DNA from: a virus
Taxonomy: Duplodnaviria > Caudoviricetes
Length of the DNA stretch: 64,000 nucleotides
Virus record (IMG/VR): IMGVR_UViG_3300035182_001152
Reading direction: 5' to 3' (one strand)
The translations under genes were made by a program, and so were the position numbers. The notes below the pieces were generated by a model that saw only the letters and a list, made by a program, of their open reading frames with translations, had not been told where the DNA came from and ran no database searches. This document shows positions 1 through 64,000 of the stretch, piece by piece; position 1 is the first letter of the stretch, and the number at the start of each line of letters is the position of its first letter.

Positions 1-3
1 GAT

Positions 4-207
4 ATGTCAGAAAACCTAAGTACAAAAACGACGACATCCCCTGCGGTTCCGAATGTGAACCCAGGAGACCCAATTACGTCTACCACGTTTGAAGCAATGC
101 TGAACGTGTTGAACGAACTCGTGAACCACACTCACATTTTCTACGACGACTACAGCACTGCGTGCAACTGTAACTGCAACTGCGCCTGTTCACGCGGCAT
201 CCTCTAA
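4..207 (+). CDS. Cys-rich putative RiPP precursor / radical SAM substrate peptide (67 aa)
   Basis: Leader-like N-terminus with HTH motif, C-terminal core DDYSTACNCNCNCACSRGIL; directly upstream of rSAM operon. Confidence 0.75.
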   Translation: MSENLSTKTTTSPAVPNVNPGDPITSTTFEAMLNVLNELVNHTHIFYDDYSTACNCNCNCACSRGIL

Positions 208-225
208 CAGAGGCGTTATAACCAT

Positions 226-1122
226 ATGAAATACATCCTTGTTCGCCAAGGAGGTAATCGTGCTTCTGCCTTCTCAGACATCGTTGAGCAGGTCAATTAT
301 CAAGACGTACCCCAGGTTGGCTTCTACACGCAAGTAGCACCGAGTATGCGGTTAATTCGTAACCGCACTACCGACAATCACGATTCCCCCTTTGCGATTG
401 CCCGATTCCACGTCGACCCAGCACTGAAGGTCCAGCCTCCGTCACACTTTCGTCGAATTGACATGAGGGCTGTCGAACGGATGATGACAAACCACAAGTA
501 CGTGATATACGGTGTCGTCAATCCAACTCACCACGTAATTGATCACACAGTCCTTGACGGTGCTGTGTACGTCGCGCGGGATGCTGACGGTAAGTTGATC
601 AATGCCCAAACAGGAGATGTCCTTGGTGACTCCAAGGTAACGTTTATGACGGTGTTCTTTGCGTTTGTGCGCGTCAAGGGGTTGCCGATCTATCTGATGG
701 TACTCAATCCAAATCTACTCAGTGCGACGGATGGGTTTGATTGTTATCACGAAGAAACGGACACCAAGTGGATCATGTTGCCGGAACGTGACAACGCGCT
801 GATCGAGCGAGTGTTTACGCCGCAAATATATGACGGCACGTTGATTGGTAATGTGATTGTGCGCGATGAGGGTGATGGACAGCCGATGATCCAACTGTTC
901 AACGATCCATGCGGCATCCTGTACGACGAAAAGCACCTTCGCTCTGATGTGTTCATTAACGGTGTCGCAACGATTGATACCAATCTAAGCGTGTTTACAA
1001 TGGACGGCGCTGTCCGCATTAGCAGTCAAGGCCGTGGGTACGTTCGAATTGTATTTGACCTTGGTGACTACTTCAATCTGTCACGGACCGAACACCCTGC
1101 ACTGGAGTACGTCGTACTATGA
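226..1122 (+). CDS. Hypothetical protein in rSAM operon (298 aa)
   Basis: Long ORF, ATGA overlap with next gene; no family recognised. Confidence 0.8.
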   Translation: MKYILVRQGGNRASAFSDIVEQVNYQDVPQVGFYTQVAPSMRLIRNRTTDNHDSPFAIARFHVDPALKVQPPSHFRRIDMRAVERMMTNHKYVIYGVVNPTHHVIDHTVLDGAVYVARDADGKLINAQTGDVLGDSKVTFMTVFFAFVRVKGLPIYLMVLNPNLLSATDGFDCYHEETDTKWIMLPERDNALIERVFTPQIYDGTLIGNVIVRDEGDGQPMIQLFNDPCGILYDEKHLRSDVFINGVATIDTNLSVFTMDGAVRISSQGRGYVRIVFDLGDYFNLSRTEHPALEYVVL

Positions 1123-2789
1123 GCACAGCTGTCATTAAGTTCTACCCAAAGCGAACACTAACGCAAGCCCAACAGCAACGGATTGTTGATCACCAACCTT
1201 CCGTGCGAATCAATGACGACGGCACATTTGATACGTCTGTCCGCACAATCATCACCCCAAAAGGCGATGTCAAGGAGGTGTCGTATAAGACGATTCGTCC
1301 AGGTGTGCACGAGCGAATGATGAAGACAGCTGACGTATATGACTTGTTTGAAGACCTTCAACACATGAACCTGATTGTCACAAACGCGTGTAACCTCAGT
1401 TGTTCCTACTGCTACGAGCAGCATAACAAAGATTACGGTCGATTCACAAACGAAAGCCTAAAACAGCTATACAACTTCCTCGTCGCGTGCAACCCAAACA
1501 GCGGCAAGCTGTTTCAGTTCTTTGGTGGCGAACCCCTGATCCACAAGCAGTTGATTCTCGATTTTATCGCCAAATATCGTGACGAACTGCAGGCAAACAG
1601 TAAGACAACTGCCGTTAGCATTATCACCAACGGTATTCTGTTAACGCCAGAATTCATCAACGAGTACTTTGCGAATGACTTCGTTTGTATGAGCGTTAGC
1701 CTCGATACGGATGATGCTGAGATTGATCACCGTGAGATTGGCCAGGCTCGGATCGACAAAATCATCAACATGATTGGTCTAATCCCCTCGTACCACAAAG
1801 ACAATCATATGGTTAGCGTCCGTTGCACGATCGCAATGGAGAATGCTCCGCGGCTAGTTGAGTTCGCCAAACGCTTGTATGACAAGGGTCTTCGAGCAAT
1901 GGTAATTCATCCGCTGACGATGAGTTCCGTTAACGGCCACATGATATGGAATACTGAAGATTGGAACAACCTCCACACTAGCGTTAGCCACATCATCAAG
2001 ACGCTGCCTAACTTCGAGGTTCAATTCTCAGAGGGTGTCGGTGCCAAGGGCGGCAACAACTGCATGGTTGGTTCTGACATGATCGCTGTTGACGCGTCGG
2101 GTGATTACTCCGGTTGCCATTTCTTCACAAACCAGAAGGAGGCGGCCGCTCATACGATCCTTGGTAACTTGCTGCTGGACCAAGTGTACGTTGACCGGTA
2201 CATGAAGTTCCAAGAAACGTACGACCAGATGTTCACATCGGAGCCACAATGTCAAGCCTGCGATCTCAAGGGTTTCTGCTACCAATGCCCTGCAGGCAAT
2301 TCTGATTCTGGTCGTGGCCAGCTGTTCCGGCCAGACGATATGTGCCAGAGCATTGTACGTCTGTTCCTCGAACTGCAGAATGACATCGTGCGCAAGACAT
2401 TCAACGCTAAGCTACAGGAGCTGATTGGTTCTGTACAGCAGTACGGTGAACACTATGTGTTCAGTAAGGCAATTGTACACCTCCACCACTTCTACAAGAA
2501 TGGTCAGCATGCCACTGACGTTCAAGTTGATCCCAACCTCCCATACGAATACCTCGCCGCCGGTTTTATGGCAACAATTACCGGTGGCGACGCTAGCGTT
2601 CCGGTTGACATCAAGAGTTTGTATGAGGCGTTGATGCGCAGTAAGGGCAAACCAGTTAACGCGAGTATGGCACAGGGTACAGCTGATGACATCAACAAGC
2701 GTATCTTCTACCTAGCCCTACTACACATGGTTGTGCTGAACAAGAAGGGTGATGACTTGTCAAAACCGCACAAAATCATTAAGCTGTAA
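1119..2789 (+). CDS. Radical SAM/SPASM maturase
   Basis: CNLSCSYC, GGEP, ITNG, VSLD; SPASM Cys set CMVG..DASGDYSGC and CQACDLKGFCYQC..C. Confidence 0.93.
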   Translation: MSTAVIKFYPKRTLTQAQQQRIVDHQPSVRINDDGTFDTSVRTIITPKGDVKEVSYKTIRPGVHERMMKTADVYDLFEDLQHMNLIVTNACNLSCSYCYEQHNKDYGRFTNESLKQLYNFLVACNPNSGKLFQFFGGEPLIHKQLILDFIAKYRDELQANSKTTAVSIITNGILLTPEFINEYFANDFVCMSVSLDTDDAEIDHREIGQARIDKIINMIGLIPSYHKDNHMVSVRCTIAMENAPRLVEFAKRLYDKGLRAMVIHPLTMSSVNGHMIWNTEDWNNLHTSVSHIIKTLPNFEVQFSEGVGAKGGNNCMVGSDMIAVDASGDYSGCHFFTNQKEAAAHTILGNLLLDQVYVDRYMKFQETYDQMFTSEPQCQACDLKGFCYQCPAGNSDSGRGQLFRPDDMCQSIVRLFLELQNDIVRKTFNAKLQELIGSVQQYGEHYVFSKAIVHLHHFYKNGQHATDVQVDPNLPYEYLAAGFMATITGGDASVPVDIKSLYEALMRSKGKPVNASMAQGTADDINKRIFYLALLHMVVLNKKGDDLSKPHKIIKL

Positions 2790-3577
2790 TGATGAAAACA
2801 ACACACATTGCATTTTACCAAGACGCTCTGTACGACTGTCCTCTTCTCCGTGGTCAGGTGCTAACCGATATCGACGACCTGCGACTGTTCATGGAATATC
2901 ACGCATTCGCAGTGTGGGATTTCATGTCGCTGATCAAATCGCTCCAGAACCATATTGTACCGTCGGGCAATGTGTGGCTTCCGTCACCCGAATCGACAGC
3001 TGTTGGTCGATTGATCAACGAAATTGTCCTGTGCGAGGAAACAGACGACAACCTCGGCGGTGGTCATATTAGCCACTTCGATCTGTACATCACTGCGATG
3101 AATGAAGTTGGCGCCAACACAAAGCCGATCCTGTCATTCATCAACAAACTGCGAACCAATCGCAAGCTCAGCTTAAACCAGTTGCTGCTAGAACTCCCTC
3201 TGCCAGCACGGAAGTTCTGTGAGAGTACTTTTGCAGTAATTGCTACCGATCAACCCCATAAGATTGCCGGGGCGTTCGCCTTTGGTCGCGAACGGGTAAT
3301 CCCGTCAATGTTCACGCAGATCCTCTCTCAGATGGAGGCCACTGGAATCCAAGCACCAAAGTTCAAGTACTACCTTGAGCGTCACATTGACGTTGACGGG
3401 AACGCACACGGCCCAGCTGCGCTTGATATGGTTGATTATCTGTGTGGGGATGACCCAGTCAAGCACCTGGAAGCGGAACGAGCTGCATTGGATGCAATCC
3501 ACGCTCGGATCACGCTATGGAAGGACGTACAGCGAGTGATTGAAGACGTCAAGCGTGTCAAGTTTGGAGCAGCATGA
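2789..3577 (+). CDS. DUF3050 family heme-oxygenase-like (putative diiron) oxidase
   Basis: Motifs FMEYHAFAVWDFMSLIKSLQ, EIVLCEETD, SHFDLY, FGRE, YYLERHIDVDG..HGP. Confidence 0.85.
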   Translation: MMKTTHIAFYQDALYDCPLLRGQVLTDIDDLRLFMEYHAFAVWDFMSLIKSLQNHIVPSGNVWLPSPESTAVGRLINEIVLCEETDDNLGGGHISHFDLYITAMNEVGANTKPILSFINKLRTNRKLSLNQLLLELPLPARKFCESTFAVIATDQPHKIAGAFAFGRERVIPSMFTQILSQMEATGIQAPKFKYYLERHIDVDGNAHGPAALDMVDYLCGDDPVKHLEAERAALDAIHARITLWKDVQRVIEDVKRVKFGAA

Positions 3578-4647
3578 CGACACCAACACTCTCCGGATGC
3601 AAGAATATCAGCATCTACCTCGGCAATGTTTGCAACTTCAATTGCACATATTGTGACAGAGACTACATCAAGGAGTCGATCGGTGGTCAACATATGACCA
3701 CCGAGGATATTCCAAAGATCGTTGAGTTCCTCCAAGCTTCTGGTATAGCTGACAACCCCCCGGAAATGTTTAGCTTCCATGGTGGTGAGCCGTTCACATA
3801 CGTCAAGATCATGGACAAAATCATGGACGCAGTAACGTCAGCTGTCCCTGGCGACTATCCGCTATACATTCAAACGAATGGTAGCCAGATGCTTCAGCAT
3901 CGATGGTTCTTTGAGAAGTGGGGTAGTCGCCTTGAGATTAGCATCAGCTACGACTTCTTGTACCAAGACATTAACCGCACCCTGTTTGAGATCAACCCTA
4001 CGCTGGAAATGTTGAACCAGAACGGTGTTCGTGGAATCCAGTTCCAATACGTGATGCCAATCTCTAATCCGAAGGTGTTTAGCCTATCAGCATTGAAGGC
4101 GATCACTAACTTGTGCCACAAGAACGGTGTCAAACGGGTTAACCTAATCCCACTGCGGCACATTCGGGGCAAAGACAAGTTCAAGGTGATCCTTGACGAC
4201 CTTGATATTCCACAGTTCTTCGATGCGTTCATCAAGTTCATCCACATGCTGTATGTGATGAACATTGACGTTACAGTTGATGGTCACGGTGTTGGATTTG
4301 ACAAGCACTATTTCTACAACCATAAGTTAATGGTGTTGTCACCAGATGGTAACATCTATCCCGAATACGACTTCCTCGAATACAAGCGCGAAGAGACGAT
4401 CATCGGTCAGTGGCGAGAGCAGCAAGTTATCGAGCGTGTCCGTGATAATGAAGATGACATGCTGCAACCGAAGTGTGTTACGTGCCCATCCCGCCCACTG
4501 TGTGGGCTAAAGTACTTACATGGGATGTTTGGTACTGACCCAGCAACGGATAAGTGTGCGCAGTTCTATCAGATGCTGATGGTTACGATCCAGCACGCAC
4601 AAAAACTAAAACAACAACCAAGCTTCTTGCATTGGGTCGGAATATGA
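3574..4647 (+). CDS. Radical SAM protein with partial SPASM
   Basis: CNFNCTYC, HGGEP, QTNG; C-terminal CVTCPSRPLC..C; DGNIYPE instead of DGxxYPC. Confidence 0.9.
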   Translation: MTTPTLSGCKNISIYLGNVCNFNCTYCDRDYIKESIGGQHMTTEDIPKIVEFLQASGIADNPPEMFSFHGGEPFTYVKIMDKIMDAVTSAVPGDYPLYIQTNGSQMLQHRWFFEKWGSRLEISISYDFLYQDINRTLFEINPTLEMLNQNGVRGIQFQYVMPISNPKVFSLSALKAITNLCHKNGVKRVNLIPLRHIRGKDKFKVILDDLDIPQFFDAFIKFIHMLYVMNIDVTVDGHGVGFDKHYFYNHKLMVLSPDGNIYPEYDFLEYKREETIIGQWREQQVIERVRDNEDDMLQPKCVTCPSRPLCGLKYLHGMFGTDPATDKCAQFYQMLMVTIQHAQKLKQQPSFLHWVGI

Positions 4648-5828
4648 CAACAGAACAACGGCACTTCACACCCAGTGTACAGAACGTAACGAACTTCAAG
4701 GAATACTTCCTACAGTACGACGGGTTGAATCACGTCAGCCAAGAGCTTGGCTTTTCCCTGTTTAAGCGGTACACGTGTAAAGCAGGATGCAAGATGTGTT
4801 ACTTGCAGAACGACTGGATCGCTGACGAAGACTTCGGTATCTTCATTCCAAAGGAAATTGACGATCACACTGAAGCTCGCCTTTTGTCATTCTTTGAAGC
4901 GTTTTCTGACGTCGGCACGTATGATGATTTGGCATATTTGAAACGAGCGCACCCACACCTGTATGAGTTCTACAAGAAGCACAGCCACCGCCTCGTTAAT
5001 ACATCAATGTCAGACACCGCTTTCATTCAGCAGTACCCACTGCTGATGAATGAGCTCAACTTCAAGGGAATCTACGAGATTACGTTTAGTGATGTGTTCC
5101 TAAACAAAAAGAGTGGTGGCTTAGCGCATGATATAGTCAATATGCTGAAGCCTCTCCACGCAAAGATGCCCCTGCTAAAGATCAAGGTTGTACGAATCAC
5201 ACAGGAAGGTGAGAAGTCTGATGCCGTCAAGAAGGTCGTCGACTATGCACACAGTATTGGCATAGCAGTTGGCCTGCAAGACGATATCGTCAAGGGCGAC
5301 AACAACAAGTTGAGCCTTGATGTTGCTGACTACCAAGAGCTGAATTATTTCGCTCAAGGGTCTGAGCCGATGCAGGTCCTATCAGAGATTACCTACCTGC
5401 AATACACGTCGTCGTTTATGACCCTGACCGACACAGTATCGCCAACAAGTGTTCCATTCTTTGATGTATTGTCAACGGACGACATCAGCGTATTCCTGTA
5501 CAACTCCTTAGATGCTAAGTTAAAGACGTACACCCGATACACCAAGGAAATGGATAACACATGCGGCAACAAGCTGTTCGACTACTTTGCGTACGTATCA
5601 ACGTCGGTTGTGCTACATCCAAAGTTTAACTTCATCCCCCGGATGTCGCTGAAGCCGTGGACGGCAATGTACCATAAGCTGATAGCTCAGGGTTGGACGG
5701 AGACCAAGCTTGGTCTGTATCGACCGAACGGTGAGCCAGTGACACCAATCTTTACGATCAGCACAAAGCCAAAGCAGAAAATCTATCACATCCCAATCAA
5801 GTGCACTCCTGTAGGAGCAACTGTATGA
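4644..5828 (+). CDS. Divergent radical SAM-like protein
   Basis: CKAGCKMC motif; start moved to ATG 4644 (ATGA overlap); no SPASM Cys set. Confidence 0.7.
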   Translation: MTTEQRHFTPSVQNVTNFKEYFLQYDGLNHVSQELGFSLFKRYTCKAGCKMCYLQNDWIADEDFGIFIPKEIDDHTEARLLSFFEAFSDVGTYDDLAYLKRAHPHLYEFYKKHSHRLVNTSMSDTAFIQQYPLLMNELNFKGIYEITFSDVFLNKKSGGLAHDIVNMLKPLHAKMPLLKIKVVRITQEGEKSDAVKKVVDYAHSIGIAVGLQDDIVKGDNNKLSLDVADYQELNYFAQGSEPMQVLSEITYLQYTSSFMTLTDTVSPTSVPFFDVLSTDDISVFLYNSLDAKLKTYTRYTKEMDNTCGNKLFDYFAYVSTSVVLHPKFNFIPRMSLKPWTAMYHKLIAQGWTETKLGLYRPNGEPVTPIFTISTKPKQKIYHIPIKCTPVGATV

Positions 5829-7111
5829 GTCTGACCAAATTTGAGATCGTTCGCACAGGCGAACATTTCTACTACAACAACGAGAACAACGGCTTGCTGG
5901 ACGCCAACGGTAACAGCCTTAGCCGTGCTTTTGTACCCCCAGCTGATTGGAATCAGCTGGAAGACCGATTCGGTCGCACAGATGTTGTCAAGAACCCCGA
6001 AACAATCAAGATCACCCTGGGGCACGGTTGCAATTACAGTTGTGGCTACTGCATGCAAAAGGACATTGGCAATCCCGACGAGCGACCGGTCAATGGTCTA
6101 ACACCAATGCTGATCAGCAAGATCCGCCGCCACCTGGATCTGTCTGAGACGACACGGATTGAACTGTGGGGCGGTGAAACGCTACTGTATTGGAAAGACA
6201 TGATGCCGATCATGGAAGAATTTGATCGTGAGGGAGTTACTTGGTACATCCCAACCAATGGTACTCCCCTGATGCACAAGCACATTGACTTCTTCATGAG
6301 GTTGAAGGGCAGGGTTGCAATGGGGATCTCTCATGATGGGCCTGCGCATGAGATTACGCGAGGCAAGGAGTTCCTGCACAAGAAGGTTGACGTGTTCAAG
6401 CGGATCGAAACGGAGTGTGGTGAGCAGGTACAGTACAGCTTCAACCCCGTTATCAGTCGTACAAATTACGATCTGTTCGAGATCAACGACTTCTTTGTTC
6501 GATTCTTTGACGAGCACAGCTTGAAGTACAAACAGCTGAGTTTCGAACTCGGGCGCGTGTACGACGAGACGATGGCAAAGAACTCAACGCACCACGTGAT
6601 CAATGGTGAGCATATCCCAGCGTATAGGGACGTTCTGACGCGATACATGGATGCTCATATTGAGCAATTCCAACGGCTTGGTGGGGTTACACAAGCTCCC
6701 CTACTGGCGAACAATCTGTTCCATACAGGCATGGGCGTTCTCCCGTATGTGCGTTCGCTGCAGGAGCAAAAGGTTCCCTTGTTGAAGACGAACTGCGGGG
6801 TGGACGACAGTCGGTTGATGAGCATGGACACGATGGGCAACGTCCGCACCTGCCAAAACACCGACGAATCGTACAATGGCGGCAACTTGATGTACATCAA
6901 GGGCATTCGAATCCAACGTGTTGATCTCAATCGTGATGCACACTGTGGGTCATGTGAAGTCCGTCGTCTCTGCAAGAGCTCATGCCCACTTGACCTCGGA
7001 TCGGCAACGTTCCAAACCAATTGTGCTGTTGAGAAGACGCACTACCGGGCGATCCAGTTGGCTGCATTCAAGTTGTTGTTTGACAGTGAGATTCGCATGA
7101 TTGGCCAGTGA
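5825..7111 (+). CDS. Radical SAM/SPASM maturase
   Basis: CNYSCGYC, WGGE, PTNG, ISHDG; CGV..DTMGNVRTC and CGSCEVRRLCKSSC..C; start 5825 by ATGA overlap. Confidence 0.93.
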   Translation: MSLTKFEIVRTGEHFYYNNENNGLLDANGNSLSRAFVPPADWNQLEDRFGRTDVVKNPETIKITLGHGCNYSCGYCMQKDIGNPDERPVNGLTPMLISKIRRHLDLSETTRIELWGGETLLYWKDMMPIMEEFDREGVTWYIPTNGTPLMHKHIDFFMRLKGRVAMGISHDGPAHEITRGKEFLHKKVDVFKRIETECGEQVQYSFNPVISRTNYDLFEINDFFVRFFDEHSLKYKQLSFELGRVYDETMAKNSTHHVINGEHIPAYRDVLTRYMDAHIEQFQRLGGVTQAPLLANNLFHTGMGVLPYVRSLQEQKVPLLKTNCGVDDSRLMSMDTMGNVRTCQNTDESYNGGNLMYIKGIRIQRVDLNRDAHCGSCEVRRLCKSSCPLDLGSATFQTNCAVEKTHYRAIQLAAFKLLFDSEIRMIGQ

Positions 7112-7140
7112 TGTCTGACGGAGAGCGGATGTGCAAACCC

Positions 7141-7147
7141 ATAAATA
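7141..7147 (+). promoter_or_regulatory. T4-like late promoter (ATAAATA)
   Basis: Matches TATAAATA core 34 nt upstream of structural gene; same motif precedes other late-type genes. Confidence 0.6.
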
Positions 7148-7180
7148 CTCACACATCCATCTCACGGAGTTAGGCATACA

Positions 7181-8992
7181 ATGACCAATTACGTATTCAA
7201 GCACAGCGACCCTGCAGCAGGTTCGTTTCTAGTTCAAGCAGACCAGATCGACGGTACGTCGCGTCCTGGTAATGCGGCATTGTACATCAACCCCGTCTCA
7301 GGCCTCTCTGCAATCTCAGCCAATTCCTCTCTCGTCTTCGCTGGACAGGGAATTGTTGACTACGGCGAACTAGTGCAGAACAATCTGATCTACTTGATGG
7401 AGCACTTTGCCTATGCAACACGCCCTCTAAAGCCTGTACAGGGTCAGATTTGGTACAAAAACGCAGCAGGTGTAGACCCGTCCTTCCCGAGCGACCCATC
7501 TTCGGTCGGTCTTTATCTGTGGACAGGATCACTCTGGACGCCGATCATTACTGGTGCAGGCGGCGTACTTGACATGGGCGGCGCTCGTGTAGCTAACGTT
7601 GGAGATGCAATATCCGCCGGTGACGCAGTTAGCCGTGGCTACGCAGATGCACGCTACTTGCAGCTGTCTGGCGGCACAATGACCGGTGCAGTTATGGTTG
7701 CATCAGGCAACTGGACATTTAATTCCGGCGTTTCTCTGTCAGTGACAAACGCTCCGACAACCAGTTTGCATGTTGCCAATAAGGCATACGTAGACGCTGC
7801 TTCTGCCACGTCTGCCGGCCTAGTTTCTACTGAAGCTACTACCCGCGCAGCAGCTGATAGCGCACTTTCGTCCAGCATCTCTACGATCAACTCACAACTG
7901 CCAAACTTTGTTCAAGTTACTGGCGATACGATGACAGGCACACTGTCGATCGACTCTGGCGGTGGTATCGTTGCCCTCAACGGTTCCGGCACTATTAGTT
8001 TTGGCTCTCGTCGCTTGCAGCTCGTCGGAGACCCTATTCTAAACACTGACGCGGCAAACCGAATCTACGTTGATACAGCGATCGCTACGGCAATTGCGGG
8101 CGTTGGCGCTGGATCTAGTGATGGTGTAGTTGTTAGTGGTGACTTGAATTCATCAACTGGCGTGTTGACTCTTCAGCGCAGCATGGGTCTCTCAGACGTG
8201 GTTGTAGTCGGCTCGTTCGCTCCATTCTCACACGCCCACCCTGCGACCGCGGTTACATACGATCTGTCGTACGTGTATCCACAAAGCTACTTGACGACGT
8301 CGGAAGTAGGTGACACAGGCTTCCCCAATGTCCAACTGCAAGACATTATTCGCACAATTGACCAAAATTTGACGACATTGAACCGTTGCGTTGTTCGCAA
8401 ATTGGCCGTCGGCGACGGCATAACTACTACATATTCCGTAGGCGCTGTTGGTACCTACACTGTGGGAGATAATCGTCTGCAGGTGTTTGTTGATGGTGTC
8501 AAACAGTACGCTAGTGAGCACGGGATCAGCACTGTTGTATTCACAGATACGGGTATTGGATATCGATCAGTAATCCCAGGCGTCACGGGTGCGCCTCTCG
8601 TGTTCAACATCGCAGTGGACAGTGGTCCTCCAACAACTGTTTCAATTCCAACAGGGGCGGGATACACGTACTTGCAGTATTTCATTGACCTGCAGGCTGC
8701 TTTTAGTACACTGTCTATCCCTGCACAAGTTCGTGCGGACCAATTCTTTGACCGCATTGAGTTGTACTTTGTGTCCAACACTTCAGGTGCAGGATCTAGT
8801 GTATTAGTATCAAACACAGCAGGCCAAGCTTTTACTGTGATTACCACAGCGTCTGCGCCTGTTAACACGTCTGTGACAACGTCATACTCCTACAGCGAAG
8901 TCGGCAACCCTGGTGCAGATTCAACCTCCATCACATTCAACGTAGCACCTGATGCGGGTTCTGTTGTTGAATTTCTAACCTTCCCTGCTTAA
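7181..8992 (+). CDS. Virion structural / tail fibre-like protein
   Basis: N-terminal DYGELVQNNLIYLMEHFA..QGQIWY motif typical of large-phage virion proteins; three DAxxxxYVD-type repeats; Gly/Thr/Ser-rich. Confidence 0.75.
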   Translation: MTNYVFKHSDPAAGSFLVQADQIDGTSRPGNAALYINPVSGLSAISANSSLVFAGQGIVDYGELVQNNLIYLMEHFAYATRPLKPVQGQIWYKNAAGVDPSFPSDPSSVGLYLWTGSLWTPIITGAGGVLDMGGARVANVGDAISAGDAVSRGYADARYLQLSGGTMTGAVMVASGNWTFNSGVSLSVTNAPTTSLHVANKAYVDAASATSAGLVSTEATTRAAADSALSSSISTINSQLPNFVQVTGDTMTGTLSIDSGGGIVALNGSGTISFGSRRLQLVGDPILNTDAANRIYVDTAIATAIAGVGAGSSDGVVVSGDLNSSTGVLTLQRSMGLSDVVVVGSFAPFSHAHPATAVTYDLSYVYPQSYLTTSEVGDTGFPNVQLQDIIRTIDQNLTTLNRCVVRKLAVGDGITTTYSVGAVGTYTVGDNRLQVFVDGVKQYASEHGISTVVFTDTGIGYRSVIPGVTGAPLVFNIAVDSGPPTTVSIPTGAGYTYLQYFIDLQAAFSTLSIPAQVRADQFFDRIELYFVSNTSGAGSSVLVSNTAGQAFTVITTASAPVNTSVTTSYSYSEVGNPGADSTSITFNVAPDAGSVVEFLTFPA

Positions 8993-8993
8993 T

Positions 8994-9377
8994 ATGCGAC
9001 CACAACACCGTCAGATGCTAGACACCATTAAGGCTCTCAGCAGTGAAATTATTCCTGATAACATGACGCGGCAAGAAGATCCAAAGGGCGTGATGGAATG
9101 CTCTCTGTATGCTGCCTTGTATCAGGGAATGTACAACGTTCCACTAGAGATGAACAAATTGATTGAATTCTACGACGAAACTGTCGAAGGATTCTACCAT
9201 ACGATCAATCCGTATATCCTGCTCGGCTGCGCCCTGGAAATCGTTGACAAGGATGTTGCACTGTCAGTACCTGAAGATATGTTCACATTCACTACACGTC
9301 TAATGGATATGTTTGGTCCTTCAATCACTGTTGATCAGTTTCTCTATGAGGTTAACCACGATGTCAACTACGTATAA
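8994..9377 (+). CDS. Hypothetical protein
   Basis: ORF packed in operon; no family recognised. Confidence 0.65.
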   Translation: MRPQHRQMLDTIKALSSEIIPDNMTRQEDPKGVMECSLYAALYQGMYNVPLEMNKLIEFYDETVEGFYHTINPYILLGCALEIVDKDVALSVPEDMFTFTTRLMDMFGPSITVDQFLYEVNHDVNYV

Positions 9378-9966
9378 GTGGGTTACTTTGCTGGATAAGC
9401 CAAATGCTGTCAAAGTTGGCCGCACAATGGGCATTTGTATGGGAAACCCAGCAGATCAATCATACATCCACATGCACGCGGATAGGTTAGTTGCACATTG
9501 TCTTGAAGATTCAAACGGCGTTGCGACTGCTGTATTCTTCCATCACCCTGAATGGGATGCTGTGTCAGCAATTGGTGGAATTCGTGCCGTACCTTTCAAC
9601 AATGGTGAATTTGCTGTGGAGTTTTGTCAACGCTTCAACGAGCTTGGTGTAAAGCGAACGCTTAACTCCTCTGCTCGCAGGGCGGGTTACTGCCAAGTCA
9701 ACGGTTCGTGGACGAATACTCACTTGTTTTCAGAGGGGATGGTTGTTGATCATCCCCTTAATTTGACCAACTTTACCCGACTTCACTCCCTACCCGACAA
9801 CATGACCGTCAACGGTGATCTAATCCTGGCTCGCACGAGTCTGGTATATCTTCCCAAGAATCTGACCGTCAAAGGAACGCTCGATATTCGGTTCAGTCCA
9901 ATCTGGACGCGTCCCGAGGGTCTCAACGTTGAAAAAATTCGTACACACGCCGGAAAAGTGCTGTAA
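9361..9966 (+). CDS. Hypothetical protein with C-terminal LRR-like repeats
   Basis: LPDNMTVNGDLIL / LPKNLTVKGTLDI repeats; start refined to 9361. Confidence 0.7.
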   Translation: MSTTYKWVTLLDKPNAVKVGRTMGICMGNPADQSYIHMHADRLVAHCLEDSNGVATAVFFHHPEWDAVSAIGGIRAVPFNNGEFAVEFCQRFNELGVKRTLNSSARRAGYCQVNGSWTNTHLFSEGMVVDHPLNLTNFTRLHSLPDNMTVNGDLILARTSLVYLPKNLTVKGTLDIRFSPIWTRPEGLNVEKIRTHAGKVL

Positions 9967-9975
9967 AGGAACACC

Positions 9976-10374
9976 ATGTCACAACCAAAAATTCACGCAA
10001 GTGCACTATCTCTGACGGAGGCTTTTCAAGTGGTAGCCAGTGACGAAACCACAGCTCTAACAACGGGCGCTGCAAAGGTAACGTTTCGGATGCCTTATGC
10101 ATTTACGTTGACATATGTGCGCGGTTCTCTGACGACAGCGCAGGCCTCTGGCACCCCGGTTCAGTTTGATGTAAAGATGAACGGCACATCGATTTTTTCA
10201 ACGCTCCCAACGTTTGACAATACGGAAAAGACAACGACAACTGCAGCTACACCAGGTGTATTGTCAAACACCACATTGACGGACGATTCAGAAATCACTG
10301 TTAGCGTCACTGCTGTAGACGGAGCCACTGCTGCAGCTGGATTGAAGGTTTCCTTGATTGGTGCTCGTGCATGA
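9976..10374 (+). CDS. Small virion/tail-associated beta protein
   Basis: Thr-rich, ASDETTALTTG..KVTFRMPYAFTL pattern seen in phage tail proteins; AAGGA RBS. Confidence 0.6.
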   Translation: MSQPKIHASALSLTEAFQVVASDETTALTTGAAKVTFRMPYAFTLTYVRGSLTTAQASGTPVQFDVKMNGTSIFSTLPTFDNTEKTTTTAATPGVLSNTTLTDDSEITVSVTAVDGATAAAGLKVSLIGARA

Positions 10375-11083
10375 TTTCATTCTGAAAGCGACCATTACGT
10401 CGCCTCCGCTTGTCAATCCAACATTTTCAAACGTAGTGCTGTTGATGCACATGGATGGGACAAACGGTAGTACCACATTTACAGACAGCAGTACAACTAC
10501 CAAGACTGCTGTAGCAGGCGGCGCCGCATCAATCAGCACTGCCTCGCTGAAGTTCGGTACGGGCGCGGCGTCTATCTACAACTCCAGTACAGGCAAGGTT
10601 ACTGTCAACTATCACACCGACTTTGAGTTTGGTTCTGGCGACTTTACCATTGAATTCTGGGTGTATTTTACCGACCTGTCATCGTATCCAATGATTATCA
10701 TCAAGAGTACGGGTACGGGTTACTCCCCGTGGACTGTTTTCGTCAATGGTGGATACTTCTGCGCCCGCGTGTTTGATGACGGCACTACACCAACTAAGCA
10801 AGTAGACATTACAGGAACAACAGCAGTGACTACGGGCACGTGGTATTTTGTTCAGCTACGTCGCCGCAGCAACGTCTTCGCTCTAGCCGTTAACGGTGTG
10901 CAAGAGGCTACCACATCTGCTTTGACGTCCTTCAATGTATTCTCTTCAACAGCTGACATTACGCTTGGTAACTATCCGTCAGGCACGGACTCCCCACTGT
11001 ACGGATATATCGACGATCTGCGGTTGATTAAGGGCCAATCTATGGACTTTAACCTGCCAACAGCTGCGTTCCCGAACAGCTAA
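10358..11083 (+). CDS. LamG/concanavalin A-like lectin domain tail protein
   Basis: NVVLLMHMDG, DFEFGSGDFTIEFWVY, GYIDDLRLIKG; start uncertain (ATG 10371 gives only MISF-stop). Confidence 0.8.
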   Translation: MVLVHDFILKATITSPPLVNPTFSNVVLLMHMDGTNGSTTFTDSSTTTKTAVAGGAASISTASLKFGTGAASIYNSSTGKVTVNYHTDFEFGSGDFTIEFWVYFTDLSSYPMIIIKSTGTGYSPWTVFVNGGYFCARVFDDGTTPTKQVDITGTTAVTTGTWYFVQLRRRSNVFALAVNGVQEATTSALTSFNVFSSTADITLGNYPSGTDSPLYGYIDDLRLIKGQSMDFNLPTAAFPNS

Positions 11084-11104
11084 AGCAAATAGTATGATGT
11101 CAAG

Positions 11105-11683
11105 ATGGATATTGACATCGACTTCAAGACAACGTTTGACCCGTGCCGCATTATGAGGCAGGCCATTCCTGCTTCTATGGTCAAAAATGGTGCACTCGTA
11201 AAGCACAACTGTGGGCACTACTTTCAGCAAATTCCAATTGACAAAGTCACGGGATTTGCTGCGATTCCGTATGAAGAGGCGGAAGCTCTTGGGTATTTTA
11301 AGATCGACTTCCTACACTTGTCCGTGTTGGATTCGTTCGACAGCAAGGCTGAAATGCGCGAGATGCTTCAGCGAGAGCCTGATTGGTCAATATTGCTCGA
11401 TGAATCGCAAGTGCCAAAGTTGTTCCACGTTGGTAAGTATGCTGATTTGCTCACACGAATCAAACCAAACTCCGTGCAACAGTTGGCGGATTGTCTTGCC
11501 TTGATTCGCCCTGCGAAGAGATACTTGCTGAGCAAGTATATGAAAGATAAGGACAGCCTGGCCACCCGACGTGAACTATATCAAAAGGTTGAAGGCGCCT
11601 ACTACTTCAAGAAGTCACACGCTATCTCTTACGCGTTAACCATTACACTGCAACTGCACCTAATCTCTCAAGGTCGCCTATAA
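11105..11683 (+). CDS. DNA polymerase III alpha (DnaE)-like fragment
   Basis: MDIDIDF, FKIDFL, LALIRP, YYFKKSHAISYA motifs in only 192 aa. Confidence 0.8.
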   Translation: MDIDIDFKTTFDPCRIMRQAIPASMVKNGALVKHNCGHYFQQIPIDKVTGFAAIPYEEAEALGYFKIDFLHLSVLDSFDSKAEMREMLQREPDWSILLDESQVPKLFHVGKYADLLTRIKPNSVQQLADCLALIRPAKRYLLSKYMKDKDSLATRRELYQKVEGAYYFKKSHAISYALTITLQLHLISQGRL

Positions 11684-11686
11684 ATA
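11679..11686 (+). promoter_or_regulatory. T4-like late promoter TATAAATA
   Basis: Exact T4 late consensus 22 nt before ATG 11708. Confidence 0.65.
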
Positions 11687-11707
11687 CCCCCAACAACGGA
11701 GATTCAC

Positions 11708-12151
11708 ATGCGACTTTTGACAGCAATGCACCCAACAGATAACCAGAAGCGAGTTCTTGCTAAGATCGCCGCCGCTCCTACGCCTACAGTGGCAGCTTCA
11801 GAGATTTCAGCTGATGCAAATCTGGTTGCTGCACGTAATCTGCTGATGAAGCTCGGCATGATCACGTACACTGATGGCAACGCAGAAATGACCGACCAAG
11901 GTCGCAAGGTCGCGACCGACGAAAACATCATCGACCAGGGTGGCGAATTGACGCAGGCTGGTCAGCAGCTTGCCTACTCTGACTCTCAGGGTCAACAGAC
12001 ACCAGACAATGGTGCATCGCCACCCGCTGGGGCTGATGCTGGTCTTGACAGCATGGCGGGGCCGGATGATATGGGAGGCGCTCCGGGAGGAGACCCATTC
12101 AGCATGGAAAGCTACCAGCCAATGTCACTCCTCAAAGAACTGCTCGGCTGA
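11708..12151 (+). CDS. Hypothetical late protein, acidic/Gly-rich C-terminus
   Basis: GGAG RBS, late promoter upstream. Confidence 0.7.
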   Translation: MRLLTAMHPTDNQKRVLAKIAAAPTPTVAASEISADANLVAARNLLMKLGMITYTDGNAEMTDQGRKVATDENIIDQGGELTQAGQQLAYSDSQGQQTPDNGASPPAGADAGLDSMAGPDDMGGAPGGDPFSMESYQPMSLLKELLG

Positions 12152-12640
12152 GGAGCGCGTGCTCATTTCCACGCTTGGTGGAATTGGCTTGCGGCGGCGG
12201 CGCTTAATGCTTTTGACTGTTCCCATTGGATACTTGGGAACCGGACCAATGATTCGAGATACAAACTCGATATTGAGTGCACGGTACACTCGCGACGTCA
12301 TGGGTGTCATTCCACGACGAGAGAACTCAATTGAGATTGGATAGTTACCACGATTTGTGGTGTACCATTCTGTCGCTGCTTGAATTACCACTTCTTCGTT
12401 GACGTGCTCAGGGCCGCACAAATCCAGCACATAAGCGCGGATCACTTCATCGTCTGCGTTATCGACAATCACCAGCATCGGCGCCTTTCGATACTGAATC
12501 AGGGTGATGAACGGGAACCCCGCGTAGTCCTTAGGATGTGGTTCTACGATCAGAGGAACTGAGGACTTCTTCCCTTCTCCTGCGGGAACACGTCCCTTTG
12601 TAGCAGGCTTTGGTGTAGTAGTCGCTTTCTTTATGGCCAT
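12125..12640 (-). CDS. Hypothetical phage protein
   Basis: Start refined to 12640 (GGAG RBS; ATAAATA at 12667-12661). Confidence 0.7.
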   Translation of the reverse strand: MAIKKATTTPKPATKGRVPAGEGKKSSVPLIVEPHPKDYAGFPFITLIQYRKAPMLVIVDNADDEVIRAYVLDLCGPEHVNEEVVIQAATEWYTTNRGNYPISIEFSRRGMTPMTSRVYRALNIEFVSRIIGPVPKYPMGTVKSIKRRRRKPIPPSVEMSTRSSAEQFFEE

Positions 12641-12752
12641 ATGATTCTCCGAGTTGCGGCTATTTATGGCACGGTTACACAGGGGGCAATACAGTATCAG
12701 GGTATTGGTGCCAGGTGAAAAAGTGCAGGTAAATATCCGAACAGGAGATTTT

Positions 12753-13373
12753 ATGGCCTTCACACTACCAAAACTTGAATACGCCCAGGACGCACTCGAG
12801 CCTCACATTTCGAAGGAAGTGGTCCACTTCCACTACGACAAGCACACAAAAAAGTACTTCGAAAAGGCCAACGAATTGGCAAAGGGCACTGTGTTTGCAT
12901 CGAAATCGCTCGATGATGTGATTTCGAAGACGTCAGTTCTCAAAATGGATACGGCGCTATTTAACAACGTCAGTCAGGCGTTTAATCATGCCTTTTACTG
13001 GAAATGCCTAGCTCCTACCGATAAGGTTGGGAAGCCATCAGAGGCGCTTGCCGAAGCGATTAAGGAGCAGTTTGAAACTGTGGCCAAATTTAAGGCAGAA
13101 TTTATCGAGCAAGCTACGAAAGCATTTGGTTCTGCATGGGTCTGGGCTGTGTTGAAGGACGGCAAGGTCCAAATTAAGACCACCCCAAATGCCAACTCTC
13201 CGCTAACTGAGCAGAACTCAATTCCGTTATTCGTGTGCGATGTGTGGGAGCATGCATGGCTGTATGATGAGAAATTTTGGGCTAATAAGCCAGCTTACCT
13301 CCAGGCCTTCTGGCATGTGTTAAACTGGAACTTTGTTAACGAGAACTTCGAGAATGCCACGACCACCAAATAA
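12753..13373 (+). CDS. sodB: Fe superoxide dismutase
   Basis: Metal ligands in HYDKH, FNHAFYW, DVWEHA; Fe-type SQAFNH and NANSP signatures; AGGAG RBS. Confidence 0.92.
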   Translation: MAFTLPKLEYAQDALEPHISKEVVHFHYDKHTKKYFEKANELAKGTVFASKSLDDVISKTSVLKMDTALFNNVSQAFNHAFYWKCLAPTDKVGKPSEALAEAIKEQFETVAKFKAEFIEQATKAFGSAWVWAVLKDGKVQIKTTPNANSPLTEQNSIPLFVCDVWEHAWLYDEKFWANKPAYLQAFWHVLNWNFVNENFENATTTK

Positions 13374-13940
13374 ATTCCGAGAAGCTGCAAGGTTGATGCA
13401 CAGTGTTCGGTTTTTGATCCAACCCCGTGCCCAAAGGGCCACGTTGCAGAACGCCTAACCTCTAGTGGAATCTGCGTTGTTTGCAATAACGAAAAGACAA
13501 AGCGCCTGTATCACAGTAACGCAAAAATTCGCGCACGAGCTTGCGAAACTAGTCGAGCCCACCATGAAAATGTTGGCACCAAATGGTATCACGACAATAA
13601 AGTTCGTGCCTCCCAATTAAACAAGGCGTGGAGGGAAGAACACCGAGATGAGTTCAGCAAATATACGGTTCAGTGGCGCCGAGCTAACCTCGACAAGTTA
13701 ACAAAAAATGCAAGCGCTTATCGTGCATCAAAGCTGCTGGCTACCCCTTCTTGGGCCGATCACGATAAGATTCAGCAATTCTACACTGAAGCTCAGCGGC
13801 TGACTAAAGAAACTGGAATCAAGTACACAGTGGATCACCAGATTCCATTGAACAGTGATCTCGTTTGTGGATTGCACGTAGAGCACAACCTACAGCTGCT
13901 AACGCTGTCGGAGAATAGTGCCAAAGGTAACAGATTATGA
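13354..13940 (+). pseudogene. HNH endonuclease with frameshift (absent from ORF track)
   Basis: Manual translation: MPRPPNKFREAARLMHSVRF / DPTPCPKGHVAER..CVVC ... VDHQIPLNSDLVCGLHVEHNLQLL..ENSAKGNRL; frame change at T5 13411-13415. Confidence 0.8.
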
Positions 13941-14749
13941 TTGACGAAGAACAACTGACAGAAGAGCAGATTGACGCTCGTATTGCCGAGAAGAAGGCGG
14001 AATCAAAGCCGCGAGGCCGTCCCAAGAACGCAAGTTACCTTCCGTGGGAAGAAGCTCGCGAATTCGTTCGTGGAGAAATGTTGCCGTCGCGCGGCAAGTA
14101 CTTTGAATGGTGGGACCGCAATAAGCCAAAGACAATCCCCCGCTTCCCATACCGCGTATACACTGGTGAGAACGAATGGGTTTCGTGGAACGATTTTCTC
14201 GGCACGAACAACAAGTTCAACGACAAGGTTGGGACGAAGTGGCGACCATTCTTGGAAGCAACTGGATGGGCTCTCAAACTCAACCTGAAGTCTCAAGGCG
14301 AGTGGATGGAATACTGTAGGATTGAGGACCAGCTACCAAAGGACATTCCTGCCCGCCCCGACCTCGTCTATGACGAATGGCGTAGCTGGGGACATTGGCT
14401 TGGTAACCGCCCCGTTGAAGCAATTCAAGCTAAGCAGGAAGTTGCACAAAAAGTTCAAGTGTTCTACATTATCCACGATCCGGAACATGCAGCACAAAAC
14501 ATTCTACGCTTTGGTGTTGATCCGGCAGGCCTGACGTCTATGAAGGCTCGCTGGGAAGACCAACAGTTTACAATCGTTAAACTGTTCTGGTATGATCCTG
14601 CGAAGAGTGCGATTATCAATCAGATCGTCGAAACCTTCTCACGACCATACCAGGGAAATACCAGCGAGCGCATCGTTCCCAATGTGTGGGAAATTGTGTA
14701 CCATCTTCAGATGCATCTGGACCAGATTACATCCAAAGACGTACAGTGA
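13937..14749 (+). CDS. Integrase-repeat (INT_rpt-like) protein
   Basis: Two repeats of the form PxxPxxVYxxEWxSWxxxLG. Confidence 0.65.
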   Translation: MIDEEQLTEEQIDARIAEKKAESKPRGRPKNASYLPWEEAREFVRGEMLPSRGKYFEWWDRNKPKTIPRFPYRVYTGENEWVSWNDFLGTNNKFNDKVGTKWRPFLEATGWALKLNLKSQGEWMEYCRIEDQLPKDIPARPDLVYDEWRSWGHWLGNRPVEAIQAKQEVAQKVQVFYIIHDPEHAAQNILRFGVDPAGLTSMKARWEDQQFTIVKLFWYDPAKSAIINQIVETFSRPYQGNTSERIVPNVWEIVYHLQMHLDQITSKDVQ

Positions 14750-15184
14750 TTACACGGGTAGGATTAGGTCAGCAACTTCACTGATGCTGAACTGAAGTTG
14801 CTCACCAAAGTATACGATCCCGTCAGCGTCGCCCAACTGAGCTAGCGCTGATTGGACCATATCGAGAGCGCGAAACATCATCATGTCATCCGTTGTTGAT
14901 GACACGTTAATGCAAACATCGATATCATCGCCCTTAATCTCAACAAACTCGCGGACGAACGTTTTCTGAGAAGAGATTAGGCTGAGGGCTGCTGCTTTGA
15001 TTGCCTCCTCCGACAATTCAATTCCTACCTCCGTTAGGTAGTTTGCAGCAACTTCATATGCGTGGGCAACAAACTCGCTTCGTGCTGTAATGACGCGCAC
15101 ATCTTCAAATGGATCATTTGTTGATGCTGCAGCAAATACAACTTCCGGCCAACTGATCGGGGCGTCAGACAATAACCGCGTCAT
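14750..15184 (-). CDS. Hypothetical protein
   Basis: ORF; start refined to 15184. Confidence 0.6.
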   Translation of the reverse strand: MTRLLSDAPISWPEVVFAAASTNDPFEDVRVITARSEFVAHAYEVAANYLTEVGIELSEEAIKAAALSLISSQKTFVREFVEIKGDDIDVCINVSSTTDDMMMFRALDMVQSALAQLGDADGIVYFGEQLQFSISEVADLILPV

Positions 15185-15512
15185 CAACTGCACCTTGAAT
15201 CGTGGGGACTGAGTACTTTGTTGGAGCACTGAAGGATGTGTCGACTGTCACTTCCTCTGCCGGCATTTGAAGGGCGCGCTTTTGCGCCTCGAGGCTCTGC
15301 ATCGTGCCAACCAACTGAAGGACTTCCTTGCTGACGTCCTTGAACTTCTTACTGAAGTACTTCTTCTTGGTTTGCGTCTTTGAGCCGTCAATGGCCTTGC
15401 GATATTGAGAGGCTAGACCTACTAGGATCTGGAGTCTCTGTTCAACAACGCCGTGCCAATGATCGAGGCGATCGTCACGTGCAGCGTTGCTGATTTCTGA
15501 ATTGCGGTTCAT
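15165..15512 (-). CDS. Hypothetical protein
   Basis: GGAG RBS before ATG 15512. Confidence 0.65.
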   Translation of the reverse strand: MNRNSEISNAARDDRLDHWHGVVEQRLQILVGLASQYRKAIDGSKTQTKKKYFSKKFKDVSKEVLQLVGTMQSLEAQKRALQMPAEEVTVDTSFSAPTKYSVPTIQGAVDDAVIV

Positions 15513-15585
15513 AACGTCTCCTGTTGTTATTGGAGACAATATACAGGAAGACCCACTAAACTTCAACAATCTAGTGGGTCTTGGA

Positions 15586-16218
15586 TCAGTTTGGAAGGCC
15601 GCGAATCAAGATCATCTCAGCGTTGCCAGCTGACCAGATTTCGTATGTTTGAGATCCGTCTGGTGACGCTGTCTTGTTGGGCGGAATGTCAGTCCCTGCA
15701 AGGATTGCCTTTTTGACGTTCAGCTCATCACGGAGCGTTGAAACGTTGTACACCCACAGCTCCTCAAATGTGCCGTCTTCGGTGTTGCGTTTGTACACCA
15801 AGTGTGCGTCTTTGACAGTGCGGATTAGACCCTGACGATCGGGATCTTCAGTAGCATCACCCGCTAATCCGTCTAGCTCCGGGTGCTCATCCTCACCTTC
15901 TGCTTGGTCGTTAGCCTCAGGCTCTCCCAGGTCATATTCTTCATCAGATGGGCCGTCGCTAGGTGTCCCGACAACACCTCCACCAGAGCCTCCTGCGGGA
16001 GGTGTGAACGGGGCACCTTCATCGGGAGGGCCCATCTCACCAGCAGGCAGCTCATCGTCCTCCGGCTCGCCCAGAGTGGTGTCGTATTCGAAGTCGTCCG
16101 AAGGTTCGCTGTCTGTCGGTTCTTCTGAGCTGAGATCCAGCTCGTCATCGCCCGTAGGTTGATCCTCAGGCTCGACGAGCCTACGAACACCCTTCAGCAC
16201 TTCTCGCAAAAATTCCAT
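15586..16218 (-). CDS. Acidic late protein with globular C-terminal domain
   Basis: Asp/Glu/Pro-rich N-half; late promoter and RBS hairpin upstream. Confidence 0.75.
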   Translation of the reverse strand: MEFLREVLKGVRRLVEPEDQPTGDDELDLSSEEPTDSEPSDDFEYDTTLGEPEDDELPAGEMGPPDEGAPFTPPAGGSGGGVVGTPSDGPSDEEYDLGEPEANDQAEGEDEHPELDGLAGDATEDPDRQGLIRTVKDAHLVYKRNTEDGTFEELWVYNVSTLRDELNVKKAILAGTDIPPNKTASPDGSQTYEIWSAGNAEMILIRGLPN

Positions 16219-16223
16219 AACAA

Positions 16224-16251
16224 CCCCTCATGATTAGTGAGGGGTATTTAT
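16224..16251 (-). promoter_or_regulatory. Late promoter ATAAATA plus SD-sequestering hairpin
   Basis: Minus strand ATAAATA-CCCCTCA-ctaatca-TGAGGGG-ttgtt-ATG. Confidence 0.6.
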
Positions 16252-16253
16252 GT

Positions 16254-17321
16254 TTAGCAGAAATGATGACGGCCAAACATCTTGACCCAGATGTGCTTTG
16301 ACTTCTCGACGTATGCCTTCAGAGAGAGTTCATTCATGAACACATTCCAGCGCTTGAAGCGCCATGCCCACAGCATTGCTTTAGCGATGTCCTCTGAGCC
16401 AGTTGGATCACAAATGCCAGCCTTTGCCCACGGAACTTCACGCGACATTACCATTGGGACGCCGCACATAATCATGTCAGCAGCGACAATGTTGAACGTT
16501 TCAGAGAAGCTGACTTGCATGCCAAGGTCCATGTCCTTGATGATCTCAATGAACTTGTCATGTGGCGTCCATTGGTGACATACCAACTCGTGGCCTTCAT
16601 CGGCGAGACCGGCAAATAGGCCCTGCAGATTGTGCAGAATTGGATCACCCTTACCCTCAATGCGGCCGATGTTGATGTGGAATCGCAGCTTTTTGCCAAT
16701 TTCCTCTGCAAACTTCAGGGCAGCGATTGCCTGCACAAGGTGATTCTTTAGAGGACGGATGGCACCAAAGCACGAAACGTCAACATACTCACCGTGATCG
16801 TGCTTACGGGGAGCGTGGCACCTATCAACAGGGTAGTAGTTTGGCATGTAGCGAATGCGATCTTCAATCTCATCTTCGCTGTAACCAGCAGCGGACATCA
16901 CGTCTTCCAGCTCGCGCATAAAGCGTGGAGCATTGACGCCAAACTTAACGGTTGGATACTTCAGATAACCAAAGAACCAACGCATTGCAATTCCTTCCAT
17001 TGCAATGAAAGGGGCTTCACTGTGGAAACGAACGATCCACTGCACTTTTGGGTGCAACTTGGACAGCACTTCAAACTTCTCCGGAACAACCCAGAGAGCT
17101 TCGATAATCACGTGTGTTGGCTTGTATGCAGTAACTTCGCGGTCGATGCAATTATTGTCAACAACCACTACAACTTTCGCTTCAATGCCAGCGTCAACTA
17201 GCATGTCACAAACGAAAGTGGCTGAATTTAGCAAGCCGGTCGAAATTCCGTGCTCACTGTATGATGGATCCTGGCAGTAATCTTCCCGACGCTTGAGGAT
17301 AAAAAGGACGCGCGTTGTCAT
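16254..17321 (-). CDS. Glycosyltransferase-like protein (GT-B type)
   Basis: FGAIRPLKNH, SFSETFNIVAAD..CGVP motifs; start refined to 17321. Confidence 0.75.
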   Translation of the reverse strand: MTTRVLFILKRREDYCQDPSYSEHGISTGLLNSATFVCDMLVDAGIEAKVVVVVDNNCIDREVTAYKPTHVIIEALWVVPEKFEVLSKLHPKVQWIVRFHSEAPFIAMEGIAMRWFFGYLKYPTVKFGVNAPRFMRELEDVMSAAGYSEDEIEDRIRYMPNYYPVDRCHAPRKHDHGEYVDVSCFGAIRPLKNHLVQAIAALKFAEEIGKKLRFHINIGRIEGKGDPILHNLQGLFAGLADEGHELVCHQWTPHDKFIEIIKDMDLGMQVSFSETFNIVAADMIMCGVPMVMSREVPWAKAGICDPTGSEDIAKAMLWAWRFKRWNVFMNELSLKAYVEKSKHIWVKMFGRHHFC

Positions 17322-17353
17322 ATAAATCTCCGTGTGATGAGGCCCATACGTAT

Positions 17354-17596
17354 TTACAATTGAGACAATGCACACACGAGAAGAGCGGCAACGTTGCCGC
17401 TCTTCTCGTGGTTTTGTTCGCTGTGAACTTCAATTTTCGTCGTCAGACACCCCACCAACCCTTGAAGGTTGGTAGACGTGGACGTATTGATCGTGACTTG
17501 TGCCCGGTTCAACGAACCGTGGTTGGTGTTCGGTCGTGGTGTTGAAATGCTGATCCGCTTCGGACCATGATTGAAAATCGTCACCTTTGTAGTCAT
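17354..17596 (-). CDS. Small hypothetical protein
   Basis: ORF only; 3' end runs through 36-bp palindrome. Confidence 0.35.
   Translation of the reverse strand: MTTKVTIFNHGPKRISISTPRPNTNHGSLNRAQVTINTSTSTNLQGLVGCLTTKIEVHSEQNHEKSGNVAALLVCALSQL
17375..17410. repeat. 36-bp perfect palindrome
   Basis: CACGAGAAGAGCGGCAACGTTGCCGCTCTTCTCGTG equals its own reverse complement. Confidence 0.95.
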
Positions 17597-17676
17597 TCTT
17601 TTCTCTTCTAGATAGCGTACCAATGATGAAGACATTCGTCAATTAACTATAAATAGAACGAAGAGGAATTTCACTA

Positions 17677-18411
17677 ATGACACAGTACTACACCTATGTT
17701 CTAACCAATTCTCTAGATGGTCAACCGTTTTATGTGGGTGAGGGCTCCGGAAGTCGGATGTACCAGCACTTACGTGAAGCTGAACGGCAAGACACAACCA
17801 AACGTAGCGTCCACTACAAAATTCTCAGCCTTAAAGAGAAGGGCGGCCACGTCATCTACGCGAAGGTGGAGTGGGAAACAGAGCAGCAAGCATTTGACGA
17901 GGAGAAGCGCCTAATTGCATTGCATGGTCGTAAGGATCTCGGAACCGGACCACTGTGCAACCTAACTGACGGCGGTGAAGGCGCTCAACGTAGTCGGGAA
18001 AGTGTTGAGCGAACAGCCGCTGCACATCGCGGCATGAAACGATCAACAGAAACAAAATTGCGGATGAAGGAAGCGCAACTCCAGGTAGCTGCAAAGTGCC
18101 GTGAACAGTGGGGGATCGGAAAAAGTCCAGAGTCTGAGCAGAAGCGCGTGGCTAAACGCAAAGATGTTCCGTGGAGCGAGAATGCAAGGAATGTAAAGCG
18201 AGAAAAGCCTACGGCCATCCCGGTACAGGCATTCAAAAAGGATACAGGCGAATTAGTCGGTGAATGGGAATCTATGGCTCTGTGCGCCAAGGAGTTGAAT
18301 TGCGACCTAGCTGCCATATGGAAGATTTTGTCAGGATTTATGTCGAAAGCACCCGACGGTACGATGCGTCCGTATAAATCCCACAAAGGCTACACCTTTA
18401 GGTACAAATAA
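17677..18411 (+). mobile_element. Free-standing GIY-YIG homing endonuclease with NUMOD-like C-terminus
   Basis: YTYVL..PFYVGEGSGSRMYQH, EKRLI, LCNLTDGGEG; TATAAATA at 17648. Confidence 0.85.
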
Positions 18412-18437
18412 AAAGAGGACCGTTAGGTCCTCTTTTT
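18410..18437. terminator. Bidirectional intrinsic terminator
   Basis: AAAAAGAGGACC-gtta-GGTCCTCTTTTT between convergent genes. Confidence 0.85.
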
Positions 18438-18438
18438 A

Positions 18439-19506
18439 TTAGCGTAGTCCGCCTGGTATTCCTTTGGATACTACCGCGGTCGCACTCCAGGGATGGAGGC
18501 TCTCGAGGTGCTCCGTCACGATCGAGAAGTCGCTGATCTTACCCTCGTCGTATATTGCGTCAAGGCCTTGGTACATTAGACGCGATGCATCTTCTGTGAA
18601 CAGAAGATTGGAACCATTCAGTTCAGCGAACGCCTGCTCATCACGACGCTTGCAAATGATCACAACTTCCGTGGGGATTTGCTTGCGAGCCATCTCAATG
18701 ATGTCTTCAATGTACACAATGTGCTTTTCTGGATTGAACTGCACGGTGATCTTTGCAATCGAACGTTGACTGTGGCCATTCGCCGCTTGACCACGCTTGA
18801 GTGTTGCGTCTTGTGCAAGCTCAAACGAGCACGGGCATGTTGATGAGTACACGTAGTTGACTGTCAGGAAGAACGTATACACGCCGCTGTGAGATTGCGC
18901 TTCCAAAACGCAGTCATAGAAGATGTGACCGATTGCCTTTTTGTGACTGAGATACACGCCTTCTACTTCCTTGAAGAAGTCAGGGCTTGCCTTCAGAGCT
19001 TCAACGCTACCGAAGTCTTCCACCTTCAGGTCTTGGCGGGTACGGAGAGCCTCCTGTGTCCACGGATACTTGAACCGCAGCTTACAGTAGGTGCTGTTGC
19101 TGCCCTGCTTAGCCTGCAGCTTGTTCAGCACGCCCTTGAGGCCATCAATCGATAGGTGGCCGGCAATTTCCTCGTGCATGACAATTGGGAATCGCGACAG
19201 GTTCAGACCCTTTGCGTTCGGGTTGTCAAGTGAACCATACAGTGATGCCTCGGCTTGCAGCTCTTGAACTGTGCCATCGCGGCGCAGGAACTTGATCGGG
19301 AGATGTACGCCATTCACACCAACCTTGTCCAATTGAACGCGGAGGCCCGGAATGAACGGATCGATCTGTGGATCGGGTAGGTCAGCATCCTCAGGATAGT
19401 AGTCCGCATCGTACTGAAACTTCAGATGCGGCATGTGCTGTGTGTAGTCGTTGAAGCGGAACCGACGACCACGCACGACGTTCCCTAGATATTGTTCTTG
19501 TGACAT
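18439..19506 (-). CDS. folE2: GTP cyclohydrolase IB
   Basis: KGLNLSRF, STCPCS, HSQRS, FTED, ESLHPWSA motifs. Confidence 0.9.
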   Translation of the reverse strand: MSQEQYLGNVVRGRRFRFNDYTQHMPHLKFQYDADYYPEDADLPDPQIDPFIPGLRVQLDKVGVNGVHLPIKFLRRDGTVQELQAEASLYGSLDNPNAKGLNLSRFPIVMHEEIAGHLSIDGLKGVLNKLQAKQGSNSTYCKLRFKYPWTQEALRTRQDLKVEDFGSVEALKASPDFFKEVEGVYLSHKKAIGHIFYDCVLEAQSHSGVYTFFLTVNYVYSSTCPCSFELAQDATLKRGQAANGHSQRSIAKITVQFNPEKHIVYIEDIIEMARKQIPTEVVIICKRRDEQAFAELNGSNLLFTEDASRLMYQGLDAIYDEGKISDFSIVTEHLESLHPWSATAVVSKGIPGGLR

Positions 19507-19517
19507 TAGTTCTCCTG

Positions 19518-20078
19518 TTATTGGTTATTGACGGTGTACGTCACAGCGCTGACACGCACTTGGAGGTCAGCCCCGTCAATTACGACCCACTTGTCGTTTG
19601 TGGTCATTACTGTTGTGTATTGACGCATGCATGCGTCAACCATCCAGCTGTAGTGTTTGTTAATTGCCCGGACGCCATCATCAACCGGCTGAAAGTGGCC
19701 AGCTGTCAGATAGAACACGTGATCATACGTCCGTTGTGCCTCTGCACAACGGTGATAGTACTCATCCAGCCAGTTACTGTATTCGTTATCCTTGCCAATT
19801 GCAACGAGAGCGTATACAAACAGGTCTGCGTAAGTGCGTTCCGTGACGTACACTTCTGAGCTGTTAACAGCGTCCCGTTCGTCTTCAATCTTGCGCTTCA
19901 GCACTTCTTCTTGAAAGCGGATTGTCAGCGGCCGATCGTTGTTCACTTGTGAGAGTGTCACCCCCCAATCTGACAGAATTGATCGCGACGTTTTGCGCGT
20001 GATTGACTTGTACGGGAGTGCGTTGATCAGGGTCGACTTCCCAGTGCCCTGACTACCACTTACAGCGATTAGAGACAT
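19518..20078 (-). CDS. P-loop NTPase / nucleotide kinase-like
   Basis: GSQGTGKST Walker A; TERTYAD. Confidence 0.8.
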   Translation of the reverse strand: MSLIAVSGSQGTGKSTLINALPYKSITRKTSRSILSDWGVTLSQVNNDRPLTIRFQEEVLKRKIEDERDAVNSSEVYVTERTYADLFVYALVAIGKDNEYSNWLDEYYHRCAEAQRTYDHVFYLTAGHFQPVDDGVRAINKHYSWMVDACMRQYTTVMTTNDKWVVIDGADLQVRVSAVTYTVNNQ

Positions 20079-20149
20079 GTAGTGCGTCTTTCTTATTGTA
20101 GATGTTTATATATGGTAGCACCGGTTTCGATGACCTGTCAACGGAAACG

Positions 20150-20177
20150 AAAAAGGACCCTCCAGGGTCCTTTTTTT
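20150..20177. terminator. Intrinsic terminator
   Basis: AAAAAGGACCCT-cc-AGGGTCCTTTTTTT. Confidence 0.75.
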
Positions 20178-20396
20178 GAGAGGTGGGAGGTGATAGTCAA
20201 CAGGGATGATTGGTGTACAACGTACAACCTTCAATCCAACAAGTAGAGGTCTTTGGCTGTTGACGTATCCAACAATTGTGACAAACATCTAATACTAACG
20301 TCAACACACAATTTGACCGATGTCCGTTGCTTAGCGTTTGTGGCACTAAACGAGTAGTCAATCATGTATTGTCCAGAGCACCTCACCACACAATTC

Positions 20397-20993
20397 TTAT
20401 GCAACGATCCCTTCGTTGCGGAGGATCTCAACAACATCATCACTCAGGCGGATCATGTTGTTGAGATCGGAGTTTGCGGCAGTCAGCTGTTCCTCGATCG
20501 ACTCGATGTTCAGCTGGGCTTCTTTGATCGCCTTCTCGGTGGTGGCTACCGTTTCTGCGTCGAGCAGTTTGACGGTGACCGTGCCAGACAGGTAACCAAT
20601 TTGGCCGGATGAACGGCTGGCGCGAGCCTGTGCAACGATTGCAGCGGGGCTGAGGTCGTTGTGACTGCGACCTGCCGCTGCCGACGCGATTGCGCGCAAC
20701 TGGGCTGCGATGTCAAGAGCCAACTTTCGCTGGGCGACGAGCTCATCAACGGTTTCGCGGTTGGCGACGCTGATCTGCTCACGGATCTCGTAGCGAACAG
20801 TAGCCAACAGACCTCGACGTTGGATTTGCTGGCTGAGCTTGTTCCGTAGAACATCCAACAGTGCAGCAACTTCTTGTTCAGTCTCAGGGACTTCCCACAC
20901 GCTGAGGGCGGCGGTTGCATCAACTGACACATCACTGAGGGCTGCGTTTAGCTTTTCAACAATCTTGTGTGCTTGGCGGAGTGTGAATTGCAT
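20397..20993 (-). CDS. Hypothetical helical/coiled-coil protein
   Basis: AAGGA RBS; TTGACT-17-GATGAT upstream. Confidence 0.7.
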   Translation of the reverse strand: MQFTLRQAHKIVEKLNAALSDVSVDATAALSVWEVPETEQEVAALLDVLRNKLSQQIQRRGLLATVRYEIREQISVANRETVDELVAQRKLALDIAAQLRAIASAAAGRSHNDLSPAAIVAQARASRSSGQIGYLSGTVTVKLLDAETVATTEKAIKEAQLNIESIEEQLTAANSDLNNMIRLSDDVVEILRNEGIVA

Positions 20994-21059
20994 GGTGATT
21001 CCTTCAATTTGATGAACGAATCATCCCTAAACAGGTCAATCAAGTCAACAGTCTCAGGG

Positions 21060-21416
21060 TCAATCGTCTGTGCCAGCAAACCCAACCCCACCAACAACCC
21101 CGCCAACGGTCATTTCCGGCTCTTGAACTTCCCACTTGATTGCAACTAGAGCTTTGTTGAGGGCTTCATCAACGTCACCGGCAGTGATCGTCATCTCCAC
21201 GTCATCTAAATCGTCCGCGTCAACAAGCAGGAAAGAGTTGCCGGCGCCACTGATGGTGCGTGGGATTACTTTGTAGCCGATTTTGTCCAGCGCCTCGATT
21301 TTAGCAGCTCGTTCTGACTCCGCAATAACGCGGAAGCGGTCGTTGCGATCTGAAGTGCTGATGATGTCGTAGGCTGCGTACGTTTCGGTGACACGTCGAG
21401 GAGGGGCTGAGCTCAT
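21060..21416 (-). CDS. Hypothetical protein
   Basis: ATGA-coupled ORF. Confidence 0.6.
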   Translation of the reverse strand: MSSAPPRRVTETYAAYDIISTSDRNDRFRVIAESERAAKIEALDKIGYKVIPRTISGAGNSFLLVDADDLDDVEMTITAGDVDEALNKALVAIKWEVQEPEMTVGGVVGGVGFAGTDD

Positions 21417-21898
21417 TTGTTCTTTTCACAGGGGAAGGTTTCGTGCAAGGACGCAATCATTACAGCCATTGCAGCGGATTGGTCGGTGACGAATCCCTTC
21501 GTCACAACGTTGTAGCGTTCTGTGTGGGCCAGGGTCCATGTCAGTACAGCATCCAACAGTTGCTGGTCAGTTACACGCTCGTCGACGCACCACAAGGAAA
21601 TGTTTCCCTTGTTGTTCGGATCTGCAGAGGCGAGCTGAACGGTCAACGAATGCCCGTCGGACATACCACGAATCTTGCCCATGCAATTTGCAACGGCAAT
21701 GGGGCCAGACATCTCGTCCAATTTGAGCACACCAGAGCACTTCTGGAGGAAGTCATTCTGATTACCAACGTACTGCGTGTGGATTGCAGGGACGGGCTTG
21801 GACGAATGCGGCCACCACGAGTACAACACCGTAAACGCCAGTGCGGCACAGGCAAACCCTGCGGCAACAGTTGTGGCAATTTGTCGTGCGTTGGACAT
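21413..21898 (-). CDS. Rap1a/Tai-like immunity protein with N-terminal TM/signal
   Basis: NDFLQKC..CMGKIRGMSDG..WC..VTDQQL..LHETFPC pattern; hydrophobic N-terminus. Confidence 0.7.
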   Translation of the reverse strand: MSNARQIATTVAAGFACAALAFTVLYSWWPHSSKPVPAIHTQYVGNQNDFLQKCSGVLKLDEMSGPIAVANCMGKIRGMSDGHSLTVQLASADPNNKGNISLWCVDERVTDQQLLDAVLTWTLAHTERYNVVTKGFVTDQSAAMAVMIASLHETFPCEKNK

Positions 21899-21914
21899 GA
21901 TGGCTCCAGAAAGA

Positions 21915-21991
21915 TGGTCGGGGTGAGAGGATTCGAACCTTGGACCCTCTGCTCCCAAAGCAGATGCGCTACCAGGCTGCGCTACACCCCG
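21915..21991 (-). tRNA. tRNA-Pro(UGG)
   Basis: CGGGGTGTAGCGCAGCCTGGTAGCGC..TT TGG GA..GGTTCGAATCC..CCGACCA; canonical cloverleaf with CCA. Confidence 0.95.
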
Positions 21992-22027
21992 AATATGTGA
22001 TCTACTATACTGGATCTTACCGTAAAG

Positions 22028-22435
22028 TCAACAGGCAGTTTTCGTGACTTCAGGCATTTGACCTGGCCTCATGATCATCGTATGGCGCTCACGCGTAGTC
22101 TCATTGTTAGAGTCATCGACGAACACCACAGTATGGTCGAATCGGAACGCCAAGCCGACGTCAGCTTCGCAGATCGTGTAGATTACGACCTTATCGCCGG
22201 GCGAGAAATGGTGGGCGGGAGGACCATTCAGCACAATATCACCCGGCTCACCAGGAATCGCATATGTTTCCCAGTGTTTGCCATTGGCCACATTGTTTAC
22301 GTGGACGAATTCGTACGGCAGGATTCCTGCTGACGCCATCAGGTTTGGATCAATCGAGATACTGCCGACGTAGTTCAGGTCAGCATCTGTCACCGTAGCT
22401 CGGTGAATCTTTGATCGAACAAATGTGCGCTTCAT
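22028..22435 (-). CDS. panD: Aspartate 1-decarboxylase
   Basis: SKIHRATVTDADLNYVGSISID (GS autocleavage), ETYAI, NG..AH..GD. Confidence 0.92.
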   Translation of the reverse strand: MKRTFVRSKIHRATVTDADLNYVGSISIDPNLMASAGILPYEFVHVNNVANGKHWETYAIPGEPGDIVLNGPPAHHFSPGDKVVIYTICEADVGLAFRFDHTVVFVDDSNNETTRERHTMIMRPGQMPEVTKTAC

Positions 22436-22611
22436 TTCGGCCCCGTGCTATTTGTATCTGCCGCCTTTTGTTGAAAGCGCAGCTGGCCAATTTCTGTTGT
22501 CAGACTTTTGACGGCATCCTGCAGAATCTTCATTTGACCGAGGAGTTGCTCCTGGGTCTTAGTGTTCAGTTCGATGGCGGCCTTCAAGCCGGAGATGTCA
22601 GGGAACATCAT
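22432..22611 (-). CDS. Small coiled-coil protein (59 aa, below track cutoff)
   Basis: ATGA overlaps at both ends; MMFPDISGLKAAIELN.. Confidence 0.55.
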   Translation of the reverse strand: MMFPDISGLKAAIELNTKTQEQLLGQMKILQDAVKSLTTEIGQLRFQQKAADTNSTGPK

Positions 22612-22871
22612 TGTGGGGCGGGATCCGTGAGACCGTACAGTTCGCGCCGATCAGCATCGGCTGGCCAGTTGGCCACTACATAGTCGCGATATTCGTACCA
22701 AAATGGAACGCGGTCGCGAAATGCGTATGATGCACGTAGTGTTGGAATTGAAACCTTGATTTCCAGGCGGGCTGGATCATCAATGTAGTACTCCAATGTG
22801 AGCGTTCCACACAGACACGCTTCATATACATCGCGTACGGTGCAAAAGATTTCTGTGTGGTTGTCGTTCAT
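22608..22871 (-). CDS. Hypothetical protein
   Basis: ORF coupled to next gene. Confidence 0.55.
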   Translation of the reverse strand: MNDNHTEIFCTVRDVYEACLCGTLTLEYYIDDPARLEIKVSIPTLRASYAFRDRVPFWYEYRDYVVANWPADADRRELYGLTDPAPQ

Positions 22872-22874
22872 TTG

Positions 22875-23270
22875 GGTGTGTATTTGGTATGCTACGGGAT
22901 TGCACCGTAACCATCGACTTAACGACTTTCGCTAGTGGTTCATCCGCTTCAGTTACGTGCATTCGCGGAGCTCTATTCGAGTTCTGTAAGAGTTGACGCA
23001 CAGAGCACGTACTAACTGGCCAACTCTAAACATTGTGCGCACGGGGACTATCGAAATCGCCTTTCACCGCTTTGCAAGCGGCACCATCACCCTTCTGGCT
23101 CGCACGCATTAAAAGCTTGCTGGTATACCAGCAACTTGGTTAGCCCGCATCTCGTTTGAGTCGTATCACTTCTTAGCTGTCGAAGGCTTAACGGCGCTGC
23201 TATTTGGGTTACCAAGCACGTGACACGAGATCGCACCATCACGTACGCACACTAAAGTGCGTTAGCTTTT
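22875..23270 (-). ncRNA. Putative structured ncRNA downstream of tRNA-Ala
   Basis: ORF-free ~400 nt with many helices and a 3' T-arm-like hairpin TACGG-tgcaatc-CCGTA. Confidence 0.5.
23036..23107 (-). tRNA. Non-canonical tRNA-Cys(GCA)-like cloverleaf
   Basis: 7-bp acceptor GCGTGCG/CGTGCGC, D arm CCA..TGG, anticodon loop TTGCAAA, T loop TTCGATA; T-stem has a C-C mismatch, A73. Confidence 0.5.
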
Positions 23271-23272
23271 TG

Positions 23273-23345
23273 TGGAGGATAACGGGATCGAACCGTTGAC
23301 CTCATGCTTGCAAAGCATGTGCTCTCCCAGCTGAGCTAATCCCCC
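23273..23345 (-). tRNA. tRNA-Ala(UGC)
   Basis: GGGGGATTAGCTCAGCTGGGAGAGC..TT TGC AA..GGTTCGATCCC; G3-U70; CCA not encoded. Confidence 0.95.
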
Positions 23346-23351
23346 AGGGGA

Positions 23352-23592
23352 CGGTGGAGGATGGGGCCGCCCATCCTCTATGCTTCGTCGGCTCCGAAGC
23401 ACACCGTGAGTCTCTCATTCTAATACAACGCTTACTGTGGAAGGTTGCCCTTACGCCCGAATGAGTTAGGCCCAAGTCATTATCAGTTCCGTACGTCAGA
23501 CTTGGAATTGAGTACGAGAACATCGGCTTTGGTGTCATCTACCGACGGGGTGGTCAGCTTGCGCTGCTTAACACGAGACTTTCATCTCCACC
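23352..23592 (-). ncRNA. Putative structured ncRNA leading tRNA-Ala
   Basis: Terminal helix GGTGGAG/CTCCACC, at least six internal helices, directly after a sigma70 promoter. Confidence 0.55.
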
Positions 23593-23601
23593 AGTTCGTT
23601 A

Positions 23602-23630
23602 ACTATAACGGTTACCTATTTATCCGTCAA
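23602..23630 (-). promoter_or_regulatory. Sigma70-type promoter TTGACG-17-TATAGT
   Basis: Near-consensus, overlaps 3' end of macro-domain gene. Confidence 0.75.
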
Positions 23631-24116
23631 CGGGTACAAGTCGCAAATAAACACATTGACGTTGTACTGCTGCTGAAGGGTGTCGATCATTGGACCAACG
23701 TTTTCCCACTTCAAGCCGCCAAGCCCGCACCCAACACGAGGCATATACAGGTCCAAATTTGTGCCACGACAAAACGACAGTGTTGCTTCCGCCGCTTTTT
23801 GAATAGCGAGTTGACTTGCATACGCACGGCCGTCCCTACCACAATCTTCTTGCGTGAACATATTGGCAACAAAGATTGAGTTTGGCTCATCAATGTCTGG
23901 ATGCCCCACATTGACAATTTGGCTAAGACCAAGTAGTTCACGCGTCGGACGCTTCCACGCTTTAACCATTGAGTGGTATCGCTCGTAAGCAATCGCCCAT
24001 TTGTTTTTGATCGCAAGAGCCACGCCCGAACCCATCACCCCGCGACTATTGACGCCTTGCCCAACCACACCTCTTACGACCGTAGTAACGTCTTTTTGAA
24101 TGTAGGTTAAGGCCAT
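23616..24116 (-). CDS. Macro domain (ADP-ribose processing) protein
   Basis: GVNSRGVMGSGVALAIK, ANMFTQ, MPRVGCGLGGLKW. Confidence 0.88.
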   Translation of the reverse strand: MALTYIQKDVTTVVRGVVGQGVNSRGVMGSGVALAIKNKWAIAYERYHSMVKAWKRPTRELLGLSQIVNVGHPDIDEPNSIFVANMFTQEDCGRDGRAYASQLAIQKAAEATLSFCRGTNLDLYMPRVGCGLGGLKWENVGPMIDTLQQQYNVNVFICDLYPLTDK

Positions 24117-24117
24117 G

Positions 24118-24486
24118 TTATGTCCGATTGAAGTACATCCGGGCGCCGTTTTCGCTGTCTTCAGACACTTCGATCACCAGCTCACGACCGGGATACGTCT
24201 TTGCGATGTAGTCTGCCAAGTCTTCTGCGATCATTTCGCACGACTTGTGGTTCAGCTGGAGAGTGCCAGATGAGTACAGCGATTCCAGCTCACGCTTCAG
24301 CAGGATGAACTCGACATCACGATTGGTGTGCTTGACTTCCAGCTCGACGCGGAAGTGGAACATATGACGGTGTGGATATCCAAGGAAGCTGACGTCAGCG
24401 AGCAACGGATTGGTAGCAGCGTCGGGATAAAGGTGAACGCCTTCCTTAGCAAACTGTACGAAAATAAATTGTTTATCAGCCTTCAT
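24118..24486 (-). CDS. QueD/PTPS-like T-fold protein
   Basis: EGVH, HRHMFHFRV, SCEMIAEDL, EVSED.ENGA as in phage 6-carboxytetrahydropterin synthase-like proteins. Confidence 0.75.
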   Translation of the reverse strand: MKADKQFIFVQFAKEGVHLYPDAATNPLLADVSFLGYPHRHMFHFRVELEVKHTNRDVEFILLKRELESLYSSGTLQLNHKSCEMIAEDLADYIAKTYPGRELVIEVSEDSENGARMYFNRT

Positions 24487-24964
24487 TGTTTTGTCCTTTG
24501 GTTCTTTCGTATGTTAATCGTCTAGCCTCCGACCAAGGCTTACCTGTTTTCTTCTCGGAAATCAGTTTCTTAGTTTCGTCAGAGAGCTTAGTTCCCTTCG
24601 GGCGTCCCTTCAACAACCCCTGCTCGCTTAATGTGCGGCCGGCGTTCCAACTCTCTTGCTTTGCGCTCGTCTGACCATTTTTTTGTTTGGATTTGGACCC
24701 GAAAGATTATGGCGGTGTTGTTCAGACTTCGCTCTACCAAGTTGTGACGGTGGCCGCTGATCATCAATAATGTTAGTCAGTGTCCCAGTACAGGCAGCTT
24801 GCCTTTTGACAGAATGCTCTGCATCTTGCAAAATTTCCATCGATTTGATGTTGTCTGGAGCGTTTCGTTGAGGTGATCCAAGTGGCGTTGGTTTTCCACT
24901 TGCCCTTTCCAATGTAGAAAGGTAGCAGCGTATCAGGATCTTTATAGCAGTAAACGTAGTACAT
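24476..24964 (-). pseudogene. Decayed GIY-YIG/NUMOD3 homing endonuclease
   Basis: YYVYCYKDP..FYIGKG, then QRHLDHLNE in a second frame, GTLTN, KLSDETKKLISEKK in other frames; several frameshifts or a deletion. Confidence 0.75.
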
Positions 24965-24993
24965 AAATTTCTCCTACGTTTACTTATTGAAAG

Positions 24994-25044
24994 TCACTGC
25001 TCCTTTTGGAACGTAACGAAGATGAATTGCTTATTTGCTTGCAT
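24994..25044 (-). pseudogene. Orphaned N-terminus of QueD-like gene (16 codons)
   Basis: GAGGAG RBS then MQANKQFIFVTFQKEQ*, 11/15 identical to start of 24118-24486 protein. Confidence 0.8.
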
Positions 25045-25097
25045 GGTTTCTCCTCAGAATGAGTAAATAGTATACAACTTTCAATGGGTTAACAACT

Positions 25098-25718
25098 ATG
25101 AAACTTTATGAGCTCCAGCAACTGGACGAGGGACTAATGCAACGCGTCTTAGCTGCAGCAACGCTTGCAGCTGGCATGCTAATTACCCCTACGGCAAATA
25201 CTCCTGAACTGCCTGCTGATATGGTACAAGCTATTGGTCAGCGCACGGGAATGGACAAGCAAGCGATGATCGCTAAGATGGCGGCGATTGCGTCAGACAA
25301 GTATCACGCTGACCCAGCAATGGTCAAGCAGGTTGTCCAACTAGCTGTTAAATACTCATATCCAGACTTCCCCACAGCAAAAGACCTACTCGCTGTTGTC
25401 GGTGTAGAGAGCTCGTTCAATCCAAACGCCGTCTCGAAGCTCAAGCATGATCCGGCTCGCGGCCTTCTACAGGTCCGCCCAGGTGTTTGGGGGATGAAGC
25501 CTCAACAACTATCAACAATCGAGGATCAAATTAAGATGGGTGCGAAAGTGTTGCGCAGCTACTACAAGCGGTTTGGATCTCGAGAAGCTGCACTGCACGC
25601 TTTCAACGTTGGGCCCAAGAATCATATCAAGAGTGCGAAGCAGCCCAACAAGGGTAACCCACGGTACGTGCCCAAGGTTGATGCTGAAGAACGATTGTAC
25701 GCAGAGTTGGAGCGATAA
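25098..25718 (+). CDS. SLT-family lytic transglycosylase
   Basis: VESSFNPNAVS (catalytic Glu), GLLQV, ALHAFNVGP; GTAAATA upstream. Confidence 0.85.
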   Translation: MKLYELQQLDEGLMQRVLAAATLAAGMLITPTANTPELPADMVQAIGQRTGMDKQAMIAKMAAIASDKYHADPAMVKQVVQLAVKYSYPDFPTAKDLLAVVGVESSFNPNAVSKLKHDPARGLLQVRPGVWGMKPQQLSTIEDQIKMGAKVLRSYYKRFGSREAALHAFNVGPKNHIKSAKQPNKGNPRYVPKVDAEERLYAELER

Positions 25719-25782
25719 TCGGAAACTCTACGTTGACAACGAAATGACGAACGTATTGGGTATCGCCTCGCTCGGATGTGAA

Positions 25783-26115
25783 TTAGGTCGTCGAGAATGA
25801 GCTGCCACAACCACATGTTGATGTAGCGTTCGGATTGGCGATCTTGAATTGCGCACCCGTCAAGTCTTCCGTGAAGTCGACCGTTGCCTCAAACAGATAA
25901 AGCATACTGGATGGGTCAACTAGAACGCTAACCCCGTCATGCTCACTAACGTAGTCATCCTCATTGACGACATCATCCAGCGTAAACCCGTACTGAAAAC
26001 CCGCACATCCACCACCCTGGACGAATACGCGGAGTTTCAAACTTGGGTTGTTCTCTTCTGCAATGATCTCTTTGACCTTCGCTGCAGCGGCGGGCGTAAA
26101 AGTAATGTTGCTCAT
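25783..26115 (-). CDS. erpA: A-type Fe-S carrier protein (ErpA/IscA family)
   Basis: [30 protein letters not shown]. Confidence 0.9.
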
Positions 26116-26119
26116 CACC

Positions 26120-26566
26120 TTATTTAGCCAGCCCAAACTGGTTGAGAAACAGAGCCAATTCGATCTCCACGGCCGTCAACGACTCAACAGCAGCCTTCGT
26201 CGCTTCTTGTTCCACTGCCCGATCGCTGCGAAGCAGCAGGGCAGCTTCGTAGATCGCTTGAGGCACGACGATTCCTGTGCAGGTCATCAGACCGCCAAGC
26301 GATTGCTCGTCTTCGTGGAAGTTAGCGTACGGCAGTTGCAAGGCGTCACCAAAACGAGCAACCTCAGCAGCAACGGCAATTACACCGTGGTAGTGGCCAC
26401 CATTCAGGCAGATCATCGTCTTGTGGTTCGTAGCCCAGTCGTACAAAGTCGCCTTTTGTGGCGACTCGTCGATGTACTTGATGAACATTTCACCCATGCA
26501 ATGGCCCGGCTGAATGCCTTGTTGCACAGAATTGAGTATCCAGTTAGTGAAGGTGTAAAAACGCAT
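26120..26566 (-). CDS. Hypothetical protein, possibly Pth2-like fold
   Basis: [31 protein letters not shown] loosely resembles Pth2 layout. Confidence 0.45.
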
Positions 26567-26622
26567 TTGATGCTCCCGTATCAAGATGCGTCATTGTCCA
26601 TCTAGGATGAGTGGAGATCAAC

Positions 26623-26820
26623 TTACTCGTCACCCTTGCGGATCTTGTTCTTTTCCTTCGCACGGTTGTAGTCGTTGCGGGCGTCATAATGCGCTCCACT
26701 TTTGCGCGCACGCAACACATCATTCAGATGCTTGTTGCGTGGCTTCAAGGGGTCAAGCGTGATCTTGTCCTTCTTCTTGCCTTCGTTCATGATTTCGAAA
26801 AGTTCACGGAGCAGTTCCAT
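26623..26820 (-). CDS. Small basic late protein
   Basis: MELLRELFEIMNEG; ATAAATA at 26854-26848. Confidence 0.65.
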   Translation of the reverse strand: MELLRELFEIMNEGKKKDKITLDPLKPRNKHLNDVLRARKSGAHYDARNDYNRAKEKNKIRKGDE

Positions 26821-26923
26821 AACTTATTCCCTCAAAAGTGTGATGGATATTTATGGGTTAATGCGCGTTGCTAGGGAACAATTCGTTGATAGCTTGCTGA
26901 ACCAACCTGCTGATTGATGTTTG

Positions 26924-27376
26924 TCATTGCTTGATTCGCTGAATCAGTAGTTCACGAACAGTAGCGGGGTCGCTCTTGTATCGCTTCATTACGCCGCCTA
27001 CCAACGAATTAAGAGCCTTCTCCACGCCCGATTTGAATTGGTCGACCGCCTTCTGTTGCTCAGCTATAACAGCCTCAATTGCTGCCGTCAGCTCCGGAGG
27101 TACGTTAGCCAGCATCTGCAACCGTCGCTTCTCTGCCTGCTTGCGCCGAGCGGTGCCGGGCGGCGTAACTTTTCGCTTTCCAGCAATGAACCGACTTGCG
27201 CACAGACGAATTTGATCAGCGGTTGTAGCAAAGCCCGCACGAGCGCACTTGTCTACATACCACTCTATCTGATACAGCTCATCCCAATGGGGTGTACGTT
27301 CCAGCAGGGGGATCAGTGCTTCAATATAACGGAATCGTTCCGCAGGAAACATGGGTACATTAGCGTTCGGCACCAT
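26924..27376 (-). CDS. Protein with GatB/YqeY-like C-terminal domain
   Basis: IEAVIAEQQKAVDQFKSGVEKALNSLVGGVMKR..DPATVRELL. Confidence 0.7.
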   Translation of the reverse strand: MVPNANVPMFPAERFRYIEALIPLLERTPHWDELYQIEWYVDKCARAGFATTADQIRLCASRFIAGKRKVTPPGTARRKQAEKRRLQMLANVPPELTAAIEAVIAEQQKAVDQFKSGVEKALNSLVGGVMKRYKSDPATVRELLIQRIKQ

Positions 27377-27959
27377 TGATCACTTCAAGTAGTTCGAGCT
27401 GTGACGTCATCACGTGTTTGATGTTCTCGTACGCAGCTTCTTGTTTCGGAAAAAGACGACGGGCAGTCTTCAACATCGGAAGAAACAAAGTCCTCGCCTC
27501 TTCCATATACTTGATTCGCTTCTCCAGCGTAAACACACCAACCATCGTTTGCATGTTGTGACAGCGATCACCACCCTTTGCAAGAGATGCGATTGGATGC
27601 AGACCAATGTCTTCCATCATCTTTGCTTGCTGCTTGCCGTTCTTGTCCATCAGGAACACTGCTTGTCCAACGCGAGGGCCGAACCGGTTCGCAATCTCCG
27701 AGTGTGGGACACCGTAGTCTTCCGGGACATCATGCAAGAGGACGGCGGCCAGCGTGTCCTCTGGAAACATCATCGATGGCAGTAGCGTGCGCAGGTAGTG
27801 CGCAATCTCAATTTGATGTTGGAACTCAGGCGTGACACCATCCTTGCGTGTCCCTACATGGTACTGGGATGCGAATTGCAACGCGTCAGCGGCCATGTAG
27901 AATTCCCGGCCAAGCAGGAAATATCGCAGCGAGATGTACAGTTTCTTATAGTCTTCCAT
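27360..27959 (-). CDS. HD-domain hydrolase (SpoT/Mesh1-like)
   Basis: YHVGTRKDGVTPEFQH, AAVLLHDVPED, AKGGDRCHNM. Confidence 0.82.
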   Translation of the reverse strand: MEDYKKLYISLRYFLLGREFYMAADALQFASQYHVGTRKDGVTPEFQHQIEIAHYLRTLLPSMMFPEDTLAAVLLHDVPEDYGVPHSEIANRFGPRVGQAVFLMDKNGKQQAKMMEDIGLHPIASLAKGGDRCHNMQTMVGVFTLEKRIKYMEEARTLFLPMLKTARRLFPKQEAAYENIKHVMTSQLELLEVINGAER

Positions 27960-28008
27960 GTTAAATCTCCTATAACTAGAGATTCAACCGAAACGACAGT
28001 TAACCCAA

Positions 28009-28338
28009 CTATTCAGCTGCGTTGGCCGTTTTGACGTAGTCTTTCGGCCGCATCTTCCCAGCGCGACCTGCTTTGGACCATTCGTAGTCGTGACCGTCCG
28101 GTGTCTTACCGTCAATGATCGATGCAACGCCAAGCTGACCGACGTTGTTCATGTCCTCCGACGCCATGGTGATCATTGAGATACGGGCACCTCCACGACG
28201 ACGTGTGCGCAATTCCTCAGAGAACTTCAGCGCTTGGGCCAGTTCAGACGGGGGGAACTCACGCGACTGAGGTTCACGCACCAACGCTGGTGCTAGTGAG
28301 TCTGTGTAGGACTCTTCAGTCCAGTATACTGTGTACAT
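28009..28338 (-). CDS. Hypothetical protein
   Basis: AAGGA RBS; ORF. Confidence 0.65.
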   Translation of the reverse strand: MYTVYWTEESYTDSLAPALVREPQSREFPPSELAQALKFSEELRTRRRGGARISMITMASEDMNNVGQLGVASIIDGKTPDGHDYEWSKAGRAGKMRPKDYVKTANAAE

Positions 28339-28409
28339 TTTGTTCCTTGTGCAATTGCGGCATGATCATCGCAATTGGCACAAAGATCAACAGCAATAAA
28401 CCGACATGA

Positions 28410-28608
28410 GGGGCCTTGAGGTTTCTTTTGGCGTTCCCTCTACACACTACATTCGCCCGCGCGCTGGGTTACTAGCACCAAGTGCAGCTAGTTCTCACGA
28501 TACTAGCCTGTCTAAATTTGGATGTCGAGCACGGAGGCTTCGTCTCGACGCGCCTGTTAACACTCTCAAGCTCGAGAGGGGCTCGAACGGTTTCGAGCGG
28601 CTCCACCA
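28410..28608. ncRNA. Structured element with tmRNA/tRNA-Ala-like termini
   Basis: + strand begins GGGGCC and ends GGGGCTCGAACGGTTTCGAGCGGCTCCACCA; multiple hairpins; minus-strand promoter at 28668-28639. Confidence 0.45.
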
Positions 28609-28635
28609 ACTGAGTTGCTTGCACATTTCAGTGAG

Positions 28636-29481
28636 TTAACTATCAGTCTCACCCAATTTTTTCGTCAACGGCGTCATCTTAAACACAGACTTGGGTTTGG
28701 AGCCGGGTACGTCTCGCCACCCCTCATCGATTAGGCGATCGTACAGCCCTTCGTTCAGGATGCTCTCAACGTACGTGCACCGGAATGGGTTGATCTGATG
28801 CATATGGTTGATTACCCGCATGCCAAGACCTCGGCCTCTGAATTGCTCAGAGACTGTAATTGTACCAATGTCAAAGGATTGGATCAATGCGCCTGAGATC
28901 GCATGATGAGCCTTACGGGTATACACACTGATGATGTCGTCTCCATATACCCAATGGTTAGGATATGGTCCATCAAGGAATCCCTGGATCTCCTGCTTGA
29001 ACGAAGTAAACGCCTGGTTACAGACGTCTACGCAATTTCGCTCAAATAAGGCCAGGTCTGACATGTCACACCAGGCGGCTACGATTGCATTCACGTAGTG
29101 AAGATTGCTCTCCGCCACGAGGCCATTGCTGTTGCTGTTGGAGCGAGCAGCATCAACGATGTTCTTCGCTTCTTTCAGGCCAAGCTTGGTGTTCTCACGG
29201 ACCATCTTGATCGCCGAGATGAGCCCACCACTGCGGAGCAGGCTGGCGACATCGCCAGCCCACCTTGGGTCAGCGGGTGCGGTCTTCGTCACGACGCCGG
29301 CGTCGTGCAGTTGGACGAAGATTGCCGGATGCTTTTTGGCAAGAGCCAAGGCAATCGCATGAGAGTCGTAGTTGCCTGATGCAATGATGTCGACGATGCG
29401 CTCATGAACCTCGTTGGAGGTTGACGTGGGCGTCGGCTGCAGAGAGATGCGACGTTGAGATTGCTGTTGTTGCTTGGACAT
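28636..29481 (-). CDS. Ribosomal L7/L12 CTD-like domain fused to GNAT-like domain
   Basis: SAIKMVRENTKLGLKEAKNIVD; ITVSEQFRGRGLG acetyl-CoA motif. Confidence 0.7.
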   Translation of the reverse strand: MSKQQQQSQRRISLQPTPTSTSNEVHERIVDIIASGNYDSHAIALALAKKHPAIFVQLHDAGVVTKTAPADPRWAGDVASLLRSGGLISAIKMVRENTKLGLKEAKNIVDAARSNSNSNGLVAESNLHYVNAIVAAWCDMSDLALFERNCVDVCNQAFTSFKQEIQGFLDGPYPNHWVYGDDIISVYTRKAHHAISGALIQSFDIGTITVSEQFRGRGLGMRVINHMHQINPFRCTYVESILNEGLYDRLIDEGWRDVPGSKPKSVFKMTPLTKKLGETDS

Positions 29482-29701
29482 GATTGAGTCCTAGTTAAAG
29501 TAACTCAATCATCCTGTTAGCAGCTTTGACCCTCAACAATTACTTCTTGCACTGCCAACCAGCGACGACCTTACCCACTTCACCAGCATGTTCTGGTGAA
29601 GTGTTGCTGATTTTGATCTTACGGTTGATTAGGCCCGTTTCTTCGAGCTTCATACGAATATCCGGTAACGTTGGAAGCTCGACGAGAATGGGCTTGTCAA
29701 C

Positions 29702-30034
29702 TTACACTTCAACCGTCTCCGGCTTGGTGTTGTAGATTTCCTCACCAGTCTCTGTGTCCTTGGACAGCAGATCGGGAGGGATCGGCTTCAGCCACGTGTC
29801 TGGACTGTATGCCCGGGAGGTTGGACCGTACGGGGTTTCGAAGCCCCGCGGAGACGTGGCATCAATCCACCAGTAGTTATCCGTGATCATTGCCTTGCAC
29901 ATGATCCCGTTGACTTCAAACACGTCACCTTCGTTCATGTAGCCAATATATTCGGCCACATCGACGATGTGGCCTACGTAGTTACCTGTGACTGTCCGCA
30001 ATACGAACGCCAGGTCGCCCTTCTTACAACGCAT
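29702..30034 (-). CDS. Hypothetical phage protein
   Basis: MRCKKGDLA start; ORF. Confidence 0.65.
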   Translation of the reverse strand: MRCKKGDLAFVLRTVTGNYVGHIVDVAEYIGYMNEGDVFEVNGIMCKAMITDNYWWIDATSPRGFETPYGPTSRAYSPDTWLKPIPPDLLSKDTETGEEIYNTKPETVEV

Positions 30035-30127
30035 TTTGATGTACTCCAATGATGTAGCGATAGCACAGCAGGGTGAGCATCGCGACAATGATGAACCGCA
30101 CTTCAGGTGGTAGGTTGTTCCAGACTT

Positions 30128-30583
30128 TCACTCGGCGTCATCCACAGAAATGGTGCCGCAAAACCGGTTGTGTAGCGATTCGTAGGCGATTTGAGCAAAG
30201 CTTGGCTTCGATGGTGCGGTCACAGGCTGGCACGGCCGCGTTTCCTTCCATTGCTTATATCGCCGGTGAGTGTAGATCATCGCCACGATCACACTGGCGA
30301 TGCCGGAGGCGATCATCGTAATCACGGAACCAGGCTCTGGATCGATCCACTGACCCAGGTGAGCCATTGCTGATACCCACGCAGCGATATCACCAATCGT
30401 CAGGCCGATCACTAGACCACCAATTGCCGTGCCGATCAGCGCGACAAACATTCCCAGCAGCACCGCACGAATATACGAACACAGATCGTAATACCCCTGC
30501 ACAATGGCAAAGTGTGATGCTGGCCCGTACAGAGTTGCAAATCGGAAGTGGAGCGAGTTTGAGGATAGGTTGAACGATTTCAT
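30128..30583 (-). CDS. Membrane protein
   Basis: Two or three hydrophobic segments. Confidence 0.65.
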   Translation of the reverse strand: MKSFNLSSNSLHFRFATLYGPASHFAIVQGYYDLCSYIRAVLLGMFVALIGTAIGGLVIGLTIGDIAAWVSAMAHLGQWIDPEPGSVITMIASGIASVIVAMIYTHRRYKQWKETRPCQPVTAPSKPSFAQIAYESLHNRFCGTISVDDAE

Positions 30584-30586
30584 GAC

Positions 30587-30724
30587 TTAGTGCTTGGTTG
30601 GGACCGGAAGGACAGGTGGGTCGAACTCGTCAGGGTCGTCGTCATCCTCGTCATCGAACGGATAGAACGGCGGCGGTGGCGGATTGCGGTGGGGCGGAGT
30701 TGGGAGTGGTTGAGGGAATGGCAT
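30587..30724 (-). CDS. Pro/Asp-rich peptide (45 aa)
   Basis: MPFPQPLPTPPHRNPPPPPFYPFDDEDDDDPDEF..; below track cutoff. Confidence 0.45.
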   Translation of the reverse strand: MPFPQPLPTPPHRNPPPPPFYPFDDEDDDDPDEFDPPVLPVPTKH

Positions 30725-30782
30725 AGTAGTACCTTTTCAATATGGACTACTGTACTTGCTCATCCTACCGCATTCAACAATT

Positions 30783-31061
30783 TCAGGAAGGGTCTCTGGG
30801 GAATAGTTTATACCAAACAATCACCAGCAACAACGCGAGATTGACACCGTAGTTACACTGCAGAGGTAGCATATGTCCCTTCAGCGATACGTACAGTAGC
30901 ATGGTTGAACAACCAACCAGCCAGGAAAGAAGGAACGGCCATGCGAGGCCGTTACTATGCTTTTGCCTCCAGCACACCCATGCTTGAGGCAACGCTGATA
31001 GCGAAAACACCGCAGCGCCGAACCACCCAAGCGGTTCTACTAATTGTTGAATCCAGTTCAT
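30783..31061 (-). CDS. PQ-loop / SemiSWEET-like membrane protein
   Basis: Three TM helices with ALPQ motif; 92 aa. Confidence 0.72.
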   Translation of the reverse strand: MNWIQQLVEPLGWFGAAVFSLSALPQAWVCWRQKHSNGLAWPFLLSWLVGCSTMLLYVSLKGHMLPLQCNYGVNLALLLVIVWYKLFPRDPS

Positions 31062-31417
31062 GTATACACGATGTTGTTCGCATCGTCTAGTTTGACCCAG
31101 AAGCGTGACTTGCACTTCTTGAGGTCGGGGTGGGACCGAATGCGGAACGTCACACTGTCGTATTCGGCCATCCCGTTGCGGATAAAGATCCGATCAACAG
31201 ACAGTACTGTGCCAGCAGGTAGGGTGACGTCGTATACCTCATCGCGCGATTTCCGCCACGCTTGCCACTGTTCTTCCGTGGCAGCGGCAGAGTACGGTAT
31301 TTCCAACCCAAGCAGCTGGCGGAAATCGCTGTTCCTGTGCTCAGCGTGTAGTTTGAATGTCCACGGCTGCGACAGCGTTAGTTCTGTGCGCAGGTGGGGA
31401 ATCATCAGTTGTGGCAT
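31058..31417 (-). CDS. Hypothetical phage protein
   Basis: AGGAG RBS before 31417. Confidence 0.65.
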   Translation of the reverse strand: MPQLMIPHLRTELTLSQPWTFKLHAEHRNSDFRQLLGLEIPYSAAATEEQWQAWRKSRDEVYDVTLPAGTVLSVDRIFIRNGMAEYDSVTFRIRSHPDLKKCKSRFWVKLDDANNIVYT

Positions 31418-31517
31418 TCGAACTCCTTGACGGGAATGATCCGGTACCACTTTTTCATCACGTACAGCCAGATGCCGCCGTGCTTGAAGAACTTCGGTGA
31501 CCGCCAGACCAATTTCA

Positions 31518-31754
31518 TCATTTCACCCGCAACACAGTGACCGCCAGGTCGGCGAAGTGGACCACATCGACAACTACGACTAGGTGGTCACGCACGCGAA
31601 CCTTTTCACCGATTCGTGGCAGCACCTCGAGGTGGCGCCGCAGTCCATCAAAGGGAGTGGCGTTGGTAGATCTAACCAACGATTGGAATTCTGTCAACAC
31701 GCTCATGCTCGCTCTCCGCTGCTGCTGGATGTGTGCCATACTGTTTGGATGCAC
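31518..31754 (-). CDS. Hypothetical protein
   Basis: ORF only. Confidence 0.4.
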   Translation of the reverse strand: MHPNSMAHIQQQRRASMSVLTEFQSLVRSTNATPFDGLRRHLEVLPRIGEKVRVRDHLVVVVDVVHFADLAVTVLRVK

Positions 31755-31936
31755 TGCTCGCGCAACACTCGCAGCTCTTCTTCCAGCTCCTGGATTCGAC
31801 GTGCTGCAGCGCGCATGTCTGCACCTGCAAGGTACACAGTACCTGACTTCTTGTCTTCATACGTCAGTAACATTGGATACATGGTCAGACGGGCAACTAG
31901 CTGCTCACTGGTCAGCGGCGGGTTGGAGCGTGCCAT
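31703..31936 (-). CDS. Hypothetical protein
   Basis: ORF with coiled-coil segment. Confidence 0.5.
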   Translation of the reverse strand: MARSNPPLTSEQLVARLTMYPMLLTYEDKKSGTVYLAGADMRAAARRIQELEEELRVLREQCIQTVWHTSSSSGERA

Positions 31937-31994
31937 TTGTGTACTTTCAGAGCTGTTAAACGATGACCGACTATAGAGGAAGGCGACTCCGTAG

Positions 31995-32528
31995 TCAATT
32001 TTGGGTCAAATCGATTGTTGGCATCGGAAAGCCGTACTTGACCATGAAGGGATCGGGTTTCATTCGATCCAAATCAGCAACTTTTTCTTCCCGGGGGGCG
32101 GGATGATTCTTGATCTGCGCGGACGAGAACAACACGCCCATTGCATCGCGCGCTGTTGCAGCACGTCGTGCCTTAAAGATTTCGTTGTATTTGCGTATCC
32201 GTTCCGGATACTTGTCGCTTGCTGCCTTATACGTATCGGGAGGCAGCGGAGATGGATCGCCAAACGAATTGGGATTTGTAGCGCGATTCTCGTCTCTGAC
32301 AGTACGTGCCTCTTCCCGGGTCTCACACTCTGCAATCTTCGTGTATTTGACGGAGGACATGTCTCCGTTATACAGAGCGCGGAACCGTACGTCAAACCGT
32401 GTCACTTCCGAGGCAGTAGTTCGAGCGCTGCTGAATTCGAGCCATTCTTTGGCCTTGTCCAGGCCACCTTCAACGTATCCAATGTAAACTGGGTCTTGCG
32501 ACCCTTTCGCTGCGTATACTGTAAACAC
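31995..32528 (-). CDS. Hypothetical protein, GIY-YIG-like N-terminus
   Basis: VY....VYIGY and REEA pattern; GGAG RBS. Confidence 0.5.
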   Translation of the reverse strand: MFTVYAAKGSQDPVYIGYVEGGLDKAKEWLEFSSARTTASEVTRFDVRFRALYNGDMSSVKYTKIAECETREEARTVRDENRATNPNSFGDPSPLPPDTYKAASDKYPERIRKYNEIFKARRAATARDAMGVLFSSAQIKNHPAPREEKVADLDRMKPDPFMVKYGFPMPTIDLTQN

Positions 32529-32801
32529 ACTAGTCTCCGGAAGTTGTGATAATCAACCTTCCGAGAAATCGGTTATCCAGTAAACAACCAATAAAAGGGG
32601 AACGCCTGTGGCTCGTGGCCACAGGCGTTCCATGTTGGGGAGGTTACCTGACCTTGATCAGGCTGAAGCAGCCACCCACGCTGCCGGCGGTAGACACAAG
32701 GGCCCACGGCCAAAACGCAGACTCCGTGACGCTCCAGTCGGAGATCCAGCCGCCGAGCAGAAACACGGCAATGGAAACCAAAGTTGAGCAAATTATGAAT
32801 T

Positions 32802-33224
32802 TCATGCGGACACCAGTTGCGTCAGATTGACGCCCTCGCGATGAGCGAACGAGAGGTTCTCGTACGAAATCGTCACCAGGCCTGCGCGCCGGAGTTCTTC
32901 CAGGGGCAGGAGGATGGCGGTCAGGTATTCCATCGCCTCGTTCACGTAGTCGTTGGTCAGATCCTCAACGTCCTCACCCTCGGCGGCGAGCAGCATCATC
33001 GTCAGGACGATCATGTCGCGGCCCGCTTGATCCTCAGCAGCAGCTTCAGTGACGTGATGTTGGACTTGCGCAGCGACCTTGTTGAGATCGTGCACATCGA
33101 ACAGCGACAGGCCAGACAGCCAATCGCCGAGCGTGAGGTAGTTGCCGACGTTCTCACGCAGTCGGAGCTGCAGACGTGCGACAGCCTTGGCTGCCACGTC
33201 CGACAGATTGTTTTCTTGTTCCAT
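32802..33224 (-). CDS. Hypothetical helical protein
   Basis: AAGG RBS before ATG 33224. Confidence 0.65.
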   Translation of the reverse strand: MEQENNLSDVAAKAVARLQLRLRENVGNYLTLGDWLSGLSLFDVHDLNKVAAQVQHHVTEAAAEDQAGRDMIVLTMMLLAAEGEDVEDLTNDYVNEAMEYLTAILLPLEELRRAGLVTISYENLSFAHREGVNLTQLVSA

Positions 33225-33375
33225 TACGCACGCCTTCCTCTTTGCAGTTGCTCTTATGAAAGCTGAATGTGCATCAACTCTCATATCGTACCCGTGAGGG
33301 TAAACACCCATTGCCACATCGAAAGTAGAAGCTCCGTTGGACGTTCCCCCGTCCAACGGACTCCGCGGCGATCGA

Positions 33376-33585
33376 TCAGCGCTTGCGAGTGGTAGGCGCG
33401 AACAGCGGCTTGGCGTTGTTGGTCGACGTCGACGTCTTGGACAGGCCGGTGCCGACACCGGGGCCGTTGTCATGGACCACGACCTGCGGCTGCTGGTAGA
33501 TCACCTGCGGTTGCGGTGAGGGGCCACAGCCGATCAGGGGTATTGCCATCACGGCAACGGCGAGCATGGTAAGGCGGAATTTCAC
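33376..33585 (-). CDS. Small lipoprotein
   Basis: Signal peptide ending LIG-C. Confidence 0.6.
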   Translation of the reverse strand: MKFRLTMLAVAVMAIPLIGCGPSPQPQVIYQQPQVVVHDNGPGVGTGLSKTSTSTNNAKPLFAPTTRKR

Positions 33586-33699
33586 AAGCGATCTCCTCTT
33601 GGATATGTGACAGAAGCGAGTCTACCGATTCCCACGCTTAGTAGCAAATCGGTAGATTTAGGGTAAACCCAGCGGCCTCGCTATTAGGTGTTGGGAGTA

Positions 33700-34260
33700 T
33701 CAAATAGTCGGGTCAAACGCGTTTGACAGATTCTCACGCTGCTGTTCCGGCGTTTGCTTAATGCCATAGCATTTGTCGATCGCTTGAAGAACAACAGCAG
33801 TAATGTGGTTGAACACCGCATCCGTCCCGCCAAGTTCGCCGCTACTCTCGATGATGTCTCGTAGACATTGATTCAAGTGCCCCTCGATGCACATCGCGTT
33901 CTTGATGTCCTGCGCTGACGGTGCGGGAGTGTTTTCAACGAGGATCGATTCCCACTTGGTCGTCTTTGAGTCGAGGTAGTCTTCCAGCATCTCTGCCAGC
34001 TCCGCTCCCGTCTTGTTGGGATAGACGAGGGCTGCGAGGGCGATTGCGTTCTGGATCACGTCCGCTACTTCACCAATCACCGGCTCCTTGAGCGTCTTGT
34101 GTGGCAGATTGCCGAGGCTGTGATTTACGGCCTCAGATAGCTCCCCCACTTCTTCCATTAGCTTAAAGCCAACGCCTTCAATGCCCTTGAAGTCTCGGCG
34201 CGACATGCCGACGATTCGGTCGACCGTCTGATACAGTGATGGGTGCTTAATGACTTCCAT
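33700..34260 (-). CDS. MazG-like NTP pyrophosphohydrolase
   Basis: KLMEEVGELSEA..GEVADV. Confidence 0.8.
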   Translation of the reverse strand: MEVIKHPSLYQTVDRIVGMSRRDFKGIEGVGFKLMEEVGELSEAVNHSLGNLPHKTLKEPVIGEVADVIQNAIALAALVYPNKTGAELAEMLEDYLDSKTTKWESILVENTPAPSAQDIKNAMCIEGHLNQCLRDIIESSGELGGTDAVFNHITAVVLQAIDKCYGIKQTPEQQRENLSNAFDPTI

Positions 34261-34717
34261 CGTCTGCCCCACAGTCACACGAGTGGCCGCAAGCGTCTTG
34301 GCCAGCAAAGTAGTGCTCGGCCCACTGTGCATGCAGAGGGAAGCAGATCGGGGTGTTGGCATCGATCGCAACCAGCTCTTGAACTTCGTCGTTCTTGACG
34401 AACAATTCCAGCGCTTCCAAGGGGAGCGCGTATTCGGCCGCCAGCATGATCAGCAGACGATTGGTCGGCGTCACTTCCGTGCCAGCAACGATCCAATGTT
34501 CCGCAGGGATGTGCAGGCCGGTTTCCTCTTCGAGTTCCCGCGCCATTGCGGCCTCTGCGGTTTCACCCGCATTAAGGTAGCCTCCGGGGAAGGCGATCCC
34601 GCCAATTTGCGGCTCGATGTTGCGGCGAACACCGAGCAGAAAGGTATCACCAGTCTTTTCGTTGACGAGTTCGATGATGCCGACGGCGACGGGGACGGGG
34701 TTGTTGTATTGTTCCAC
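34247..34717 (-). CDS. NUDIX hydrolase
   Basis: Nudix box PGGYLNAGETAEAAMARELEEETG. Confidence 0.9.
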   Translation of the reverse strand: MEQYNNPVPVAVGIIELVNEKTGDTFLLGVRRNIEPQIGGIAFPGGYLNAGETAEAAMARELEEETGLHIPAEHWIVAGTEVTPTNRLLIMLAAEYALPLEALELFVKNDEVQELVAIDANTPICFPLHAQWAEHYFAGQDACGHSCDCGADDGSH

Positions 34718-34731
34718 GGTGATCCTTTATT

Positions 34732-34929
34732 TCATGAGAAGTTGCGTTGTTGCCGAAACAAGCACGACAACGACGGGGGGAGTGCGACAGTCCACGATGG
34801 GCGCATGGGTGGCGACATGCAGAGGATTGAATTGAACCGTTGGTATGCAAATACGCCGTACCCGACTAGCATTGCACCAACGTACCACCCAAGGCCGAAC
34901 ACTAGGGCGTGTTTGATGATTTCCGACAT
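34732..34929 (-). CDS. Small membrane protein
   Basis: Hydrophobic N-terminus; ATGA overlap. Confidence 0.45.
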   Translation of the reverse strand: MSEIIKHALVFGLGWYVGAMLVGYGVFAYQRFNSILCMSPPMRPSWTVALPPSLSCLFRQQRNFS

Positions 34930-35135
34930 CAGTTCATCCTGCAGGTAGAGACGAACATCGCCGTCCCGTTTGTGCCGCGGGTGACTTGGCTCGTCATCGT
35001 CGTGCTGTAGCAACTGTCTGAGTACTTCTTGTACTGTTGCGTCACCTCATGACGGTAGCCGTAAAAGTACGAACCCAAGAAGGCAGCAGCCAACAGCACG
35101 AGAATCGCAGCAACGGATGCGTATAGCTTGATCAT
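34929..35135 (-). CDS. Small membrane-anchored protein
   Basis: N-terminal TM helix. Confidence 0.5.
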   Translation of the reverse strand: MIKLYASVAAILVLLAAAFLGSYFYGYRHEVTQQYKKYSDSCYSTTMTSQVTRGTNGTAMFVSTCRMN

Positions 35136-35563
35136 TTGATTTCCTTGATAGAGCCGTAGTCGTATTCGTATTTGACGTTTGGCTTGATTCCGTCAACGCC
35201 CACGGTGAACACAATTACCGTTTCGTTGAACCCCATTGGATACCACAGCTCGAATGTTGCACCATCGCCACCCGATACTGTTCCGTAGTCATGCAACACG
35301 GCAGTTCCACCAGCGCCGGTTACAACTTCACCACCGGCACCTGCTTCTGATCGCCCAAAGTTTCCTGATTGGGCAACCCCGTACAATCCTGCCTTTGCCG
35401 CGCCGTGATCGCCGACGATCGATGTGCCGTAGCGACCTGAGATTGCTGTTCCACAGTTTCCAGCAACGGCGCGAGCAAGGTTGCCGTCGCCTGTGTGAGC
35501 TAGCTCGTTGTCACCAACGATGACAACTTGATTGTCCATTCCCTTGCGCGACATCAGGTCCAC
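35132..35563 (-). CDS. Gly-rich short-repeat protein
   Basis: Repeats of GxxGxA (beta-solenoid-like). Confidence 0.6.
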   Translation of the reverse strand: MDLMSRKGMDNQVVIVGDNELAHTGDGNLARAVAGNCGTAISGRYGTSIVGDHGAAKAGLYGVAQSGNFGRSEAGAGGEVVTGAGGTAVLHDYGTVSGGDGATFELWYPMGFNETVIVFTVGVDGIKPNVKYEYDYGSIKEIK

Positions 35564-35719
35564 CCCAGGGCTACAGCGGCGAGCACGGATACAGCAATTA
35601 CACTAAGAACGATCCACATTCCGGTGTTGCTTTCCGCGGCGGTGCCGCTATCATATTCAATCATCACAGGCTCCCTCGTTCGTTAGATGAGTCTACTGTA
35701 CCGAAACCCAAAAATAGAT

Positions 35720-36013
35720 TCAACCAAAAATTGGGCCGGCGTACTGAACTCCAGTTGCTGGTTTTGGTAGGTGTTGTTCGTCGGAAGGGTGCATTTCACC
35801 GGCAGCACGGCCAAGGGTGCCGTAATACTCATCATCTTCCACTGCAATGACGGCAATCTGCTTCATCGTCTGTTGGTAAGTCGGCGAAGGGTTTTGGTTT
35901 TTGATCACCATACAGTGTGTGCTCTCACCAGCAGCCTCACGGTCGAGCTTAGACAGTAGGGCTAGCAAATTCCGACGGCTAAGATATACTTTTGGCGTTG
36001 AATTCGTGATCAT
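35720..36013 (-). CDS. Hypothetical protein
   Basis: ORF with AGGA RBS. Confidence 0.6.
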   Translation of the reverse strand: MITNSTPKVYLSRRNLLALLSKLDREAAGESTHCMVIKNQNPSPTYQQTMKQIAVIAVEDDEYYGTLGRAAGEMHPSDEQHLPKPATGVQYAGPIFG

Positions 36014-36215
36014 TTGATTTATCCTGATTCCCCATCATCACTATCTCTCCACAGGGGGACAACTTCCGATAAGTGTTACATCCCAATCCCCAGAGCTCCA
36101 ATGACACAACAGGTTGACTTGTCAACCGGCGTACACTTGGTAGGTGACACCATGCTCCCAAAGAGATACGTTGACGATGCTGTTGTAACTGAAAGGCGTC
36201 TCCCAGCGCCTTTGA

Positions 36216-37415
36216 TTATGACAGATGGATCCGAGCGAAATTTCGCTTACCTACTTGCATCACGTAGGTGCCTGGTTCGATCACGCGCCTTTTGTCTTGC
36301 TCGACCACACCGTCGATGCGGATCCCACGCTGTTCGATCTTTCGCCCGGCTTCAGACATCGAGGGGCACAGGCCAGATTCCTTTAGCAAGGATGTGACAG
36401 GACGAGCGCCGCCTGATGCATAGAAGTCGCGCACTTCTGCCGGAATTCCACCGTTAGAACGGTTGACAAAGTCGTCATGCGCACGATCTGCCAGTTCTGC
36501 GGAATGGAACCGCGTAACCAGTTCTTTTGCAAAGGTGACCTTGATGTCTCGGCAGTTGACATCAGAACGACGAACAAGGGCTTGCGCGACCAGCTGTCCG
36601 TTACCGCTGAGCAGCGGAATCCAATCCCACATCAGCTTGTCGCTGATTGCCATCACCTGCGAGAACATCTGTTCGGGTGGCGTAGCAACACCGATGTAGT
36701 TGTTCTTCGACTTCGACATCTTGTGCGTGCCGTCCGTCCCGACCAGCAGCGGCATCGTCAGAATGCACTGCGGAGATAGCCCGTAGGCTTCTTGCAGCTG
36801 ACGACCAACCATCAGGTTGAACGTCTGATCTGTGCCACCGATCTCCAAGTCCGCATTGAGTGCGACGGAATCGTAGCCTTGTAGCAGGGGGTACAGGAAC
36901 TCGTGGATGCTAATTGGAGTTTGAGCCTGCAGCCGCTTGGCGAAATCGTCCCGCTCAAGCATTCGAGCGACAGTGTGCTTGGCAGCGAGTTCGACCAGCC
37001 CACGTGCACCAAGCGCGTTGCACCACTCGCTGTTCCAGCGGACCTCCGTCTTCGATTGGTCGAGCACCTTCCACGCTTGATCGCAGTACGTCTCCGCGTT
37101 CAGTTGAATCTGATGGTGAGACAGTACCGGTCGGGTGGAGTTGCGGCCAGACGGATCGCCAATCGCGGCTGTGAAGTCACCGATTAGCAGAATTACCGTA
37201 TGCCCAAGATCCTGCAGTTGCCGTAGCTTCTGCAGGACGACGACGTGCCCGAAGTGAATGTCGGGAGCGGTTGGGTCGAACCCGAGCTTGATCCGAAGCG
37301 GCACGCCGGTCTGTTGGGACTTCAGCAGCTTCTTTTCCCACTCGTCGCGCGGCGTCAGAGAGACGCTACCCGCGATAGTGGTCATGAACGGTTGTTCAAC
37401 AGCCGGGATGATCAC
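36216..37415 (-). CDS. tyrS: Tyrosyl-tRNA synthetase
   Basis: KLGFDPTAPDIHFGH (HIGH), YPLLQGYD, GGTDQ, KMSKS, C-terminal S4 domain; GTG start by GTGA overlap. Confidence 0.93.
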   Translation of the reverse strand: MIIPAVEQPFMTTIAGSVSLTPRDEWEKKLLKSQQTGVPLRIKLGFDPTAPDIHFGHVVVLQKLRQLQDLGHTVILLIGDFTAAIGDPSGRNSTRPVLSHHQIQLNAETYCDQAWKVLDQSKTEVRWNSEWCNALGARGLVELAAKHTVARMLERDDFAKRLQAQTPISIHEFLYPLLQGYDSVALNADLEIGGTDQTFNLMVGRQLQEAYGLSPQCILTMPLLVGTDGTHKMSKSKNNYIGVATPPEQMFSQVMAISDKLMWDWIPLLSGNGQLVAQALVRRSDVNCRDIKVTFAKELVTRFHSAELADRAHDDFVNRSNGGIPAEVRDFYASGGARPVTSLLKESGLCPSMSEAGRKIEQRGIRIDGVVEQDKRRVIEPGTYVMQVGKRNFARIHLS

Positions 37416-37585
37416 ACGCCGTCCCTGAACAGCTTGACGAGTCCGACGATCACGGTTATGCCAAACAGCATGTAGAAGCCGAACACCACTCCTGCGCCAA
37501 TCAGTGCGCCCGTCAGGAACGCGCTGCAGCTCAGACCACCAATAAAGGCGCCGATTGCAGCGCCTGCACACATCCATTTCAACAT
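37412..37585 (-). CDS. Small membrane protein
   Basis: Gly/Ala-rich hydrophobic, AGGAG RBS. Confidence 0.6.
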   Translation of the reverse strand: MLKWMCAGAAIGAFIGGLSCSAFLTGALIGAGVVFGFYMLFGITVIVGLVKLFRDGV

Positions 37586-37873
37586 TGTTTTTCTCCTGTG
37601 AAAATCCGTATACGTGAGCAGGTTGGTGAATCGATGTGTTACACTTACACCAGCAGTCAGCATGTCCCTTATCCGGAAAGGTCCACGTTTATCTAACGCC
37701 CTGCTCGTTACGCAGGATAACCGAAGCTCAAATCCAACTCTGCTCGCGTATACAGACGAGGATGGGGCTGTGATTCTGGCCGCCCCACCTTTTTGACGTT
37801 TCCAGGCAAACAGTGCAGCAATACGTAGCACCACACGTATTGCTGCTGGATTATGAGACCAGCAGCAAATCGC

Positions 37874-38113
37874 TTACTTGCGACGGGCCGGGAAGCCGTT
37901 GTCGTGACCGCCGGAGCGGCTGTTGTACGAGTGCGTGCGTTCGTTCGCACGTTCGCCGAACTTCGGATGATCCGGGCCCTTCGACACGGTGAACTTGTAG
38001 TGCTCCGGCTTGTCGTCCTTTGCGGGGACCTTCGCACCGCGAGCGACCTTCGCCGCCTCCTTGGTTTCGAAGTATTGGACCGGGGTGGTGTTCAGTTGAT
38101 AGATGCGCTTCAT
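37874..38113 (-). CDS. Small basic protein
   Basis: GGAG RBS; GC3-biased codons. Confidence 0.6.
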   Translation of the reverse strand: MKRIYQLNTTPVQYFETKEAAKVARGAKVPAKDDKPEHYKFTVSKGPDHPKFGERANERTHSYNSRSGGHDNGFPARRK

Positions 38114-38129
38114 GGCCTTTGCTCCACGC

Positions 38130-38700
38130 TGTTGATGAAAATTGTTCGGACATTGCCCATTAGGCAATCTGCGAACAACTTAGAAGCAACGGTGAGGATT
38201 CGGCTCACCGCCACCTATTTTCAAAACCCCTACCACCGATCTGGCGCACCTTTGTGGCGTGCTGGGCGTTTCCCGACGACCGTACCGTCGTTGATAAATC
38301 TCTGCGTCATTGCTAGGGCGTACGTGCTTTAGCAATCAGAGGATGTCCGAGTATGTGTTCTCCTAAGGCGTAAACTACTCGCAGTGTCAGTAATATGTGT
38401 GGGTGGAGTCCCAGGCCCTCTCACGCTACGGAATCGACCGTATGCCCTGACATATTACCAAGACAGCAAGGCGGGATATGCACCCGCTCCCATACTCTCA
38501 GAGTCTCCACCAGTCCCAGATACGACATCTTCTCTGGGGTTAGACCAACGACGTAGTGGCCACTACAATCTGTCAGTCGGCGACCGATCACCTTCAAGGG
38601 CCCGATCGGCTAGGACCTATCTTCCAAAGAGCAACCCCAACCACGAGGATCTGCTTCACTCAACCTCGCAGTTTTACGTGCAACGTTTCGTTCAACCGAT
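38130..38700 (-). ncRNA. Putative large (~570 nt) ornate ncRNA
   Basis: No credible minus ORF; more than 12 helices incl. long-range and pseudoknot-like pairings; promoter TTGCGT-17-TAGAAT at 38735-38707. Confidence 0.55.
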
Positions 38701-38726
38701 GAATCTATTCTATGGAGAAACCCTAA

Positions 38727-38960
38727 TTAACGCAACCGACTAACGGGTGTAAACGTAAACCAGCGGAGATGGCCGATCACCACGTTGTTCTGCTTGATCG
38801 TCAGGCGAGCCCCAACCGCCCATGCAACAGCAAGAGCAGACAGTAGCAACCCGATCAGGATCACAGCCAGCACGACCATCGCTGGGACGAGTACGCAAGC
38901 TAGTGCGATCTTTGCAACTGCACCAAAGAATTGACCGAGCACGATCAGTAGTTGTTTCAT
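38727..38960 (-). CDS. Small membrane protein
   Basis: Hydrophobic; ATGA overlap. Confidence 0.6.
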   Translation of the reverse strand: MKQLLIVLGQFFGAVAKIALACVLVPAMVVLAVILIGLLLSALAVAWAVGARLTIKQNNVVIGHLRWFTFTPVSRLR

Positions 38961-39139
38961 TTGCACACCTTTTGCACCACGTATGCTGCCGCAAATCCGA
39001 CAGCAAGATACGGAGCGAGGTGAATGATCAGGGCGCCGATTGTGGCGAGAATTCCAACGCCAAATACGAACGCAGGGAGAAGGCACACCACTGCGAGAGT
39101 GGTCAGCACAGCAACAAGGGCAATCTTCAGAGGAGTCAT
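38957..39139 (-). CDS. Small membrane protein
   Basis: Hydrophobic 60 aa. Confidence 0.55.
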   Translation of the reverse strand: MTPLKIALVAVLTTLAVVCLLPAFVFGVGILATIGALIIHLAPYLAVGFAAAYVVQKVCK

Positions 39140-39190
39140 TTTACGTCACCAGTTACACAAAGTACTGATATCGTATAGGTCACCCTGTTA

Positions 39191-39457
39191 TTACGCAACA
39201 GCTGCCGGTACAGTTGGCACAGCGGAGGACGACCTGATCATCTTCCACTCTTCGAACTTCTTGCCTTCCGGCTCGACAGTGAACGACAGCACAACATTCT
39301 TGTTGTCAAGTGGTCGCCACTGCTTGATCCCTGTCAGTTTGTGGCACTTGCCATCAATCTCAACCAGAATGTCTAGATCGGGATGACAGATCCCAAATTG
39401 GTGTTGCAGTGTGCCGATTGTTGCGCCGTCCGGCCAGTCGACTAATTGAATTGTCAT
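39191..39457 (-). CDS. Hypothetical protein
   Basis: GGAGG RBS. Confidence 0.6.
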   Translation of the reverse strand: MTIQLVDWPDGATIGTLQHQFGICHPDLDILVEIDGKCHKLTGIKQWRPLDNKNVVLSFTVEPEGKKFEEWKMIRSSSAVPTVPAAVA

Positions 39458-39502
39458 GGAGCCTCCTGAAAGACTCCACCTTCAACTAACCGGATTGTTA
39501 TG

Positions 39503-39793
39503 TCAACCGATCACGTATGTGTGGTTGATCAGACGCTCACACATCTCACTGCGCCGCATTACAGCAACTCCGTATTTGTCGCCATCCATCCTGCGAACGT
39601 GGACGCAGTAGTCGCTGTAGTTGTTGTCGGCCCGCAGGAAGAACTCGCTCGGGATGGGCTGAGCGTCGACGTTCGTCAGATATACATTGTCGAACCCAGC
39701 AGTTGCGACAATCATCTCACGACCATCGACGAGCACGTGCACACCAGCTCGCACCATCATGATTTGTTCCGGGGTCTCGTTCAGGTTGATCAC
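39503..39793 (-). CDS. Hypothetical protein
   Basis: GTG start after AAGGA, adjacent to upstream stop. Confidence 0.55.
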   Translation of the reverse strand: MINLNETPEQIMMVRAGVHVLVDGREMIVATAGFDNVYLTNVDAQPIPSEFFLRADNNYSDYCVHVRRMDGDKYGVAVMRRSEMCERLINHTYVIG

Positions 39794-39794
39794 G

Positions 39795-40175
39795 TCAGTT
39801 TCCTTCAACCATCGACATCGCGTTGTCACGCAGATTGAACGACGCCATCTTTCTGGCGATCGGAACGAGCACATCCGGGTCGAGGTGCGGGTTATATATC
39901 GAAGCACCACGGTAGCGGAAGAATTCCCGCATCTCGTGCAGCTCTGCCCGCTCGATCAAGTGGAACACTTCACTGACGACCTCCTGGCGGCACATATGCG
40001 GAGACAGGTATGCTTTCGCACCTCGCCACGGAACTATCTCCTGGGTAACGCTATCCAGCGTTGTCGCCCCGATCTGCAGGTACGGACGGTGGCCATCCGT
40101 TGACAGTGTGATCGTCCAACCCGGCTTGTACGTGATCTCGCCCACGATCTGCTGCATCTGCTCGAACGTCAACAT
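39795..40175 (-). CDS. Hypothetical phage protein
   Basis: GGAG RBS; ORF. Confidence 0.65.
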   Translation of the reverse strand: MLTFEQMQQIVGEITYKPGWTITLSTDGHRPYLQIGATTLDSVTQEIVPWRGAKAYLSPHMCRQEVVSEVFHLIERAELHEMREFFRYRGASIYNPHLDPDVLVPIARKMASFNLRDNAMSMVEGN

Positions 40176-40462
40176 CGCTGATCTCCATCTATCGTGTGAT
40201 CAGTCGATCGTAACCCTTACAGCTGCGAACGACAATAGGGTTAGACGGTTCTCGCCGGCAGGCTGATTTCAGCCAAGATGTTCGGCTCAACAACAGCGAT
40301 CAGCCAGCAGCTGTTATCCTTCAGTTGAGCAGACAGCAGGCCCCTCGTCCCGTTGTAGTTTGTCGACTTCATCCAACCGACGAATTGGTCGTCATGGATT
40401 CGTTCCCACCCAGCAACCCACTCCAGTTCCAGCAACTGGTCGTACTTTGTCTTCTTGAGGGA

Positions 40463-40735
40463 TCATTGGGTGTACTGTTGGTGGAACATATCGTCCGGCA
40501 TCACCCCAACATCATCACCGGTGAACACCACCCACTCGCCGACGCACACCTTGACCAGATGGTCTCCGAACTTCACAGCTCGGCACGTCGGCCCGAACGC
40601 CTCCAGGCCCTTCGGGATCTCGCGCAGCGTGTCGCCGCGCTCGGTGCACTTGACGATGTCGAGGCCGCGGATGTTCGTCTCGTGACCGGTATACCGGACC
40701 GCGTCAACAGTCGGATGCTTTGCATGGTACAGCAT
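40463..40735 (-). CDS. Hypothetical protein
   Basis: AAGGAG RBS. Confidence 0.65.
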   Translation of the reverse strand: MLYHAKHPTVDAVRYTGHETNIRGLDIVKCTERGDTLREIPKGLEAFGPTCRAVKFGDHLVKVCVGEWVVFTGDDVGVMPDDMFHQQYTQ

Positions 40736-40747
40736 GTGTACTCCTTG

Positions 40748-41047
40748 TTAGTTGGTCAATGCGTCAGACAGCGCCCGACTAGCAAGCGCATCCTCCAGGA
40801 AGGTGGCCTCGATGTCACGCATCAGGGCGTCGTGGTAGTACTTCTCCATTCTTTCCCGGTCGGAGTGATTGATCGACACCATGCACGGGATCCCGGATGA
40901 GTTGTCCTCCAGGTACTTCCCGTGCAACTTCATCAGCGCCCATGCATGGGCGGAGCGCTTGACACGGTCCCAGGCGCCACCCTGCAGCTTGACTGCCTGC
41001 GTCAGTTGCTTGACCACTTCCTGCAGCTGGTCTTGGTCGAGTACCAT
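40748..41047 (-). CDS. Hypothetical protein
   Basis: ORF, GC3 bias. Confidence 0.6.
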   Translation of the reverse strand: MVLDQDQLQEVVKQLTQAVKLQGGAWDRVKRSAHAWALMKLHGKYLEDNSSGIPCMVSINHSDRERMEKYYHDALMRDIEATFLEDALASRALSDALTN

Positions 41048-41183
41048 CAACTATACACCTTCGGTGAGAGATCGGCGACTACGCGTAGTCGCCGATCTCT
41101 CGTTGCTTTGGAAGAGGAGGGGGTCGACGAGTCGCTTGTCGAGTTCGTTTAAGACCAGTATACTGATTGTCCGTACGATCGCG

Positions 41184-41552
41184 TTAGGGGGACAACACCG
41201 GGTCGGGAACAGGGAACAGGGAACAGGGAACAGGGAACAGGGAACAGGGAACAGGGAACAGGGAACAGGGAACAGGGAACAGGGAACAGGGAACAGGGAA
41301 CAGCAAGTACGGTTGGGTCGCGACCTTGTTCGCCCGATGATCAGCCCACCCGTCGTCCGTCTGTTCACCGTTAATGAACACCTTGCGGCTGATCATCTTC
41401 AGGGACACCCAGCCGGAAGAAGAGAACTTGATCGTGCGACCAATCACAACAGACGCCCGGCTACCTTCCGTTGAGGTGTACCCGTACGTCGCACCGAGAA
41501 CAACTTCGTTCCCGAGTGCATCTTTGGTTGGTAGTTGCTTGCGGCTCATCAT
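41184..41552 (-). CDS. Hypothetical protein with repeat-expanded C-terminus
   Basis: ATGA-coupled start; ends in (LFPVPCS)n. Confidence 0.6.
   Translation of the reverse strand: MMSRKQLPTKDALGNEVVLGATYGYTSTEGSRASVVIGRTIKFSSSGWVSLKMISRKVFINGEQTDDGWADHRANKVATQPYLLFPVPCSLFPVPCSLFPVPCSLFPVPCSLFPVPDPVLSP
41205..41302. repeat. Heptamer tandem repeat (GGGAACA)14
   Basis: 14 exact copies counted. Confidence 0.97.
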
Positions 41553-41758
41553 CGGTGGTTGTAGTAGTAGCCCAATCCGAGCGTGGCTTGAATGAACACA
41601 GCGAAAGTTGACAGTAGGACCCACCAGTTCCCCGGGACGATCCTCAGGTTCGTTTCCAAGAACGTAGTCATCCCCAGGATCACCACTGTTCCGCCACAGA
41701 ACACGAGGATCAGCATCCCCAGGATCACGACCAGCAAATTTGGCTTGCGGCATTTCAT
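41549..41758 (-). CDS. Small membrane protein
   Basis: Two hydrophobic segments. Confidence 0.55.
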   Translation of the reverse strand: MKCRKPNLLVVILGMLILVFCGGTVVILGMTTFLETNLRIVPGNWWVLLSTFAVFIQATLGLGYYYNHR

Positions 41759-41998
41759 GTTCGGTCCTTTACAGATTCAACAGGCTACCGCGGTAGCCTG
41801 GAGGCAGACCGAGATAGCTGGTTATTTGGTTGCAGGAGCCAGGTTCGGGAGCCAGGTTCGGGAGGGATCGGCACAGGGACGACCGGCCCGGTTCCACTAC
41901 ACAGGCAGATCGATGAGCCCAGCGCCCACCCTGCCGGCCCGGTTGGGCCGTTCGGCTTTTTCACCGGCCACAGTAGTAGCCGAGAGGCGGCACAGCAC

Positions 41999-42367
41999 TC
42001 ATTGCTTGTACTCCCCGTAGTCAGCAAGCCGTTGCGATTCGGTCGCAACGATCTTGAACGTCACAATCTGGCCTGGGACATCGGAACACGGCGAGCTCCT
42101 GCCACCACCGACATCCTTGATGTACAGCGTGTGCAGGCAGTACCACATCTCAGTGAAGTCCGGATCTTTGACCGCCCAGTTCAGCGCGAGCACTGGGTCG
42201 GTCGTGTACGGACCATCTTCGCCGCCGCTGAACAGCGAATTGCTCGTCAGGTACTTCTTGACGCCGTCATGGACGACCTCGATGCAGACGCGGTCACCTC
42301 GCTCGGCCGCTTGGTTCAGGCGAGCGAGGATGTTCGGAGGAGGCAGCTGGCGCACGATCACACTCAT
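41999..42367 (-). CDS. Hypothetical protein
   Basis: ORF, GC3 bias. Confidence 0.6.
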   Translation of the reverse strand: MSVIVRQLPPPNILARLNQAAERGDRVCIEVVHDGVKKYLTSNSLFSGGEDGPYTTDPVLALNWAVKDPDFTEMWYCLHTLYIKDVGGGRSSPCSDVPGQIVTFKIVATESQRLADYGEYKQ

Positions 42368-42370
42368 CGA

Positions 42371-42595
42371 CTAACGGTTGCTCACAGCATGCGACAGGAC
42401 CGTCACCTCCGGGTTGTTGTGCCAGTGGCGATCGATCGTGTTCGTCTTCTCGAACGCGACTTCGATGTCGTCGGTGTTGACCGACGCAACTGCCTTGTAC
42501 GATGACACTGGGATCGTTGCCTTGATGAACTCCGCCGAGCGGTAACCAAGCATCCGGTCGCCATCTTCGTTGAGGTAGTATACGGTGATCGACAT
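42371..42595 (-). CDS. Hypothetical early protein
   Basis: AAGGAG RBS, promoter-like upstream. Confidence 0.65.
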   Translation of the reverse strand: MSITVYYLNEDGDRMLGYRSAEFIKATIPVSSYKAVASVNTDDIEVAFEKTNTIDRHWHNNPEVTVLSHAVSNR

Positions 42596-42659
42596 CTGTG
42601 TTGCTCCTTGATGGGATTGGAGTATCGTAACCCCTTCACCCCATTAAGGCAACAGCCAC

Positions 42660-43076
42660 TTAACGACGAACAGGCTCGTCGTATTGGAGACCAAACAGCT
42701 CGGCGATCTCAGCCATCTGTTGCTCGTACACAGCAGCACCGTGCTCCTGCTTGACGTGCTCACCATTAACATTCAGTCGGGTCAGCTTCAGGGCAGTGTC
42801 GTGAGCATTCTGCAGACGGATCAGCAGCTCGGTGTCAACACCCTCCAGCTCCTTGAGCACCGCATCATTCGCAGGGCAGTGGTGCTCAAGGATGTGCGAG
42901 ATTGGACCGAACGTGTTGCGGGCAGTGTCTGTCGTCAGCAGGTGGCCAACACCGCAACGGACCGCAGGAGTGTCCGGGACAATGTATGTACACCGGCCAT
43001 CCTTGTCAACCGCCCGGCGGTATTGTTGGCCTCGGATCCCCTTCAGGGAGCGGGTGAATGCTTGCTGGTTGTCCAT
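42660..43076 (-). CDS. Hypothetical early protein
   Basis: GAGG RBS. Confidence 0.65.
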   Translation of the reverse strand: MDNQQAFTRSLKGIRGQQYRRAVDKDGRCTYIVPDTPAVRCGVGHLLTTDTARNTFGPISHILEHHCPANDAVLKELEGVDTELLIRLQNAHDTALKLTRLNVNGEHVKQEHGAAVYEQQMAEIAELFGLQYDEPVRR

Positions 43077-43149
43077 CTATACCTCATACGTAGTGATAAG
43101 GTATACTGTCTATGTGACCCATTTAATGATCAACCGACTCGCTATTAGG

Positions 43150-43506
43150 TTAACGCCCCCCGAGGCGTCCATACGCGTCGTTCAGAGCCCGCTTGATCCC
43201 GTCGCACTCAATCTGCTGGCGCGCTGCCGGGCTCAGCCTCAGCAGGTAGTACTGGTCCCGGGTCATCACCTTCGACCACCCGACGCTTGCACTGAACGAC
43301 CGGCTGCCATTGAGCGACGTCCCCCGCTCGTCGGCGAACTGGTACGTCGTTGGACCGTTCACAGCCAGATCAAACCGCCACAGCGTCAGTGCAGCAACAG
43401 GCCACCCACCAAGCTGCTGATCAACAAGAGCGGCGAGCTGCCGGTCCGGTGACGCAACACCGTTGATGTACTCCGGCACATCCTTGGTTGTCATCCTGTA
43501 TGGCAT
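43150..43506 (-). CDS. Hypothetical protein
   Basis: ORF. Confidence 0.6.
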   Translation of the reverse strand: MPYRMTTKDVPEYINGVASPDRQLAALVDQQLGGWPVAALTLWRFDLAVNGPTTYQFADERGTSLNGSRSFSASVGWSKVMTRDQYYLLRLSPAARQQIECDGIKRALNDAYGRLGGR

Positions 43507-43509
43507 CTG

Positions 43510-43809
43510 CTATCCCCGTGCGAGCTGCACCATCACATCGGTGATCTTCCGCTGGGCGTTCTTGATGTGCGTGTCCGTCCGACCAGTCCACGAATAGTCG
43601 TTCTCCCGCAGCGCTTCGTTCAGGCTGTCGATCGCGCCGTGCAGCTGGTTGATCACGTGCTGGTTCGTTGCGAACGGGCGGACGTTGCGGGTGACCTTGA
43701 ACCGGTGCTTGTTGTTCCATTCCGCAGTCATCGCGATGTCGAACGGGTGCGTCTCCAGCGTGTAGCCGGCGTCCGCGATCGCACCGAGGTATGCAGACAG
43801 TGCTTGCAT
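43510..43809 (-). CDS. Hypothetical protein
   Basis: AAGGAG RBS. Confidence 0.65.
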   Translation of the reverse strand: MQALSAYLGAIADAGYTLETHPFDIAMTAEWNNKHRFKVTRNVRPFATNQHVINQLHGAIDSLNEALRENDYSWTGRTDTHIKNAQRKITDVMVQLARG

Positions 43810-43834
43810 CTTGTTGCTCCTTCCCTGTGACCCG

Positions 43835-44248
43835 TCAAGCGTACAGCCCGTGCGGGTGGCCGTCCTCGAACGCCTCCAGCGTCAGGTCGCGCGACTGGTA
43901 CAGCACCTTGATCGCCTCGCTTGGGCGCATCAGCGTCCAGCTGCACGGGCCATCCGCCCACTCGTACGTCTCGTCGATGTGGCGGATCACCGAAGCAGGA
44001 TCCGCTGCGACCATCCGCATGCTGCCGCTGTACTGGACGCCATCGCAGTCACGGCCGGACCACATCACTGCGATCGATCCTTCCTCTTGCAGCTCGGCGA
44101 TCTGCCGGTGCATGCGGATCCGCGCTTGCGTCTGGTTGTGCAGCTCCTCGATCCGGTCGCCGAGCACCTTGTTCAGGATGAACAGGCGCCGGCTCGGCGT
44201 GACGTCGGCAGTGCGGATTGCGCTCAGCAGGTTGGTGGTCGACAGCAT
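43835..44248 (-). CDS. Hypothetical early protein
   Basis: GGAG RBS; promoter upstream. Confidence 0.65.
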   Translation of the reverse strand: MLSTTNLLSAIRTADVTPSRRLFILNKVLGDRIEELHNQTQARIRMHRQIAELQEEGSIAVMWSGRDCDGVQYSGSMRMVAADPASVIRHIDETYEWADGPCSWTLMRPSEAIKVLYQSRDLTLEAFEDGHPHGLYA

Positions 44249-44306
44249 GTTGGTCTCCGGTTGCGATGGGAGTACTATCCCAGCACTCCGGGTTAGGGTC
44301 AACCGT

Positions 44307-44540
44307 TTACTTTAGCGCGCTGGCAGGTGGGAGCTGAACACGTGCTTCGCCTCGATCGCAAACGTGCCACACCATGTCGGAGCACGAGCCGTTGAGCGTC
44401 TGCTGGCCCTGCAGGTACCAATACACAACGGTGTGCGTCCGGTTGACGAACTCGGAGAACTGCTTGGCTTGCTAGTTCAACTCGACGCACTTGCTGAGGA
44501 CCCACGAGAACGTGTGCTTGAGGAAGTCGTCGTGGTCCAT
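44307..44540 (-). pseudogene. Small gene interrupted by in-frame TAG
   Basis: MDHDDFLKHTFSWVLSKCVELN*QAKQFSEF..; GC3 codon bias continues through TAG 44474-44472. Confidence 0.45.
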
Positions 44541-44660
44541 AATTGTGTTCAGTGGCCGGCGACAAAGATCACGACGTCGAGCAGCAGCTCACGGACACGC
44601 CGCACGATCGGACGGATCCGGTTGCCGAAATTGGTTCGTTGGTATGTAGTCATCATCACC

Positions 44661-44975
44661 TCAGTCGTTGATCAGGTGCAGCTCGTAACCATCCAGCTGC
44701 GGGTTGCTCCGCACCGTCTCGTGAGTCGGGCGGAAGATCATCACCTCAACCTCATCGTCCGCGTTGATCACGTCGTGCGACCAGTGCCACACGGTCGTGA
44801 CACCAGTCTCGTCGCTGCGGATCGCCAGGCCGACATCAGCAGCGTCGTCGTACAGCTGGCTGAGCGGCGAGTTGCCGGGGCGGACCCCAAGGTCGCTCAG
44901 CTCAGCAACCAACAGGCCGCGCTTTCGGTTGCACGAGAACAGCTTGGACGAGAACGGGGTCAGTCGCAGTTGCAT
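44661..44975 (-). CDS. Hypothetical early protein
   Basis: GGAG RBS; TTGATC-17-TATAGT at 45027-44999. Confidence 0.7.
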   Translation of the reverse strand: MQLRLTPFSSKLFSCNRKRGLLVAELSDLGVRPGNSPLSQLYDDAADVGLAIRSDETGVTTVWHWSHDVINADDEVEVMIFRPTHETVRSNPQLDGYELHLIND

Positions 44976-44998
44976 GTTGGTCTCCAGTTGATGTGGCT

Positions 44999-45027
44999 AC
45001 TATACATCAGCATCCACATCGGATCAA
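44999..45027 (-). promoter_or_regulatory. Sigma70-type early promoter
   Basis: TTGATC-17-TATAGT. Confidence 0.75.
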
Positions 45028-45031
45028 CGGG

Positions 45032-45514
45032 TCAGTCCTCGTCGTAGTCCTCGTCGTAGTCCTCATCATCATGCCCTTGGTAGTCCGGCTCCGAGTGGTT
45101 GTACATGTCATCGATGTTGACGATCGGCTCCGGATTGTTGATGATCGCTTGGACGACGATCTCCATGATGTCGGTCACGGTGTTGGCCGCTTCCCGGTCA
45201 GCCAGGCCGAACGTCTGCTCGCCATGTGAGTAGTTGTTAGCAAACCGCAGTGCCCCGTTCAAGCGGATCAACTCTCCAACAGAGATCCTGTTCGGCAGCA
45301 GGTTGATGCTGTCGCGGAGGAACACAACGGCGCCGGACCAGTTGTTGCAGCCCCAGCCGTTGTTGTACCAGTCGTAGCTGATCTTGTTCGCGGCGTGCAG
45401 CAGCTCACCTTGCAGCGTCTCCGCTGCCCCGTTCACCGGCACCAGCTTGTCGAACAGCTCGCGCTGCGTCGTTGTCAACGGGTGGGCACCAGTCCAGAAG
45501 TTCGGTCGCGTCAT
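45032..45514 (-). CDS. Hypothetical early protein, acidic tail
   Basis: GGAG RBS; TTGCCC-17-TATAGT upstream. Confidence 0.7.
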   Translation of the reverse strand: MTRPNFWTGAHPLTTTQRELFDKLVPVNGAAETLQGELLHAANKISYDWYNNGWGCNNWSGAVVFLRDSINLLPNRISVGELIRLNGALRFANNYSHGEQTFGLADREAANTVTDIMEIVVQAIINNPEPIVNIDDMYNHSEPDYQGHDDEDYDEDYDED

Positions 45515-45650
45515 TGAGGTCTCCAGTTGATGTGGTTACTATAGCACAGCCTCACGCTGAGGGCAACAGGATCCGGCTGCAGATCATGTACAGCTGGGCG
45601 GCCGTCCCTGCCAAGCTCGACCGGCCAGCCAAATTGGCGATCCAGTCCGA

Positions 45651-45755
45651 TCATGGCAGATCAGCTCAGCTCAGCTCAGCTCAGCTCAGCTCAGCTCATG
45701 GCAGATCAGCTCAGCGCAGCTCGGCTCGGCTCAGCGCAGCTCGGCTCGGCTCAGC
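45651..45755. repeat. Pentamer tandem repeat (TCAGC)n with variants
   Basis: (TCAGC)7 at 45661-45695 then mixed TCAGC/GCAGC/TCGGC units. Confidence 0.93.
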
Positions 45756-45915
45756 CACTTGGCGATCGCGAGCGGCCGTCCCCGTCGGTACAGATCACGA
45801 AGAGTGGTCACATCACGGGATCCTGCGCCAGGTGATCCAGCTGACGACGCCCGCGGTCCGAGCGGTGAACAGCCCACCACACCGGCCGCAGGTGTATTGC
45901 GCAGTCGAGGCCACC

Positions 45916-46143
45916 TCAGCCCTCCAGCGGTTGGTCAGGGAAGATCGTCTGGCGATCGGCGAAGTACCGGCCGTTCCACTGTGCGACGTGGACCGCATAG
46001 CCGATGCTGTGCCAGAACGCCGCCTCGCTCGCGGACTCCGCTTGGCCGATCTCCATCTCACGGCTGTCCCCTTCAGCGTTGACGGGAGAGGAGACGCTAA
46101 GCCGAGGCTGGTCGGTGCGATAGTGGATGCTGGTCTGGTTCAT
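45916..46143 (-). CDS. Hypothetical early protein
   Basis: GGAG RBS; hairpin promoter upstream. Confidence 0.55.
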   Translation of the reverse strand: MNQTSIHYRTDQPRLSVSSPVNAEGDSREMEIGQAESASEAAFWHSIGYAVHVAQWNGRYFADRQTIFPDQPLEG

Positions 46144-46155
46144 GCTTGGTCTCCA

Positions 46156-46196
46156 GTTGGTGCGTCTAGTATCAGACCAAACGCACCAACGATCAA
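46156..46196 (-). promoter_or_regulatory. Hairpin-embedded sigma70 promoter
   Basis: TTGATC-17-GATACT; 10-bp inverted repeat GTTGGTGCGT. Confidence 0.7.
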
Positions 46197-46200
46197 CGGG

Positions 46201-46440
46201 TCAGTACGTCAGCGAGCCGGAATACTCGTTGTAGAAGCTCATCCACTGGACCGCGAACTCTTCGCCGCTGTTGTTGACCAGCAGGCCGAATCGCTTGGCG
46301 TACTGGTACGGCCCCTCACGATCGAACACCTCACGGATGTCGCTGATCACCGAGTCGGTCGTCTGGCCGACGTTCGCCGCCTGGATGTCGGTGATCAGCG
46401 CCTCGACCTTCGGAAAGCGGCTCAGCAGATCGGTGTGCAT
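46201..46440 (-). CDS. Hypothetical early protein
   Basis: GAGGAG RBS. Confidence 0.7.
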   Translation of the reverse strand: MHTDLLSRFPKVEALITDIQAANVGQTTDSVISDIREVFDREGPYQYAKRFGLLVNNSGEEFAVQWMSFYNEYSGSLTY

Positions 46441-46455
46441 GTGGACTCCTCAGTA

Positions 46456-46497
46456 GTTGATGTGGCTACTGTACTACCAATCAGTAGCCACATCAAC
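46456..46497 (-). promoter_or_regulatory. Hairpin-embedded sigma70 promoter
   Basis: TTGATG-17-TACAGT inside perfect 16-bp inverted repeat GTTGATGTGGCTACTG. Confidence 0.8.
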
Positions 46498-46500
46498 AGG

Positions 46501-46857
46501 TCAGCTGCCGGTGATCAGGTCGATCATGTGCTCGTTGACGAGCCTGAAGTCTTCGATAAAGATGTGGTGGCGGTCGCCGCTTTGCTTGATTGCTTGAGCG
46601 GCCGCTTTGTTGAGATCCATCCACGTCGGATTGTCGGGCAGGTCGATCAGCTGGTGTTTGCCCCATTGAAGCGTGTACGACAGCCTCAGACCCGTACCAC
46701 GGTGAGCGATCGTGTCAGCGTCCTTCGTGCCGATCCCCGTCACCGACCAGCACGTGCCGTCGATCGTGAAGTCACCACCCTCGTCAATGCTTGCATCCCA
46801 TTGTTCGCTGGTCCATGCGTCCGTGTCGACGTTGGGGGAAAGGCTCGTCGGTTTCAC
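46501..46857 (-). CDS. Hypothetical protein
   Basis: ORF, GC3 bias. Confidence 0.6.
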   Translation of the reverse strand: MKPTSLSPNVDTDAWTSEQWDASIDEGGDFTIDGTCWSVTGIGTKDADTIAHRGTGLRLSYTLQWGKHQLIDLPDNPTWMDLNKAAAQAIKQSGDRHHIFIEDFRLVNEHMIDLITGS

Positions 46858-46957
46858 GCTTGGCTTTCTGATGCGGTAGACGTAGTATCCAGCCCCTTCC
46901 GTATAACCACAACAGTGCCCATACGGAAGGGAAGGCCTTTCGGCCTCCCTGTTGACT

Positions 46958-47479
46958 TCAGAATTCGTGGCGGCCGCCGTTGACGTTCATCGCCAGGATG
47001 TTTTCCAGCTTGACCGTGCGGATGATCACCTTGTCTTCGAGGCCACCTTGTTCGGCTTCTTCGCGGGCAGGCGGAAGGCCCTCGATGAACGCAGGATCGA
47101 TCTGCTTGCCGTTGTGCTCGTAATGCACCTTGCCAGGCTTGACGTAGAACACTTCGAGGTACAGCTCACCCTTGTTCTCGATGAACGGCGTGCCATCAAC
47201 GCGCTTGCCCCACTTGCGCTCCTGCAGTTCGAACGCGTCCGGATCCTTGCCTTCAGCGGCAAGGCGGCGGCGCACCATGTTGTCGTACACGCTGCCCTTC
47301 TTCATGCCCGCAACCATCACGTTCGCGCCCACTTGGATCTTGCGAACGTGGCCCTTCATCGGGTTCTTCTTGCCGCCGAGCAGCGTCGGTTCGGTGCTGA
47401 TGTCGATCGACAGGAGCTTGGTGCCCTTGACGTCTTGCAGCAGTTCAGCGATCACTTCGTTTGCGAAGTCGACATGCAT
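46958..47479 (-). CDS. Hypothetical phage protein
   Basis: GGAGAG RBS; TTGTCC-17-GATACT upstream. Confidence 0.7.
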   Translation of the reverse strand: MHVDFANEVIAELLQDVKGTKLLSIDISTEPTLLGGKKNPMKGHVRKIQVGANVMVAGMKKGSVYDNMVRRRLAAEGKDPDAFELQERKWGKRVDGTPFIENKGELYLEVFYVKPGKVHYEHNGKQIDPAFIEGLPPAREEAEQGGLEDKVIIRTVKLENILAMNVNGGRHEF

Positions 47480-47523
47480 TTGAATCTCTCCGTGCGTTGT
47501 TGAATCAGTGAAGCCAGTATCCC

Positions 47524-47769
47524 TCAGACCACGCTGTTGGACAACAGGGCCACCTTGCCGCGGAGACGATGCCTCAACTCGATGATGCTGGTGACGAACG
47601 CACGGCGGAACGTGTGCTCGTGGTAGAAGTGTCTCGCCCGTTGACTTGCAGACGGAGACGAGTGACGATACCGGGCGCACTGTCGCATGATCTCGAGGTA
47701 GCGCGCCATGTCCTCACGACTCGTGTTCTCATACCGCCGCCCCTCGTTGTTCGGCAGCTCGTACGTCAT
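47524..47769 (-). CDS. Hypothetical protein
   Basis: ATGA-coupled. Confidence 0.55.
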   Translation of the reverse strand: MTYELPNNEGRRYENTSREDMARYLEIMRQCARYRHSSPSASQRARHFYHEHTFRRAFVTSIIELRHRLRGKVALLSNSVV

Positions 47770-48011
47770 ACGCGGCGCCCCTTCGCACGCGAAGGCAGCA
47801 TCTTCACCAGCTCCGCCATCGACTTCAGGATCTCGCGGCGGCGCCGTTCCTGCTCACGCTGCTGTGGCACCGTCATATTGACCGGGCGGCTCTTGCAGTG
47901 GTCCCAGTGCCGCGACAACCCCAACGACGTGAACAGCTCGTTGCAGTGTGTGCAACGCTTGAACCACGGTTGCCCGACGCGGTGCATCGGGTTCTTGACG
48001 CTAGTTGCCAT
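47766..48011 (-). CDS. Small protein with C2H/C zinc-finger-like motif
   Basis: CTHC..HWDHC. Confidence 0.55.
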   Translation of the reverse strand: MATSVKNPMHRVGQPWFKRCTHCNELFTSLGLSRHWDHCKSRPVNMTVPQQREQERRRREILKSMAELVKMLPSRAKGRRV

Positions 48012-48294
48012 TCTTGTTGCGCTCCTCGTAACGCTTCATGATTGCTGCATGATCCATCGTCTTCTGCCGGCTGGCAACGAGTTCCACGATGCCGTCCACC
48101 AACACCGCTCGAACGGTTTCTTCCGTGGTACCGTACGTCGAGAAGTCGCCAGGCTCGTCGACAGCCAGGTGCGTGTCAACGAAGTTTTCAGCGTTGCTAC
48201 GGATCACCAGTTCTGCTGCAGCACCCTCGAACAGCTCGTACAACGACTCGTCGGACAGTTCAGCCATTCGGGTTAGCAATTCACGGTGCGGCAT
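48001..48294 (-). CDS. Hypothetical early protein
   Basis: GGAG RBS; TTGATC-17-TACGCT hairpin promoter 48349-48309. Confidence 0.65.
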   Translation of the reverse strand: MPHRELLTRMAELSDESLYELFEGAAAELVIRSNAENFVDTHLAVDEPGDFSTYGTTEETVRAVLVDGIVELVASRQKTMDHAAIMKRYEERNKNGN

Positions 48295-48353
48295 AGTAGA
48301 CTCCAAGTTGTGGTGCGCCTAGCGTACAGCCAAACGCACCACAGATCAACTGG

Positions 48354-48716
48354 TCAGCCGTCGACGTCGTCGATCTCTTCCTCTTCAACCTCTTCCCACT
48401 TGAGGTTCGGGAAGTACAGCACGACGTCGTAACCCATGTTGTCCCACGAGAACTTGGTCAGCTGGTCGATCAGCGTTGCCACTTGATCGCGCTTGTTGTA
48501 CGCTTCACGGTCGCTGTCGTCGGTATCGATCGACGACGTGAACAGGTCTTCCATCGCGGCAGTCAGGGCGCCAGCGACCACCGCTTGGCAGTCCGACAGC
48601 GTGCCGGTGATCCCGACGCAGTTGCGTCCGAACATCCCGCGCCCCGAGTACGAGCGGACGGCCGCGCCGTTGTCGAGGTCCTTCGCGGCGTCGAGCAGCA
48701 GTTGTTGGGCGTTCAT
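48354..48716 (-). CDS. Hypothetical early protein
   Basis: YSGRGMFGRNCVG motif; AAGGAG RBS. Confidence 0.7.
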   Translation of the reverse strand: MNAQQLLLDAAKDLDNGAAVRSYSGRGMFGRNCVGITGTLSDCQAVVAGALTAAMEDLFTSSIDTDDSDREAYNKRDQVATLIDQLTKFSWDNMGYDVVLYFPNLKWEEVEEEEIDDVDG

Positions 48717-48734
48717 TGCAGAGCTCCTTCAGTT

Positions 48735-48776
48735 GTTGATGTGGCTACTATACATCCAACTAGCAGCCACATCAAC
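48735..48776 (-). promoter_or_regulatory. Hairpin-embedded sigma70 promoter
   Basis: TTGATG-17-TATAGT inside 16-bp inverted repeat with one G-T pair. Confidence 0.8.
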
Positions 48777-48779
48777 GGG

Positions 48780-49085
48780 TCACTTCGTCCGCTTGTCCTC
48801 GATCGGCAGGGCGGCCTTCATCGTGTTGACCCACGTTTGCAGGTCAGCTTCCGCCTGCCTGCGGCCGTCGTCGGTGTTCTTGTACGGCTTCTTGGTGATC
48901 TCGGTCGCCATCTTCAGCATCTTGCTGATCGTCACGCCGCGAGTCGGGATCATGCCGCACTTGATGTACAGGCCGATGAAGCCCTTCAGTTGCGCGGCCT
49001 TGTAGAACAGCATCGCATCCGGACCGACGATCGTCGTGCCGCCGTCGGTGTGGGTGATCTGGCTGACGGTATCGGGAGTGCTCAT
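48780..49085 (-). CDS. Hypothetical early protein
   Basis: AGGAG RBS. Confidence 0.65.
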   Translation of the reverse strand: MSTPDTVSQITHTDGGTTIVGPDAMLFYKAAQLKGFIGLYIKCGMIPTRGVTISKMLKMATEITKKPYKNTDDGRRQAEADLQTWVNTMKAALPIEDKRTK

Positions 49086-49157
49086 CGCAGTTTGCTCCTG
49101 TTGGTTGCTGATGTGGTCCAGTATCTCCTAGACCACCTCTTCAGACAACGGTTGACC

Positions 49158-49493
49158 TTAGGCCGCGTAGCCGGCATAATTGCCCGACTCGTAGCTCAGC
49201 CAGAATACCGCCCGCCTCTCGCAGCCGTCTTCCATACTGCGATAGGTATACTCGATCCGCAGCTGGGCAGCGCCACTAATCAGGTCAACACCTTCGATGC
49301 CAACCAACTTTTTCGTGCTGGTAAACCTGCATTGCGCAAGCGTCGCCTTCAGTGTCTCGAGCGGCTGTGGGCCGTTGATCAGTTGGTCAGCGTAACGCGC
49401 CAGGTGAGTGACGGCCTCGAGGGTGGCTGGCGACATCAAGTTGATCTTGCTCACGGCTGGCTCCTTGGTCGGATGCACGAATCCTACCCCCAA
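49158..49493 (-). CDS. Hypothetical protein
   Basis: ORF; start uncertain. Confidence 0.5.
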   Translation of the reverse strand: MGVGFVHPTKEPAVSKINLMSPATLEAVTHLARYADQLINGPQPLETLKATLAQCRFTSTKKLVGIEGVDLISGAAQLRIEYTYRSMEDGCERRAVFWLSYESGNYAGYAA

Positions 49494-49573
49494 TCACTGC
49501 TGTCCGACAACGAGGCAACGCCGTTGTCCTTTCACCCAAAAGCGAAGACAATAACCACATGCGATCGAACAGG

Positions 49574-49792
49574 TCACCGATCAGCACTCGGCTCCAGCTC
49601 GAACCCGGAGAACTTCCGCACCGGCATCGTCGCCTTCGCGATCGCCGTCAGCGTCTTCTCGATCTCCCACGGTGTGTAACGGTTCGGACCGCCATGCCCG
49701 GCGTTGTCGATGTAAACGGATGCCTGGAAGCATGCGGTCTCATGGGATGCGAACGTCGACGATCAGACGTTCTCCAGCTCGACGTTGCTCAT
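49574..49792 (-). pseudogene. Small gene with in-frame TGA
   Basis: GGAGAG RBS; MSNVELENV*SSTFASHETACFQASVYIDNAGHGGPN..; TGA at codon 10. Confidence 0.5.
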
Positions 49793-50029
49793 CCCACTCT
49801 CCTTGCGTTGTGAAGACGGTATGATACCCAGACCACCAATGTTTACTAGTGGTATGGAGTAATCGAGGGTGGGTGTTTACTAGTGGATCTCACCAACTTG
49901 GACAGCACACGGTCACGAGCGGCAATCCGGGCTTGAACTTCAGCGCAGCCGTCGGCGTCTGTGTCGTCTTCCAGGGAAGCGCGATCCACCTGTTGATCCG
50001 CAACCAGAGCACCCCGGAAGGCAAGCGCC

Positions 50030-50278
50030 TCACAGGATCCGATCGAGCATCTTGATGCCGCCCGGCTTGTCGTGTTTCGGTTGACAGTCAATGCAATACA
50101 TGCACCGCATCCCGATCGTTGCAAGTGCTTGGATCCGTTTCGGAGTGATCGATTCTCCACAGTCCAAACATTCAGACAGGGAAGGTCCGTCGACCATTGA
50201 TTTGGCCGCGTTGATTCCGTTTTCAGCGAGAATCAACGCGTGTAGGGCATCATCATCAACCCCAGCGTATCCAGACAT
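50030..50278 (-). CDS. TraR/DksA-type C4 zinc-finger protein
   Basis: CLDCGESITPKRIQAL..CMYCIDCQ. Confidence 0.8.
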   Translation of the reverse strand: MSGYAGVDDDALHALILAENGINAAKSMVDGPSLSECLDCGESITPKRIQALATIGMRCMYCIDCQPKHDKPGGIKMLDRIL

Positions 50279-50423
50279 CGTTGCCTCACATCCTCAATAT
50301 TTGTATTGTAGTTGATCACACCATCCCACTCAACCATCCACTGGTGTGCGGGCTGCACTGTGAGGCGAACTTACAGGTGCTCACAGCAGCAGAGAACGGT
50401 GCAAAGAGCAACCGCTCTCTGGA

Positions 50424-51263
50424 TCAACTGAACTTCTTCTTCAGCGTCTGGTAGTACGTCGCCGCGCCCGTGGGGGTGCAGTTCGCATTGGCGACGAACA
50501 GTGCGATCATCGCGGTGCGCGACGTACCCACAGGCGCAGCCTTGTACAGCGCAGAGCAGACATCGATCTTGCTGGCGCCCTGTTGCACCGCTGCAGCGGT
50601 GCACAGCACAGGCGTCGGGGTCGGCTTCGGCAGGAGAATCGGAGCCGGCTGCGGGCGAACATGCACCGTCGTGTTCGAGGTCGGTGCGGGCTGGGTACCT
50701 GCACGGAACAGGCGACGGCACCGGCACGACTTGTGCCAGCGCGAGTCTGGGTTGATTGCAAGTTCTGCCGATATCTTCGGCGACAGCATCAGCTTGGCAC
50801 CGCACGGGCATTGCCATTCGACCGTCCGGCTACGCGACGTAACGCGCTTGGTCTCAGTCGTGTCGTAGCTGTGGCAGCGGGTGACATCGGTCATCCCGAG
50901 CACCAGGCAGACGCTCTGCCAGTCAGTCCCGTGGATGTCTCGCTTCTCACGCTTGACGCGGCCGGTGCGGGTGATCGTGATCCCCTTGTTCCGGTGGTTC
51001 TCCGGATACACCCGGTCGGTGATCAAGTGCGCAAGCTCATGCGGGACAGTGCGGGCGATGAAATCATCGACGTTGCGAACCAGCAGGTCAGCATTCAGCT
51101 GGATGTGCCACTTGATGTAGTTCGCGTATCCAGCGACGCGGCCGGTCAGGTCGTACCCGATCGTCGGCATCGGAAACGTGCGGCCGTAGCGCTTCTCAGC
51201 GCGAGCGATGCCGTCCTTGATCTTCGCGGTGACACGAGCCTTCAGTTCAGCGGTCAGGTGCAT
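50424..51263 (-). CDS. SprT-like zinc metalloprotease with C-terminal shared domain
   Basis: TVPHELAH, HG.DW, CHSY, CPC; GAGGA RBS. Confidence 0.85.
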   Translation of the reverse strand: MHLTAELKARVTAKIKDGIARAEKRYGRTFPMPTIGYDLTGRVAGYANYIKWHIQLNADLLVRNVDDFIARTVPHELAHLITDRVYPENHRNKGITITRTGRVKREKRDIHGTDWQSVCLVLGMTDVTRCHSYDTTETKRVTSRSRTVEWQCPCGAKLMLSPKISAELAINPDSRWHKSCRCRRLFRAGTQPAPTSNTTVHVRPQPAPILLPKPTPTPVLCTAAAVQQGASKIDVCSALYKAAPVGTSRTAMIALFVANANCTPTGAATYYQTLKKKFS

Positions 51264-51700
51264 GTTGATTCCTCACTACGATGGACGTAGTGTACCCTAA
51301 CTCCTGGTGAGGGTCAACGGATCACCAGAACTTCTGGATGAAATGCACCACCGCGTAGACGCACAGACCGCTGCCGACCAGACACAAGCACGCCCAGATC
51401 AACCACAGACGCAGGAACCATTTCATTCAGCTCTCCTTGAGCATCGTTATAAAAACGGCTGGGAGCAGGGCGCTCAACCAGCCAACCCTTCACGGGTGAG
51501 CCTGCGTGTAGGTGACCCAGCCCTCGATGATCGCCCACACGATCAACCCGTCGAGCGCAAGCGCGAACAGGACGGCGTATGCAAAGGGGGTGAGGGCTTT
51601 CTTGATCTTCATTGAGCAGCTCCGGTGGTGAAGAAGAGGGACAGGATCACGAACGCGATCGCAACACCGATCCAGTCGGTGCGGTAGAAGAATTCTCTCA

Positions 51701-51931
51701 TCATTCCGCCGCCTTGTCAATTGGGTAATCGGTTTCGTACTGCACTGAGTCGACCGTCGTCTTGCAGCCGGCGTATCCACGGCGATCCAGCATCCACCGG
51801 ATCGCACCGTGGATCGCAGAGGCCATCATCTCGTGGTCGAGGTAGTTGCCGTCGATGTGGTTCGCCACCTGCAGCTCGACGACGAACTGAACGCCGAGCG
51901 TGGTCGGAGTGTCTTCCTTGATGATTGCCAT
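51701..51931 (-). CDS. Hypothetical protein
   Basis: GGAG RBS. Confidence 0.55.
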   Translation of the reverse strand: MAIIKEDTPTTLGVQFVVELQVANHIDGNYLDHEMMASAIHGAIRWMLDRRGYAGCKTTVDSVQYETDYPIDKAAE

Positions 51932-52025
51932 GCAAGCTCCCGCTGATTGAAGAACATCTCGGCTGCGCTTCAATCAGCAGCCGATGTAGGAACTATCCCA
52001 CAAAGGCTGCTGGCTTGGCAACTGC

Positions 52026-52220
52026 CTAGTGCAGCAGCTGCACCTTAACGGCCGGGACCGACGTGCGCCCACGGGCGCAGTACGGCAGCAGGATCGCGTG
52101 CGCCTGCTTGAACGGGACGCCAGCGTCGTCGGCGACATGAGCGGCTGCTTGGACACCGTGGGCCTCCGCGATCCGTTGGATCTGGCCCATCAGGACGATG
52201 TTGTCGAAGTTGGTGCTCAT
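52026..52220 (-). CDS. Hypothetical protein
   Basis: GAGGAG RBS. Confidence 0.55.
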   Translation of the reverse strand: MSTNFDNIVLMGQIQRIAEAHGVQAAAHVADDAGVPFKQAHAILLPYCARGRTSVPAVKVQLLH

Positions 52221-52547
52221 GATCTCCTCACTTGTCGATGGTCACAGTGCGGCTGGGGCACTTCGCGTTGACGGACACCAGCGCGTGTTGCATGATCGTG
52301 TCGTATTGCTGCGGCATCATGATCTGGGCCATCAGCGCCGCGAACACGGGCGACTTCAGGTTCTCGGTCGGGGTGACGGTGTCTTCGACTGCTTCACAGG
52401 TCATTCTCGCTCCTGGTTGGTTGGAATACGCCAACCTTCCGATCCGCCCCAACCCTCCTCTTACTGGCTGGGTGCCCTGCTTAGCAGATCCACTCTTATT
52501 GAGCGAATTTTTCAGTTGACGGATTGAGCGTATCTGACCTATTCAGT

Positions 52548-53069
52548 TTAGACAACAGCACCAATGATGATGTAGGGCGAAACACCCAGTCGATCTTCGA
52601 GCGAGCGCATTTCGTCAACGATCGGCTGGAGGATCGACGGATCGTCGCTGTCGACGCACTCACCATAGGTCACCTTCAGCTCCTCCAGGCGGCGCTGCAT
52701 CAGCGTACGCTTGCGAGCCGCCTTCTCTTCAGCGATCTCGTTCAGCTGGCGGCTGTACCGGCAGATACGCGGATAGCCGCCCTTACCGGCTTGCATCCAG
52801 ACGCCGTACATCCAGTCGAGCAGCGTCTGGTGCTGCAGGAAGTACTTCGCGCAGCGGGAGCCGACGTCGGCATCGGCACTGGAGAACCCGATCGAGTTGC
52901 TGTCCTTCGTCGTTTCAGACGACTGTTCCGACGGCGTCTGACGTTGGTACAGCGCGACGAGCGCGCGGCCAACGATCTTCTTCTGCTCGGCGCGGTTGGC
53001 TGCAAGCTGGATCATCTGCTGCAGCGTTTCCTTGGTCACGAGCGGTTGCGGCTTGGGCGTGCGGGCCAT
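52548..53069 (-). CDS. Hypothetical early protein
   Basis: GAGGAG RBS; TTGCCA-17-GATACT promoter. Confidence 0.7.
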   Translation of the reverse strand: MARTPKPQPLVTKETLQQMIQLAANRAEQKKIVGRALVALYQRQTPSEQSSETTKDSNSIGFSSADADVGSRCAKYFLQHQTLLDWMYGVWMQAGKGGYPRICRYSRQLNEIAEEKAARKRTLMQRRLEELKVTYGECVDSDDPSILQPIVDEMRSLEDRLGVSPYIIIGAVV

Positions 53070-53432
53070 TGCGGGCTCCTCAATTGCGATGCCTTAGTAT
53101 CCTTCCGCACGGGTAACTTGGCAACCGTTAAGGAGGGGCTTGCCTTTTCTCTAGTGTGCGGTGATAATGGGTATGCGGTCGAACAGGCATCCTGTGGGTG
53201 GACGGCGAGAGCGCCTGTTTGTTTTTCGCCGTTGACTTTTTTAAGAAGGCTGGGTGACATTTGCACACCAGCCTTCGTACCTCAAGTGGGCAGCGCGCTC
53301 ACCAACGAGGCTTGTCCTTGCTGTTCGAAGGAGGAGAGACGGGCAGGCCGAGAGGCCATTGCGTCGGAGTCTGCGGACGTTGCGGGTGGCGCTGAACCGT
53401 CTCCGTCACACGCTCGGGCAGGTGCTGGTACA

Positions 53433-53750
53433 TCATTGCTTCTTCTCCCGCGTGACGTAGAACTGCAGGTACGTCGACAGACGCGGGTGCGGACGGCGGA
53501 ACATCCCGAACGCGTACCGATCACCGAACTGCTTGACCAGCTCGTCATGGAGCTTATGTTGCTGCTCCAGCGGCGCCTTGTTGATGTCGGCGGCGAGCGG
53601 CAGCGTCAGCTGGATGTACGGGTTGCACGAGCGGTCGGACACATTGACGTTGCGCTTCAGAGCAACGTCGCCGACGCGGGTTTTCGTCTTGAACCCCGCC
53701 GCCTTCATCGCAGCACGGACGCGGTCCGCATCGGTCAATTTCTTGGGCAT
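53433..53750 (-). CDS. Hypothetical early protein
   Basis: GAGGAG RBS; TTGACT-17-TATCCT promoter. Confidence 0.7.
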   Translation of the reverse strand: MPKKLTDADRVRAAMKAAGFKTKTRVGDVALKRNVNVSDRSCNPYIQLTLPLAADINKAPLEQQHKLHDELVKQFGDRYAFGMFRRPHPRLSTYLQFYVTREKKQ

Positions 53751-53900
53751 CAGTTGACTCCTCGAAGTGGTGATGCAGGATACTGCCTTCACCCTAATTA
53801 GTCAACAGTGCAAACGGAGAGGGCGGCCACCACTATTACACCAGATGTTTACTAGTGAACAGTGGAGGCCGCCCTCAGAGCGGCACCCAGATCGCCCCGA

Positions 53901-54356
53901 TCAGGCGTGGGTGGCAGCGGCCTGCGACTTGCGGCTGCGGGCGACCGGAGCGGCGGGCGCGGCAGCCTCGGCGTCGGCGCGCGTCTTCAGCGTCTGGTAG
54001 TACGTCGACGCGCCCTTCGGGGTCAGGCCGATGCCGATCAGCTTGTCGAGCACGACCTGACGGCCCTTGTGCTGGTACTTCGCGTACAGCTTGCGGGCCT
54101 GCGCCATCTTGCTCTGCGAGCGCGGCGTGTGGGCGGACTCGGCGACGACGGCGGCGCCCTCGACGGCGGTGATCACGCCTTCTTCGTCGACGGTGACCAT
54201 CTCCTGGCGCTTCAGGACGGTCAGGCTGCCGTTGACGACGGGCACGCTGGTCTTCATGCGCTTGGCGATCGCTTCGCGGGTGTTCAGGCCCTTGCTGACG
54301 TAGCCGAGGATCTTGATCGCGTTGGGGGACAGGTTGACGGCTTGGGTGGTCGACAT
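53901..54356 (-). CDS. Winged-helix-like protein with shared C-terminal domain
   Basis: ILGYV..TREAIAKRM..VNGSLTVLKRQEMV; C-terminal GASTYYQTLK. Confidence 0.7.
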   Translation of the reverse strand: MSTTQAVNLSPNAIKILGYVSKGLNTREAIAKRMKTSVPVVNGSLTVLKRQEMVTVDEEGVITAVEGAAVVAESAHTPRSQSKMAQARKLYAKYQHKGRQVVLDKLIGIGLTPKGASTYYQTLKTRADAEAAAPAAPVARSRKSQAAATHA

Positions 54357-54743
54357 GATGAAAGGCTCCTGTAAAAGGAAAGCTGGGCGAAACTGCCCTG
54401 TGGTTGAAGTTTCTGCGCCGGCTGGAATTCCGTTCGCATTGGGGTCTACTATCAGGGTAAACTGGGTTGAGATCAACCGGTCAACCAGAATAAGCAGCTA
54501 ATGTCAACGGACTATACAGTAGGGTAATCTGTCGATAGTCTCCTGATTCAATGGTCGCTTATCTGCTAGAGGTCTAGGAGACATTGACCAGCTGGGTCGT
54601 CCATGGGAAATCCTCAGTAATAACGTCGTTGCAGATAAGCTCTTTCCGCCATCTGCCCACATGAAAAGGAGAAAGGGTGGGTAGCCTCACGACTACCCAC
54701 CCTCTGGGTGGAGTGGGGGAGCTCGTAGCTCCCCATTGCCCGA

Positions 54744-55379
54744 TCAGGACGCGTCCGCTTCGGCATCGTTCTCAGTGCCCGCGGCGTCGCTGGAGGTCTC
54801 GAGCGCTTCGGTCCAGCCCGCCTTGTTCGAGTGGCAGTTCTGGTAGTACGTGGCGGCGCCCGCCTTGGACAGGCCGATCACGTCAACGAAGTGCTTGATG
54901 ATCTCGGCGCGGGTCTTGCCGTCGTTGGCCAACGTGATGTAGGCGTCGATCGCCATTTCCTTCTTGGTCGGCACGTTGTCCTTGGCCTCGACGGTCGCTT
55001 CGGCGTTGCCCTCGGCCGTGCCTTCGGCGGACGCTTCCGTGGTCGTCGGCTCGGCGGCGGCCGAGGTCGAGACGGCCTCGGTCGTGCCCTCAGCGGCGAC
55101 CAGCTTGTAGATACCGTCCTCGCCCTTCTCGAGCAGGGCCGAGGCGTTCTTCGGGTGCAGGGCGACGACGATCGCCTCGCCGCCGTCCTCGCCGTCGCGG
55201 GTCAGCACGGCGTACGGAGCCTTGCTCTTGTCCTTCATCGAGCCGACTTGGTCGGGCGAGATGCCGGTGATCTTGAGCGTGTGGGTGTTGCCTTCCTCGG
55301 TGGCGAGGACTTCGCGGCCGACGGCGGCGAGGATGGCGAGGGCGACGGCGTGTTGCGCGGGGGCGAGGTTCTTGGACAT
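54744..55379 (-). CDS. Hypothetical protein with shared C-terminal domain
   Basis: AGGAG RBS; C-terminal GLSKAGAATYYQN. Confidence 0.75.
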   Translation of the reverse strand: MSKNLAPAQHAVALAILAAVGREVLATEEGNTHTLKITGISPDQVGSMKDKSKAPYAVLTRDGEDGGEAIVVALHPKNASALLEKGEDGIYKLVAAEGTTEAVSTSAAAEPTTTEASAEGTAEGNAEATVEAKDNVPTKKEMAIDAYITLANDGKTRAEIIKHFVDVIGLSKAGAATYYQNCHSNKAGWTEALETSSDAAGTENDAEADAS

Positions 55380-55526
55380 GGTGCAGCTCCTGTGGAGAGG
55401 GTGGATGAGGGCTGGTCGTAGTCGCTTGCTTGCGTTGTTCGATCCAGTGAAGTAACTATAAGGGAAACCGCAGGTCGAATCAACTGGGCGATGATGCTTT
55501 TTTCACCACGAGGTGAAAACACCCAC

Positions 55527-55877
55527 TCAGTCGATCAACGCTTTATAGATACGGATCAGCTCGTTGACGTCGGCGCCAAAATACTTGGCTGCAAGCGTAG
55601 ATTGATTGTGGGCAGTGACCTCACGGGCATCCGGTTGATAGCACACGCCCTCAGGGGTGTGCATCTGACCATGGGGGATATGCACCACGGGGTTCCATGC
55701 CATCTTTTCCTTATCGAGAACCGATAAGTGGGCATAGCATTGGAATTTGTAAGAGTCCGACTTGACCTCGATTCTGACCTTGTGGGCACCGACCGTTGCG
55801 AACTGCAACAGCGTCACGTCCTGGCGGCCGCGGGACACCTTCCGGTCAATGTTCGTAAACAGCTTGTTCGTGGGCAT
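55527..55877 (-). CDS. Hypothetical protein
   Basis: GAGGAG RBS. Confidence 0.65.
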   Translation of the reverse strand: MPTNKLFTNIDRKVSRGRQDVTLLQFATVGAHKVRIEVKSDSYKFQCYAHLSVLDKEKMAWNPVVHIPHGQMHTPEGVCYQPDAREVTAHNQSTLAAKYFGADVNELIRIYKALID

Positions 55878-55966
55878 GGTTGCTCCTCGTTGAAAGATGT
55901 AACAATTGTACCCCAAAAACAACGAAAGAACCACATGGGTCCTTTTCGTGCTTCAGCCGCGGCGGC

Positions 55967-56158
55967 CTACTGGTCTTGATTGGCCGCCTTCTTGCCGCCC
56001 TTGATGTAGCTGGCGTACGACAGGTACTTCTGCCACCACGCGTTCTTCTTGCCGTGCTTTGGCGCCGTCTTCGACGGGCCCTTGTTGCCAGCGAGGCGCT
56101 GGGTCGACGCCTGCTTCTCAGTGATGTGGCGCTTGGCGTTCTTGCTGTTCTTGCTCAT
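55967..56158 (-). CDS. Small Lys-rich protein
   Basis: GGAGG RBS; highly basic. Confidence 0.55.
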   Translation of the reverse strand: MSKNSKNAKRHITEKQASTQRLAGNKGPSKTAPKHGKKNAWWQKYLSYASYIKGGKKAANQDQ

Positions 56159-56386
56159 GCTCTGGGATCCTCCAGGTGGGATTGTTGATATGAATGCGCT
56201 GGGGGCGCCGGCCCGGGCCGGCGCCGGAATCCTCTAACATGCGTATTCTCTGATCGCGGGCGGTCTCAGCACACTTGCTGAGCGCTGCCGCAGCACAGAT
56301 AACTCTAGCCGAGGGTGACTTCGGGGCGGGCGCATGTCACATCAAAGCCCTATAGCGGTAATCCCATTCAGATCTCCAGGTGTTGA

Positions 56387-56420
56387 GTTGATCCTAACCC
56401 AATTGCGAGCTAGGATCAAC
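56387..56420 (-). promoter_or_regulatory. Hairpin-embedded sigma70 promoter
   Basis: TTGATC-17-TAGGAT within GTTGATCCTA inverted repeat. Confidence 0.7.
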
Positions 56421-56728
56421 AGGGTGACGTGATCAGCCCTCCTGCGCCTCGCGCTCACGGACGCGGGCCAGCGTTCCCTTGCGGGCCGCCTTCGCCAGGC
56501 GGTTCATCCGCGAATCACCGCCGTCGTTCTTGCGCTGCGGGGCATGCTTGGCACGGTGCGACTTGTTCACGTCTGATCTCCTGTAGGTGACGTTGTTGAT
56601 CAATCGACAGGGTCTATCCTAATACCGTCGAGGGTAATGATCAACAGGGTGAAACTACCCGTTCGTGACCAAAAAGCGGAAGGGCCCTACCGTTGCTAGC
56701 AGAGCCCTTCTGAACGAGGAGACGGTGG

Positions 56729-57298
56729 TCAGTGGACGGTCGGGTACGGCACCGGTTGGATCGTGATCGTCATCACCGGCTTCTCAGCCGGCGTGGCGTC
56801 CTCGAACACAAACTTGCGGATCAGCGCGCCGTGCTCGTGCTCAGCGGAGCAGTCCAGCAGCTCAGGCTCTTCTTCGATGATCGCGCGGCCGGTGGTGCGC
56901 TCCGTCAAGTACAGCTTCGGCGTGACGTCGTCCTCAAGCGCGTCGGTGTTCGGGTAGTTGAACCAGACGCTCTCGGTCACCGGGTACGTTGTGACGATCT
57001 CGGCGTCCAGGCTGGCGAAAGCGCCCTCGTGGTGTGTGCCGCAGACAGCGCATTGCGGGTGGCCGTTGCTGCCGTCCATGGCGGATGCAGCAGTGTCGAG
57101 CACAACCATGCTCTGCCCGCCGACCTCGCTGAGCCCGCTGAGCAGGCTAGCGATCTCGTCACGGAACTCCTGCTCGCGTTCGGCGATCTTCGCCTGGGCT
57201 TCTTCCCTCGACAGTTGGCGCGTCGCGGTGAACTCAAACACGTCGCCGTTGTCGTCTTGGACCAGGCGGGTGTCGCCGATCTGGATAGTGTACTTCAT
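56729..57298 (-). CDS. Hypothetical acidic protein
   Basis: AGGAGGAG RBS; terminator-like hairpin and T-run downstream. Confidence 0.7.
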   Translation of the reverse strand: MKYTIQIGDTRLVQDDNGDVFEFTATRQLSREEAQAKIAEREQEFRDEIASLLSGLSEVGGQSMVVLDTAASAMDGSNGHPQCAVCGTHHEGAFASLDAEIVTTYPVTESVWFNYPNTDALEDDVTPKLYLTERTTGRAIIEEEPELLDCSAEHEHGALIRKFVFEDATPAEKPVMTITIQPVPYPTVH

Positions 57299-57366
57299 GG
57301 TGCTCCTCCTTGGGGAGTGGTTGTGGAGAGGAGATCATACCACGATCTCCTGTTGGGGTCAACTAG

Positions 57367-57624
57367 TCAGTCGCTGAGCTTATGCCCCAGGACCGTCATG
57401 TACTTCTCGTTGGTGCCCTCGTACAGGAACCAGATGAAGATGTCTTCACCACGCAGCACATTGAACGGGGTCGGGTCGATCCAGCGTCCGAGAGCGATCG
57501 ATGCGAGCTCGATCGCAATCAGCAGCTCGTCCATCATGTTGCCCACGTTGGTGAACACCACCTTCATGATCTGGTTCGTCTCAACGATTGTGATCATCGC
57601 TTGGATTCGCGGAATCGGCAGCAT
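57367..57624 (-). CDS. Hypothetical protein
   Basis: AAGGA RBS. Confidence 0.6.
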   Translation of the reverse strand: MLPIPRIQAMITIVETNQIMKVVFTNVGNMMDELLIAIELASIALGRWIDPTPFNVLRGEDIFIWFLYEGTNEKYMTVLGHKLSD

Positions 57625-57682
57625 ACTGGTCCTTGGTTGCGGTGGGAAGATGATACAACACCTTCCGACCAAGTTCAACAAG

Positions 57683-58309
57683 TCACTCCGTCTTCGGAGC
57701 GCCCAGCTTCTTCTTCAGATTGAACGCATACGTCGTTGCTCCACCCTTCGTCATTTGTGCTTCTGCGATCAGCACTTTGATGAATTCTTGGTTTGTCAAC
57801 GGCGACGGTGTGTCGAGAACGTGCTTGCGGTACAGGGCCTCAGCCAGAATCTGCTTTCCGCCCTTCTTGATTTCGCCCGACGCCTTGACCTCGACGACGG
57901 TGTCGACGCTCTTGGCAACAGCGGCCGACGTAGTGTTTCCACCCGTGACCGATTCCGCTTCAGCGTACATGCAGCGGTTCTCCGGCTTCATGATCACGCC
58001 TTCCGCCCGCTTTTTCGCGTTCGCGAGCAGCAGCGGCAGTGTATCGTTATCGATCTGCCCATGCTGCTTGATCGCAGCTTCCGTCATCGCTTGCGCGACC
58101 GTGACCGCGTAGACGAACGGCGAGCACATCTTCTGCTCGTGAACTTCCGCGTACGACGGCGCCGTGCCGAACACCCGCTGCATGAAGCTGATCGCTTCAG
58201 ACGGCTCGGTCCCACGCTCTTCGATGTGGAGCCGCACCTCTTGCACGGCACGCATCACGCTGTTCGGGTTGATGTCCAGGTGCCGCAGGGCTACGTTGAC
58301 GTTGAGCAC
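57683..58309 (-). CDS. Hypothetical protein with shared C-terminal domain
   Basis: GGAGAG RBS; C-terminal MTKGGATTYAFNLKKKLG. Confidence 0.7.
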   Translation of the reverse strand: MLNVNVALRHLDINPNSVMRAVQEVRLHIEERGTEPSEAISFMQRVFGTAPSYAEVHEQKMCSPFVYAVTVAQAMTEAAIKQHGQIDNDTLPLLLANAKKRAEGVIMKPENRCMYAEAESVTGGNTTSAAVAKSVDTVVEVKASGEIKKGGKQILAEALYRKHVLDTPSPLTNQEFIKVLIAEAQMTKGGATTYAFNLKKKLGAPKTE

Positions 58310-58409
58310 TTCGCTCTCCAGTTCGTTACAGTGAAGTCAGTATCCTTTAGACCACGGTTACTGACAACACTGCTGGTGTGGGGAGTTATCCCCACACCGT
58401 CGCCGTTGA

Positions 58410-59003
58410 TCAGCCGACGAGCTTGAGCAGCTCTTCGTTCTGCAGCAGGGCAGCCATGCCGCACTGACCCAGCTTCATCTCGGCGATCTTGCCGCGAATC
58501 TGCCGTTCCTTGCGACCGACTTGCTTGATGTTGCCCATCACCTCGAGCAGCTTGCCCTCGAGATCGGCGATCAGCGCGGTCAGACGCGCCTTCTCGTCGA
58601 GATCGATCTGGTTGATCGGCACGAACATCGACTTCGTGTAGGCGGAGTGGTTGTCGCGGTCGCCACGATCGGCCATCTTGATGGCGATGACGATCGACTT
58701 ACCCCTCGTGCGGTAGCTGTCATCGCTCCAGTTGACCGTCACACCGTCGACGGTGAACGTCAGGCCGAGATGGGGCACCGTCGCTTCGTAGTCGCTGCGC
58801 TTGACCGAAGCGATCAGGCCCTTCTCGAGGTCGTCGGCTTCGCGCTTGTCCGCCTTGATCTGCGACTGCAGTTGGTCCTTCGTGTCGAACAGGTTGGTCT
58901 CGTACTTCGAGACGAACACCGAGACGACTTCGTCCATGCCGACGTTGACGTTCGATTCGATCGACTTCAGGGCGACGGCCATGCCGTTTTGGTTCGTGTT
59001 CAT
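58410..59003 (-). CDS. Coiled-coil hypothetical protein
   Basis: GAGGA RBS. Confidence 0.7.
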   Translation of the reverse strand: MNTNQNGMAVALKSIESNVNVGMDEVVSVFVSKYETNLFDTKDQLQSQIKADKREADDLEKGLIASVKRSDYEATVPHLGLTFTVDGVTVNWSDDSYRTRGKSIVIAIKMADRGDRDNHSAYTKSMFVPINQIDLDEKARLTALIADLEGKLLEVMGNIKQVGRKERQIRGKIAEMKLGQCGMAALLQNEELLKLVG

Positions 59004-59093
59004 TTGATGTGTCCTCGTGTGAAGGTTGTGGATGGGTGCCTAACTGGCAAAGCCAGTATCTAACGAAAAGGTGAACAGACAACAGGGGCAGGC

Positions 59094-59748
59094 TCACGAT
59101 TGGCTGCCTTTGTTGGTCGGCTGCTTGTCGAACATCGTGGGGTTGTCCCAGATCTGCTTCATCCTGTCGACTTCTTCAGGAGCAGTCGTGATGGTCGTTC
59201 CGTAGTGGTTGAACGTCCACTCGATCTCCTCCCACTTGATCAGTCGTTGCAGAAGCTGCAAAACACCCGCATAATCGTCGTAAACGTGCTTGATGTCGAT
59301 CACACAGGCCGAACCCTTCAGCGGTTTGTTAAGTTGCATCTGGATTCGGTTGATCAGGTGGCCGTAGTCCTTCTTGGTCGCGACGGTGCGAACTGCAGGA
59401 TCAGCATGGATGAACAGCCTGTTGCCACGGCGTTGAGTTCCGGGGACGTAGTCCGACACCGAATAGTAGCTTTGTTGCAGCGCGTCGATCATCATCATCA
59501 GTGATGATGATCGACTTGCTGCCGTCCTTGATCTTGCTCTTCCATGCAGCGACCTCACTGGAGATCACCGAATACCGCCACGCCCGCTTGGGGTAGCCAT
59601 AATAGAAGCGCTCCGAGTCTCCGCCGAGCAGCTCCATCAGCTCTTCGCGCGTGACGAAGTCATCACCTGCATCTTCGATTTTCTCGATTTTGGTGATATC
59701 GATTTTGTACTTCGAAACGTCGACGGTGTACAGGTTGGTCTTGGCCAC
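59094..59748 (-). other. Two overlapping ORFs, possibly one frameshifted gene
   Basis: Frames switch at a (GAT)4/(ATC)n inverted repeat near 59475-59515. Confidence 0.45.
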
Positions 59749-59805
59749 TATGAGGCTCCTCGTTGGTTGATGGTGAGTCCAGTATCCACGCGAACGTAGT
59801 TAGGG

Positions 59806-60120
59806 TCAACGCTCGTCGTAGAAGATCCACACGTACGTGTGCTCGTCGTCCGGATCGACGCTGAACCGCAGGCCGAACACGCCCGCTGCATGCAGCACGA
59901 TGTCGCCGTAACGACCGGCTTCGACTTCGGGCTTCATCTCACCAGTGAAGTGCAACGGCGACAGCGGTGCGAACCCCATGTGGTTCAGCCCCGTCAGCAG
60001 TCGCTGATGCGCATCCGCTTGCAGATGCAGCCCGTCTTCCGCGTCGAGATCGTCAACGTTCGCGTCTTTCGGCAGCAGGCCGATCATCACGCTGCGGGTG
60101 TAGCTCTTGTTGATGTTCAT
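59806..60120 (-). CDS. Hypothetical early protein
   Basis: GAGGAG RBS. Confidence 0.65.
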   Translation of the reverse strand: MNINKSYTRSVMIGLLPKDANVDDLDAEDGLHLQADAHQRLLTGLNHMGFAPLSPLHFTGEMKPEVEAGRYGDIVLHAAGVFGLRFSVDPDDEHTYVWIFYDER

Positions 60121-60173
60121 GTGAACGCTCCTCGTGGTTGGTGTCCAACTATCCCGCTGGATCACCGCGATCC

Positions 60174-60680
60174 TCAACTGGGGGCTTTCTCCAGCTCGCC
60201 AAGCTCCCGCTGGCAGGTGAGGAAGTACGTCACGGCGCCCTGCTTGGTGCAGCCGAACTGCTCGACGAACGCGGTCTGCATCGCATCACGCGACAGCGTC
60301 TTGTTCAAGGCGTAGAACGCCTTGCACTTGGCGATCTTGCTCTCGCCCGCCGCTGGCTTCGTCCGCTTGCGTGCGGGCTCGACGTCGCCCGCATATTCGG
60401 TCGCACCGACACGCGGCACATATTCACCGGTCGGACGCCAGACCTCAACGTGCTTGGCGACTTCCGCATCGATCACGTCCGGCACCGTCACCTTGATGAT
60501 CTTCGTCGCCTGACCGGGAACGGTCCTGCCAAGCAGCGCTTCGCCCTTGCCGTCCCGCCCCTTGCGGATGAACAGCACGCGGAACGCCGTCGGCTTGCCT
60601 TCGTACTCGCGAACAACGCGGTCCTTTGTCGTCAGGTAGTGCGGCTTGCTAAAGTCAGTGACTCGTTGGAATCCTTGCAT
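60174..60680 (-). CDS. Hypothetical protein with shared C-terminal domain
   Basis: AAGGAG RBS; C-terminal GCTKQGAVTYF. Confidence 0.7.
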   Translation of the reverse strand: MQGFQRVTDFSKPHYLTTKDRVVREYEGKPTAFRVLFIRKGRDGKGEALLGRTVPGQATKIIKVTVPDVIDAEVAKHVEVWRPTGEYVPRVGATEYAGDVEPARKRTKPAAGESKIAKCKAFYALNKTLSRDAMQTAFVEQFGCTKQGAVTYFLTCQRELGELEKAPS

Positions 60681-61152
60681 GACGGTTTCTCCTTGAACGG
60701 ATGCCCCCCTACTATCGTTGATATTGGGGTAAAAGACAACGAGCTCAATCGAATTGATTGAGCGACCAGCCGGTGATCATTGCAGCGTGACCCCGCTGAC
60801 GGCGCCGCTCCGCAAGCTTGTCTGCCTTCGCTTTTGCTTTTGCTGCATCACGGTTCGGCAGCCAGCCGATGATCCAGCCCTCGTACAAGCCCTCCATCAT
60901 CGAGCGGCAGCTCTCGACCATCAGTCGGTTGACGTCGCCACCGCGCTCGATCTGCGGGTCGCCGCAGGTGCCACTTCTTACGGTCACCAGGAAACAGCGG
61001 AGTGCCGTCTTCCTTCTGGTGGATGTAGTCGAGCACGAGCGTCACCGGCTTCTGGCAGCAGTGGTACTCCTCCGCCTTCTTGATCATCAGCGCGGCCAGG
61101 GCGTCATCCAGCTTGACATCGCCGGGAAAAGAGTGCAGAATCAGAGCCATGA

Positions 61153-61371
61153 TCAGAACTTGTCGATGTACGTGATGCGTTCGTCGTTGACGATCGTGCT
61201 GAACGTGACGAAGCTGGGGAACACCTGATGGACGATGTTGTCCCAGTTGCGCTCTGCGTCTGCCTCGTTCCCGTACGCATCCAACAGGCACGCTTGAGCG
61301 GTGAATTCAGCCATCTCGATCTGCTCGGTATGGCAGTTCGCAGGTGCGGTCGTAATTTTCAAGACTTGCAT
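61153..61371 (-). CDS. Hypothetical early protein
   Basis: AAGGAG RBS; TTTACC-17-GATACT upstream. Confidence 0.6.
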   Translation of the reverse strand: MQVLKITTAPANCHTEQIEMAEFTAQACLLDAYGNEADAERNWDNIVHQVFPSFVTFSTIVNDERITYIDKF

Positions 61372-61684
61372 TTCTCAGCTCTCCTTAGTCGGTACCGTAG
61401 TATCTAACAACCACAGACAGAGGTAAATAGGCAGTCTTACAGCGACTCGTCATATATAAAGCTAGAGAATGCGATTCGATCCGCAAGCACCCCGTCATAG
61501 TACTCAGCTCCGGCATACGACGAAACTGAACGGACCGCCTAAGATCAACACCGCACCTCACTTTGAAGTCCCAGCACTACAGGGCCGCCTCCTTCTGCAG
61601 CAAGGCGCAAGCAGAAACTCCGACCACCCCGGCGAAACCGTGAGGTGTTTTTACTGTTTCCGCTTGACCCCAACACCGTTCACA

Positions 61685-61740
61685 GCTATGATACACATAC
61701 TGATTCGAACCGCAGCTACGGGGGATGGACGGCGAAAGCA
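61685..61740 (+). repeat. 56-bp direct repeat, copy 1
   Basis: Identical to 62176-62231. Confidence 0.93.
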
Positions 61741-61796
61741 GACGTCTGTCACAGTATCGCAACGGGGGCGCTCGCGAGCGCCCCCTGGGGTTGCCG

Positions 61797-62087
61797 TTAC
61801 AGCTTCAGCTCAGCGACGATCGCGCGCAGCGCGATGTCGATGTGAGTGTCGTTGATATACGGATACAGGTTGTCGCAGACCCATGCATACGGCACCGTTG
61901 CGCGCAGCATATCCCACCCGAGCCGCATGTCGACATCCTTGACCCGCTGATCGCTGCTGAGCTGCTGTTTATAAGCAGCAATGCGGGCGCGGCCAGCCTG
62001 CTCAACGTATGCCGCCGCTGCGGCACGCAGGTGCTCGTAGTGTTCCGGTTTGATCTTCATCTTCATCTTCATCTTCATCTTCATCAT
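61797..62087 (-). CDS. Hypothetical protein with (MK)5 N-terminal expansion
   Basis: AAGGAG RBS; (ATCTTC)5 at 62053-62082. Confidence 0.65.
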   Translation of the reverse strand: MMKMKMKMKMKIKPEHYEHLRAAAAAYVEQAGRARIAAYKQQLSSDQRVKDVDMRLGWDMLRATVPYAWVCDNLYPYINDTHIDIALRAIVAELKL

Positions 62088-62175
62088 TAGCTCCTTGTTG
62101 TGGAGCCTCTATGATACAGCATCAGCTACACTGCAGCGTGAGGGTTTCCACCGATCACCACCACCGCACGAACCT

Positions 62176-62231
62176 GCTATGATACACATACTGATTCGAA
62201 CCGCAGCTACGGGGGATGGACGGCGAAAGCA
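62176..62231 (+). repeat. 56-bp direct repeat, copy 2
   Basis: Identical to 61685-61740. Confidence 0.93.
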
Positions 62232-62572
62232 CCTATCTGTTTTTCTCCCCCGGCAACTCGCACCATCCCAACCGAGAGTATCACCCAAAACGCAGTGGTT
62301 GGCATGGGATTTTACCCTCAGTTGACGATTGTACACCGCTTGATGTATAATGTCAGATGCGTGTAACTTTTTGGTTGCCCTGTTGACATTTGGAAAAGTC
62401 GGGTTCTCTTTGTACATGTTGACTTGGTTACAGTTTGAGAGGTCGCCCTGTATAAGTGAGAATGAGCGTAATGAGCGGGCAGAACACGATGGTCAACGGG
62501 GCAAGCGCCCAAAGACGACGGTTATTGCCGGTCAACGGGGCAATCGTGGGTGCTTTCCCCAGGGGGCTAACC

Positions 62573-62629
62573 ACCCATATTGTGGGTGGAAACACCCATA
62601 TTGTGGGTAGAAAGCCCCATATTGTGGGT
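62573..62629. repeat. Three iteron-like CCCATATTGTGGGT repeats, 21-bp period
   Basis: Copies start at 62573, 62594, 62615. Confidence 0.9.
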
Positions 62630-63124
62630 GTAAACCCGCACTGTCACTTGTGACCGACCAGCCGTTGACGTCAAATTGGTTAATAATGTACAATAGATAT
62701 GCGTTGATTATTGCTTAAACGGACGCTAATACGACTGGACAAACAATGCAAAAATACCAAATCAGTGTTCTCAGCGCGGGAGCGCTTGTTACACACGACA
62801 TTTAAGGTGAATCTTACAGCACAAACAAGCGGTTCGATGACATTTGGACCGTTGACTTCTATGATCGAGACGGAAGGAACGTCTGTGAGATGTTCATTGC
62901 CGACGGCCATACGTTCATGATCACGAAGCGTTGACAAAACGTCTGTTCGCCCCGGGTTCAAAACACACCGAAATCGCATGAATCTGCGGTAAAATCGGCC
63001 ATGCTGTTTTTCACAGAACTGATTGTAAACTGGTCATAACCCTATAGATTGTCGAGAGACAATAGGGTTAACCGTGTTGATTGTTGCTAAAACAGCAATG
63101 TTTACTAGTAACCACGGTGCAGAC

Positions 63125-63256
63125 CATGTTGATTATGGCTAAAAACAGCACTAATCAACAGAGACCACGGTGCAGATCATGTTGATTATGCACATAATCC
63201 GCCGGTAGATCATGTTGATTATGGCTAAAAACAGCACTAATCAACAGAGACCACGG
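63125..63256. repeat. 46-bp direct repeats with internal TGTTGATT..AATCAACA symmetry
   Basis: Copies 63125-63170 and 63211-63256; partial third CATGTTGATTATG at 63178. Confidence 0.9.
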
Positions 63257-63784
63257 GTAGATTACGCGGATATAACGCAATAATGACGAACTACCTCCCC
63301 TTGGGTGTGGTTCCCATTATGCGAAAATCAGCAACAATGTGGCGGAGTTGAGTGATCACTTTTGCTCAAATGTCTACTAGTAAACACCCGTGCAGAACGA
63401 CTGCTTCCCCGCAGATTATGTGGGTAATCCGGGCTGTCACGTTGCAGTCCGGCAACGACCAATTGCGTACAACTTCCCCGGCGGAATGTACGGTGTTACG
63501 GGCGTCACTGATTACGCTCCCCTATACTATTCGTTGACATATCATATTGCGGGTTATACAGTAGTTACGGTTCCGGCTCCGCACGACGGGGTTCCGGCTC
63601 ACCCAGGGGACTGACTTGGCGAGCGAATTGATCATACGAATGATGCTGACGTTTACGTTGCTAGCGATGATCGGATTGGTTACGTGGGCGTATCCGGGGG
63701 GGGGGGGGTCAGCAAGAACGTGTCGTTCTGGGCTGGGTGGTTTGGCTTGGTTAATCTGGCTGGTGTAGCTGGGTGCCTACTGGA

Positions 63785-63967
63785 ATGGATTTGGATGCCA
63801 TGATTACAGAGAAAACTTTAGATGCGGCTGATCGGGAGATCGAGCAGCTGCTTAACATTGTACGGGACCGGAGGACAACCAGTGCTGCGTGGGAAACGGT
63901 GATCATGCTTCAGCTGGAAGTTGTTGCAGCGATTGTTGACACAATTTACCAGGAGATAGAGCAATGA
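63785..63967 (+). CDS. Small hypothetical protein
   Basis: First + strand ORF after the repeat-rich region. Confidence 0.5.
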   Translation: MDLDAMITEKTLDAADREIEQLLNIVRDRRTTSAAWETVIMLQLEVVAAIVDTIYQEIEQ

Positions 63968-64000
63968 CGCCACAACCAATTGGTGACTACCCGCCGCCCA

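Follow-up and report, generated by a model that had tools for sequence, protein, structure and literature searches.

Bacteria and archaea are known to employ radical-SAM/SPASM maturases in RiPP and protein-maturation systems. The systems closest to the locus described here are, on the one hand, PapB, CteB-SCIFF and NxxcB and, on the other hand, QhpD/QhpC and CrpC/CrpA, in which a SPASM radical SAM enzyme (rSAM) cross-links Cys to side-chain carbons and the small Cys-rich protein stays structural. PapB and QhpD use Asp/Glu as acceptors. For NxxcB, Asn is the native acceptor, with Ala, Gln and Asp being tolerated (PMC9389541), and CrpC/CrpA are an earlier case of a protein that carries SPASM thioethers (PMC13692751). 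Two further likenesses concern single components: the HxH motifs of T4 gp37, which bind iron on the three-fold axis (PMC11705849), and the mgo/pvf operons of Pseudomonas, in which MgoB/PvfA accompanies an NRPS and an N-oxygenase in small-molecule pathways.

The window, i.e. the whole stretch of 64,000 nucleotides of tailed-phage DNA that was analysed, opens with a cassette in which a small Cys-tailed protein is encoded ahead of four radical SAM or radical-SAM-like proteins:

4..207, + strand: peptide gene, 67 aa (ORF)
226..1122, + strand: 298-aa all-beta protein, cassette core member
1119..2789, + strand: rSAM556, 556-aa radical SAM/SPASM enzyme (Pfam Radical_SAM, CxxxCxxC at 91-98)
2789..3577, + strand: DUF3050 protein, 262 aa (PF11251)
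3574..4647, + strand: rSAM357, 357-aa radical SAM enzyme (Pfam Radical_SAM, four auxiliary Cys)
4644..5828, + strand: 394-aa divergent radical-SAM-like protein (CxxxCxxC, C45/C49/C52)
5825..7111, + strand: rSAM428, 428-aa radical SAM/SPASM enzyme (Pfam Radical_SAM, CxxxCxxC at 69-76)
7181..8992, + strand: 603-aa fibre-like virion protein (PHROG), outside the enzyme set and listed for context only

The six coupled genes that the original prediction had placed behind the 67-aa peptide are borne out by the ORFs and their junctions, which are ATGA overlaps at 1119, 3574, 4644 and 5825 and a TAATG at 2789, as read from the DNA. An 18-nt spacer containing AGAGG separates the peptide gene from the 298-aa gene. 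Although the frame of the 67-aa ORF runs open to the window edge, its homologues use the same Met as start.

The order peptide, 298-aa protein, rSAM556, rSAM357, 394-aa protein and rSAM428 is found on about 43 IMG/VR phage contigs, with protein identities of 40-70%, as well as in the Ralstonia jumbo phages RP12 and RP31 and on Bdellovibrio-MAG and Ewingella scaffolds. The peptide accompanies the enzymes in every related locus whose contig extends upstream; in RP12 its gene is unannotated. The peptide and radical-SAM genes are one conserved unit, recurring far beyond chance, and this strict co-occurrence makes the peptide the likely rSAM substrate. The DNA of the window is present only in sediment and microbial-mat metagenome runs, and no RNA datasets are listed as containing it. 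The literature searched contains no paper that connects radical SAM and a Cys-X peptide with jumbo phages, and two jumbo-phage reviews make no mention of radical SAM.

In the 67-aa protein the N-terminus varies, a helix-plus-HxH module (..TFEAMLNVLNELVNHTHIFYDDY..) is conserved, and the C-terminal tail reads CNCNCNCAC-SRGIL. The amphipathic helix of the module is short and closes with HxH-x-[FY]-x-D-x-Y, and in the last 12-16 residues Cys alternates with Asn, Gln, Glu, Asp or Ala before an x-Arg-Gly-x-hydrophobic end. H42, H44, D48, Y50, the last Cys, R64 and G65 are invariant in 34 aligned homologues. Q, N, A, E or D occupy 98% of the positions that separate the Cys in 202 family members, and a few members have T, V, L or R there; most members are 63-72 aa long. 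Three N-x-x-C registers can be read from the window tail (N55-C58, N57-C60 and N59-C62), and the register is inconsistent among shorter members. A peptide profile run against 5.8 billion proteins retrieved 84 clusters at 50% identity and 503 at 90% identity; the 503 clusters carry no Pfam domains, and the source names shown all read 'hypothetical protein'. Searches of Pfam, NCBIfam and PHROG with the peptide gave no match, and no description of it was found in the literature or the curated families searched, in line with the original view, in which the precursor motif and the enzyme combination were not recognised as a characterised RiPP class. ESM Atlas matches are limited to unnamed viral clusters. 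As a side observation, one weak Atlas lead (0.76-0.78) points to a viral cluster, one in four of whose members carries a CXXX-repeat rSAM-target family. Prediction of a homotrimer from three peptide copies gave a score of 0.09, which counts neither for nor against trimerisation. The T4-type late promoter TATAAATA lies upstream of the peptide only in loci L022 and L023; since most loci couple the peptide gene to the one before it, no general statement on expression timing follows.

Four CxxxCxxC proteins, two of them with full SPASM Cys sets, had been noted and were confirmed; of the other two, one carries four extra Cys and one carries none. At a Pfam Radical_SAM (PF04055) cut-off of 29.5 bits, rSAM556 (59.1 bits, 8e-16), rSAM357 (40.4 bits, 4e-10) and rSAM428 (34.4 bits, 3e-8) all score above threshold, and the CxxxCxxC motif is invariant in the 28-33 homologues of each. 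The auxiliary Cys of rSAM556 (C315, C333, C378, C381, C387, C390 and C409) are each kept in 33 of 33 sequences and form a full SPASM set, while in rSAM428 C324, C343, C374, C377, C383 and C387 are kept in 28 of 28 and C400 in 21 of 28. The SPASM pattern of seven Cys after the barrel, including CxxCxxxxxCxxxC, is therefore present by these counts; the Pfam SPASM score stays sub-threshold (13.8 versus 21.5), and rSAM428 matches an NCBIfam SPASM domain at 2.5e-4. In rSAM357 a single four-Cys auxiliary motif (C301, C304, C310 and C328) is kept in 30 of 30 homologues. The 394-aa protein, which has no Pfam match, keeps C45-x3-C49-x2-C52 invariant in 28-29 homologues, has zero auxiliary Cys and matches PHROG 36229, to which no function is assigned there. 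Its AlphaFold model (pLDDT 90) resembles radical-SAM enzymes most: the top Foldseek matches are DesII, SkfB, MoaA, viperin and SuiB, with probabilities of 0.99 for the top three (DesII, SkfB) and 0.7-0.84 for the others, at TM values of only 0.31-0.39 overall and 0.34-0.39 for the matches at 0.99.

The best NCBIfam match of rSAM556 is PapB (NF047865; E 1.2e-36, 126.7 bits versus a cut-off of 340), followed by QhpD (TIGR03906; 3e-23, 82.4 bits versus 453); together with the SCIFF maturase (TIGR03974; 1e-19, 70.3 bits versus 425), these matches miss the equivalog thresholds. The NxxcB model is absent among the listed NCBIfam matches, and the best PDB match is CteB (5wgg, 1e-12). rSAM556 is the most likely thioether-forming maturase of the cassette. 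Together with the conserved linkage, these best matches strengthen the original idea that the rSAM enzymes modify the Cys peptide, with the chemistry as a prediction from sequence: because the scores lie far below the cut-offs of the named maturases, the reaction could differ and be epimerisation, C-C linkage or conversion of Cys to formylglycine.

Like PapB, CteB-SCIFF and NxxcB maturation, the cassette combines CxxxCxxC and a seven-Cys SPASM domain with a Cys-rich C-terminal core adjoining the enzyme gene, and the N, Q, D, E and A residues between the Cys match acceptors used by those enzymes. Unlike in these systems, the motif is a strict C-X-C (X = N/Q/E/D/A), neither C-X3-D/E repeats nor SCIFF, a single peptide is matched by four rSAMs, Pfam revealed no RRE/PqqD domain in the cassette enzymes, and the locus has a phage host, a fibre-type leader module and no recognised protease or exporter. 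The relatives L130 and L131 retain one or two of the four rSAMs (in the reduced L130 only rSAM428), so that no obligatory pathway links all four. Cross-linking of Cys to side-chain carbons in a small protein that stays structural, as in QhpD/QhpC and CrpC/CrpA, would apply here by analogy; the cassette differs from these systems in having neither a dehydrogenase partner nor an archaeal context, its far shorter substrate bears a tail of C-X-C repeats, and the surrounding genes are those of phage tail fibres.

The DUF3050 gene already noted in the cassette is clearly present (PF11251, 2e-81, 273.5 bits versus a cut-off of 22.2; PDB 9vwb, 3e-53). Its product is of the MgoB/PvfA type and heme-oxygenase-like, sharing with mgo/pvf the Pfam family, the fold and the conserved His, Glu and Asp residues, which are near-invariant; in RP12, ORF80 has been named MgoB-like (PMC5468394). 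In contrast to mgo/pvf, its partners here are rSAMs and a ribosomal peptide, and half of the loci do without it. As it occurs in about 22 of 43 loci, in varying positions and mostly behind the last rSAM, DUF3050 counts as an optional accessory of the cassette, which weakens its earlier assignment as part of the pathway. The 298-aa protein, which has no Pfam, NCBIfam or PHROG match, is a more constant companion: by iterative HMM, one to three copies of its homologues stand beside the peptide in every viral-contig locus reaching upstream of the enzymes. In its AF2 model (pLDDT 81) only residues 190-298 resemble Ig-like sandwiches (Z up to 5.8), and fold searches (PDB by Foldseek and VIA-align wide; AFDB clusters) returned this generic Ig-like match and no functional lead.

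SPASM enzymes also produce PQQ and mycofactocin. Together with the rank of QhpD as second-best NCBIfam match of rSAM556, the occurrence of DUF3050 in Pseudomonas small-molecule operons and the position of the invariant D48 and Y50 next to the Cys tail, this raises the thought of a peptide-derived cofactor or small molecule like PQQ, mycofactocin or CTQ, for which D-x-Y or Cys would be excised or converted. We regard this as very improbable: Pfam and NCBIfam revealed no peptidase, PqqB/C-like or MftD/E-like genes, DUF3050 is optional, and D-x-Y also follows HxH in Cys-free module proteins, which makes it a fold feature rather than a cofactor precursor.

The 'leader' of the peptide copies an HxH module of which neighbouring fibre-like proteins contain one to three, and the leader profile also picks up HxH proteins that have two modules and are free of Cys, at library-wide E values of 1e-6 to 7e-4. 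Such a two-module protein lies beside the peptide in most loci, and in L033 and L036-L038 one is encoded inside the rSAM operon. Conversely, the Cys tail also occurs on larger bodies of 110-256 aa, including proteins with two or three modules (P0017, P0027, P0036, P0052 and L051:6332-6700), and in P0034 it is internal, with a poly-Pro linker and then a 180-aa domain behind it. With H42 and H44 invariant in 34 sequences and a fibre-gene context, the module resembles the HxH site of T4 gp37, likewise an invariant His-x-His after a short helix that occurs in one to three repeats among fibre-gene proteins. It differs in its length of only about 30 residues and in its carriers, which are very small and bear a Cys-X tail that gp37 lacks; trimerisation and metal binding, with six His around a metal on the three-fold axis, are features of the gp37 type and would extend to the module by analogy.

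In the window, in RP12 and in five of six distant loci checked, the genes on either side of the cassette encode fibre, baseplate or virion proteins. The 603-aa protein matches PHROG virion structural and head-decoration families, and its homologues follow the cassette in L002-L006, L017, L039, L040 and L130. The gene upstream of the peptide in relatives encodes an HxH-module fibre-like protein, with a Hint-like domain at its end in the closest relative; the further precursor genes that had been suspected beyond the window edge were rejected on this ground. A phage Fe/Mn superoxide dismutase gene lies 5.5 kb downstream. RP31 virion proteomics does not list ORF68-76 (Table S3; PMC5468394), which is uninformative, as the survey of gel bands was limited and the database it used lacked the 65-aa ORF of the peptide.

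This context bears on whether the product is a diffusible classical RiPP, whose HxH region would be a leader only, removed by a host or unlinked phage protease, and whose cross-linked core of 12-16 residues, released at lysis or kept intracellular, would act as antibacterial, signal, metallophore or anti-defence factor. A short precursor (63-72 aa in most members), conserved towards the N-terminus and modified in a C-terminal core, agrees with RiPP logic, SPASM maturase-like enzymes fit, and the conserved x-R-G-x-x end could serve recognition or cleavage. However, Pfam, NCBIfam and PHROG recognised no protease, exporter/transporter or immunity family among the cassette proteins (no match being no proof of absence), the 'leader' is homologous to repeated modules of Cys-free fibre-like neighbours, the Cys tail also sits on larger proteins and internally in P0034, and the cassette lies in or beside tail/baseplate blocks in most loci examined. 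We consider a released RiPP unlikely. The leader shared with structural neighbours and the lack of a recognised protease or exporter make a small tail-associated protein, cross-linked by radical SAM enzymes and kept on the tail, the better fit, and it is this explanation that we favour, with moderate confidence. Of the pathway originally proposed to modify one small peptide heavily, the conserved peptide-rSAM unit stands, while the leader is now read as a fibre module.

CxC repeats are classic thiolate ligand motifs, and the invariant HxH directly upstream of the Cys repeat, the iron bound by the HxH of T4 gp37, the sediment and microbial-mat source of the window and the nearby superoxide dismutase would all suit a metal or Fe-S ladder. 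The Cys-X repeat would then continue the HxH metal site along the trimer axis or act metallothionein-like, with the rSAMs assembling the metal centre or acting on fibre proteins, sugars or nucleotides. The restriction to Q, N, E, D and A between the Cys, however, suits hydrogen-abstraction acceptors better than mere spacers, the nearest families of the cassette enzymes are peptide cross-linkers, and the strict peptide-rSAM co-occurrence argues that the peptide is their substrate. We therefore hold such a ladder to be distinctly improbable.

For the favoured cross-linked tail protein, we propose that the cassette of large (jumbo) tailed phages, set within a tail-fibre/baseplate gene block, supplies the rSAMs with a small protein made of a fibre-type module and a Cys-X tail as substrate. 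Up to four rSAMs would act on this tail, two with two auxiliary Fe-S clusters, one with one and one with none. In the SPASM enzymes an auxiliary cluster most likely holds the Cys thiolate while the 5'-deoxyadenosyl radical would abstract a hydrogen from an Asx/Glx/Ala side chain nearby, so that short thioether rings would form a stack; the cross-links are probably Cys to Asn/Gln/Asp/Glu thioethers. Further radical modifications might come from rSAM357 and the 394-aa enzyme, the 300-aa beta protein probably has the role of presenting or receiving the substrate, and DUF3050, where present, could contribute an O2-dependent tailoring step. The HxH module would stay uncleaved, and the product, carrying a rigid cross-linked tip, would join neighbouring HxH-module fibre proteins on the tail. 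Only tentatively do we extend this to dedicated rSAMs of jumbo phages that would equip a small trimeric HxH-module protein, itself built into the tail fibre or baseplate, with a tip of polycyclic thioether (or thiolate-metal) type.

A phage-specific family with four rSAMs per substrate, tied to tail-fibre genes, is undescribed in the literature and curated families searched, and may represent the first such cross-linking chemistry tied to a phage tail. With RP12 and RP31 as cultured model, the hypothesis is directly testable. If it is true, (Cys-X)n would be new to thioether enzymology as a substrate motif, a (Cys-Asx/Glx)n-Cys-x-Arg-Gly tail would define a novel class of cross-linked peptides, and DUF3050/PvfA would gain a second, peptide-linked context. 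For the phages, it would be the first RiPP-type radical chemistry used for a virion part. Should the product be located in the virion, the question would become why tail tips are covalently knotted or metal-loaded, with stability in sediment, receptor binding and membrane piercing as possible answers.

The cassette occupies 4-7111 of the window and consists of seven + strand genes, which are listed here together with the gene that follows them.

Genes of the cassette and the adjoining fibre-like gene (window coordinates, strand, product, basis)
4-207 (+), 67-aa ORF, the small Cys-tailed protein (the peptide); ORF
226-1122 (+), 298-aa protein; ORF
1119-2789 (+), 556-aa radical-SAM/SPASM enzyme (rSAM556); ORF, Pfam/NCBIfam Radical_SAM, conserved Cys
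2789-3577 (+), DUF3050 protein; Pfam/NCBIfam, 2e-81
3574-4647 (+), 357-aa radical-SAM enzyme (rSAM357); ORF, Pfam/NCBIfam Radical_SAM, conserved Cys
4644-5828 (+), 394-aa protein; ORF, C-x3-C-x2-C, AlphaFold model
5825-7111 (+), 428-aa radical-SAM/SPASM enzyme (rSAM428); ORF, Pfam/NCBIfam Radical_SAM, conserved Cys
7181-8992 (+), 603-aa fibre-like protein, next gene after the cassette; ORF

Read from the DNA, the gene junctions comprise four ATGA overlaps and one TAATG, and an 18-nt spacer with AGAGG separates the peptide gene from that of the 298-aa protein. The gene set of the original prediction, i.e. an ATGA/TAATG chain with four CxxxCxxC proteins, two full SPASM sets and DUF3050, proved correct in every detail.

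An alignment of 34 peptide sequences reveals three regions: a variable stretch of 25 residues at the start, a conserved block ([DA]T[FY][RQ]QML..L..L..H.H.[FY].DDY) and a tail of the form C-X-C-X-C(-X-C-X-C) with the end x-R-G-x-[LIV]. Invariant are H42, H44, D48, Y50, the last Cys, R64 and G65. Among 202 distinct members the run contains three to six Cys, five being commonest, and the residues between them are to 98% Q (35%), N (25%), A (17%), E (15%) or D (5.5%); 181 of the 202 proteins end in x-R-G-x-x. In the Ralstonia jumbo phage RP12, the apparently 'empty' gap between ORF074 and ORF075 holds an unannotated 65-aa ORF (L001:6058-6255 = NC_041911.1 82888-83085, +) ending in ..HTHVFYDNYGSNCNCNCACTRGSL, which is clearly homologous to the window peptide and whose stop abuts the start of ORF075. 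A further unannotated homologue is found in RP31 from 79633 onward. Two loci only, L022 (131-138) and L023, have a TATAAATA box, which is the consensus of T4 late promoters, 29 nt ahead of the ATG of the peptide gene.

RP12 and RP31 are the only isolated phages with DNA relatedness to the window, and RP12 ORF075-080 represent the same six genes with DUF3050 shifted to the end. Scanning IMG/VR with the 556-aa enzyme yielded 48 loci, about 43 of which encode the peptide, rSAM556, rSAM357, the 394-aa protein and rSAM428 in that order, with 40-78% identity. The peptide is present in every cassette locus whose contig extends upstream, and an iterative HMM places one to three copies of the 298-aa family beside it in all of these. 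As only about 22 of the 43 loci have DUF3050, usually after the last enzyme, this protein is an accessory component. Close relatives in 185,579 prokaryotic species genomes are confined to three contigs: one of a Bdellovibrio MAG, a 253-kb scaffold of Ewingella americana and a short one from Phycisphaerales. Each of them encodes the peptide. With the peptide profile, a set of 1.84 billion proteins gave 84 clusters (50% identity) and one of 5.8 billion gave 503 (90% identity); no cluster of either set contains a Pfam domain, and all source names displayed for them read 'hypothetical protein'. The contig that encodes the window peptide itself is at least 206 kb long and the window DNA occurs in sediment and microbial-mat metagenome runs, which together assign it to an uncultured jumbo phage.

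Two of the more distant loci deserve separate mention. On the Ewingella americana E4 scaffold8.1 (L051), from a cultured enterobacterium, the cassette (2009-3268, -; 4653-14150, +) adjoins a TnpB-like 419-aa ORF, and its rSAM556 homologue carries a Gly/Cys/His-rich N-terminal extension of 140 aa; the scaffold may represent a prophage, a phage-plasmid or a jumbo phage that was co-assembled. A distant variant is encoded on a 543-kb contig of megaphage size (L045:12292-12675, +): a protein of 127 aa in which the helix-HTHTH module is the same but the Cys-rich region is long and irregular. Several radical-SAM genes adjoin it, with no more than 26-28% identity to their window counterparts.

Pfam and NCBIfam confirm Radical_SAM in three cassette proteins. 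The 394-aa protein has no Pfam match; its C-x3-C-x2-C is invariant in 29 homologues, and the best matches of its AlphaFold model (pLDDT 90) are the radical-SAM enzymes DesII, SkfB, MoaA, viperin and SuiB. Conserved extra Cys make up full SPASM sets in rSAM556 and rSAM428 and a single four-Cys motif in rSAM357; the 394-aa protein has no such Cys. In NCBIfam, rSAM556 scores highest against PapB (1e-36), followed by QhpD, nif11-type and SCIFF maturases, and its best relative of solved structure is CteB. Since all these scores lie far under the curated cut-offs, rSAM556 constitutes a new subfamily and belongs to none of the PapB, QhpD or SCIFF families. PapB, QhpD and SCIFF/CteB attach the sulfur of Cys to carbon atoms in the side chains or the backbone of a peptide or small protein, Asp or Glu being the acceptors of PapB and QhpD. 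NxxcB joins Cys to the Asn beta-carbon and accepts Ala, Gln and Asp as well (PMC9389541). Three N-x-x-C registers are present in the window tail, and by analogy the acceptor residues of NxxcB (Asn, Ala, Gln, Asp) and of PapB and QhpD (Asp, Glu) would fit those found between the tail Cys. We consider it likely that the tail is the substrate of the radical-SAM enzymes. That the Cys run instead forms a thiolate-metal ladder and the enzymes have some other role seems improbable, and a peptide-derived cofactor as product more improbable still. Two reduced relatives retain only different subsets, rSAM428 with the 298-aa protein (L130) and rSAM556 with rSAM357 (L131), so that the enzymes may act as separable modules on one tail.

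The conserved block, a helix followed by His-x-His (the HxH module), also occurs outside the peptide. An HMM of it detects in most loci a Cys-free companion of 125-140 aa with two module copies, such as RP12 ORF074, encoded within the radical-SAM operon in L033 and L036-L038. The library-wide peptide profile independently recovers Cys-free module proteins with E-values of 1e-6 to 7e-4 (P0074, P0078, P0079, P0081, P0082, P0084). Cys tails also occur on two-module proteins (P0004, P0027, P0036, P0052 and the Ewingella 122-aa protein) and on a three-module protein (P0017), and in P0034 the CNCNCNC segment is internal, with a poly-Pro linker and then a 180-aa domain behind it. HxH motifs occur widely in fibres and spikes, and at the T4 gp37 fibre tip they bind iron on the three-fold axis (PMC11705849). 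The neighbours of the cassette are fibre, baseplate or virion proteins both in the window and RP12 and at five of the six distant loci inspected. The 'leader' of the peptide is a fibre-type module.

The peptide gene of the closest relatives is preceded directly by a gene for a two-module protein of 294 or 452 aa, the latter with a sub-threshold Hint-like C-terminal domain. In L002, the closest relative, where this upstream gene spans 7518-8876 (+), the domain shows the start motif ..VLT/CFPAGSFVLMADG.. and reaches 29.5 bits against a Hom_end_hint cut-off of 32.1; autoprocessing, or transfer to a nucleophile, so close to a Cys-rich peptide is a possibility of interest.

Cross-linking of a whole protein, not of a released peptide, by a SPASM enzyme was recently described for CrpC/CrpA (PMC13692751). 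For the present system, it is a possibility just short of even that the product remains uncleaved as part of the phage tail. The main rival, a classical RiPP released from its leader, appears rather unlikely; an RRE is detectable in none of the four radical-SAM enzymes, and Pfam, NCBIfam and PHROG recognise no peptidase or transporter family among the cassette proteins. The RP31 virion proteomic data set contains no neighbouring ORFs, and the peptide, being unannotated, could not appear there.

Elsewhere in the window, 5.5 kb past the radical-SAM genes, there is a phage-encoded Fe/Mn superoxide dismutase (12654-13373, +; Sod_Fe_N 3.5e-26, Sod_Fe_C 3.6e-28), which in infected cells could shield Fe-S enzymes that are sensitive to oxygen. 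Among small genes past the fibre-like protein, a concanavalin A-like/LamG domain protein (10358-11083, +; Laminin_G_3 2.8e-18) is probably a further tail or adhesion component. The G+C content is about 0.49 in the first 30 kb, 0.57-0.61 at 40-62 kb and again 0.49 in the last 2 kb; this shift (30000-62000) may mark a mosaic segment of the phage genome.

Curated models naming the peptide or the 298-aa protein are absent from Pfam, NCBIfam and PHROG, and the literature searched, jumbo-phage reviews included, nowhere describes the system; the RP12/RP31 paper gives the cassette enzymes only as scattered homologues (PMC5468394). In conclusion, we take the cassette to be a putative maturation system for a small tail-associated protein. 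Hereby, the fibre-type HxH module would anchor the peptide among neighbouring HxH proteins, the radical-SAM enzymes would cross-link the (Cys-X)n tail so that it becomes compact, with thioethers on balance the most likely links, and DUF3050 would add an optional oxidative step. The cassette appears to provide a known type of maturation, that of a Cys-rich ribosomal product by SPASM radical-SAM enzymes; unusual are its phage specificity, the use of four radical-SAM enzymes per substrate and a fibre-derived 'leader' in a tail-gene setting.

What the first reader, a model, noticed from the sequence alone, without database searches (positions are those of the whole stretch)
4..207. Precursor has a virion-protein-like leader with an HxH motif and an alternating-Cys core
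Seen: amphipathic helix ITSTTFEAMLNVLNELV, then NHTH, then DDY, then five Cys spaced every second residue, separated by Asn/Ala. Established: HxH motifs bind metal in trimeric phage fibres such as T4 gp37. Inference: the peptide may be a trimerising, metal-binding virion appendage whose Cys/Asn tail is crosslinked, rather than an exported toxin. No transporter or peptidase is visible in the operon, which fits a retained product.
Basis: partly seen in the sequence, partly recalled or inferred. Interest (0 to 1): 0.78.

Follow-up and report, generated by a model that had tools for sequence, protein, structure and literature searches.

The report
Phage peptide docking onto fibre-cluster partner
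A 67-residue phage peptide is real and strongly conserved: its front half copies a histidine-bearing module found twice in a neighbouring protein that it is predicted to dock onto, and its cysteine-rich tail is probably modified by four radical-SAM enzymes, a system nobody has described.

Summary
It is under purifying selection and has at least 67 homologue clusters. It occurs in almost all of 53 related phage loci, including Ralstonia jumbo phages RP12/RP31, where it is unannotated.

The "leader" is homologous to a helix-HxH-DD module (hhalign 93.7%, E 1.9e-7). That module occurs exactly twice in a ~130-aa protein found in 51 of 53 loci. In this phage that protein is the N-terminal domain of the gene just upstream of the window.

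A complex prediction supports a 2+1 hetero-assembly: score 0.61, best control 0.00. The invariant helix residues lie in the interface, and three second-position histidines (one per module) touch. The Cys tail stays free. A homotrimer is therefore less likely, though it was not tested.

Four radical-SAM-type enzymes always accompany the peptide. No protease or exporter was found in this phage or in conserved neighbours elsewhere. The operon sits among tail-fibre-like genes, and the partner family carries inserted variable domains like a receptor-binding protein.

Virion residence, metal binding and the chemistry of the tail are all inferred. RP31 virion mass spectrometry did not detect these proteins. 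I found no paper describing the system. Earlier scan notes on this same genome saw the same operon; none had been followed up.

The parts
4..207 (+). 67-aa peptide gene (stop at 205-207)
   Evidence: conserved family under purifying selection.
4..66 (+). Variable N-terminal stretch, aa 1-21 (some homologues carry a longer extension of about 25 aa)
   Evidence: Alignments. In the predicted complex it runs along the partner's module 2.
67..153 (+). Helix-HxH-DD module, aa 22-50: helix about 25-41, H42-T-H44, D48-D49-Y50. Homologous to the two modules of the partner protein.
   Evidence: hhalign 93.7%, E 1.9e-7. The A2 HMM hits the peptide. Invariant M32, L36 and L39 are interface residues, and H44 touches partner H57 and H125.
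154..204 (+). Cys-rich tail, aa 51-67: S-T-A-(C-X)4-C-S-R-G-I-L. Probable substrate of the radical-SAM enzymes.
   Evidence: Invariant C54, C56, C58, C60, R64 and G65. X is N, D, E, Q or A. The family has 3-6 Cys. The tail is not in the confident interface. Its role as substrate is inferred.
226..1122 (+). 298-aa protein of unknown function, a universal neighbour of the peptide
   Evidence: No Pfam, NCBIfam or PHROG hit. AF2 pLDDT 82; beta-rich; C-terminal Ig-like domain with Z up to 5.6. RP12 ORF075 has the same fold, TM 0.72.
1119..2789 (+). Radical SAM/SPASM enzyme 1 (556 aa)
   Evidence: PF04055 at 7.8e-16. Best NCBIfam hits are PapB 1.2e-36 (126.7 bits, cut-off 340) and QhpD 2.7e-23. CxxxCxxC in 51 of 52 homologues and the SPASM Cys motif in 52 of 52.
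2789..3577 (+). DUF3050 / HamA-type haem-oxygenase-like protein (262 aa). Accessory: absent from some loci.
   Evidence: PF11251 at 2e-81. Its position varies, and it is missing in L002-L004 and L032-L034.
3574..4647 (+). Radical SAM enzyme 2 (357 aa), with a partial SPASM/twitch-like Cys motif
   Evidence: PF04055 at 4.3e-10. CxxxCxxC and CxxCx5C in 44 of 44 homologues.
4641..5828 (+). 394-aa divergent radical-SAM-like protein
   Evidence: No Pfam hit; phrog_36229. CxxxCxxC kept in 43 of 43 homologues.
5822..7111 (+). Radical SAM/SPASM enzyme 4 (428 aa)
   Evidence: PF04055 at 3.1e-8; weak SPASM hit TIGR04085. SPASM Cys motif in 42 of 43 homologues.
7181..8992 (+). 603-aa fibre-like protein closing the cluster
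   Evidence: PHROG hits to virion structural and head-decoration families that the upstream 442-aa fibre-like protein also hits.

Best explanation
The ORF encodes a two-part peptide.

1. Residues 22-50 are one copy of a helix-HxH-DD module. The same module occurs exactly twice in a dedicated partner protein encoded in the same locus. In this phage the partner is the N-terminal 135 aa of a 469-aa protein with a Hint-like C-terminal domain. Its gene ends 21 nt upstream of the peptide gene, just outside the window.

2. The peptide's module docks onto the partner to complete a helical bundle with three modules (2+1, a pseudo-trimer). The three HxH motifs meet at one end of the bundle. By analogy with the His6-Fe sites on the three-fold axes of phage fibres and spikes, they would hold a metal ion.

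3. Residues 51-67, (Cys-X)3-5 followed by Arg-Gly, stay free. They are the substrate of the four radical-SAM-type enzymes that always accompany the peptide. The most likely product is thioether-type crosslinks between Cys and neighbouring Asn/Asp/Gln/Glu residues or other residues. Optional extra tailoring comes from DUF3050, and in other phages from an Asp/Asn beta-hydroxylase, a B12-radical SAM enzyme or a desaturase-like protein.

4. The product is not cut out and exported. It stays bound to its partner as a small, heavily modified subunit of a tail-fibre-associated, receptor-binding-type assembly.

Shown here: the gene is real and conserved; the module is homologous to the partner's modules; each locus has the 2+1 gene arrangement; the enzyme set is constant; and the operon sits in a fibre-gene context. 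Predicted only: binding. Inferred: the metal, the chemistry of the tail, retention, and virion location.
For: - Real gene.
- Module homology: hhalign 93.7%, E 1.9e-7, peptide 14-51 against partner 95-132. The partner HMM also detects the peptide in most loci.
- Partner family: always two HxH modules. It is present in 51 of 53 loci. Of the other two, L027 has almost no upstream flank and L042 ends within rSAM1. In L028-L030 and L039-L041 the partner gene sits inside the operon, between the 394-aa gene and the last radical SAM gene.
- Complex prediction, partner domain plus peptide: score 0.61 against a best control of 0.00. That mark was reached by 58 of 80 solved complexes and by 2 of 110 mismatched pairs, and the counts hold only roughly here because my own alignments were used. 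Partner pLDDT was at least 72, and the runs agreed in at least 56% of contacts. The interface uses peptide residues 1-51, including invariant M32, L36 and L39. H44 touches partner H57 and H125. The Cys tail is not in the interface.
- Enzymes: four radical-SAM-type families are present in essentially every locus with their Cys motifs intact. The best family similarities are to thioether-forming maturases, PapB and QhpD.
- Extra tailoring in relatives: Asp/Asn beta-hydroxylase, B12-radical SAM and FA-desaturase-like genes.
- Retained or structural reading:
  - No protease or exporter in this phage's 10 kb upstream or among conserved neighbours.
  - Tail-fibre-like paralogues flank the operon in distant phages, and an LtfC-like fibre-assembly gene follows it in five loci.
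  - Partner-family members carry a beta-propeller, a glycine-rich domain or other domains inserted between the two modules, or C-terminal Hint or other domains. This is display-scaffold architecture like a receptor-binding protein.
  - The tail is conserved rather than hypervariable.
  - Only one confirmed hit among 185,579 species genomes, a 25.6-kb MAG scaffold carrying the same operon.
- Precedent for His6-Fe at the end of a trimeric helix bundle and for HxH-Fe in spikes: PMC4901313.
Against: - No direct evidence of virion incorporation. RP31 virion LC-MS/MS (32 proteins) lists none of ORF68-76, the counterparts of this cluster. That was gel-band MS, the smallest protein found was 12.8 kDa, and the peptide ORF was not annotated, so the absence is weak evidence.
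- The partner alone folds with only moderate confidence (pLDDT 64.8). It already has three helices, so the bundle may have four helices rather than a clean three-fold arrangement.
- The complex score is the model's own confidence, and the two chains share a homologous module.
- No sequence match of the module to any solved structure.
- The radical SAM enzymes score far below every curated family cut-off, so the chemistry is open.
- A small dedicated protein that binds a leader-like segment is also what a RiPP recognition or chaperone protein would look like.
Confidence: 0.5

Rival explanations
1. Released RiPP. The two-module protein is a leader-binding chaperone, playing the role of PqqD or an RRE domain. 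It presents the Cys tail to the radical SAM enzymes. The modified peptide is then freed, either by a host protease or uncleaved at lysis, and acts on the host or on competitors as a toxin, signal or anti-defence factor.
For: - The operon has a classical RiPP layout: a short peptide next to radical SAM/SPASM enzymes.
- No RRE/PqqD domain was detected in the enzymes, so a separate recognition protein would make sense.
- The partner gene lies inside the operon in some loci.
- The predicted binding involves only the leader-like half.
- The proteins were not seen in RP31 virions.
Against: - No protease or exporter in any locus examined.
- The core is conserved rather than diversified.
- Partner-family members carry inserted beta-propeller or glycine-rich display domains and Hint domains, which a chaperone would not need.
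- The operon is constantly embedded among tail-fibre-like genes.
Confidence: 0.25
2. One reading: the peptide alone forms a homotrimer through its amphipathic helix, binds a metal with 3 x HxH, and sits on the virion as an appendage with a crosslinked tail.
For: - A helix with an a/d-type hydrophobic pattern, followed by a conserved HxH.
- His6 metal sites on three-fold axes are established in phage fibres and spikes.
Against: - Every locus encodes a dedicated two-module partner, so the module count is already three without homo-oligomerisation.
- The hetero-complex passes its controls.
Confidence: 0.1
3. Metal or cluster carrier. The CxCxCxC tail is a metallothionein-like or Fe-S-binding ligand set rather than a crosslink substrate. 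In this reading the peptide serves as a cofactor or redox partner for the radical SAM enzymes, which act on another substrate such as the fibre proteins.
For: - CxC repeats are typical thiolate metal ligands (general knowledge).
- The repeat number varies from 3 to 6.
- Fibre-like proteins are always adjacent.
Against: - Asn/Asp/Gln/Glu are conserved between the first Cys residues, and R64-G65 is invariant. This points to a specific enzyme substrate.
- The nearest enzyme families are peptide-crosslinking maturases.
Confidence: 0.1

Closest known systems
Ranthipeptide/sactipeptide systems (PapA/PapB freyrasin, SCIFF/ScfB)
   Same: A short Cys-rich peptide encoded next to radical SAM/SPASM enzymes. 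PapB is the best NCBIfam match of enzyme 1 (1.2e-36). Carboxylate or carboxamide residues lie beside the Cys residues.
   Different: - The score is far below the family cut-off (126.7 against 340).
- There are four radical-SAM-type enzymes for one 17-aa tail.
- No RRE, protease or exporter was detected.
- The core is conserved across distant phages.
- The leader is homologous to a partner protein's modules.
- The system is phage-encoded, inside a tail-fibre gene cluster.
QhpC/QhpD (gamma subunit of quinohaemoprotein amine dehydrogenase)
   Same: This is the precedent for a small Cys-containing polypeptide that a radical SAM/SPASM enzyme crosslinks (Cys to Asp/Glu) and that is then kept as a subunit of a protein complex. 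QhpD is the second-best match of enzyme 1 (2.7e-23).
   Different: - The score is far below cut-off (82.4 against 453).
- No dehydrogenase subunits are present.
- QhpC has a cleaved leader, a protease and an exporter (general knowledge), none of which were found here.
- The context is a phage tail-fibre cluster.
His6-Fe sites of phage fibres and spikes (T4 gp37, P2 gpV, phi92 gp138; phi11 Gp45)
   Same: A conserved HxH, with three copies predicted to meet at the end of a helical bundle. phi11 Gp45 binds Fe3+ with six His at the end of a trimeric coiled coil (PMC4901313).
   Different: - In gp37, gpV and gp138 the HxH lies in a triple beta-helix of a true homotrimer.
- phi11 uses His-X7-His.
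- Here the three modules come from two different chains (2+1).
- No sequence match to any solved structure, and metal binding is untested.
PqqD/RRE leader-recognition proteins
   Same: A small dedicated protein, co-encoded with radical SAM enzymes, that is predicted to bind the non-core half of the peptide.
   Different: - No PqqD/RRE Pfam match.
- The predicted fold is a helical bundle, not a winged helix with a beta-strand-pairing leader.
- The partner is homologous to the leader itself.
- Some partner-family members carry inserted display domains or Hint domains.

Membership tests
Radical SAM/SPASM-matured RiPP (ranthipeptide/sactipeptide type) | Short precursor gene adjacent to a radical SAM/SPASM maturase | tested here: met
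   The peptide lies within about 1 kb of enzyme 1 in nearly all loci. CxxxCxxC and SPASM Cys motifs are conserved.
Radical SAM/SPASM-matured RiPP (ranthipeptide/sactipeptide type) | Maturase scores above the curated cut-off of a named family (PapB, ScfB, CcpM, and so on) | tested here: not met
   The best hit is PapB at 126.7 bits against a cut-off of 340. All others are lower.
Radical SAM/SPASM-matured RiPP (ranthipeptide/sactipeptide type) | Leader peptidase and/or exporter in the cluster | tested here: not met
   None in the window operon, in 10 kb upstream of the same phage, or among conserved neighbours of 20 loci. The 298-aa unknown shows no protease-like fold match, which does not strictly exclude one.
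Radical SAM/SPASM-matured RiPP (ranthipeptide/sactipeptide type) | Cys-derived thioether (or other) crosslinks in the mature peptide | not testable with these tools
   Needs mass spectrometry or NMR of the modified peptide.
Radical SAM/SPASM-matured RiPP (ranthipeptide/sactipeptide type) | RRE/PqqD-like recognition domain | tested here: inconclusive
   No Pfam PqqD/RRE hit in any operon protein. The N-terminal extensions of enzymes 1 and 4 were not folded.
QhpC-type retained crosslinked subunit | QhpD orthologue together with dehydrogenase subunits QhpA/QhpB | tested here: not met
   QhpD model scores 82.4 bits against a cut-off of 453. No dehydrogenase genes are in the locus.
QhpC-type retained crosslinked subunit | The modified peptide stays bound in a protein complex | tested here: inconclusive
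   The complex prediction supports binding to the two-module partner (0.61 against a best control of 0.00). There are no experimental data.
HxH metal site on a three-fold axis of phage fibres/spikes | Conserved His-X-His | tested here: met
   H42 and H44 are invariant in 48 sequences. H55 and H57 are invariant in the partner alignment, and a second HxH (H123/H125 in this phage) is present wherever the aligned sequence reaches it. Every partner ORF has two HxH.
HxH metal site on a three-fold axis of phage fibres/spikes | Three HxH copies converge around one axis | tested here: inconclusive
   In the predicted complex, peptide H44 touches partner H57 and H125. This is a model only, and no coordinates could be inspected.
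HxH metal site on a three-fold axis of phage fibres/spikes | Homotrimeric triple beta-helix context (gp37, gpV, gp138) | tested here: not met
   Here the HxH follows an alpha-helix, and the modules lie on two different chains.
HxH metal site on a three-fold axis of phage fibres/spikes | Bound Fe or Zn | not testable with these tools
   Needs ICP-MS, EXAFS or a structure.
Virion structural protein | Detected in purified particles | tested here: inconclusive
   RP31 virion MS lists no protein of the cluster. The method had low sensitivity and the peptide ORF was unannotated.

The most novel reading that the evidence does not exclude
Phages mature a small subunit of their tail-fibre or receptor-binding apparatus with RiPP-type chemistry. 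A 2+1 pseudo-trimeric His6-metal bundle, built from a two-module scaffold protein and a one-module peptide, carries a single radical-SAM-crosslinked Cys tail on the virion. This would be the first virion component made by a multi-radical-SAM RiPP-like pathway. It would also be the first case in which a 'leader' is a structural module that is kept rather than cleaved off.
Probability: 0.35. Interest if true: 0.9.

Novelty: new variant of a known kind. Interest (0 to 1): 0.8.

Why it matters
RiPP pathways are known as makers of exported antibiotics, signals and cofactors in cells. Here a complete pathway with four radical-SAM-type enzymes is conserved across many, mostly large, phages, inside their tail-fibre gene clusters. 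Its peptide's non-core half is a copy of a module in a partner protein that looks like a display scaffold.

If the product is retained, it would show that phages use radical chemistry to build or harden part of their host-recognition machinery. It would also give a new way for leader-like segments to work, as permanent docking modules. That would open a new class of post-translationally modified virion parts.

The system can be tested directly, because RP12 and RP31 are cultured phages. Even under the rival reading, a released phage RiPP with a new type of recognition protein would be new.

Tried and rejected
- Megablast of window:1-8000 against phage records found no match. No whole genome is held for this window.
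- Pfam, NCBIfam and PHROGs gave nothing for the peptide itself.
- A PDB sequence search with the partner profile gave no hit even at E 10.
- The ESM Atlas gave nothing usable for the 298-aa protein: feature scores were 0.81 or less and its own model has pLDDT 0.27.
- Fold searches of my 298-aa model found only generic Ig-like matches (Foldseek E at least 2e-3; VIA Z up to 5.6), apart from the RP12 orthologue.
- The promoter and terminator scan of the operon region found no more promoter-like sites than shuffled sequence and only slightly more terminator-like sites, and nothing useful around the peptide gene.
- Sequencing runs: four DNA holders (sediment and microbial-mat metagenomes) and no RNA holder listed. 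I did not lay reads.
I repeated it with an alignment lacking that row.
- The homotrimer of the peptide, and peptide-enzyme complexes, were not tested because the cap is one job.
- Literature searches found no paper describing this peptide, the two-module HxH protein or the operon's function. The RP12/RP31 genome paper only lists the enzymes among 'other genes'.
- I considered the bacterial HXS defence system (a His-Xaa-Ser peptide with radical SAM enzymes, PMC13128918) and rejected it as a relative. The HxsB and HxsC models score no better than many other maturase families, and the peptide has no HxS repeats.

Full report
**Observation.** window:4-207 on the + strand is an ATG-to-TAA ORF of 67 codons. 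An identical protein on longer contigs of the same phage (L050-L053) supplied the upstream sequence, which has a GAGGGA ribosome-binding site about 7 nt before the ATG.

**Is it a real gene?** Yes.
- A protein search found 67 homologous clusters at E 2e-38 to 3e-14, several on contigs of 200-360 kb.
- In an alignment of 48 diverse members, M32, L36, H42, H44, D48, C54, C56, C58, C60, R64 and G65 are invariant. L39, D49, Y50, T52 and C62 are nearly so.
- In the last 40 codons, the nearest relatives differ by 23 synonymous against 6 non-synonymous codons (L002), 20 against 8 (L004) and 16 against 7 (L025). That is clear purifying selection on the protein.
- Ralstonia jumbo phages RP12 and RP31 carry a 65-aa orthologue that is not annotated in their records.

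**The locus.** Behind the peptide lie seven genes:
- a 298-aa unknown (226-1122);
- radical SAM/SPASM enzyme 1 (1119-2789);
- DUF3050, a HamA-type haem-oxygenase-like protein (2789-3577);
- radical SAM enzyme 2 (3574-4647);
- a 394-aa protein with no Pfam hit that keeps CxxxCxxC in 43 of 43 homologues (4641-5828);
- radical SAM/SPASM enzyme 4 (5822-7111);
- a 603-aa fibre-like protein (7181-8992).

A search with enzyme 1 in IMG/VR returned 48 loci. In these, plus RP12 and a MAG scaffold, the set of peptide, enzyme 1, enzyme 2, 394-aa protein and enzyme 4 is essentially invariant. DUF3050 is frequent but dispensable; even the 71%-identical relatives L002 and L003 lack it. A protein of about 300 aa with the fold of the 298-aa unknown is always next to the peptide.

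Enzyme 1 is most similar to the thioether-forming maturases PapB (1.2e-36) and QhpD (2.7e-23), but scores far below their cut-offs. Some relatives add a B12-radical SAM enzyme, an Asp/Asn beta-hydroxylase or a desaturase-like protein.

**The key finding: the 'leader' is a copy of a module in a partner protein.** In the same phage, a 469-aa protein ends 21 nt upstream of the peptide gene (L050:8570-9979). It contains two segments of the same kind as the peptide's aa 22-50: an Ile/Val-x-Ala-x-Asp start, an amphipathic helix, then HxH-x-x-x-D.

RP12 ORF074 (125 aa) is the stand-alone version of this two-module domain. Profile-profile comparison of the peptide family with the two-module family gives 93.7% probability, E 1.9e-7. 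It aligns peptide 14-51 with the partner's second module, residues 95-132.

An HMM of the partner family finds one two-module protein in 51 of 53 loci. Of the two exceptions, L027 has almost no upstream flank and L042 ends within rSAM1. The same HMM also picks up the peptide itself in most loci. In L028-L030 and L039-L041 the partner gene sits inside the operon. Each locus therefore encodes exactly 2 + 1 modules. D48 and D49 belong to this module (HxHxxDD in all three copies), so the true tail begins at about residue 51.

**Predicted complex.** The partner domain (140 aa) was folded with the peptide, each with its own alignment.
- The score was 0.61 against a best control of 0.00.
- That mark was reached by 58 of 80 solved complexes and 2 of 110 mismatched pairs in the tool's calibration. 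The counts hold only roughly here because my own alignments were used.
- Partner pLDDT was at least 72, and the runs agreed in at least 56% of contacts.

The interface uses peptide residues 1-51. The lowest-error contacts involve the invariant M32, L36 and L39, packed against the partner's helices. Peptide H44 touches partner H57 and H125, which are the second His of each module. Residues 52-67 are not in the confident interface.

This supports binding but does not show it. The partner alone folds only moderately well (pLDDT 64.8) and has three helices, at 16-31, 38-53 and 107-121. The assembly may therefore be a four-helix bundle with three HxH motifs at one end, rather than a clean three-fold bundle.

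**What kind of protein is the partner?** In 1.84 billion representatives the family has only 272 clusters at E 1e-3 or better, mostly of 120-140 aa. It is a dedicated family, not a generic fibre domain.

The longer members are informative. They carry a beta-propeller (P0126), a glycine-rich domain (P0211) or other domains of about 100 aa inserted between the two modules. Others have C-terminal extensions, including true Hint domains; P0182 scores 36.5 bits against a cut-off of 32.1. This phage's own protein has a weak Hint match at 285-323. A bundle that displays variable domains is the architecture of a receptor-binding or adhesin scaffold, not of a chaperone.

The largest conserved neighbour family around the operon, in otherwise unrelated phages, consists of tail-fibre-like paralogues on both sides. 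A homologue of the LtfC fibre-assembly protein follows the operon in five loci. In this phage the operon lies between a 442-aa and a 603-aa fibre-like protein.

**Protease or exporter?** None was found in the window operon, in 10 kb upstream in the same phage, or among conserved neighbours of 20 diverse loci. The 298-aa unknown was folded with good confidence (pLDDT 82, pTM 0.82). It is beta-rich with a C-terminal Ig-like domain and has no protease-like match.

The family is almost absent from cellular genomes. There was one confirmed hit in 185,579 species representatives, a 25.6-kb MAG scaffold with the same operon.

**Most likely mechanism (confidence 0.5).**
1. The peptide docks through its module onto the two-module partner and completes a three-module bundle.
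2. The converging HxH motifs probably hold a metal. The analogy is to the His6-Fe site at the end of the phi11 Gp45 helix bundle and to the HxH-Fe sites of the P2, phi92 and T4 spikes and fibres (PMC4901313).
3. The free (Cys-X)n-Arg-Gly tail is modified by the four radical-SAM-type enzymes.
4. The product stays with its partner in a tail-fibre-associated assembly.

Three features fit a defined structural element better than a diversifying bioactive peptide: Asn/Asp/Glu at X1, Asn/Gln at X2, and a variable repeat number of 3-6 Cys.

**Against this reading.** RP31 virion mass spectrometry (32 proteins) lists none of the cluster's proteins, although the method was insensitive and the peptide was unannotated. 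The chemistry, the metal and the location are all inferred.

**Rivals.**
- A released RiPP, with the partner acting as a new type of leader-binding chaperone (0.25).
- A metal or cluster carrier (0.1).

**Comparison with known systems.** The system works like a radical SAM/SPASM RiPP pathway, and perhaps like QhpC/QhpD, where the crosslinked peptide is kept as a subunit. It fails the membership cut-offs of every named family and lacks their protease and exporter.

The HxH module resembles fibre and spike metal sites in motif only. The secondary-structure context differs, and the three modules lie on two chains.

I found no paper that describes the peptide, the partner family or the operon's role. 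Earlier notes of this scan on overlapping windows of the same genome saw the same operon and the module repeat. None had been followed up. I reached the module repeat independently and tested it.

**Verdict.** Novelty: a new variant of a known kind, with a substantial chance of something more unusual. Interest 0.8.

Noticed in passing
L050:8570-9979 (same phage, gene ending 21 nt upstream of window position 4): The 469-aa partner protein has a C-terminal Hint-like autoprocessing domain that begins at ...LSH-CCFPADSF... (about residues 285-323). Pfam hits to Hint families are weak here but above cut-off in a family member, P0182. It may self-cleave, or ligate the N-terminal part, after assembly.
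   Followed up: partly
L028:2137-4185, L033:10668-12515(-), L037, L038, L039 (related loci): A B12-binding radical SAM protein of about 620-680 aa (PF02310 + PF04055) lies next to the operon in six related phages. It is probably an extra tailoring methyltransferase.
   Followed up: no
L005:13460-13987(-), L018:1122-1652(-), L024:122-640(-), L026:2748-3275(-): An Asp/Asn beta-hydroxylase (PF05118, 4e-15) is encoded beside the operon in four loci. This fits a peptide whose tail and module are rich in Asp and Asn. A fatty-acid-desaturase-like protein (PF00487) occurs in L012, L018 and L026.
   Followed up: no
L013:11922-12257, L021:11904-12239, L026:12182-12514, L038:13077-13406, L039:11489-11818: A 110-112-aa protein matching the PHROG 'L-shaped tail fiber protein assembly' family (LtfC-like) directly follows the DUF3050 gene in five related loci.
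   Followed up: no
window:7181-8992 and L050:7232-8560: The fibre-like proteins on either side of the operon share PHROG families (phrog_14394, phrog_2647) and look like paralogues. The upstream one has a YadA-stalk-like segment and a T7-fibre-like segment.
   Followed up: partly
L001:10889-11086 (NC_041911.1 82888-83085) and the same place in AP017925.1: The peptide gene is not annotated in the RP12 and RP31 records. RP12 ORF075, annotated as hypothetical, is the structural orthologue of the 298-aa unknown (TM 0.72 at 13% identity).
   Followed up: yes
It carries the whole operon: partner, peptide, four radical-SAM-type genes and DUF3050. It is probably a phage contig binned into a MAG, or a prophage.
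   Followed up: partly
window:2789-3577 compared with related loci: The DUF3050 gene sits between enzymes 1 and 2 only in this phage and in L025/L045. In most loci it follows enzyme 4. It is inverted upstream in L017, and it is missing from the closest relatives L002 and L003.
   Followed up: partly

Follow-up and report, generated by a model that had tools for sequence, protein, structure and literature searches.

A conserved structured RNA of about 140 nucleotides in the tRNA operons of jumbo phages

Downstream of a tRNA-Ala gene in an uncultured jumbo phage, a stretch of 396 nt (positions 22875-23270 of the window, i.e. of the 64,000 nucleotides of viral DNA analysed here) raises the question of which product, if any, it specifies. 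An earlier note, made from the sequence alone, had described the stretch as a single structured RNA of ~400 nt, free of ORFs and containing a degenerate tRNA-Cys(GCA) cloverleaf. That it holds no credible gene was borne out, as no frame stays open for more than 54 codons; no gene was called at 22875-23270 in the source assemblies either. Flanking the 745-nt gap that contains the stretch are a macro-domain gene (24116-23616) and an 87-codon orphan ORF (22871-22608); stretch and genes alike are on the minus strand. The same proteins are found on JGI contigs of 174 and 206 kb, and the closest cultured matches to the phage proteins, in Stenotrophomonas CM1/RAS14 and Ralstonia RsoM2USA, show only 39-45% identity. 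Elsewhere, the window contains a gene for a tyrosyl-tRNA synthetase with an S4 domain (36216-37577, minus strand) and at least three radical SAM genes in a row (1119-7111, plus strand).

The features of the gap, and of one additional element found in relatives, are listed in Table 1. The TAAATA word of the promoter-like site is located at 23622-23617, and similar sites occur at the same place in five relatives (L090, L093, L096, L139 and L145). Motif A, a conserved non-Rfam RNA upstream of tRNA-Ala, extends to about 23410 and is also present in L090, L092, L095 and L100-L105; the loop of its covarying 8-bp stem holds GUACG, a possible pairing partner of an invariant CUCGUAC. A match to motif A in an Aeromonas phage was antisense and inside a gene, and was dismissed as chance. 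One of the phages carrying motif A also has a tRNA with a CUA anticodon, a possible amber suppressor (L100, 2972-2897, minus strand). The palindrome between tRNA-Ala and the cloverleaf is weak on its own, as the scan found three sites of this type where 2.1 were expected.

Table 1. Coordinates of the features described in this work (positions in the window unless a relative is named)
Feature	Position	Strand	Basis
Promoter-like site of the operon, with boxes of sigma-70 type and an internal TAAATA word	23602..23630	-	10/12 consensus matches
Motif A, a conserved pseudoknot RNA distinct from motif B within the same operon, outside 22875-23270	23472..23518	-	10 copies aligned, covarying stem
tRNA-Ala(UGC), canonical, no encoded CCA	23272..23345	-	ARAGORN; Rfam 67.3 bits
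Unassigned non-coding segment after tRNA-Ala, hairpin at 23262-23245	23135..23271	-	folding z -0.29; no homologue found
Perfect palindrome of 18 nt with a short run of U after it; not conserved, terminator-like or processing hairpin	23117..23134	-	scan
Degenerate cloverleaf, GCA anticodon, no encoded CCA	23036..23107	-	ARAGORN at lowered threshold
Motif B, conserved ~140-nt structured RNA gene	22891..23027	-	covariance-model match 22883-23034; 15 distinct copies; covariation
P1 hairpin of motif B (stem 23027-23020/22996-22989), variable sequence, loop is the 5' kissing strand	22989..23027	-	6/6 counted pairs change both sides
Kissing-loop pseudoknot, 23011-23005 (UACGUGC) with 22960-22954 (GCACGUA)	22954..23011	-	loop-swap test; six versions
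P2 (22980-22973/22935-22929), near-invariant, enclosing variable P3 (22970-22965/22947-22941)	22929..22980	-	pairing, compensatory changes
Invariant core, putative P4 hairpin GUCG/CGAY, loop UNNAGU	22913..22926	-	invariant columns
P5, terminal hairpin, T-loop-type UGCAANC loop	22891..22911	-	5/5 pairs change both sides
Motif D	L098 3920-4000; L139 2673-2755; L148 8708-8790; L149 6982-7055		

Syntenic relatives were located through homologues of the macro-domain protein, and only the last ~140 nt of the ORF-free stretch, named here motif B, proved to be conserved. Motif B was present in all seven relatives whose contigs cover the slot, whereas the first 240 nt were present in none of them. A search with patterns built on its core yielded seven further distinct copies from IMG/VR and metagenomes, all adjoining tRNA genes; the invariance of the core in these pattern-found copies is partly by construction, a bias of which the seven synteny-found copies are free. 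In all, 15 distinct phage copies and two tandem paralogues were identified, every one of them in a tRNA locus, the paralogues being second, divergent copies in L092 and L145. Identity to the motif B of the window is 53-71% among the 12 aligned copies, and one of the relatives that carry it has a complete genome of 350 kb. Three copies that had been absent from model building scored 115-131 bits and retained the helices and the loop-loop contact described below. A single RNA of ~400 nt is unsupported, because the 5' 240 nt, including the cloverleaf, are without counterpart in the relatives. The whole 396 nt folded little better than shuffled controls (z -1.52; 9/100 shuffles). What stood of its proposal is a conserved, covarying structured RNA beside tRNA-Ala, but one of ~140 nt.

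Motif B has no entry in the catalogues that were searched. With Rfam 15, the proposed database check, the window and its relatives gave only tRNAs at the gathering and E<=10 thresholds (two relatives' loci at E<=10), and blastn of the region and of two divergent motif B copies against 50,697 phage records gave nothing credible. Among 12 cultured phages (T4, three T4-like phages, RsoM2USA, Phosso, RAS14, XacN1, Xoo-sp13, RaK2, XaC1 and GAP32), the sole match to model R1, of 17 bits, lies inside a coding gene of RsoM2USA and was taken as chance. Pattern searches of GTDB found first nothing and then two weak matches (17-21 bits), which were rejected as they have neither the T-loop hairpin nor the kissing arms. 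In an acidobacterial MAG, a long perfect inverted repeat with core words of motif B (L175, about 7850-7950) likewise has no T-loop hairpin or kissing arms and was treated as unrelated. Beyond the known copies, a relaxed viral pattern retrieved unrelated matches only, the loci reached through a QueD-like gene were not informative, and a literature search for the core words of motif B returned nothing relevant. To judge by these searches, together with the alignments that follow, motif B is a family without a catalogue entry, present in jumbo-phage tRNA operons and endowed with a well-supported fold.

In alignment A3, 90% of the cells of the helices are paired and 20 of 33 pairs change on both sides, a result reached by none of 500 shuffles, although kinship alone can let related sequences outdo shuffled pairs. 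When the partners were slid, pairing fell to 34-43%. A3 was fitted to the nested part of the structure, so that its pair counts lean towards that structure; the unfitted alignment already had both-side changes in P2 and P5. The covariation among relatives that the earlier note had suggested looking for is thus present, and two of its helices are among those concerned: GAGTTG/CAACTC is the strongly covarying P1 (95.8% of cells paired), and the terminal T-arm-like hairpin at 22911-22891 is P5, which is real and covaries as well. P2 is paired in 98.8% of cells, with compensatory changes in L093 and in both paralogues, and the P3 stems fold in each copy. For P4, which is weakly tested, the pairing evidence is a change from G-U to G-C only. 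The invariant ACU ahead of the 3' strand of P2 is a candidate partner for the invariant AGU in the P4 loop. A third helix of the earlier note, TGCAC-GTAAC/GTTAC-GTGCA, fared less well. It can form in this phage, but only 2 of the 15 family members have a strong version of the matching duplex, and the helix takes up bases needed by the conserved kissing loop and the T-loop hairpin.

The kissing loop is not part of the model to which A3 was fitted. In a loop-swap test on 12 copies, cognate loops had a mean energy of -10.3 kcal/mol versus -7.3 kcal/mol for permuted loops (p 1e-5), and with one copy per version (five independent versions) the true pairing ranked first of 120; a sixth version was found in the held-out copy from L145. 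Nested folding of the copies was no better than that of shuffles (mean z 0.09), which is expected for a pseudoknotted RNA and gives no support. The comparative data thus support well a structure in which a kissing loop holds two variable hairpins together around a near-invariant core and a T-loop hairpin. Neither a conserved acceptor stem nor a closing stem or CCA was found after P5, where the 3' tails differ among the copies, and motif B is therefore not the mimic of a whole tRNA.

Kissing loops of this kind might also pair between molecules, which would make motif B a self-assembling RNA forming dimers or rings, a miniature counterpart of the GOLLD and ROOL cages. A perfect palindrome of 4 nt is found in four of the six kissing-loop versions (expected by chance in 18-23% for each; a post hoc observation), the invariant GUCGAY is self-complementary, and palindromic kissing loops bridge the subunits of GOLLD and OLE (PMC12286853). 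Yet two versions have no palindrome, the loops co-vary as a heterologous pair, of which an intramolecular kiss is a full explanation, and the RNA has about a sixth of the size of GOLLD; we regard self-assembly as improbable.

The locus turned out to be modular, as motifs A, C and D, tRNA-Ala, motif B and HNH genes occur in differing combinations among the relatives. As read from these arrangements, the jumbo-phage clade shuffles at least four RNA modules around tRNA-Ala. In L140, motif B has a tRNA about 5 nt away on either side, and in L096 the distances are 6-7 nt. In 7 of the 15 copies its start lies within about 10 nt (about 3-10 nt) of the 3' end of a tRNA, the distances being estimated with a fixed offset, and in the window it lies 8 nt after A73 of the cloverleaf, which brings to 8 of 15 the copies near a tRNA or tRNA-like 3' end. 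The distance to the upstream tRNA is about 3-12 nt in some copies and 76-419 nt in others, and L095 has no upstream tRNA. Because its neighbours vary and it elsewhere sits alone between tRNA genes, motif B appears to act as a gene of its own, and very probably it is an independent structured RNA gene.

Several other elements were observed around tRNA genes of the relatives. Motif D is a conserved element of ~80 nt directly before motif B, 72-84% identical in four phages and absent from the window. Motif C is non-coding, with alternating conserved and variable segments (L095, about 12700-12790, and upstream of tRNA-Ala in L097 and L098). In L141 (1204-1110, minus strand), motif B is directly preceded by an odd gene that resembles a tRNA and has an 8-nt CGCA anticodon loop. 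ORFs of HNH type abut tRNA-Ala or tRNA-Pro in four relatives (L092 10845-11253, L148 8240-8630, L149 6495-6875 and L090 13080-13490). In L090, a copy of the 5' half of tRNA-Pro is followed by the HNH gene and then by the intact tRNA, a layout which suggests that the HNH genes were inserted at tRNA genes.

The modular arrangement bears on the proposal that the locus specifies one large, ornate RNA of GOLLD or ROOL type, of 400-730 nt and with embedded tRNA-like domains, of which the Cys cloverleaf would be a functional part. ROOL RNAs are about 600 nt long. Many GOLLD RNAs exceed 800 nt, and their linkers sometimes contain tRNAs (PMC12286853). Like motif B, both are phage-encoded, found near tRNA islands and equipped with kissing loops (PMC12286853), but they are far larger than this modular RNA of ~140 nt. 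A single promoter appears to drive the whole 730-nt gap and the cloverleaf exceeds what chance gives, as would befit one long RNA. Against it, modules A, B, C, D and tRNA-Ala occur separately and in different combinations, an HNH gene splits tRNA-Ala from motif B in L092, no conserved helix between modules was seen, and the GOLLD and ROOL family models found no match in the window or its relatives even at E<=10. With a conserved unit of ~140 nt, the large ornate RNA of the earlier note is a decidedly improbable reading.

At the other end of motif B, the 87-codon ORF begins about 20 nt after it in the window, and this proximity, together with the aptamer-like size and the pseudoknot, would fit a cis-acting, riboswitch-like leader of the next gene. 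Yet what follows motif B differs among the copies; in L096, L098 and L140 it is a tRNA gene at a distance of 5-24 nt. No conserved expression platform was seen either. We consider a leader function extremely unlikely.

The GCA cloverleaf reported at 23107-23036 is present, with its A73 at 23036. Each of the four arms can be formed at standard spacing, with UUGCAAA as the anticodon loop and UUCGA kept in the T loop, but A8, A15/G48, a C50.C64 mismatch in the T stem, U53-G61 and A73 are defects. With the relaxed cutoffs suggested earlier, ARAGORN did call it at thresholds of 90 and below, although as a 'possible pseudogene', and no match to the Rfam tRNA family (RF00005, which needs at least 29 bits) was obtained at E<=10. 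At threshold 90, any call was made in 5 of 3000 shuffles of the 237-nt insert, and shuffled 64-kb windows gave 1.45 calls each. As this is more than shuffles give, the cloverleaf is probably derived from a tRNA rather than a product of chance. Exact and degenerate patterns and BLAST found no homologue of the cloverleaf or of the insert in the relatives examined. Of 222 tRNAs, the one that the cloverleaf matches best is an atypical tRNA-Ala in L101 (score 42; mean 31, sd 2.7), a weak hint only. The idea of an array of tRNA mimics fits only this one cloverleaf, which is shared by no relative, and the cloverleaf is probably a pseudo-tRNA specific to this phage. A call by ARAGORN of a 520-nt tmRNA was also rejected, since it appeared only at threshold 80 among 202 mostly spurious calls and its supposed acceptor ends are not conserved.

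The earlier note had called the Cys anticodon notable in a phage that makes a cysteine-rich peptide and many Fe-S proteins. As a working, divergent tRNA-Cys or a deliberate anticodon decoy, the cloverleaf might support the synthesis of such proteins. Like bacterial tRNA-Cys, it has a GCA anticodon in a 7-nt loop and four arms with standard spacing, and several radical SAM genes are present in the window. Cysteine identity, however, needs U73, and G15-G48 is also a determinant (PMC9976931), where the cloverleaf has A73 and A15/G48. Unlike bacterial tRNA-Cys it also has A8, U53-G61 and the C.C mismatch, stays below detection thresholds and is not conserved. Furthermore, five relatives (L090, L093, L095, L148 and L149) carry the same Fe-S biogenesis gene next door without a cloverleaf at the locus. 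A role in cysteine supply or as an anticodon decoy is very unlikely on these grounds, and the cloverleaf is, in all likelihood, not a working tRNA-Cys. The anticodon loops of tRNA-Ala (UUUGCAA; 23316-23306) and of the cloverleaf (UUGCAAA; 23079-23069) are exact reverse complements, which follows naturally from the anticodons being UGC and GCA; the two loops could kiss within one transcript. On balance, the region seems to be the 3' half of a jumbo-phage small-RNA operon consisting of the promoter, motif A, tRNA-Ala, a phage-specific insert ending in the pseudo-tRNA, and motif B.

Motif B was then compared with known phage RNAs. RNA C and RNA D of T4 come from a tRNA region and have no known role (PMC3014915). 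Like motif B, they (rnaC/rnaD, also species 1 and 2 RNA) are non-coding genes of 120-140 nt in a phage tRNA operon, and RNA C has a T-arm hairpin at its end; they have tRNA-like 3' ends, whereas motif B has no conserved CCA or acceptor stem. Covariance models R1 and R2 gave no match on T4 rnaC/rnaD, and a PWM and an HMM on five T4-like loci did no better than shuffles. A likeness to RNA D noticed by eye, the shared 7-mer AAGUCGU, failed three homology tests. The same 7-mer also occurs in the 16S decoding strand, but mimicry of the A site by motif B was dropped, as the partner strand of AAGUCGU is not conserved in motif B. By these comparisons, T4 RNA C/D are the closest analogues of motif B in size and place, and not its homologues. 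A supposed likeness to raiA was discarded as well, RF03072 matching neither of two records of phages carrying motif B.

Small ribozymes typically have a size like that of motif B, an invariant core, and variable arms that a contact between loops holds in place. Motif B has all three, and might be a self-cleaving or tRNA-processing ribozyme of a new class, which would trim the trailer of the upstream tRNA or split the transcript of the operon, in the manner of theta ribozymes in gut phages. The position of its start near a tRNA or tRNA-like 3' end in about half of the copies and the missing encoded CCA, a trait of the tRNA-Ala genes of this clade, would suit such a function. Its commonest terminal loop, UGCAAGC, is letter for letter a hairpin loop of the twister-sister ribozyme (PMC7373991). 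This loop is the sole feature shared with twister-sister, as the GCAA and GCUCA internal-loop strands are absent from motif B alignment A5 and there was no Rfam match, and T-loops are common in non-catalytic RNAs. Theta ribozymes, which are minimal and HDV-like, resemble motif B in being small, pseudoknotted and located 3' of phage tRNA genes (PMC10879173). They have a nested double pseudoknot and nearly fixed spacing, 77% of the tRNA-associated ones lying within 1 nt of the tRNA (PMC10879173), whereas motif B has two kissing hairpins and two 3' hairpins at no fixed distance from the upstream tRNA. No HDV-type nested pseudoknot and no match to an Rfam ribozyme at E<=10 were found in motif B. 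A ribozyme is rather unlikely, and so, to the same degree, is motif B as the founding member of a new catalytic class in which a kissing-loop scaffold and a T-loop docking hairpin would process the tRNA operons of jumbo phages.

The mechanism that we prefer, tentatively, is that motif B acts in trans as a ligand or decoy, a possibility suggested by its genomic context and its pattern of conservation. Motif B would be co-transcribed with the tRNAs from the upstream promoter and freed when the adjoining tRNA or tRNA-like units are cut out during their maturation; in the window, the degenerate cloverleaf may serve as processing punctuation. The freed RNA would be a stable, compact particle, in which the variable arms would form the scaffold, and the invariant core and the T-loop the binding surface. 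The putative target of this surface is a conserved host protein related to tRNA or translation, such as a translation factor or a defence nuclease that attacks tRNAs; motif B may decoy or modulate this protein during infection. It would work like T4 RNA C/D, without homology to them.

No cultured phage with motif B was found, which limits genetics, but at ~140 nt the RNA can be made in vitro and assayed directly for cleavage, oligomers and partners. Ever since the description of T4 RNA C and D, the small stable RNAs of phage tRNA operons have been without an assigned role, and motif B adds to them a family with six natural versions of its kissing loop and with natural paralogues. Should the proposed decoy function be true, motif B would represent an RNA-only counter-defence, and should it instead be a ribozyme, a new catalytic class.

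What the first reader, a model, noticed from the sequence alone, without database searches (positions are those of the whole stretch)
23352..23630. ~240-nt promoter-driven RNA with a 7-bp acceptor-like closing helix and an internal triple-stop mini-ORF
Seen: TTGACG-17-TATAGT, then GGTGGAG...CTCCACC closing a domain with hairpins (CAGC-gcaa-GCTG, CCAAGTC/GACTTGG, CTCATTC/GAATGAG, GATGGG/CCCATC). Inside is a frame reading ADVLVLNSKSDVRN followed by TGA TAA TGA within a helix, reminiscent of a tmRNA tag region, but without G3-U70 or a canonical T loop. Inference: an unclassified tmRNA-like or tRNA-mimic RNA co-transcribed with tRNA-Ala.
Basis: partly seen in the sequence, partly recalled or inferred. 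Interest (0 to 1): 0.64.

Follow-up and report, generated by a model that had tools for sequence, protein, structure and literature searches.

The report
Tandem-pseudoknot RNA of large phages
This stretch is not a ribosome-rescue RNA but a member of an uncatalogued family of small, knotted RNAs that many large bacterial viruses keep beside their tRNA genes; its shape is well supported, but its job is not yet known.

Summary
The promoter, hairpins and triple stop are present on the minus strand of a large phage genome, upstream of tRNA-Ala. The tmRNA reading fails: ARAGORN and Rfam find no tmRNA, the 'tag' frame survives in only 15 of 73 homologues, and the 7-bp closing helix is absent from the two closest relatives.

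The real feature is a ~107-nt RNA at 23516-23410. It has a 45-nt H-type pseudoknot (99.5% of cells paired in 69 sequences, 9 of 15 pairs with compensatory change), followed by a second pseudoknotted domain (four covarying helices). Seventy-three distinct homologues were found in viral and metagenomic contigs, plus the cultured phages Xoo-sp13 and RP13. It was single-copy in 5 of 5 genomes searched, is non-coding, and lies within 300 nt of a same-strand tRNA in 33 of 73 loci. No partner gene is conserved and no bacterial chromosomal copy was found. It is absent from Rfam 15, and the scan had not found it on other DNA.

In this phage it is flanked by two further modules. Likely mechanism (inferred, ~45%): a stable RNA cut from the pre-tRNA, whose conserved triple-helix core binds a ligand or protein in trans.

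The parts
23602..23630 (-). sigma70-type promoter overlapping the end of the macro-domain gene; its spacer holds an ATAAATA box resembling a T4-type late promoter (inference)
   Evidence: same arrangement in L097, L098, L099, L101, L104
23522..23597 (-). Module Z: local helix 23592-23588 with 23553-23549 enclosing a GAAA and a GCAA tetraloop hairpin; pseudoknot 23574-23569 with 23537-23532; helix 23546-23541 with 23527-23522
   Evidence: read by hand from three sequences (window, L098, L104), each helix kept with different bases; low sample, not formally scored
23472..23516 (-). Core H-type pseudoknot: P1 23516-23509 with 23498-23490 (8 bp, bulged C at 23495), loop 1 AUU, P2 23505-23499 with 23478-23472 (7 bp), loop 3 ending UAAU
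   Evidence: 69 distinct sequences, 99.5% of cells paired, 4 of 8 P1 pairs and 5 of 7 P2 pairs with changes on both sides, 0 of 500 shuffles reach the covariation score; CM 67 bits, single copy in the window
23410..23471 (-). Domain 2, type A: P3 23471-23468 with 23458-23455; P4 23465-23459 with 23420-23414; P5 23448-23441 with 23433-23425 (bulged C); P6 loop-to-3'-end pairing, reduced to about 3 bp in this copy (5-8 bp in homologues)
   Evidence: 21 sequences; RNAalifold recovers P2, P3, P5; all four helices with compensatory change, 93.7% of cells paired
23477..23527 (-).
   Evidence: in frame in 25 of 73, stop inside the core in 25 of 73, intact in 15 of 73
23352..23406 (-). Module C: predicted three-way junction (closing helix 23406-23402 with 23356-23352, 7-bp and 9-bp hairpins) whose loops could kiss through 4 bp; seen only in this phage
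   Evidence: -32.7 kcal/mol fold; no homologue among fetched loci; unverified
23272..23345 (-). tRNA-Ala(UGC), starting 6 nt after module C
   Evidence: ARAGORN, Rfam RF00005 67.3 bits
23616..24116 (-). Upstream macro-domain gene, used only as a synteny anchor; not a conserved partner of the RNA
   Evidence: PF01661; next to the RNA in 5 of 73 loci, four of them from the window's own syntenic lineage

Best explanation
A member of a phage-specific family of ~105-125-nt non-coding RNAs made of two stacked pseudoknots. SHOWN by comparison: the secondary structure, the phage distribution, one copy per genome where tested, non-coding status, same-strand linkage to tRNA clusters, and the lack of a partner or downstream regulated gene. 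INFERRED: (1) It is transcribed from the sigma70-type promoter with tRNA-Ala. (2) Host RNase P cutting the tRNA 5' end, and tRNA 3'-trimming where a tRNA lies upstream, release it as a separate RNA. (3) Domain 2, whose last helix buries the 3' end, protects it from 3' exonucleases. (4) The core folds into a triple-helical pseudoknot (loop 1 in the P2 major groove, UAAU in the P1 minor groove) with a flipped C, and this nearly invariant surface binds something conserved across hosts, a small molecule or a universal protein. It would act in trans as an aptamer-like sponge or decoy. Structure and family about 95% sure; processing about 70%; trans binding function about 45%.
For: Covariation of all six helices. 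Unpaired or junction bases are nearly invariant while outer pairs vary: bulge C 72 of 73, loop 1 AUU 72 of 73, UAAU 61 of 73. These counts are partly fixed by the search patterns, but the scan that freed loop 1, the bulge and the inner P1 pairs returned mostly canonical copies, with three variants. Same-strand tRNA within 300 nt in 33 of 73 loci versus 0 of 73 on the opposite strand and 2.2% of control positions. In 15 loci the next tRNA starts 56-77 nt after the core, a few bases after domain 2; in L120 and L226 the unit fills the whole gap between two tRNAs. One copy in each of five 177-336 kb genomes. No conserved neighbour except homing-endonuclease-like ORFs. Only 3 of 73 lie inside an ORF of 100 aa or more. 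Found in phages of Xanthomonas and Ralstonia and in metagenomic phage contigs of 235-379 kb. Precedent for stable unexplained RNAs in a phage tRNA cluster: T4 rnaC and rnaD (PMC9697503).
Against: No expression, processing or binding data exist here. The invariant bases could be purely structural (base triples), needing no ligand. No ligand or protein candidate emerges from gene context. The family is patchy: absent from PA5oct, XacN1, Phosso, RAS14 and BCSR5 and from close relatives L097 and L101, so it is dispensable. Related sequences inflate covariation counts.
Confidence: 0.45

Rival explanations
1. A new class of small self-cleaving ribozyme that cuts the polycistronic pre-tRNA transcript, as theta ribozymes do; the bulged C would be the general acid.
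For: Compact multi-pseudoknot fold with invariant core bases and a conserved bulged C; tRNA-cluster location; theta ribozymes set a precedent in phages (PMC10879173).
Against: The distance from an upstream tRNA 3' end varies (3-18 nt in 8 loci, far larger or absent in most), whereas theta ribozymes cut within 5 nt. One copy per genome despite up to ~30 tRNAs. Topology is not the nested HDV fold, and no Rfam ribozyme model matches.
Confidence: 0.2
2. A cis-acting stability or processing element: a rigid pseudoknot rod that blocks 5'-end-dependent nucleases or steers RNase P/E on the adjacent pre-tRNA, in the manner of flaviviral xrRNAs.
For: Often abuts a tRNA 5' end; domain 2 type A has a junction plus loop-to-3'-end pseudoknot loosely like an xrRNA (resemblance from memory, untested); relatives swap different structured modules into the same leader.
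Against: Over half of the loci have no tRNA within 300 nt (some contigs are short); L101 has the same tRNA-Ala with no leader at all; the neighbouring tRNA is of many kinds; single copy.
Confidence: 0.18
3. A mimic of a type III antitoxin (pseudo-ToxI/CptI/TenpI) that titrates a host abortive-infection toxin; a specific version of the decoy idea.
For: Type III antitoxins are H-type pseudoknots in tandem (PMC12283969); phage mimicry of ToxI is known (abstract of PMC3594212); L163 carries a duplicated unit.
Against: No repeat array, no toxin gene nearby, no match to any Rfam family; antitoxins are toxin-specific and diverge, whereas this core is nearly constant across distant hosts.
Confidence: 0.08
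4. A divergent tmRNA or tRNA mimic with a tag reading frame.
For: A 7-bp helix can join the ends in this one sequence (P 0.25-0.62); an Ala-initiated frame ends in three stops.
Against: No ARAGORN or Rfam tmRNA hit; no G3-U70, T loop or CCA after the helix; frame intact in 15 of 73; helix absent in L098 and L104; a true permuted tmRNA coexists in Xoo-sp13.
Confidence: 0.02
5. A disposable tRNA leader with chance hairpins.
For: Overall folding z-score only -2.07; module C has no homologue.
Against: 73 distinct homologues with compensatory changes in six helices.
Confidence: 0.02

Closest known systems
T4 rnaC and rnaD (species 1 and 2 stable RNAs)
   Same: Small non-coding RNAs of 120-140 nt and unknown function in a phage tRNA cluster, directly next to a tRNA (PMC9697503).
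   Different: The core model finds nothing in the T4 region, and no shared motif is visible.
Theta ribozymes (minimal HDV-like)
   Same: Pseudoknotted RNAs beside phage tRNA genes (PMC10879173).
   Different: Nested double pseudoknot with the cut within 5 nt of a tRNA 3' end, mostly in gut phages. Here two tandem pseudoknots with variable spacing, more often just 5' of a tRNA, single copy.
SAM-II riboswitch aptamer
   Same: Classic H-type pseudoknot with a short U-containing loop 1 placed to form triples in the P2 major groove (PMC3303485).
   Different: SAM-II needs an unpaired U (U44) in the P2 3' strand and carries the Shine-Dalgarno sequence. Here P2 is a continuous 7-bp helix (99% paired), no gene is consistently downstream, and no Rfam match was found.
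Type III antitoxin RNAs (ToxI, CptI, TenpI)
   Same: Tandem H-type pseudoknots with A-rich loop 3 (PMC12283969).
   Different: No repeat array, no terminator-toxin operon, and the two pseudoknots are dissimilar.
GOLLD and ROOL large phage RNAs
   Same: Ornate, pseudoknotted RNAs of unknown function (PMC12286853); their link to phage tRNA genes is from my own knowledge.
   Different: Several times larger (own knowledge); no Rfam match at E 10 or better.
tmRNA (standard and permuted)
   Same: Multiple pseudoknots; found in large phages (Xoo-sp13).
   Different: No tRNA-like domain, no conserved tag frame, no model match.

Membership tests
tmRNA | Match to tmRNA models (ARAGORN; Rfam standard and permuted) | tested here: not met
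   the permuted model did detect a real tmRNA in L237, so the test is sensitive
tmRNA | Acceptor stem with G3-U70, T arm and 3' CCA | tested here: not met
   third pair is U-A, no T loop, no CCA after the helix; helix not conserved
tmRNA | Conserved internal tag reading frame | tested here: not met
   intact in 15 of 73 homologues
tmRNA | Alanylation, SmpB binding, peptide tagging | not testable with these tools
   needs experiment
RNase P RNA, 6S RNA, SRP RNA | Rfam covariance-model match | tested here: not met
   no hit up to E 10 in 22400-23700; none over the motif in 11 motif-bearing loci
Theta / HDV-like ribozyme | Nested double pseudoknot with P3 and P1.1 between P2 and P1 | tested here: not met
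   no nucleotides separate the P2 5' strand from the P1 3' strand
Theta / HDV-like ribozyme | 5' end within 5 nt of a tRNA 3' end | tested here: not met
   1 of 73 loci at 5 nt or less; 8 at 3-18 nt
Self-cleaving ribozymes (any class) | Self-cleavage in vitro | not testable with these tools
   needs experiment
SAM-II riboswitch | H-type pseudoknot with short U-containing loop 1 | tested here: met
SAM-II riboswitch | Unpaired U in the P2 3' strand forming the SAM pocket | tested here: not met
   P2 continuous, 99% paired; feature described in PMC3303485
Riboswitches in general | Consistent position 5' of functionally related genes | tested here: not met
   no common downstream gene
Type III antitoxin | Repeat array between promoter and terminator, upstream of a ToxN-like gene | tested here: not met
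   single unit, followed by tRNA; no shared neighbouring protein
Phage tRNA-cluster stable RNAs (T4 rnaC/rnaD kind) | Non-coding, same strand as and adjacent to phage tRNA genes | tested here: met
Phage tRNA-cluster stable RNAs (T4 rnaC/rnaD kind) | Accumulates as a discrete stable RNA in infected cells | not testable with these tools
   needs Northern blot or end-mapping RNA-seq
Candidate structured RNAs of Fremin et al. 2023 (PMC10690425) | Overlap with one of 8,495 unnamed IMG/VR models | not testable with these tools
   no supplement held; overlap cannot be excluded

The most novel reading that the evidence does not exclude
The core is a new natural aptamer or ribozyme class, and large phages string such compact domains (module Z, core, domain 2, module C) into modular RNA arrays on their tRNA transcripts that soak up a host signal or defence factor in trans.
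Probability: 0.3. Interest if true: 0.88.

Novelty: new variant of a known kind. Interest (0 to 1): 0.66.

Why it matters
Well-supported new RNA folds are rare, and ones with a small, nearly invariant core have often turned out to be riboswitch aptamers or ribozymes (own knowledge). This one appears confined to large phages, spans distant hosts, is short enough to synthesise and crystallise, and sits unannotated in two cultured phages (Xoo-sp13, RP13), so it can be tested directly. It bears on the old open question of what the stable non-tRNA species of phage tRNA clusters do. It also shows that these leaders are built from interchangeable structured modules.

Tried and rejected
Searches that found nothing: Rfam at gathering and E-value thresholds gave only tRNA. 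blastn of the whole region against cultured phages hit only the tRNA, and of the core only chance matches. An exact 17-mer scan gave 12 unrelated matches. No whole genome is held for the window. A scan of one genome for each of 185,579 prokaryote species gave 4 hits: one is a phage-like contig also found in the metagenome scan, and three lack the motif's spacing; only the commonest P1 variant was tested. The core model found nothing in PA5oct, XacN1, Phosso, RAS14, BCSR5 or the T4 tRNA region, and no second copy in the window. A literature search for the motif letters and several topic searches found no description.

Ideas considered from memory and dropped because order or core motifs do not fit: RNase P, permuted group I intron, group II domain V, hammerhead, pistol. 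An automated search for a domain-2 pseudoknot against shuffles was too loose to count as evidence. The idea that the 5' end pairs with the CCA end of tRNA-Ala or tmRNA was dropped because L098 has a mismatch and L104 lacks the sequence. Some local-helix probabilities used wrong offsets and were redone.

Full report
Setting. The window has the gene content of a large phage: FolE2, PanD, a macro domain, SLT, Rap1a-like and HD proteins, and the identical macro gene lies on contigs of up to 174-206 kb. The finding is on the minus strand, between the macro-domain gene (24116-23616) and tRNA-Ala(UGC) at 23345-23272. No whole genome is held.

Observation. The promoter match, the end-to-end 7-bp complementarity, the four hairpins and the 14-codon frame with three stops are all in the sequence. 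Rfam and ARAGORN find only the tRNA, even at E 10. The 248-nt stretch folds a little better than shuffles (z -2.07).

Finding relatives. Homologues of the macro protein led to syntenic loci. Behind a similar promoter, L098 and L104 carry related RNA, L099 carries only a central piece, L097 carries a different module and L101 has no leader at all. Pattern scans with the central piece gave 17 viral and 58 metagenome hits, nearly all with identical spacing. Scans that freed the outer or inner P1 bases added more. After filtering and collapsing at 90% identity there are 73 distinct members. Two cultured phages carry it unannotated: Xanthomonas phage Xoo-sp13 (62 bits) and Ralstonia phage RP13, the latter with an ~80-nt insertion in P2.

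Core structure (shown). Positions 23516-23472 form an H-type pseudoknot. P1 has 8 pairs with one bulged C, loop 1 is AUU, P2 has 7 pairs, no base separates P2 from P1, and loop 3 (mostly 10-11 nt) ends in UAAU. In 69 distinct sequences 99.5% of cells pair, and 4 of 8 P1 pairs and 5 of 7 P2 pairs change on both sides. The covariation score is 0.417, against 0.116 for shuffles and at most 0.10 for slid registers. G-U pairs fit RNA on this strand. The junction pairs and loops are nearly invariant. That is partly built into the patterns, but the scan that freed loop 1, the bulge and the inner P1 pairs returned mostly canonical copies. Relatedness inflates such counts; R-scape was not available.

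Domain 2 (shown). A second pseudoknotted domain follows directly. The window has type A (23471-23410): P3, P4, P5 with a bulged C, and P6 pairing the P5 loop with the 3' end. In 17 aligned copies all four helices show compensatory change (93.7% paired, 23 of 36 pairs over the whole RNA). RNAalifold recovers P2, P3 and P5 unaided, and a parse of 21 copies finds P6 of 5-8 bp in all but the window's copy, which keeps about 3 bp. Other phages have type B, a different double pseudoknot (read by eye, not scored), or a minimal pseudoknot (L099, L108). Profile searches of the fetched loci found types A and B only behind a core.

Flanking modules. Module Z (23597-23522) is shared with L098 and L104; by hand each helix is kept with different bases, but three sequences are few. 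Module C (23406-23352) folds as a tight three-way junction with possible kissing loops and has no known homologue. Unconstrained folding gives that helix P 0.25-0.62, but with the comparative helices in place the local arrangement is 5.5 kcal/mol more stable, and the relatives lack the 3' partner. It may form in this phage but is not a conserved feature.

Why not tmRNA. There is no model match, no G3-U70, no T loop and no CCA after the helix. The tag frame reaches its stops intact in 15 of 73 members; 25 have a stop inside the core, and the double stop is in frame in 25, as chance predicts. Xoo-sp13 has both this RNA and a real permuted tmRNA (65.7 bits).

Context (shown). A same-strand tRNA lies within 300 nt in 33 of 73 loci, an opposite-strand one in none, against 2.2% for control positions. 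In 15 loci a tRNA starts just after domain 2, and in L120 and L226 the unit fills the gap between two tRNAs. Each of five 177-336 kb genomes has one copy. No neighbouring protein is shared by more than 8 of 73 loci, and the commonest look like homing endonucleases. No bacterial chromosomal copy was found with the commonest variant. Five other large cultured phages lack it.

Mechanism (inferred). tRNA processing would release the RNA with a pseudoknot-protected 3' end. One copy per genome, varied neighbouring tRNAs and no linked gene argue for action in trans rather than as a riboswitch or a per-tRNA processing device. A nearly constant core across Xanthomonas, Ralstonia and metagenomic phages points to a conserved partner or to intrinsic chemistry. 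I put an aptamer-like or decoy role at 0.45, a new ribozyme at 0.2, a cis stability element at 0.18 and a type III antitoxin mimic at 0.08. The remainder covers tmRNA, junk and unconsidered functions.

Comparison and novelty. It works like, but is not, a SAM-II-type triple-helix pseudoknot: the unpaired U of the SAM pocket is missing (PMC3303485). It shares its setting with theta ribozymes (PMC10879173) and T4 rnaC/rnaD (PMC9697503) but not their fold, spacing or sequence. It is not in Rfam 15, and no description was found in the paper library. It could be among the 8,495 unnamed IMG/VR models of PMC10690425, which I could not check. Earlier notes of this scan hold no look-alike on other genomes. 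Verdict: a new RNA family within a known broad kind (unexplained structured RNAs of phage tRNA clusters); interest 0.66.

Noticed in passing
window 22880-23270, minus strand: A second non-coding RNA downstream of tRNA-Ala; its 3' ~180 nt is conserved in L097, L098, L099 and L101 (nhmmer E 1e-11 to 1e-22), including relatives that lack the upstream RNA. No meaningful Rfam hit.
   Followed up: partly
L237 293-636 (Xoo-sp13, MN047793 about 39030-39373): Unannotated permuted tmRNA (RF04321, 65.7 bits) and several unannotated tRNAs in this record.
   Followed up: partly
L238 1925-2086 (RP13, LC554890 about 141736-141897): Family member with an ~80-nt insertion inside the P2 5' strand, ending a few bases before tRNA-Leu.
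   Followed up: partly
L097 985-1045 and L098 10706-10768: Another ~62-nt structured module directly before tRNA-Ala, nearly identical in two phages and absent from the window; no exact match in IMG/VR.
   Followed up: partly
L163 about 400-510, minus strand: A duplicated upstream copy of the unit with a different P1 sequence and a G in place of the bulged C.
   Followed up: no
window 23616-23622, minus strand: An (T/A)ATAAATA box inside the promoter spacer, kept in L097, L098, L099 and L104; resembles a T4-type late promoter, suggesting early and late transcription.
   Followed up: no
window 28410-28668 and 38200-38700: Further non-coding, probably structured segments. No meaningful Rfam hit at 28200-28800, and neither holds a copy of the core.
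   Followed up: partly
L099 11158-11167, also L116 and L124 upstream of the core: A recurring GGUGGAGCC word in these non-coding clusters, complementary to tRNA-Ala or tmRNA 3' ends; also at window 28607-28599 on the minus strand.
   Followed up: no
window 17677-18411, plus strand: ORF that looks like a GIY-YIG homing endonuclease, inserted against the local gene direction (by eye, not scanned).
   Followed up: no
window 18439-24486: FolE2 (PF02649), PanD (PF02261), Rap1a-like (PF18602) and an unassigned 122-aa protein common in large phages lie around the tRNA-Ala and tRNA-Pro genes, in conserved order in L098.
   Followed up: partly
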